In this document: positions 1 through 18,723 of the stretch, piece by piece
Layout: each line of letters begins with the position of its first letter
Position numbering within the stretch: the first letter of the stretch is position 1
Source: Tubiluchus corallicola
Lineage: Eukaryota; Animalia; Priapulida
DNA: 18,723 bases
Assembly: GCA_030141605.1 (NCBI GenBank)
Contig: JAQGDQ010001982.1
Location: forward strand, 1-18,723
Direction: 5' to 3'
Notes under the pieces: model-generated
Seen by the model: the letters and a program-made list of their open reading frames with translations, nothing else
Database searches by the model: none
Told to the model about the DNA's origin: nothing
Program-made: the position numbers and the translations under genes

Positions 1-3000
1 TTTGCGAATTTTGTTTTTTCTCATGAGAATGTGCTACATATTTTTGCGAATTTCGTTTTTTCTCACTAGAATGTGGCAACATTTTTTCGAATTTTGTTTT
101 TTCTCACCAGAATGTTACCACATTTTTGCGAATTTTGGTTTTTTCACTCGGGAATGCTGCCACATTTTGCGAGTTTCAGGTTTTTTCTCATGAGAATGTG
201 GCTACATTTTTGCGAATTTTGTTTTTTTCTCATGATAATGTGGCTACATTTATTTTTGCGAATTTCCTTTTTTCTCTCTAGAATGTCGCCACATTTTTTC
301 GAATTTTGTTTTTTTCTCACCAGAATGTTACCACATTTTTGCGAATTTTGGTTTTTTCTCACGGGAATGCTGCCACATTTTGCGAGTTTCAGGTTTTTTC
401 TCATGAGAATGTGGCTACATTTTTGCGAATTTTGTTTTTTCTCATGATAATGTGGCTACATTTATTTTTGCGAATTTCCTTTTTTCTCTCTAGAATGTCA
501 CCACATTTTTACGGATTTTGTTTTTTTCTCACCAGAATGTTACCACATTTTTGCGAATTTTGGTTTTTTCTCACGGGAATGTTGCCACATTTTGCGAGTT
601 TCAGGTTTTTTTCTCACGAGAATGTGGCAACATTTTTGCGAATTTTGTTTTTTCTCATGATAATGTGGCTACATTTTTGCGAATTTTGGGTTTTTTTCTC
701 ACGAGAATGTGGCTACATTTTTGCGAATTTTGTTTTTTTCTCATGAGAATGTGGCTACATTTATTTTTGCGAATTTTGTTTTTTTCTCACTGGAATGTCA
801 CCACATTTTTGCGAATTTTGGTTTTTTCTCATGAGAGTGTTACCACATTTTTGCGAATTTTCGTTTTTTCTCACGTGAATGTCGCCACATTTTTGCGAGT
901 TTTTTTTCTCACGAGAATGTGGCAACATTTTAATTTTGCGAATTTTGGTTTTTTCTCACGTGAATGTCGCCACATTTTGCGAGTTTCAGGTTTTTTCTCA
1001 CGAGAATGTGGCAAAATTTTAATTTTGCGAATTTTGGTTTTTTCTCAGGAGAATGTCTTGACACATTTTTGCGAGTTTCGAGTTTTTTCTCACATGAATG
1101 TGGCAACATTTTTTTTTGCGAATTTCTGTTTTTTATCATGAGAATGCGGCCACATTTTTGCGAATTTTGGGTTTTTTCTCACGAGAATGTCTTGACACAT
1201 TTCTGCGAGTTTCGTGTTTTTTCTCACAAGAATGTGGCTACATTTTTGCGAATTTTGGTTTTCTTCTCATGATAATGTGGCTACATTTATTTTTGCGAAT
1301 TTCGTTTTTTCTCTCTGGAATGTCACCACATTTTTGCGAATTTTGTTTTTTTCTCACCAGAATGTTACCACATTTTTGCGAATTTTGGTTTTTTCTCACG
1401 TGAATGTCGCCACATTTTGCGAGTTTCAGGTTTTTTCTCACGAGAATGTGGCAAAATTTTAATTTTGCGAATTTTGGTTTTTTCTCAGGAGAATGTCTTG
1501 ACACATTTTTGCGAGTTTCGAGTTTTTTCTCACATGAATGTGGCAACATTTTTTTTTGCGAATTTCTGTTTTTTATCATGAGAATGCGGCCACATTTTTG
1601 CGAATTTTGGGTTTTTTCTCACGAGAATGTCTTGACACATTTCTGCGAGTTTCGTGTTTTTTCTCACAAGAATGTGGCTACATTTTTGCGAATTTTGGTT
1701 TTCTTCTCATGATAATGTGGCTACATTTATTTTTGCGAATTTCGTTTTTTCTCTCTGGAATGTCACCACATTTTTGCGAATTTTGTTTTTTTCTCACCAG
1801 AATGTTACCACATTTTTGCGAATTTTGGTTTTTTCACTCGGGAATGCTGCCACATTTTGCGAGTTTCAGGTTTTTTCTCATGAGAATGTGGCTACATTTT
1901 TGCGAATTTTGTTTTTTCTCATGATAATGTGGCTACATTTATTTTTGCGAATTTCCTTTTTTCTCTCTAGAATGTCACCACATTTTTTCGAATTTTGTTT
2001 TTTTCTCACCAGAATGTTACCACATTTTTGCGAATTTTGGTTTTTTCTCACGGGAATGTTGCCACATTTTGCGAGTTTCAGGTTTTTTTCTCACGAGAAT
2101 GTGGCAACATTTTTTTTGTGAATTTCTGTTTTTTCTCATGAGAATGTGGCCACATTTTTGCGAATTTTGGGATTTCTTCTCACGAGAATGTCTTGACACA
2201 TTTTTACGAATTTTGTTTTTTTCTCACCAGAATGTTACCACATTTTTGCGAGTTTCGAGTTCTTTCTTACGAGAATGTGGCAACATTTTTTTTGTGAATT
2301 TTGGTTTTTTCTCATGAGAATGTGGCCACATTTTTGCGAATTTTGGGTTTTTTCTCACGAGAATGTCTTGACACATTTCTGCGAGTTTCGTGTTTTTTCT
2401 CATGAGAATGTGGCTACATTTATTTTTGCAAATTTCGTTTTTTTCTCTCTGGAATGTCACCACATTTTTGCGAATTTTGGTTTTTTCTCACCAGAATGTT
2501 ACCACATTTTCGCGAATTTTGGTTTTTTCACTCGGGAATGTTGCCACATTTTTGCGAGTTTCGAGTTTTTTCTCACGAGAATGGGCAACATTTTATTTTT
2601 GCGAATTTCTGTTTTTTCTCATGAGAATGTGGCCACATTTTTGCGAATTTTGGGTTTTTTTCTCACGAGAATGTGGCTACATTTTTGCGAATTTTGTTTT
2701 TTTCTCATGAGAATGTCGCCTATTTTTTTGCGAATTTTGGTTTTTTCTCTGAGGAATGTCGCCACATTTTGCGAGTTTCAGGTTTTTTCTCACGAGAATG
2801 TGGCAACATTTTTTTTGTGAATTTTGGTTTTTTCTCACGAGAATGTGGCTACATTTTTGCGAATTTTGGTTTTCTTCTCATGAGAATGTGGCTACATTTA
2901 TTTTTGCGAATTTCGTTTTTTCTCTCTGGAATGTCACCACATTTTTGCGAATTTTGTTTTTTTCTCACCAGAATGTTACCACATTTTTGCGAATTTTGTT

Positions 3001-4292
3001 TTTTTCTCACGGGAATGTCGCCACATTTTGCGAGTTTCAGGTTTTTTCTCACGAGAATGGGCAACATTTTATTTTTGCGAATTTTGGTTTTTTCTCACAA
3101 GAATGTGGCCACATTTTTGCGAGCTTCGAGTTCTTTCTTACGAGAATGTGGCAACATTTTTTTTGTGAATTTTGGTTTTTTCTCATGAGAATGTGGCCAC
3201 ATTTTTGCGAATTTTGGGTTTTTTCTCACGAGAATGTGGCTACATTTTTGCGAATTTTGTTTTTTCTCATGAGAATGTGGCTACATTTATTTTTGCGAAT
3301 TTCGTTTTTTTTCTCTGGAATGTCACCACATTTTTGCGAATTTTTGTTTTTTCACTCGGGAATGTCGCCACATTTTTGCGAGTTTCAGGTTTTTTCTCAC
3401 GAGAATGTGGCAACATTTTATTTTTGCGAATTTCTGGTTTTTTCTCTCGGGAATGTCGCCACATTTTTGCAAGTTTCGAGTTTTTTCTCACGAGAATGGG
3501 CAACATTTTATTTTTGCGAATTTCTGTTTTTTCTCATGAGAATGTGGCCACATTTTTGCGAATTTTGGGTTTTTTTCTCACGAGAATGTGGCTACATTTT
3601 TGCGAATTTTGTTTTTTTCTCATGAGAATGTGGCTACATTTATTTTTGCAAATTTCGTTTTTTTCTCTCTGGAATGTCACCACATTTTTACGAATTTTGG
3701 TTTTTTCTCACCAGAATGTTACCACATTTTTGCGAATTTTGGTTTTTTCTCTCGGGAATGTTGACACATTTTTGCAAGTTTCGAGTTTTTTTCTCACGAG
3801 AATGGGCAACCTTTTATTTTTGCGAATTTCTGTTTTTTCTCACGAGAATGTGGCTACATTTTTGCGAATTTTGGTTTTTTCTCATGAGAATGCTTTATCA
3901 CATTTTTGCGAATTTTGGTTTTTTCTCTCGGGAAGGTCGCCACATTTTTGCGAATTTTGTTTTTTTCTCTCCAGAATGTTACCACATTTTTGCGAATTTT
4001 GTTTTTTTCTCACGGGAATGTCGCCTATTTTTTGCGAATTTTGGTTTTTTCTTTGAGGAATGTCGCCACATTTTGCGAGTTTCAGGCTTTTTCTCACGAG
4101 AATGTGGCAACATTTTTTTTGCGAATTTCTGTTTTTTCTCATGTGAATATGGCCACATTTTTGCGAATTTTGGGTTTTTTCTCACGAGAATGTCTTGAAA
4201 CATTTTTGGGAAGTTCAAGTTTTTTCTCATAAGAATGTTACCACATTTTTGCGAATTTTGGTTTTTTCTCACGGGAATGTCGCCACATTTTT
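1..4292. repeat. Tandem satellite array, ~42-44-bp monomer (approximate consensus TTTTTGCGAATTTTGGTTTTTTCTCAYGAGAATGTGGCYACAT); runs off the left edge of the window
   Basis: Continuous monomer repetition is visible directly. There is a 5-monomer period of ~212 bp (CACCAGAATG at 105, 318, 530) and a near-exact 440-bp, 10-monomer duplication (934-1395 vs 1374-1835; ORFs 964..1272 and 1404..1712 are identical). Confidence 0.97.
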
Positions 4293-4523
4293 CAGATTCA
4301 GTGACCACATATTGTGAAAGTTGTAACTGTATATTTTAGGTGCTGCCGTCTATTGATTAGTCACTTTAACATTTTACTAGTTAAACTCACTCCTAGTACA
4401 ATTGCTCTGTCCAGTGAATATGCATACTCACTGGATCTCCCCTATTTTTACTGTAATGGTATTTGTGAAGCCAAGTTTTGCATAGTTCTCTACCTATATA
4501 TACTGGCTGGATTTTACTTCTAG

Positions 4524-4660
4524 ACACTGTCTCTCGGTCACGCTCTCAGTGACGTGCAGTCGATCTACTTATGTGACTCTCTGCCACATTCTCAGTGCAG
4601 TGCAGTCATGCTACACACTGTCTCTCTGCCACACTCTCAGTGCAGTGCAGCAGTCGTGAT
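4524..4660. repeat. Degenerate ~45-bp tandem repeat, 3 copies
   Basis: An ACACTGTCTCTCTGCCACACTCTCAGTGCAGTGCAG-like unit occurs three times with substitutions and indels. Confidence 0.7.
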
Positions 4661-5285
4661 CTTCATTTTACTTGTGTATTTTACTGTGTATTTAGTATAA
4701 TAAACGGTTTCAGTTTTTGTGCAGATATGTAATATAGTGTTCATTCGTTTTCTACAAGTGTTCAACTTCAACTTCATACATGACTTTCACACATATAGTG
4801 GATTAGATACGTTATTCGCATTAAGCAATATTAATATTGCTTATTTGTTACGTTATACACTAAACTGCCGCAGACTCATCCCTTTTGCGTAACTCCTTTT
4901 GTGAGTGCAGTAAAGTAGTTCTTTTTTTCTACATGCAAAAATGTAAATGCCAATTTCATCTAATTGAGAATAGGCTAAACATTTGATCGCCCTTTTCCTT
5001 TGGTGGTAATTTTGTACGTGTGTGCCATTGTAGACAGTATGATTTACAGTTGTTTGTGTGTGGTGTTGATCATTTGAGTTTAAAGTGCTCATAATAAGTT
5101 TGCCACGTTCAAAGAAAACTTTTTTCGTTTGCAAAAGCACACTAAAATTTTATGATGGGTATTAAATCTGGTATCCATTTTATATACAAATAAAAATAAT
5201 TAACAAAAGTATTTCTGTTTTTCTTGTCTTCATACATCTGACAATTATTTTATTTTTATTCGTTAAGGTGTTTCGTTTGATATAT

Positions 5286-5389
5286 TGTTGCTATGCATCA
5301 ACGTAGCATTTGTTGCCATGCATCAACGTAGCATCTGTTGCCATGCATCAACGTAGCATTTGTTGCCATGCATCAACGTAGCATTTGTT
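5286..5389. repeat. 25-bp minisatellite, 4 copies
   Basis: TGTTGCCATGCATCAACGTAGCATT at 5286, 5311, 5336 and 5361, with at most one substitution per copy. Confidence 0.95.
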
Positions 5390-5527
5390 AGACGCTCAGA
5401 TGAATAAATTTTATGTGTTCCGCATGTGCAATCTTTTGCGCCAATTCATCTAAACAATAATAATATAATTACGTACTCAATGATTAAGCATTTTTATAAT
5501 TATTTAATTGTACGTTGCTAATACAGT

Positions 5528-5782
5528 ACGCATATCTGGAATAACTTGCCTGTTACTGTACGTTCTACAAAATCATTAAGTTGTTTTAAACAACATCCTA
5601 AGACGCATTTTTTTAAATTGTGCTTTTCATGATGAATTGTTTATAATTTTTATGATGAATTGTTTTTAATATCTTTCAAATTCATGTTTTCTTATGAATT
5701 TTAAGTGTATTTTATTGTTCAGCGTGCTAAAATTTAAATGATGCGCTATATAAATAAATTTTACATTATCACATTACAATAC
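5528..5782 (+). mobile_element. 5'-truncated 3' end of an L2/CR1-group LINE
   Basis: 5537-5632 translates as WNNLPVTVRSTKSLSCFKQHPKTHFFKLCFS*, fitting the WNxLPxxxRxxxSLxxFKxxLKTHLF C-terminus typical of L2 ORF2. It is followed by a 3' UTR containing GCGCTATATAAAT and a degenerate (CATTA) tail. Confidence 0.8.
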
Positions 5783-5923
5783 CATGTGCGTATTTTGTAT
5801 CTACAATATGAGTAGTCATTACAGATGCCGAATTGTCAAACCAATTTCAAAATTGTTTATTTCACTTCTTTTACTTTATCTAAGCATTAACCAAAAATCT
5901 ATAAAAGCAAATTAAACTCTATT

Positions 5924-5929
5924 TTTATT
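5924..5929 (-). promoter_or_regulatory. Candidate polyadenylation signal of the GXYLT-like gene
   Basis: AATAAA on the minus strand ~84 nt downstream of the stop codon. The AT-rich context makes a chance occurrence possible. Confidence 0.4.
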
Positions 5930-6012
5930 ATGGAAGCTTCGTAATTTTTTTAGGCATGATGATTAGTGAAGCGTAAAATCTTAATCGAAATCTTAATTAT
6001 GCATTTCTTTTG

Positions 6013-6168
6013 CTATGGTACTGATGACTTTTTGGTGTCGTTCATCCTGGAAGCAGTTTTCAGGAAAGCGTGCATTAACCTACTTTCATCCACACCTATG
6101 CTTTTAGCGTATCCTTTCAATTCAGGAAGTTGATTTACAATACATGGATTCGGATCACAAATCAGTAT
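6013..6168 (-). CDS. GXYLT-like terminal coding exon (ILICDPNPCIVNQLPELKG...KKSSVP*)
   Basis: Acceptor TATTTTTTTCAG; phase 0 matches the previous exon; 51 open codons then TAG at 6015-6013. No family motif, so the call rests on splice signals and phase. Confidence 0.72.
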   Translation of the reverse strand: MLICDPNPCIVNQLPELKGYAKSIGVDESRLMHAFLKTASRMNDTKKSSVP

Positions 6169-9100
6169 CTGAAAAAAATATGAAGGCATTATTTGCAGTA
6201 AAAATTCGGCGGCATCAGTTGTCTAACGCATATGTTGTTATGAATAAATTTAGGAAAACGAATTTCGGTGAATAATTAATTGATTTATCAGATGAATTAG
6301 ATGCAGATGATAAACTCACGCCTCCCTGATTTCGTCAAGGAAATTTATACGGTTGAACAAGAAACTCATCTAGCTGACGCTCGAATTTAATGAGTTAAAA
6401 TTGTCACACGATTGTAGAAAGGACAGGTGTATAATCGAGAAGACGCTATTGTTTAACTAGAATAGATGCAGAGTAAAAGATAATTAGTAGAAGGTCATTA
6501 GCGATTAGTTGTCGCGTGCAAATAAGTTAATGAAGAGAGCCAAGGTCTAGTATCAGTGCTCATCGAACATTAGAAGGAAATCAAAAGTTATGCCGCCCAG
6601 ATGGTGGTAAAAGAAGTCAAAGCGGCGGAATTTAAGAAAGTCATTACTGGTTATAAAATCAGAAAATGAAAGGAACTGTCACTGTCCAGGAGGTAGGATG
6701 TTGCCAGATGCTGCAATACCACGAAGGTCAGCTCTTCGAAATATAAGCTCTAGAAAAATATTACAAAGACACACAACGGGGTGACGTACGTGAGTGTCAC
6801 ATACACCACGAGCGAGAAGGGGAGTCTGACAGTGGTTTGCTACCATACCGTGTGTCCGAGACATCTTCTGCAAGCCAAGAAGAAGCAACGTTTGCCCAGC
6901 GTAGAAGAGGAATCTGCGTACTTAGCATTGACTGAGCACTGGTGCTATGTAGTCTCTATAGGAAACAGGGATCAGGCCAATTGTAGTGGTACATTGGTCA
7001 ATCCACAAGTATCTGATATAGTTGTAGCCGAAACGTTGTATGAATTAAGCACCTTCAGTGCATCATACCTATATAGTAAATCATTAAGTGAGTAGCATCT
7101 TCTCTGGAGCTAGACATTAGTTGTAAACGCCCACCGGCGTATAAGACCGAATCTTGTATTGGAATCAGAGTTGATTAAATTGTAACTGTAAGTTCAATAA
7201 AGTCTATTCACTGTATTAACGTAGACATTGAGTTTGTGAATGATTAAAGTGTTATCGGTAACTGACATTTGCAACACTAAATCCTCGATATGAACTTGAG
7301 GAGATTCGCAGTGTACATAAGAGCTCAATTGCGGGAGCTAAGCTTGTAAACTTGAGGGATAATGATCTGACTCACAACGCAAGGTCAAAGTGAAAGTCGT
7401 GTAGGACAAGATCATTGCCTTAGCGACTTAACTAAAGCCCTCAGAGTCGGGTAATCGAGATCCGATCAATTACCTGTAAGCGATCGATAAGCGAATCTAG
7501 AATCTAAAACATCAATTAATTCAATCATTCAAGATCACTCGATACGGCAAATTATTATACGATCACATTATTGAGTGAGAACTTGATAATGTTTAACATA
7601 TGAAACTTTATTCATAAAGGAGCAAGCGAGTACCATATTCAAACATTTCGACAAATGGCACGCATGAAATACTGACGCATCCCTCTAGGCACGATTTACC
7701 AATAGAAATTCACCACAGAAATATAATGCAATGGAACTACATTTAAACTACGTCTAACAATCAAAAATGATTTAGCTGTTCAATGCAGCGTAAGTCTTAA
7801 TTTTGCTGATGTCATGCTGCAAAATTATGTCTTCCAGTAAAAGTTTTAGTAAAAAAACTAATCATGGTAAGTAGATTCTTGTAGTAGAATGCCAAATTGT
7901 AAAAATGAGATCAAAATGAGTTAATGACAAAAATAAGACAATGTTAGTAGATTAAATAATATGCTACATACTTTACTGTATAAGCTATAAATACGTTGCA
8001 CTAGTAGAAATGGCGGTTTAGCTAAGCTGTTGCTCACGAATATTTGTGTATTCCCGTGGAGAATTCCCATCCCGTTTTGTAATGCAGAATCACAAATTTG
8101 ATCTTGTATTATCCTCGGTTGAACAACATTCCACTCACAAGGTATAACTAGAATTTTCTCTGAAAAATAAAACTAATAACAATCAGTATTTCCTGTAGCA
8201 GCATTACGCAATTAATAGAATTAACAGTTGTTTTATTGGTAAAGAAATCTACTTGCTAAATGGCTTGTTTTTGTTATTCTATAAACATTTTTAAACAATG
8301 CCACGGTTCAGAAGAAAAGGAAGTTCTGTGAAAATATTTCTTTTTTGACGTATTGTAAACCCCAATGGATGTAGCCATTGGTAGCAAAATATGACAGCCA
8401 TGGATATGACGGCAGCACCCCATCCAGGGGTCAGCAATATGCTATTGTTTTTAAAAGCAATCCATATTCGATAACTAATCCATGAGATATTCATAGGATG
8501 CTCTACATTTTTTGTGTTAAAGCAAAATAGAAGGATTTTTGTAAATGATTGTGGCGGAACCGGTAGCAAAAATGATCTTCCAAGGTCCTGTAGTCATCTA
8601 GTCACGCGACTTGACATTGCTTAACTTTACAGTGGGCAAAAAGCTAATCCATCTTGTCACTGATTAAAACAGTAGGTATGGAATGAGTTGAACATGCGTT
8701 TTAGAAGTAAAACATTTTACAGGTAAAAGCAGGTAGTCATGATTTAGCTTTTGTGCTACCGTTTATGTGTTTTTTCCTAATCTATTAAATGATTTACTAA
8801 TGTATTAAATATTAAGCAATATAATGCAGCAAGCTTTTCCACCTGCCCAGGTGGTCTGTCACAATAGCAAAACGTATTAATAATGAAACATGATTCTTAG
8901 AAGAACAAGGAACAAATCAGAGAAACTAATCTATAGCGAATCATCGTCTTTGACCGTTTAACTGTATCCGACGAAAATAAATACAGGCAATTTTTAATGA
9001 CAAAAGAAACAATTTATTTAATTCGATTCTGATGTTGCTAAATATTCGTATTCTGCGTGCAGTAATATAATTTAGCATCATTAGAAGTTCTTTGCAAAAG

Positions 9101-12100
9101 AGAAATGAAAAGTTTCTTTGCATTAATTCCCAGCTGCGTGTTATGGATGCTCGTTACTAATTAGAAAACCTTCATTAATGAGACCACCACTTACCTGGAT
9201 GATCAAATCCATACCGATTTAGAATATATTGATCGTGACCCGGCGTAGGTTTGTTAATGTATGCCTCAAGCAGAGCCAGGATATCATTGGAGAATCTTGT
9301 TTTTCTCAATTTTACCAAGTCCATTAGAAGAAGACCAGAGTTAAAACCTTAAAATACATGCTTCATAATAAGTAATTGTTCCTATTCAATGGTAATTGTA
9401 TCCCGCGATAATTGACTAATCTAATTATAGCCTAGGGTTATTGACAAATTTTAAAAACATTTTTGTAAAACACGCTATCCAACGCATAAAATAGGATGTA
9501 GGTCAGCAAGTGCATCACGATTGGCCGTCGCCATATTCGTCAGTATCATCGCCAACGCCATCTTCGTCAGTGTCTTCACAATCAGTGTTCACAAATTTTC
9601 ACGTTAGTTCCAAACAATTTAATATTAATTATTGTTTTGTTTTCCTCCAAAATTCAACTATTACATAATCTCAGTCTACTTTCTAATTATTAAGTTTGTA
9701 TAATTGCTACAATATTCCACAGTTTTCAACACTTTGTTACAATTGCTTACAAAGTTAATCCCTTGCACAATCATTAATTAATAAGAAGCTGGTACTGCTG
9801 CATCATAACGAAGTTCTTTGCTCCTCTCACATCTTTACCCACTTTAACCGTTTTTCCCAACTGAAAACTGTTTCTGCCACCAAAGGTAGTCAGCCTAAAG
9901 TGGAGATGTCCAAAGCCGGGACCCAGCGACTACTCAACCGAGTGCCAAGTTCGGTCACTATGAGGCATGTGCGTCTCCGTTTAGCCATTTGTCGCTGGAC
10001 TATGGCCGGTTGACACCACCCGGGAGGGGGTAGGAGTACGACTTTGCTATCAGTCTGAGAGGCTGCGAGGTCAGCCTCTGCCAGTAAGAGAGTCACGTTC
10101 AGACTGCAACCTATGTAAGCTTGTCACCCATGGTGCACTTCCCCTTTTTGTTCTCGGTACTTGGATGTTTCCCATGCGTCTCCTAAGCCACTTAGTTGTA
10201 AAATGTGGCTGGTTGGCACCCTCGTAAGGATTAGGAGTACGGCTTGCTCGACAGTCTGTGAGATTGCCCTCTCAACCTCTACTTGGGACGAAATCAAAGC
10301 CAGACTGCAACCTTTTAGCCCGTAAGATGCACTACTGGTGGTGCCCTTCCGTCAATTCCTTAAAGTTTCAGATTCACCCCCGGTCGAGGGTGACGTCCTA
10401 GCCGTTAATGGCACCTCCTGCGGTGTACTTCCCTTTCTGTTCTCGAACCTTGGATATTTCCTCTGCGTCTCCTAAGCCACTTAGTTGTAAAATGTGGCTG
10501 GTTGGCACCCTCGTAAGGATTAGGAGTACGGCTTGCTCAACAGTCTGTGAGATTGCCCTCTCAACCTCCGCTTGGGACGAAATCAAAGCCAGACTGCAAC
10601 CTTTTAAGCCACACGATGCACTACTGGTGGTGCCCTTCCTCCAGTTCCTTTAAGTTTCAGAGTAGCGTCCTACATTTTCCTCCCTGTGTGGGAGTTTACT
10701 GGTTGGGACCTTGTGGAGGTGTAGGCACGATTTTCCGACATTCAAATCTGCTGCTTACTGTATGGTAATTCAGTTCCTCACTGCCTGGCCTGGAGGATTT
10801 CCAACAGCAGTCATTACGTACAAATGATTACAGTTTTGGTGGCTCTTGATCATTTGACAATTTCACCAGATGCAATAACTTTCTACTCAACTGAATTGGG
10901 AATATGGAGTACGGAGTGAACAATAGTACTTATTATGTCAGACTTCCTACCATGATTTTACCTGCCCAGTAATTTATCGTTGATCACAACATGTGATCAA
11001 GTTCTGGTTGTCCTTTACGTAATTATACAACTTTGATGTAAAACTCCCCTCTAATTCGTTGAGCAGTAGCGTCTGAAGTTTTACGCAACGTATTTATTAA
11101 CCTCAGCATATTTCGTATTTAGAGGTCGTTTATGCATGCTTAGTTATTGACACCTTATTTTAGCTACTACTAAAAACACCAGAAAGCATGTGAATATACT
11201 GAACAAGCTGGATGAGTAAAAAAAATAATGAAAAGCTAGCTTATCAGATTAATCTACTGAATAATTCACGATTTAAAATTAAAACGTCATTTCCTCGTCA
11301 TTCCAGTGTGCACCACTGTCCATTTTCAAAACTAACGCTATTCACTACGTCACTCACGTTATTAAAAGTAATTTAAATTTTGCTTAGTTAGCGAAGACGG
11401 AACTCTGTTGTGTTTTGTTTCACTCGGAAGGCTCGTAGAGAAAACCAGAAAACACGTCGTCAAATTAAACTAGTTTATTAAGCGAGAATTATACAACACA
11501 AAAGTATTAAGAAAACGCGAAGTGATTACACTAAACGTGAAAATCTGGAAAACGTTTAAGTGTATCCGAAAATGTAAGTATACAAGGGAATTTGTAAGTG
11601 GCGTCCGTGTGAATCCGTGTGTCCGTCTCAGCGGCCTGCTTCGCCTTATATAGCGCGCCCAAGAAGCTTCCAGAAGTTTTGCCCTAGAAAATTCCACACG
11701 GTAAGACGATTATTCCAACAGAACATTCTACAATGTTTCATGTAATTCTAATAGACGCCAGCGATCTGCACAACAAACTCTAATTAGTTTTCGAATTTTA
11801 CTCAATAAAAATGAAACGATAGTTGAAAAACTTAATTAACGACCGAGGAGCCCAATTACAGTAGTGACGACATTTTCAACAACATCAACATTCGATGAGA
11901 GTCTTGCACGTGTTTCCGAAAGCGAAAATTGAAGTACAGGGCGGGCTATTGTACAACAATCAATGTGATATACAAAAAAAAATCGGCAAATAATATTTGT
12001 AAGTTAAACACTGTGTTCCTCATGAGCTCTCGATCGTGGGCACTACGTCACCACTGAACTTCTGTGAAATAAGAGGTGCAGCCCTTTTTTCGGCAACGCG

Positions 12101-15100
12101 TTTCCGAGATGTAGGCGCTAGAGCTCGTCTGTCTTGTCGTAGAGAACATGGGAAGTCATTACGTTACGGATATTAACTAAAATTATTAAAAGATTTTTTT
12201 ACCGTTAATGCCATAAATTCGAGTATCGGTCGTTCTCTTTTTCACAACTTGATCAAAACCATGTTCCTCGACGTCATCTGCCATGATCACTCCCAGTGCT
12301 TGAGTTCTATTCATTTTATTAAAATAAGACCAGAGTTCTTCCAGTGGTCTCATTATAATCATATCTACGTCTAAGTAAATGACTTTTTCCAGTGTAGAAA
12401 GAATGTCCTGTTAATGAGAAAGTTTCAATTAATAGTTGATAGTAACTTATTAGAAATAGGATTTTATCATTTTCATAAGGTAATCATCGCAAAAACAGTG
12501 AATTTCTGTTTTAATTGAATAGGGTCTGTTACGACTAGTGCAGATGGGGCAGGCCTGACTAGATGTAAGGTAGTCACTGGAGGTTGCTTGGCCGAGCAAT
12601 AAGTTTACATAAAATTTTACTTTAAAGAGGGATCTGCCCACAAACTCCAGATAGTGGCTTCGCAGCAAGGGTAGTCTACGGGGGGCGCTACCACTTCAAG
12701 ATGGTATTGGTTCTTGTGGGATTCTGTATTAGCACTTGTCGGTTAATCTAATTAAATGCAACAGGACAATGATGCAACAATAATAATTATAGTATACTGT
12801 TATCACTTTTAATGACAAAACATTAGGCACGAAAATCAAACCGACGAAATATGTCATTAAAGCACAATACATCAAAACAAAACATTGGCAAAAATATCCG
12901 AAAAAGCTATTGGGCAAAACTGAAAGCAAAATTAAGCGATAACACCAAAAATAAACAGTGTTCATAACTAACATATTATAATGACCTGGTAATATTTCTA
13001 TTGGACATAAGATAAACTAGCCGTAGCAAATGTTTGTCTAAGGGCTTAACTTAACTACCAGCCACCCTGGGGAAATGCTAGCAAGTGAACGGGTTAAGAG
13101 CAGCATTCAGGGCTGTGACGTCACGTGTAAATTAGCAGCATCCAGGAAACATTTCGTTGCTAAACTTCATGCACAATTTCAATGTCTGGCATGACTTCAA
13201 CTCGTGTAGGATCACGTTGAATACAACTAATCCGTCTGTACCCATCGCACGCTGCATAGTAAGGCAAAGAATAAATCAACTTACAGATCGGGGTCCCGTG
13301 AAATAATCTGAAGCTCTAGACACCTCTTGCTGGCCTCCAATAAACAAGAGAACTGTCGTCTATCGCTCAGCAGGTAGTCCTCCAGCCACAAGTACTATCA
13401 CCATAACATCGGGTGCTTGGGACTCCATTAACTGTCCAAAATCCTCACCCATCAACTATGACGGCAGCAATCAAAAGTAGTTAAATGAACAAACACTTTC
13501 ATTCGAAAGTTCAGCAAAACTGCAATTACGAAAAGTCTGACCTATGTAATGTTTTCAGGTCCAATACCAAAGCTCAACTCTAATTCTACCTTGTACACCT
13601 GTACCGTGACGAGTTTTCTGGGTCACCTCTCCGCTTTCACAAGTTGATCAGACGGCTTCATATCGCGCACAAAATTGAATGCTACAAACCAACCCGCAGA
13701 ACTTAAAATTCCTAAATCTTGGGTTTAAAGGGCAACTGAACCATTTTTAATACTTGTTTTCAGGTTTAGTTGATAATATGACAATAGCTTGGTTGTCATA
13801 TTGATTATTATTATTGATAACTTTCTGGGGGAAAGTAAACAGTATGTTACAGGGTCTTTATTGTAAGTCAGTGAATGCGTGAGTGAGTGAATGTGTGGGT
13901 GAACTTATGTGTGTGTGCGCGCGTGCGTGCGTGTGCGTGCGTGCGTGTGAGTGACTGTGTTAGTGTGTGAGAATGAGTGTGTGAGTGAATGAGTAGATGA
14001 TTGACTGAAAGTGTGTGTGAGGGTGAATGTGTGAGTGAGTGAATGTGTAAGTGAGAAAGTGGGTGTGTGAATGAATGAGTGGTGACTGAGTGAAAGTATG
14101 TGTGACTGTGTGTGAGGTGAGTGTGTGTGTGTGTGCGTGCGTGCGCTTGCATATGTGTGTGTAAGTGCGTGAGTGTGTGAACTGATAATAAGTGATCATC
14201 ACTACCATAAAATGGGACATAATCCTCTGGGCTATTTGGTATGTGGAATACACAAAGGCCGCACAAATACGCAGAGACTAAATTATGTAATGAATCCAAT
14301 GCACCTTGAAGAAGTTTTTTCCAGCAATTTTTTGTCATGTTGTTTTAAAACTTCTGTATCTTTGTAAGAATCTGAGGAAGTGCCTAAAGTTTTTCTGTTC
14401 ATACAAAAGCGTGGGTGTTACATTAGAGCGTAAATTTCAAACTATTACCTTATTTCGCTTTTATAATATCGTGATCAAAACTTCGACAATTTTTTTACTT
14501 CGCCCAGTAGAATAACGAAACAATTTACTCACAGGAAGAAAAAGTGGTATACTTTGGCCTGGTTTAAACTTTTTCACATGTTCGCGAGGTACGTCTATCA
14601 TATCAAGTGGATAAAAGATGTAATCCGCCTTCCTATACTTTTGCCATTCCTGTAACTAAAAAAATGATGAAAGAAAGTTATTTTAGTGTTCCAAATTTCA
14701 CATTTGGGATCAAAGGGATTTTTAAGAATTTGGTCCATTTCGCTTGCGTTCTTACTTTGACCAGACTGTACCCAATCATAACACGTAAAAAACATTTATA
14801 ATAAGGACGGCAAAAGCAATAGTTTTAAAAACGTAAAAACTATCGTTTAAAACTCAGCAACTCTCACCATCAACAGTAAATTTCAGCAAATCTCCAATAT
14901 TAAATCTCCATGTCACTGCACACTGATTAAATTATTTGTGTTAATCTCCTTGTTGTTTCCATAAGTTACAGCAGTAGGTAAAACCACATAAATTTCATTG
15001 TATGTATTATGCTACAATGACAATAAATTGTTTGCTTACTTAATGCACGCACCACAATGAGTGAAGTGAAGACAATGCACACATTACAAAGATGTCATAT

Positions 15101-16500
15101 GATGCCCATATCACAATGATTGCACACAATGGACAGATTACTATCAATGAACACAATGCACACATTACAAAGATGTCATACGATGCACATATCACAATGA
15201 CTGCACACAATGGACAGATTACTATCAATGAACACAATGCACACATTACAAAGATGTCATACGATGCACATATCACAATGACTGCACACAATGGACAGAT
15301 TACTATCAATGAACACAATGCACACATTACAAAGATGTCATACGATGCACATATCACAATGACTGCACACAATGGACAGATTACTATCAATGAACACAAT
15401 GCACACATTACAAAGATGTCATACGATGCCCATATCACAATGACTGCACACAATGGACAGATTACTATCAATGAATACAAGGTACGGAACACATTTTTAG
15501 TAATCAGTCTAAACACAGATCACAATGACTGAACACAATGCATGCATCCGAATGACTGAAAACAGTGCATACATCGCAATGGCTGAAAACAGTGCATACA
15601 TCGCAATGACTGAAAACAGTGCATACATCGCAATGGCTGAAAACAGTGCATACATCGCAATGGCTGAAAACAGTGCATACATCGCAATGGCTGAAAACAG
15701 TGCATACATCGCAATGGCTGCAAACAAAGCACACTGCACAAACTGCGGTGATTGCATACGTTGCACATATCACAATGACTGAACATAATGCACACATCAC
15801 AATGACTGCACACTACGCACATATCACAGTGAATGAACATGGTGTACACATCGCAATGACTGAAAACAATATACCCATCACAATGACTGAACACAATGCA
15901 TACATCACAATGGTTGCAAACAAAGCACACGCTGATGACATTCGATGCACACAACACAATGACTGAACACAATGCACACATCATCATGGCTTAACACAAC
16001 TACATGCACAACAAATGACGAGTCATAATCATCAGTATGTAAATAGTTTGCTGTGTATGGGTGAACCATAGGACGTACCATTTGATAGCCCCAGAGGAAA
16101 AACCGAATCTAGATTCATACTAAAAGAGAATAGAGAGTTTCTTTACACCACTATGCCTGTATTAAAAATTAAATCAATGCTTGTCACATTACTCTGCAAA
16201 CTTGTGTCAGTAAATAAGTTCGCTCATTAGCTAACATAATAGCTACCTATTTAATGAACCGAGTACACGTTGCAATGACTCACCTTCATTTTCACAATGT
16301 CTTTTGTTTCAGAACTGCTGACTATGATATGTAGTTGAACAGGCACTGAAGTCACCATTAAGGCACTTTTCAACATAACTAAAGCCTCCTCTGTGTATAT
16401 CTCGCTGCCAGCAATACTAATAGCCAAGTGTAGTACACTTTGAAACTGCTTGTATCCATCGAATGAACTCTGTTTAAAAGAGAGCTGATTAACATAACAG
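6013..16500 (-). CDS. GXYLT1: Glucoside xylosyltransferase-like gene (GXYLT1/2/shams family, GT8); 5'-partial, 6 exons in window; exact orthology uncertain
   Basis: Manual splicing of join(16500..16284,14655..14533,12407..12203,9347..9195,8159..7972,6168..6013) gives one uninterrupted frame with canonical AG/GT sites and intron phases 0,0,1,1,0. Motifs occur in GXYLT order: LHLAI...EEALVMLKSA, FKP...LFLP, IYLDVD (DxD), GFNSGLLLMDL, DQ.ILN, PCEWN, ILHGN. Confidence 0.88.
6402..7408 (+). mobile_element. Probable LTR of an LTR retrotransposon; boundaries uncertain
   Basis: Starts TGTCACACGA. Candidate ends are TGACA (7267) or TCGTGTAGGACA (7408, flanks AAAT/AGAT as an imperfect 4-bp TSD). TATA-like motifs at ~7070 and ~7140 are followed by AATAAA at 7196; no coding capacity recognised. 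Confidence 0.45.
7972..8159 (-). CDS. GXYLT-like exon (EKILVIPCEWN...MGILHGNTQIF...LYSK)
   Basis: Acceptor TTATTTTTCAG, donor GTATGT, 188 nt. Carries the PCxWN and ILHGN motifs of GT8 xylosyltransferases. Confidence 0.92.
9195..9347 (-). CDS. GXYLT-like exon (GFNSGLLLMDLVKLRK...GHDQYILNRYGFDHP)
   Basis: Acceptor TATTTTAAG, donor GTAAGT, 153 nt. Carries the GT8 NSGxxLxxL and DQxxLN motifs. Confidence 0.93.
10330..10371 (-). pseudogene. 18S rRNA-derived fragment (copy B)
   Basis: Minus strand CTGAAACTTTAAGGAATTGACGGAAGGGCACCACCAG matches the conserved eukaryotic SSU sequence CTGAAACTTAAAGGAATTGACGGAAGGGCACCACCAG (recalled, not searched) at 36/37 positions. Not a functional rRNA gene. Confidence 0.85.
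10604..10660 (-). pseudogene. 18S rRNA-derived fragment (copy A)
   Basis: 34/37 match to the same SSU segment, continuing TAGTGCATCGTGTGGCTTAA against 18S GAGTGGAGCCTGCGGCTTAA (15/20). Confidence 0.8.
11406..11775 (-). mobile_element. Solo LTR (370 bp) with 5-bp target-site duplication
   Basis: Perfect 7-bp inverted termini TGTTGTG...CACAACA, flanked by AACTC at 11401-11405 and 11776-11780. Minus-strand TATATAA (11652-11646) is followed by AATAAA (11479-11474). Confidence 0.88.
11646..11728 (-). promoter_or_regulatory. LTR promoter: TATA box with adjacent heat-shock elements
   Basis: A full nGAAnnTTCnnGAAn (AGAAGCTTCCAGAAG, 11662-11676) lies ~10 bp upstream of TATATAA, with further GAAnnTTC at 11687-11694 and 11721-11728. 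Confidence 0.6.
12203..12407 (-). CDS. GXYLT-like exon with DxD motif (DILSTLEKVIYLDVDMIIMRPLEELW...IYGIN)
   Basis: Acceptor TTCTCATTAACAG, donor GTAAAA, 205 nt. The YxDxD...RP...W pattern is typical of GXYLT; the phase 1 end joins the GFNSG exon. Confidence 0.93.
13870..14180. repeat. Compound (GT)n/(GTGA)n/(GTGC)n microsatellite
   Basis: Directly visible low-complexity run; it explains the His/Thr-rich ORFs. Confidence 0.95.
14533..14655 (-). CDS. GXYLT-like exon (LQEWQKYRKADYIFYPL...KKFKPGQSIPLFLP)
   Basis: Acceptor TTTTTTTAG, donor GTGAGT, 123 nt, phase 0/0. Corresponds to the family segment KKLFKPCASQRLFLP. Confidence 0.9.
15050..15995. repeat. 27-bp minisatellite with an 81-bp (3-mer) higher-order block
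   Basis: 81-bp period in ~15072-15478 (CATTACAAAG at 15082, 15163, 15244...). A pure 27-bp period GCATACATCGCAATGGCTGAAAACAGT occupies ~15555-15720, with diverged 27-mers beyond. Confidence 0.95.
16284..16500 (-). CDS. GXYLT-like exon (…VLHLAISIAGSEIYTEEALVMLKSALMVTSVPVQLHIIV…KMK)
   Basis: Lies inside ORF 16251..16580; donor GTGAGT; acceptor TTTGCTTTTGCAG, with an alternative TTTTAAACAG ~30 nt downstream. Resembles the family segment HLAVVACG..EE...MLKSA. Confidence 0.85.
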
Positions 16501-16629
16501 CTGCAAAAGCAAATTAGGACACTTAAATTTTTCCCACAATTGTTAATATTATTTACCAGTTTTAAACTATCAGTATGCAAAAGTTTCTAGTGTAGGCCTG
16601 GTTAATTTACCTGGCCAGGTAAATAAATT

Positions 16630-18723
16630 TAACAGCAGCAGCAACTACTCTATTTTCTTTTTTTTCATTTTTTTCTCTGCTTGATTCTTTTCCTACTTAT
16701 TTATCTTTTACTTTTCTTATGAGATGACCACATCTCAAACTAACTGCATTTGTCCTGTGTTTAATAAAACCGTGAGGTACAAACAGCGTGAATTGTGTTG
16801 TGACTGCTGCAATAGATGGCTTCATCTGAAATGTACTTACTTAACTGTAAATGATTATGAAGCCTTGGCCGCAGAAACTGATGAATGGTTTTGCCACGTT
16901 TGTCTTCAGAAAATTTTCCCATTTAATCATTTAACTGACGATGACGATTTTAATCATGTTATAAGAAATTCGCTACTTGATTCTATAATTTGTAACGATC
17001 AGTATAATTTAGATCTTTTCCAGACAACACAAAATAGTGAGAACGCAAATTTGCCATTAGAGGATATTGATCCTGATATACATTTTTTCAATCAAAAAGA
17101 TTCTTTTCCAAAAAGTAAATACTACGACAATGAGCAATTTTTGTCTATGCTTTCAAACATAAATTTCAACAACAAATTATCAATGATCCATCTGAATATA
17201 AGAAGTTTATCTGCTAATTATGACCACTTAACTGTACTGCTGCAAATGTTACAAACTCAATTCTCACTAATTGCGTTAACTGAAACATGGTTAAATGAAG
17301 ATACAGAAAAAATGTTTAATTTGCCTGGATATACACTGGTGAATAGAAATAGGAGGAATAAAAAGGGAGGTGGTGTAGGGTTGTTCATTAAATCAGACAT
17401 ACCGTTTGTAGTGAGAAACGACTTAACATCAAGCAACTCTGACCTTGAAAGTATTTTTATCGAAATTCACAAAGTAAAAGGCAAAAACATAGTAGTCGGT
17501 GTGATCTACAGACCACCCGGGCAAAACCCACAAACATTTATTGAACAGTTAACTACAAAACTATCAATAATAAATAAACAGAATAAGCAGTTATTTTTGT
17601 TAGGGGACTACAATTTGAACTTATTAAATCACTCTTCGCATCAAGACACGGCAGAGTTTCTTGAGACTATTATTACTAATTATGTCTTTCCAGTTATTAC
17701 TTGTCCTACTCGAATTACAGCACATAGCTCTACATTAATTGATAATATTCTGACAAATGTTATACAGCATCAGTATAGAGCTGGCAATCTCTTAGTAGAT
17801 GTCACCGATCACTTACCAATTTTCTTAATCATTGACTTAAACATAGCAAAATCTCAAACTAGTAATATCGACAAAGTAATATACAATAACCATGTAAAAA
17901 ATAAATTATTAAGTGATATAGAATCAGTCAACTGGGAAGAATTACATAGTATTTCAGATCCTGAAGCAGCTTATAATCTATTTCTGGATAAATTTAACGA
18001 AGTCTACTTTAAAAATATAAAAACTACTGATGCTTCCAAGAAAACTAATGTTATTAAAAATCCTTGGATAACTCCAGCCATATTAACCAGTATCAGGCGC
18101 AAAAATAAAATGTATAATTCATTAATGAAACAAACCTCAGACGCAGCTGGGACTGACTATAAACAATATCGCAATATTATCCTTCTACCTTTTTCTTTAC
18201 ACCAATCACGGAATCTGATATTATAAGTATGTGCAAGTCATTTGATCGAAATAAGTGAGCTGGCAGGGATAATTTGCGCCCCAAAGTTATTATAGATGTA
18301 ATAGAAAGTATCATTACCCCTTTGACACACATAATTAATAATTCACTTAAAACTGGCACTGTTCCTTCTAAATTAAAACAATTAATTATTATCCCTGATT
18401 CTCTGGACGTAAATAATTATAGACCTATCTCGCTGTTACCGTTTTTCTCAAAAATATTGGAAAAAGTTGTTTACAATAAAAATTTATCGTATTTGGATCA
18501 TCAAAATATAATAAACAATAAGCAGTTTGGTTTTCGGAAAAACAGTTCAACCGAATTGGCTTTGATAAACATAGTAGAGAGTATAATTAAATGCATTGAA
18601 CAAAATAAAGTAGCAGTAAGGATATTTTGTGACCTCTCTAAGGTCTTTGACACAGTTAATCATAAAATACTTCTTGCAAAACTACATCATTACGGTCTTA
18701 GAGGGGTAGCAAACGCATGGATA
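16630..18723 (+). mobile_element. CR1/L2-group LINE ORF2 region (PHD finger, APE endonuclease, reverse transcriptase); inactivated; continues past the window edge
   Basis: ORF 16724..18226 has a PHD finger (CPVF...CDCCNRWLHLKC...WFCHVC) and APE motifs HLNIRSL, LTETWL, GGGVGLFI, YRPP, GDYN, IDNI, TDHLP. A second frame from 18181 gives NYRPISLLP..SKILEK, QFGFR, DLSKVFDTVNH. Confidence 0.95.
16724..18723 (+). pseudogene. Disrupted LINE ORF2 (endonuclease-reverse transcriptase)
   Basis: A frameshifting junction at ~18177 lacks the usual linker, an in-frame TGA sits at 18256-18258, and the usual KKG motif is missing between IIIP and DSLDVNNYRPIS (~18396). Confidence 0.88.

Follow-up and report, generated by a model that had tools for sequence, protein, structure and literature searches.

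HDV-like ribozymes are already known from retroelements, as are tandem hammerhead retrozymes. The ribozymes of R2 elements often use upstream 28S sequence as P1 and cut 9–36 nt before the element, and a duplicated target can turn into an R2 element's own 5' end (PMC3774820). R2 and R1 SIDEs form tandem arrays in 28S in which the units are separated by target duplications (PMC3414825). The 3' UTRs of fish R2 elements have been described as rRNA-like, and the insertion target of hydra R8 is 18S (PMC5035012).

The locus described here is a tandem array of modules with a predicted HDV-like fold on the minus strand of an 18,723-base stretch of DNA (the window). Drosophila R2 SIDEs and R2/R1 hybrid SIDEs resemble it in being short and ORF-less with a 5' HDV-like ribozyme, and in forming tandem arrays with rRNA target sequence between units; they occupy 28S rDNA with 14-bp duplications, whereas the locus here has a 57-nt piece of 18S and units of 201–289 nt, and lies in an intron (PMC3414825). 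No parent element was found for this array in the window. In R2 ribozymes, including that of hydra R8, the 5' strand of P1 matches rRNA, as it does here (PMC3774820, PMC5035012), and R2 ribozymes share with our modules a long J1/2 and mismatches at the top of P1 (PMC3774820). Unlike R2 and R8, the block studied here has no ORF; the comparison with R8 is by description rather than by target sequence. Metazoan non-LTR retrozymes resemble the array in their tandem 150–300-nt units, their borders of self-cleaving ribozymes (putative here), and their occurrence in animal genomes, but these ribozymes are type I hammerheads rather than an HDV-like fold, and the portion of the description available mentions no rRNA pieces (PMC7761336).

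Host gene and surrounding sequence

The window is repeat-rich eukaryotic DNA, evidently from an animal, with a spliced gene on the minus strand. As the first-pass annotation had claimed, the array is intronic: it lies, in sense orientation, within a GT-AG intron (12202–9348, minus strand) whose flanking exons (12407–12203 and 9347–9195, minus strand) are joined in frame. Two exons match Glyco_transf_8 (PF01501; E = 7.5e-4 and 1.1e-4), both below the curated cut-off, and we take this GT8 glycosyltransferase gene to be GXYLT-like. A search with the host protein found no match.

Elsewhere in the window, a LINE on the plus strand (16685–18723), antisense to the host gene, carries PHD, endonuclease, and reverse transcriptase domains and is broken near 18226–18259. 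It is presumably CR1/L2-like, and no connection between it and the ribozyme array was found. Positions 1–4300 are satellite with units of ~42–46 bp, higher-order repeats, and strong AT skew. A host intron holds a 27-bp minisatellite (14986–16000) with a higher-order period of 81 bp, and a more G+C-rich intronic stretch contains a plus-strand open frame of 113 codons (6754–7095) with no Pfam match.

Fold of the modules

Three modules, A (10601–10466), B (10312–10177), and C (10111–9972), share one predicted architecture on the minus strand. Each has a P1 of five pairs, a branched J1/2 (10596–10541 in A) closed by a 7-bp stem, a P2 with a bulged A, then P3, P1.1, P4, and a C that opens J4/2 and is the candidate catalytic residue (C10476, C10187, and C9984, respectively). 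Predicted cuts lie 5' of G10601, G10312, and G10111. Modules A and B are identical at 133 of 136 positions. Re-reading the sequence reproduced the element-by-element assignment previously made for all three, and the coordinates give the same cut-to-cut spacings of 289 and 201 nt. P1 is at least 5 bp long with an R-Y start in A–C (a G-C start and five Watson-Crick pairs), and two further pairs are possible past the J1/2 domain (10541–10540 and 10050–10049).

A strict descriptor of our own design, tuned after the modules had been seen, specified a P1 of 5 bp or more with G as its first base, a P2 of at least 7 Watson-Crick pairs with one bulge, P3, both P1.1 pairs, a P4 of at least 4 bp, and a C opening J4/2. 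Searched against both strands of the whole window, it returned exactly A, B, and C, and it had no match in 300 dinucleotide shuffles of 9851–10810. A loose version with G-U pairs freely allowed returned 33 matches and was unspecific. Fold z-scores on the minus strand were −1.2 (A), −1.8 (B), and −2.2 (C), compared with −0.4 (A) and −0.1 (C) on the plus strand. The modeled fold of A–C is possible and beyond chance.

The first-pass annotation had counted four such modules, which is one too many. The nested double pseudoknot order P1, P2, P3, P1.1, P4 fits A, B, and C and fails in D, which escapes even a relaxed descriptor. The core of D (10729–10666, minus strand) is a decayed HDV-like P2-P3-L3-P1'-P4-P2' arrangement that keeps P2, P3, and a P4-like stem. 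Its position 1 is a U opposite C, its L3 has an A in place of the conserved G, and, as previously noted, it lacks the J4/2 C. The P1 arm and J1/2 earlier assigned to it (10806–10730, minus strand) pair one nucleotide out of register in P1, and part of that 5' arm (10769–10806) may be flanking DNA outside the block described below. A covariance model of A–C did not detect D and found no further copies in the parts of the window searched. From its sequence, D looks like a dead, decayed core. A 22-nt stretch at 10906–10927 is 77% like the J1/2-P2 junction of module A; a module at that position is unsupported by the covariance model.

Differences between A and C fall in 5 of 54 paired columns and 34 of 58 unpaired ones, a contrast that is inflated because these very sequences served to define which columns are paired; all five paired changes keep pairing. 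Compensatory change had been put forward as evidence for the stems. Two double-sided changes do keep their pairs, but 48 of 500 shuffles score as high and the comparison is effectively between two sequences, so that covariation is not significant alone. Between A and B, 3 of 136 module positions differ; of the neighboring flank positions tested, 12 of 52 do (P = 1.6e-5). Gene conversion could account for the likeness of the two modules.

Agreement with the HDV-like consensus

Like HDV-like ribozymes (RF01787, PMC4870747), A–C have a nested double pseudoknot, an ACC/GGU-type P3, a purine after P1', and a C opening J4/2. They depart from the consensus in having C for the first U of L3, a purine at the end of L3, and a branched domain after five P1 pairs, and A and B also combine a short J4/2 with a J2/3 base. 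The published descriptor gives L3 as TYYHCG(N)Y, with a length of 7–8 nt, and J4/2 as CNRA(N), placed immediately ahead of P2', with P3 adjoining P2 (PMC4870747). An overlong L3 had been reported for all three modules; this is correct for C (11 nt) but not for A and B, where L3 is 8 nt and inside the published range. A and B keep the YYHCG of L3 but have C first and G last, and the L3 of C, like that of D, also lacks the conserved G. J4/2 reads CUU(A) in A and B, with a J2/3 of 1–2 nt between P2 and P3, and CUAA plus two more bases in C. In the minimum-energy nested fold of A and B, J4/2 and P1.1 are buried in extended P2 and P4 helices, possibly an inactive trap.

Comparison with Rfam, a check proposed earlier, gave no ribozyme match that reached the gathering score. 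For C, drz-agam-1 (RF01787) was the sole match and scored 13.2 bits (E = 2.8), where 37 bits are required; A and D had no ribozyme match and wider scans of the window gave none either. The ribozyme drz-agam-1 is linked to RTE. No hammerhead family match appeared in the Rfam scans of the window. A snoRNA reading was rejected, with SNORD10 reaching only 14.8 of 37 bits. Some of the departures have active counterparts: fungal HDV variants tolerate an extra nucleotide between P2 and P3, as in A and B, although in these variants, unlike the modules here, P4 usually carries a loop E and the cut site a C-G pair (PMC5640933), and active variants with a 4-bp P1 are known (PMC3774820). The window copies look like HDV ribozymes but are only candidate members of the class, and A–C may self-cleave 5' of their first G.

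rRNA-derived pieces between the modules

A 57-nt piece, S1 (10660–10604, minus strand), corresponds to E. coli 16S ~904–959 and is followed by AA and then by module A. Its alignment to E. coli 16S 907–959 scored above all 500 shuffles (0 of 500 as high); 12 alignments were tried, and three others had P values of about 0.02. The references were E. coli 16S and published 18S primers (primer tables of PMC4511640 and PMC10376359); a primer scan of viral contigs for an 18S reference gave no match. Compared by eye, S1 agrees with primer I- at 18 of 21 positions, with the 3' end of a2.0 at 7 of 7, and with the first seven bases of 960F. A second 57-nt piece, S3 (10371–10315, minus strand), precedes module B and agrees with I- at 20 of 21 positions by eye; it is part of a 231-nt direct repeat (D13, 92% identical) shared with S1. 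The similarity indicates that S1 and S3 derive from 18S rRNA.

The remaining spacers are less clear. The spacer after A (10465–10394, minus strand) contains S2 (~10432–10398), a shorter and more diverged rRNA-like motif whose alignment to S1 is weak (score 16) and not significant alone; a G+C-rich 8-bp hairpin (10393–10374, minus strand) separates the A unit from S3. The spacer after B (10176–10112, minus strand) contains S4, a shortened rRNA-like motif that has a longer version before C in other family copies, with loose ends at 10130, 10131, and 10146. Neither S2 nor S4 aligned significantly to the matching 16S region, and, with the fuller motif of the other copies, they give weaker evidence of rRNA origin.

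The first seven bases of A, B, and C, GGTTGCA, occur in 18S directly upstream of the S1 piece (primer a2.0). The start of C agrees with a2.0 at 14 of 17 positions with gaps, by eye. The 7-nt match is short and was noticed after the fact, and a sea-urchin HDV-like ribozyme also starts GGGTTGC (PMC4870747). A junction sequence in footnote 2 of the Fig. 5 legend of PMC3774820 is similar to the part of the 18S primer that corresponds to the start of the modules. The legend names no species; should the junction come from hydra, the site used by R8 may be the same one. A group I or lariat-capping intron at 18S site 956 was considered because S1 ends near that site, and was rejected: it has no Rfam match, and the CAGTCTG/CAGACTG order in the modules is, as we take it, reversed relative to such introns.

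Other copies and probable allelic state

Family copies were sought among contigs from three DNA runs (X1–X3) of one sample, possibly the window's source. The comparison covered 9700–10329, with module A, D, and the 57-nt rRNA pieces outside it. Matching contigs numbered 54 (X1), 32 (X2), and 4 (X3), many at 80%–95% identity, and summed X1 depth reached 5300, compared with 190–200 for the locus contigs, summed depth not being equivalent to copy number. The modules are a multi-copy family in this animal.

Some other copies have a predicted active site nearer the canonical one than those in the window. Another C copy (depth 443) has a complete P2 and lacks the 3 extra nt that give the window's C its 11-nt L3; its L3 (C21 C22 U23 C24 G25) keeps YYHCG, and its J4/2 fits CNRA(N). 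In the window the first P1.1 pair (10210/10226) is U-A; X1 contigs have U.G, with C-G in one of them: among the matches listed, all six X1 contigs over 10210 read G, one of them also with C at 10226, and no X2 or X3 contig has G at 10210. Other copies are more degenerate, with 24 differences in one X2 contig (record 11). An X3 contig (record 20) has a different, longer J1/2 from 10262 upstream of the same B core, so J1/2 appears to be exchangeable.

Downstream of C lies a structured 3' tail (9971–9851, minus strand; fold z −1.27, not significant) whose last five bases, up to 9851, are A. The match of other copies ends at this point; among the matches listed, at least three contigs in X1 and at least three in X2 have loose ends there. 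The tail and modules had no match elsewhere in the window, where no partner element was seen, and no family copy inserted in 18S was seen. The whole inserted or allele-specific block (10768–9842, minus strand; ~927 bp) has no ORF of its own, and only short open frames of 80–84 codons overlap it.

At 9841 an X2 contig (record 10) parts from the window sequence, and its loose letters match 10769–10798 at 25 of 30 positions by eye. The match of an X1 contig (depth 187) also ends there, and the window-type contig has a depth of 200. Because one contig joins across ~927 bp, the block is probably a presence/absence polymorphism with two alleles, although the joined contig could also represent an allele with a deletion or a paralogue of low copy number. 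Insertion and deletion give the same pattern. The flank at 9700–9841 is highly polymorphic, and an additional allele or paralogue in X2 and X3 has 7 nt inserted at 9788 and departs from the window sequence after 9828.

Searches in other data sets were negative. The A–C core had no match in a scan of metagenomes and one, judged chance, in viral contigs. A further viral scan gave 49 loci, 8 of which could form P3 and none the full fold; all four loci from a further metagenome scan lacked P1, and a phage search gave no match. No homologue was found outside this organism in the metagenome, viral, and phage scans. The open-access literature searched, which lacked several key papers, contained no 18S-spaced HDV-like arrays.

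Origin of the array

With a little better than even confidence, we read A–C as a tandem copy of a short, non-autonomous retroelement with an HDV-like ribozyme, whose partner is probably targeted to 18S rDNA. Three features absent from the first-pass annotation, namely the 18S pieces, the presence of many family copies, and the probable polymorphism, favor a mobile element over an intronic device of the host. Each ribozyme would cut 5' of its own first G, excising the element from longer transcripts. Its 5' strand GGTTGCA would be the 18S stretch just upstream of S1, much as R2 uses upstream 28S, so that a unit, cut to cut, would read upstream target, element, downstream target; this would place the ancestral insertion site between about positions 900 and 904. 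Head-to-tail units may have arisen by template jumping or from circular templates, with reinsertion by a partner retrotransposon probably aimed at 18S rDNA. A 5'-truncated array ending in A5 would then have landed off target in this intron. The window copies would be partly decayed, with other copies keeping a better active site.

The 18S piece could instead be a template-switch passenger in a ribozyme-headed, SINE-like family mobilized by a non-specific LINE such as RTE, with no rDNA targeting. We regard this as the less likely but still credible account: drz-agam-1 is the Rfam match on C and RTE elements with HDV-like ribozymes are described (PMC6765202), R2 template jumps onto cellular RNAs have been reported (PMC3414825), and the copy sits in an ordinary intron. 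Passive capture does not, however, predict module starts that match the adjacent 18S stretch, and it must accommodate four rRNA-like motifs of different divergences, one of them also in other copies. It is improbable that the modules are structured, non-catalytic RNA or another class of pseudoknot, kept for binding a retroelement partner protein. Such a role would fit the departures of every window copy from the L3 and J4/2 consensus, the existence of a competing nested fold, and an Rfam score far under the gathering threshold; the order, lengths, and C opening J4/2 nevertheless fit the HDV descriptor, other copies are nearer the consensus, and variants with a P2-P3 base or a 4-bp P1 are active. 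Recruitment by the host, as an intronic ribozyme array tuning the splicing or level of the glycosyltransferase mRNA in the manner proposed for CPEB3, is very unlikely. The sense orientation in the intron and the constraint on the stems agree with it, but the array is probably absent from another allele, is multi-copy elsewhere, and has local copies that are worse than their relatives.

A bolder form of the retroelement reading, which we hold to be rather unlikely, is an "HDV retrozyme" without an ORF that targets 18S rDNA and whose repeat unit circularly permutes the target itself; it would imply an unreported 18S-site retrotransposon in this animal. If true, the ribozyme would start with upstream 18S sequence and the unit end with downstream 18S sequence, and the element would be released as RNAs of 201–289 nt and copied head to tail, and could escape from rDNA into introns. 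The A and B variant bears on the minimum length of J4/2. Should the targeting model be right, the family would be a sign of another retrotransposon specific to 18S, of interest for gene insertion targeted to rDNA, and its copies would be natural snapshots of target sequence becoming the 5' strand of a ribozyme.

What the first reader, a model, noticed from the sequence alone, without database searches (positions are those of the whole stretch)
10315..10660. 18S rRNA fragments placed directly before the structured modules: a possible rDNA-targeting non-autonomous retroelement
Seen: two sense copies of the conserved SSU segment CTGAAACTTAAAGGAATTGACGGAAGGGCACCACCAG (36/37 and 34/37) each sit immediately 5' of a module, and copy A continues to GGCTTAA two bases before the module's first G. 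The module start GGTTGCAGTCTG(AAC) also resembles the 18S sequence just upstream of that segment (GGTTGCAAAGCTGAAAC). Known: R2 elements insert in rDNA, use HDV-like ribozymes whose P1 5' strand can come from the rRNA target, and produce short internally deleted derivatives (SIDEs); 18S-targeting non-LTR elements exist (R8 in Hydra, R7 in Anopheles). Inference: this may be a multimer of ribozyme-plus-18S-target units from an 18S-specific element, now lodged outside rDNA. I do not recognise it as a described family.
Basis: partly seen in the sequence, partly recalled or inferred. Interest (0 to 1): 0.85.

Follow-up and report, generated by a model that had tools for sequence, protein, structure and literature searches.

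The report
Ribozyme array carrying 18S rRNA pieces
An animal genome holds a 1-kb insert of four predicted self-cutting RNA folds separated by copies of one short 18S ribosomal RNA segment, likely the remnant of a small non-coding retroelement descended from one that inserted into 18S genes.

Summary
Two 57-nt sense copies of 18S (Rfam SSU model 1137-1193; copy A E=3e-11) end two bases before modules A and B on the minus strand. The array is larger than reported: four HDV-like ribozyme folds (Z degenerate, A, B, C) in about 9842-10815. Each intact module starts at a sequence matching 18S 1127-1133, directly upstream of the piece. Cleavage would therefore leave monomers with upstream target at the head and downstream target at the tail. 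Sequencing contigs show other copies of the modules, a shared end at 9851 with differing flanks, alleles that leave the window just before the array, and an older, diverged 18S piece before module C in other copies. This argues against a one-off capture. Not shown: any join to full-length 18S, an RT partner, self-cleavage or transcription. A, B and the window's C deviate from the canonical active site. Best reading (0.45): a concatemer of non-autonomous RNAs descended from an 18S-targeting, R8-like element, now outside rDNA. Main rival (0.33): a retrozyme-like family with passively captured 18S. No earlier scan note on this element turned up in five look-ups.

The parts
9842..10815 (-). Whole inserted array (edges approximate; the 10815 edge is placed by eye at the start of module Z)
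   Evidence: About 50% GC against 33-37% in the flanks; contigs of X2 and X3 leave the window at 9828 and one of X4 at 9841
10666..10810 (-). Module Z: degenerate HDV-like fold. It has the J1/2 three-way junction, P2, P3, a 7-nt L3 and a P1 3' strand, but no P1 5' strand, no catalytic C, and A at the G25 position
   Evidence: Strands located; J1/2 fold; similarity to C p=0.02 and to A p=0.23; not found by the descriptor
10604..10660 (-). 18S rRNA piece A, sense, model 1137-1193
   Evidence: Rfam RF01960 E=3.3e-11; 34 of 37 core, 15 of 20 tail
10464..10601 (-). Module A: HDV-like fold. P1 10601-10597/10504-10500 (5 bp), J1/2 three-way junction 10596-10541, P2 10530-10523/10472-10466, P3 10520-10518/10509-10507, L3 8 nt, P4 10497-10477, predicted catalytic C 10476
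   Evidence: Pair table; descriptor hit
10372..10463 (-). Spacer after A; its part at about 10397-10432 may be an old 18S-like piece
   Evidence: 21 of 38 to the 3' part of piece A, not significant (p=0.24); no SSU hit in Rfam
10315..10371 (-). 18S rRNA piece B, sense, model 1137-1193
   Evidence: 36 of 37 core and 13 of 20 tail by eye; 33 of 37 to piece A
10175..10312 (-). Module B: HDV-like fold, 135 of 138 identical to A; predicted catalytic C 10187
10112..10174 (-). Spacer after B with a shortened old 18S-like piece; other copies carry it at fuller length
   Evidence: Loose ends at 10146 (X1, X2, X3) and 10130/10131 (X1); the window copy alone is not significant (p=0.19)
9970..10111 (-). 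Module C: HDV-like fold of a second subfamily (92 of 142 to A) with the same helices; L3 is 11 nt here and 7-8 nt in other copies; predicted catalytic C 9984
   Evidence: variant contigs (tables 3, 4, 7)
9842..9969 (-). Terminal segment shared with other copies; common end at 9851
   Evidence: Loose ends before 9851 in 3 contigs of X1, 3 of X2 (agreement 0.68) and 1 of X4

Best explanation
The array is likely a reverse-transcribed chain of short non-coding retroelement RNAs descended from an 18S-targeting, R2/R8-like retrotransposon, each unit being a predicted HDV-like ribozyme set between the 18S sequence upstream and downstream of one site. Shown: four HDV-like folds, two fresh 18S pieces with the same bounds, heads matching the adjacent upstream 18S, a dispersed low-copy family, and alleles that leave the window before the array. 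Inferred steps: (1) an ancestor sat in 18S genes near model position 1136|1137 and was co-transcribed with rRNA; (2) its ribozyme used 18S 1127-1131 as the P1 5' strand and cut about 10 nt upstream of the site, as R2 ribozymes do at -9 to -36 in 28S; (3) the transcript ran on into downstream 18S, leaving a 57-nt tail that could anneal to the nicked target for priming; (4) a borrowed RT joined monomers head to tail by template jumps, capturing 18S sequence more than once (old and fresh pieces), and placed the chain outside rDNA. This copy is probably decaying.
For: HDV-like architecture: a hand-made descriptor finds A, B and C and nothing else on both strands of 18.7 kb; 3 hits against a mean of 0.02 and a maximum of 1 in 300 shuffles of the array. 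A and C keep P1, the J1/2 closing stem, P2, P3 and P4 at only 92 of 142 identity. Contigs of other copies of C give an L3 of 7-8 nt; the 7-nt form with its flanks matches, by eye, 9 of 11 letters of the conserved R2 core CCUCCUCGUGG (motif from PMC5035012). The head (model 1127-1133) and the piece (1137-1193) are neighbours in 18S, and the P1 3' strands of A, B, C and headless Z all end in the complement of the first five head bases. Other copies carry an older piece before C: 17 of 21 to the consensus over 1158-1178 and 7 of 7 over 1187-1193, counted by eye. Divergence between units A and B is uneven, 3 of 138 in the module against 18 of 99 in the flanking pieces (Fisher p=2.6e-5), which one plain tandem duplication would not give. 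Precedents: P1 from rRNA, and target duplications absorbed into 5' ends (PMC3774820 sections 14 and 18); template jumps and SIDEs (PMC3414825 sections 8 and 9); rRNA-like 3' UTRs in fish R2 (PMC5035012 section 13); R8 inserts in 18S.
Against: No join to full-length 18S and no RT partner was seen. The only RT in the window is a CR1-like fragment 6 kb away on the other strand. The shared end at 9851 runs into differing flanks that do not look like rRNA by eye, and it has only a 5-A run. No significant target-site duplication or terminal repeat. The head match is short (6 of 7). Rfam finds no HDV-type family on the window, the region or the core of C. The descriptor was tuned on these modules. 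P1 has only 5 bp; position 20 is C in A, B and C; L3 of the window's C is 11 nt; the constrained HDV-like fold is 6-8 kcal/mol above the free MFE, though P2 was left out of it; fold z-scores are weak (-0.6 to -2.1 for the four modules). The 20-nt tails share non-18S changes with the old piece, so the fresh cores may come from recombination rather than read-through. Three of the four runs are one sample, which may be the window's source.
Confidence: 0.45

Rival explanations
1. A retrozyme-like family that uses HDV-like instead of hammerhead ribozymes: tandem 200-290-nt units self-cleave, may circularise, and are spread by an unspecific RT. The 18S pieces are passengers picked up by template jumps onto abundant rRNA, with no 18S targeting.
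For: Units of 289, 201 and 261 nt fall in the 150-300 bp range of animal retrozymes (PMC7761336). Copies are dispersed with differing flanks. RT jumps onto snRNA and tRNA are documented. No rDNA join was seen.
Against: It does not explain why the head matches the 18S bases directly upstream of the piece, or why old and fresh pieces cover the same segment. The units are heterogeneous, and the predicted circles are only 58-67% paired with no gain from closing. The animal retrozymes described carry type I hammerheads.
Confidence: 0.33
2. Serial site-specific insertion with a long target-site duplication: each unit inserted into the 18S piece and duplicated 57 bp, so piece-unit-piece arrays grew in place, in the manner of the long duplications of rotifer R9.
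For: Unit A is flanked on both sides by the same 57-nt segment. Units of different subfamilies (Z, A/B, C) are stacked. R9 is titled as making an exceptionally long duplication (reference title only).
Against: Duplicated targets start out identical, yet pieces A and B differ at 9 of 59 while the modules differ at 3 of 138 (p=0.001). The tails share non-18S changes.
Confidence: 0.1
3. One-off capture of an rRNA fragment next to a ribozyme-bearing repeat, followed by local tandem duplication.
For: A and B form a 231-nt direct repeat at 92% whose edge coincides with the start of the piece, so their two junctions are not independent. Self-alignment of piece A to the spacers is not significant.
Against: An older 18S-like piece stands before module C in other copies; divergence is uneven across the repeat; copies occur at other loci.
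Confidence: 0.08
4. The modules are not ribozymes but another structured RNA or decayed rRNA-derived sequence.
For: No Rfam ribozyme hit; weak fold z-scores; deviations from the active-site consensus.
Against: All HDV elements stand in the right order in three modules, the loop is canonical in other copies, and shuffles almost never give the pattern.
Confidence: 0.04

Closest known systems
R2 SIDEs and R2/R1 hybrid SIDEs (Eickbush & Eickbush 2012, PMC3414825; abstract and sections 8, 9 read)
   Same: Short non-coding unit with an HDV-like ribozyme at the 5' end, tied to an rRNA gene sequence, needing an RT in trans
   Different: SIDEs are insertions in 28S genes at the R2 or R1 site and end in the 3' end of an autonomous element. 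This is a multimer, tied to 18S, lying outside rDNA, with no known parent
R2 ribozymes cleaving in upstream rRNA; Hydra R8 (PMC3774820 sections 14-16 and 18; PMC5035012 passages and section 13)
   Same: P1 5' strand matching rRNA upstream of a putative site; target-like sequence absorbed into element ends; R8 targets 18S
   Different: No ORF here; several ribozymes in tandem; a 5-bp P1 stacked on a J1/2 three-way junction. Whether the site equals that of R8 could not be checked (the figure and supplement with the Hydra junction are not readable)
Animal non-LTR retrozymes (PMC7229834, PMC7761336, bioRxiv 10.64898/2026.07.22.740005; passages read)
   Same: Tandem units of 200-300 nt, each with one self-cleaving ribozyme, non-coding, dispersed
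   Different: Those carry type I hammerheads; the passages seen mention no rRNA piece in the units; the units here are heterogeneous and few
SINE28 and 5S-derived SINEs/Cassandra (review PMC10946416, passages read)
   Same: Mobile elements that contain rRNA-derived sequence
   Different: The table rows seen list 5S, 28S and IGS sources and no 18S; no ribozyme is mentioned for them

Membership tests
HDV-like ribozyme | Nested double pseudoknot: P1, P2, P3, P1.1, P4 in HDV order | tested here: met
   Pair tables for A, B, C; descriptor 3 hits against 0.02 in shuffles (descriptor tuned on these modules)
HDV-like ribozyme | P1 of 6-7 bp starting at G1 | tested here: inconclusive
   5 bp then two mismatches in all three; about a quarter of R2 ribozymes have 1-2 top mismatches and one has a 4-nt P1 (PMC3774820 section 16)
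HDV-like ribozyme | 3-bp P3 with a 7-8-nt L3 holding G25 | tested here: inconclusive
   Met in A and B (8 nt, G at position 25); not met in the window's C (11 nt) or in Z (A at 25); met in other copies of C. G25A impairs cleavage (PMC13635239)
HDV-like ribozyme | U20 pairing with G25 | tested here: not met
   C at this position in A, B and C; U only in Z
HDV-like ribozyme | Catalytic C75 in J4/2 with a downstream A | tested here: met
   C at 10476, 10187 and 9984 with A three bases on; absent in Z
HDV-like ribozyme | Match to a curated Rfam HDV-type model | tested here: not met
   No hit at E up to 1 on the window or up to 10 on the region and on the core of C
HDV-like ribozyme | Self-cleavage 5' of G1 | not testable with these tools
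   Needs a transcription assay
SIDE (R2-type non-autonomous element) | Inserted at a fixed site in rRNA genes | tested here: not met
   This copy has non-rRNA flanks.
SIDE (R2-type non-autonomous element) | HDV-like ribozyme at the 5' end of a short non-coding unit | tested here: met
   the only ORFs of 80 aa or more over the array are 80-84-aa frames
SIDE (R2-type non-autonomous element) | 3' end shared with an autonomous element | not testable with these tools
   No genome is held
R8/R7 18S-specific retrotransposons | RT-coding ORF | tested here: not met
   None in the array; the nearest RT is a CR1-like fragment at 16685-18723 on the plus strand
R8/R7 18S-specific retrotransposons | Junction at the R8 or R7 site of 18S | not tested
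   Kojima 2006 is not held; none of the passages read gives the site
Animal non-LTR retrozyme | Tandem 150-300-bp units, each with a ribozyme | tested here: met
   289, 201 and 261 nt
Animal non-LTR retrozyme | Type I hammerhead ribozyme | tested here: not met
   The fold is HDV-like; no hammerhead family hit
Animal non-LTR retrozyme | Expressed as circular monomers | not testable with these tools

The most novel reading that the evidence does not exclude
An undescribed class of minimal 18S-homing retroelement: HDV-ribozyme multimers whose self-cleaved monomers begin with the 18S sequence upstream of one site and end with the 57 nt downstream of it, so that both ends can base-pair with the cut rDNA target. 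It would join the SIDE and retrozyme ways of life and point to an unknown 18S-specific RT in this lineage. As a recalled, unverified lead, R8 is said to insert 37 bp upstream of R7, and the fresh core here is 37 nt long.
Probability: 0.25. Interest if true: 0.78.

Novelty: new variant of a known kind. Interest (0 to 1): 0.55.

Why it matters
The papers read name Hydra R8 as the one R2-lineage element in 18S (R7 is recalled), and ten literature searches listed no non-autonomous, ribozyme-bearing 18S element or HDV-type retrozyme; Repbase, Dfam and most subscription papers could not be searched. If the reading is right, the array marks a new 18S target site and its autonomous RT partner, which matters for the evolution of target specificity and for rDNA-targeted insertion tools. 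It would also be a natural record of how target sequence is absorbed into element ends. If the 18S is only a passenger, it is still a tandem HDV-ribozyme repeat of a type not found in those searches, but of modest interest.

Tried and rejected
No genome is held for the window. Pattern scans for the module gave only chance matches or nothing: viral contigs 0 and 6 hits (none of the 6 scored with the core profile), metagenomes 1 hit (read: bacterial-type coding DNA, not a module), prokaryote genomes 1 hit (read; profile E=0.49). A scan of viral contigs for 18S context found 0. Phage blastn of 9850-10300 found no match. These collections hold little animal DNA, so the blanks say little. No RNA holder was listed. 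Reads were laid only on 9000-10300, so the two fresh 18S junctions and the far edge of the array were not seen. Old 18S-like pieces inside the window's own spacers and modules: not significant in 6 of 6 shuffle tests (p=0.19-0.98) and no SSU hit; only the contig variants support an old piece. A fifth module at 9945-9880: no similarity to A, C or Z (p=0.10-0.98), and other copies have about 20 more bases there; rejected. Terminal repeats and target-site duplications: the best are 8-9-nt matches, about what chance gives by my estimate. Group I intron, lariat-capping ribozyme, SAM riboswitch: considered from recalled motifs, no Rfam support; rejected. Weak SNORD10 (E=1.9-3.7) and RNaseP-T (E=4.1) hits are chance. 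Host identity: not resolved; the two named relatives of the CR1-like protein are cnidarian at 36-37% identity, too distant to place it. The host-gene exon gave no protein or PDB hit. Five look-ups of earlier findings gave two unrelated notes.

Full report
Setting. The window is AT-rich animal-type DNA with a 42-bp satellite at 1-4292, minisatellites and a CR1-like PHD/endonuclease/RT fragment at 16685-18723 on the plus strand. Exon-like frames on the minus strand at about 16254-16559, 14500-14620 and 7921-8150 suggest a glycosyltransferase-8 gene around the array. This rests on Atlas hits under 0.9 (a lead only) and on my recall of xylosyltransferase motifs, so the intronic position is likely but not shown. 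No genome is held. The feature is an island of about 50% GC at roughly 9842-10815.

The 18S pieces. Copy A aligns to the eukaryotic SSU model at E=3.3e-11: 34 of 37 over model 1137-1173 and 15 of 20 over 1174-1193. Copy B is 36 of 37 and 13 of 20 by eye. Both are sense to the modules and end two bases before G1. The mismatches in the two cores are private to each copy (33 of 37 between them), while the tails share three non-18S changes. Scans of the whole window or region missed the pieces; they were found only when the stretch was cut close to them.

The modules. On the minus strand A (10601), B (10312) and C (10111) have the HDV order: a 5-bp P1, a J1/2 three-way junction closed by a 7-bp stem, P2 of 7 bp with one bulge, 3-bp P3, L3, a two-base P1.1 strand, P4, then C with an A three bases on. 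A descriptor that I tuned on them finds these three and nothing else on either strand, against a mean of 0.02 hits in 300 shuffles of the array. C differs from A at a third of positions (92 of 142) yet keeps every helix. A fourth module, Z (10666-10810), has the junction, P2, P3, a 7-nt L3 and a P1 3' strand but no head, no catalytic C and A at G25. Against activity of the window's copies: position 20 is C in A, B and C; P1.1 in A and B is U-G plus U-A; L3 of C is 11 nt; Rfam gives no HDV-type hit; fold z-scores are weak. R2 ribozymes tolerate much of this variation (PMC3774820 section 16), and a fast nematode ribozyme has a non-G-C P1.1 (PMC13635239 passages). Contigs of other copies of C shorten L3 to 7-8 nt (tables 3, 4 and 7), and the 7-nt form matches 9 of 11 letters of the conserved R2 core given in PMC5035012 (counted by eye). 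I class them as HDV-like folds, activity untested.

Other copies. Four runs hold the region; X1-X3 are one sample, possibly the window's source, and X4 is a second study. Contigs were laid on 9000-10300 only (69, 53, 19 and 15 records laid; 32 of 158 pieces and part of each table shown). In X1 single-allele contigs have depth 173-206, while bins over modules B and C sum to 1611-4183. The tool warns that this is no copy number; it suggests some further copies, not hundreds. The window's allele at 9799-10053 has single-allele depth (200). Contigs of X2 and X3 leave the window at 9828 and one of X4 at 9841, which fits alleles without the array, though the rejoin on the far side was not seen. Seven contigs (3 in X1, 3 in X2, 1 in X4) share the array's end at 9851 and continue into differing flanks. 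Loose ends at 10146 (X1, X2, X3) and 10130/10131 (X1) show that other copies have, before module C, an older 18S-like piece: 17 of 21 to the consensus over 1158-1178 and 7 of 7 over 1187-1193, counted by eye; the window's copy has lost part of it. At 10210 all six X1 contigs and one X4 contig have a G in the P1.1 strand where the window has A, whereas X2 and X3 show no such difference.

Geometry. The Rfam consensus upstream of the piece matches the module head at 1127-1133 in 6 of 7 positions; in C the likeness runs on to about 1143 with two gaps (13 of 17 by eye). An Rfam scan of that head alone found nothing, so this is suggestive only. Head and piece are neighbours in 18S. A monomer released by cleavage at G1 would read: upstream 18S (P1), ribozyme body, spacer, downstream 18S. 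That is what an element inserted near 1136|1137 and cut about 10 nt upstream would give, in line with R2 cleavage at -9 to -36 in 28S (PMC3774820 section 14). The two fresh junctions at 1137 are not independent, since the A/B repeat ends there. Between units A and B the module differs at 3 of 138 and the flanking pieces at 18 of 99 (p=2.6e-5). Since even the loops are identical, mosaic assembly or conversion is at least as likely as selection; either way it is not one plain duplication, and it speaks against the pieces being simple target-site duplications.

Mechanism and rivals. I put 0.45 on descent from an 18S-targeting R2/R8-like element, with monomers joined by RT template jumps (documented for R2, PMC3414825 section 8) and repeated uptake of target sequence (PMC3774820 section 18; PMC5035012 section 13). 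I put 0.33 on a retrozyme-like family with passenger rRNA, 0.10 on serial insertion with long duplications, 0.08 on one-off capture and 0.04 on a non-ribozyme. The join to rDNA, the RT partner, cleavage and expression are all unshown.

Comparison and novelty. It works like a SIDE in having a 5' HDV-like ribozyme tied to an rRNA site, and like a retrozyme in being a tandem of 200-290-nt ribozyme units, but it fails a defining test of each (not in rDNA here; not a hammerhead). Ten searches listed nothing describing this combination. Papers seen: PMC3774820 passages and sections 14, 15, 16, 18; PMC5035012 passages and section 13; PMC3414825 abstract and sections 8, 9; PMC3636483 passages and section 8; passages only of PMC7650587, PMC10946416, PMC6765202, PMC13635239, PMC7761336, PMC7229834 and bioRxiv 10.64898/2026.07.22.740005. 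Kojima 2006, PMC4498411 and PMC3308841 were not held. The supplement of PMC3774820 with the Hydra ribozyme could not be read and bears directly on whether this is simply R8-derived. R7, and the 37-bp distance between R8 and R7, are recalled and come from no call. Verdict: a real feature, a new variant of a known kind, interest 0.55.

Noticed in passing
window 10530-10523, 10241-10234, 10040-10033 (minus): The P2 5' strand of A, B and C is complementary (8 pairs, one G-U) to 18S model 1120-1127 just upstream of the head. In an rRNA co-transcript it could form a competing helix that damps cleavage. An 8-pair match can arise by chance; a lead only.
   Followed up: partly
window 9927-10028, run X2 (tables 5 and 5c): One contig joins a module core with a different P1 3' strand directly to the terminal segment, which suggests a further subfamily.
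   Followed up: no
window 16685-18723 (+): CR1-like retrotransposon fragment with PHD finger, endonuclease and RT domains, broken by a stop near 18226.
   Followed up: partly
window 1-4292: 42-bp satellite, about 99 copies, with an 88-bp period and longer near-exact repeats.
   Followed up: no
window 15067-15999 and 5285-5389: 27/81-bp minisatellite arrays and a 25-bp tandem repeat.
   Followed up: no
window 16254-16559, about 14500-14620, about 7921-8150 (minus): Likely exons of a glycosyltransferase-8 gene that would hold the array in an intron on the same strand (weak evidence).
   Followed up: partly
window 9000-9151: Two alleles at equal depth in X2 differ at 12 of 152 bases, pointing to a highly heterozygous animal.
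   Followed up: no
window about 6416-7266 (+): By eye, a stretch running from TG to CA with a poly(A) signal near its end; possibly a solo LTR.
   Followed up: no
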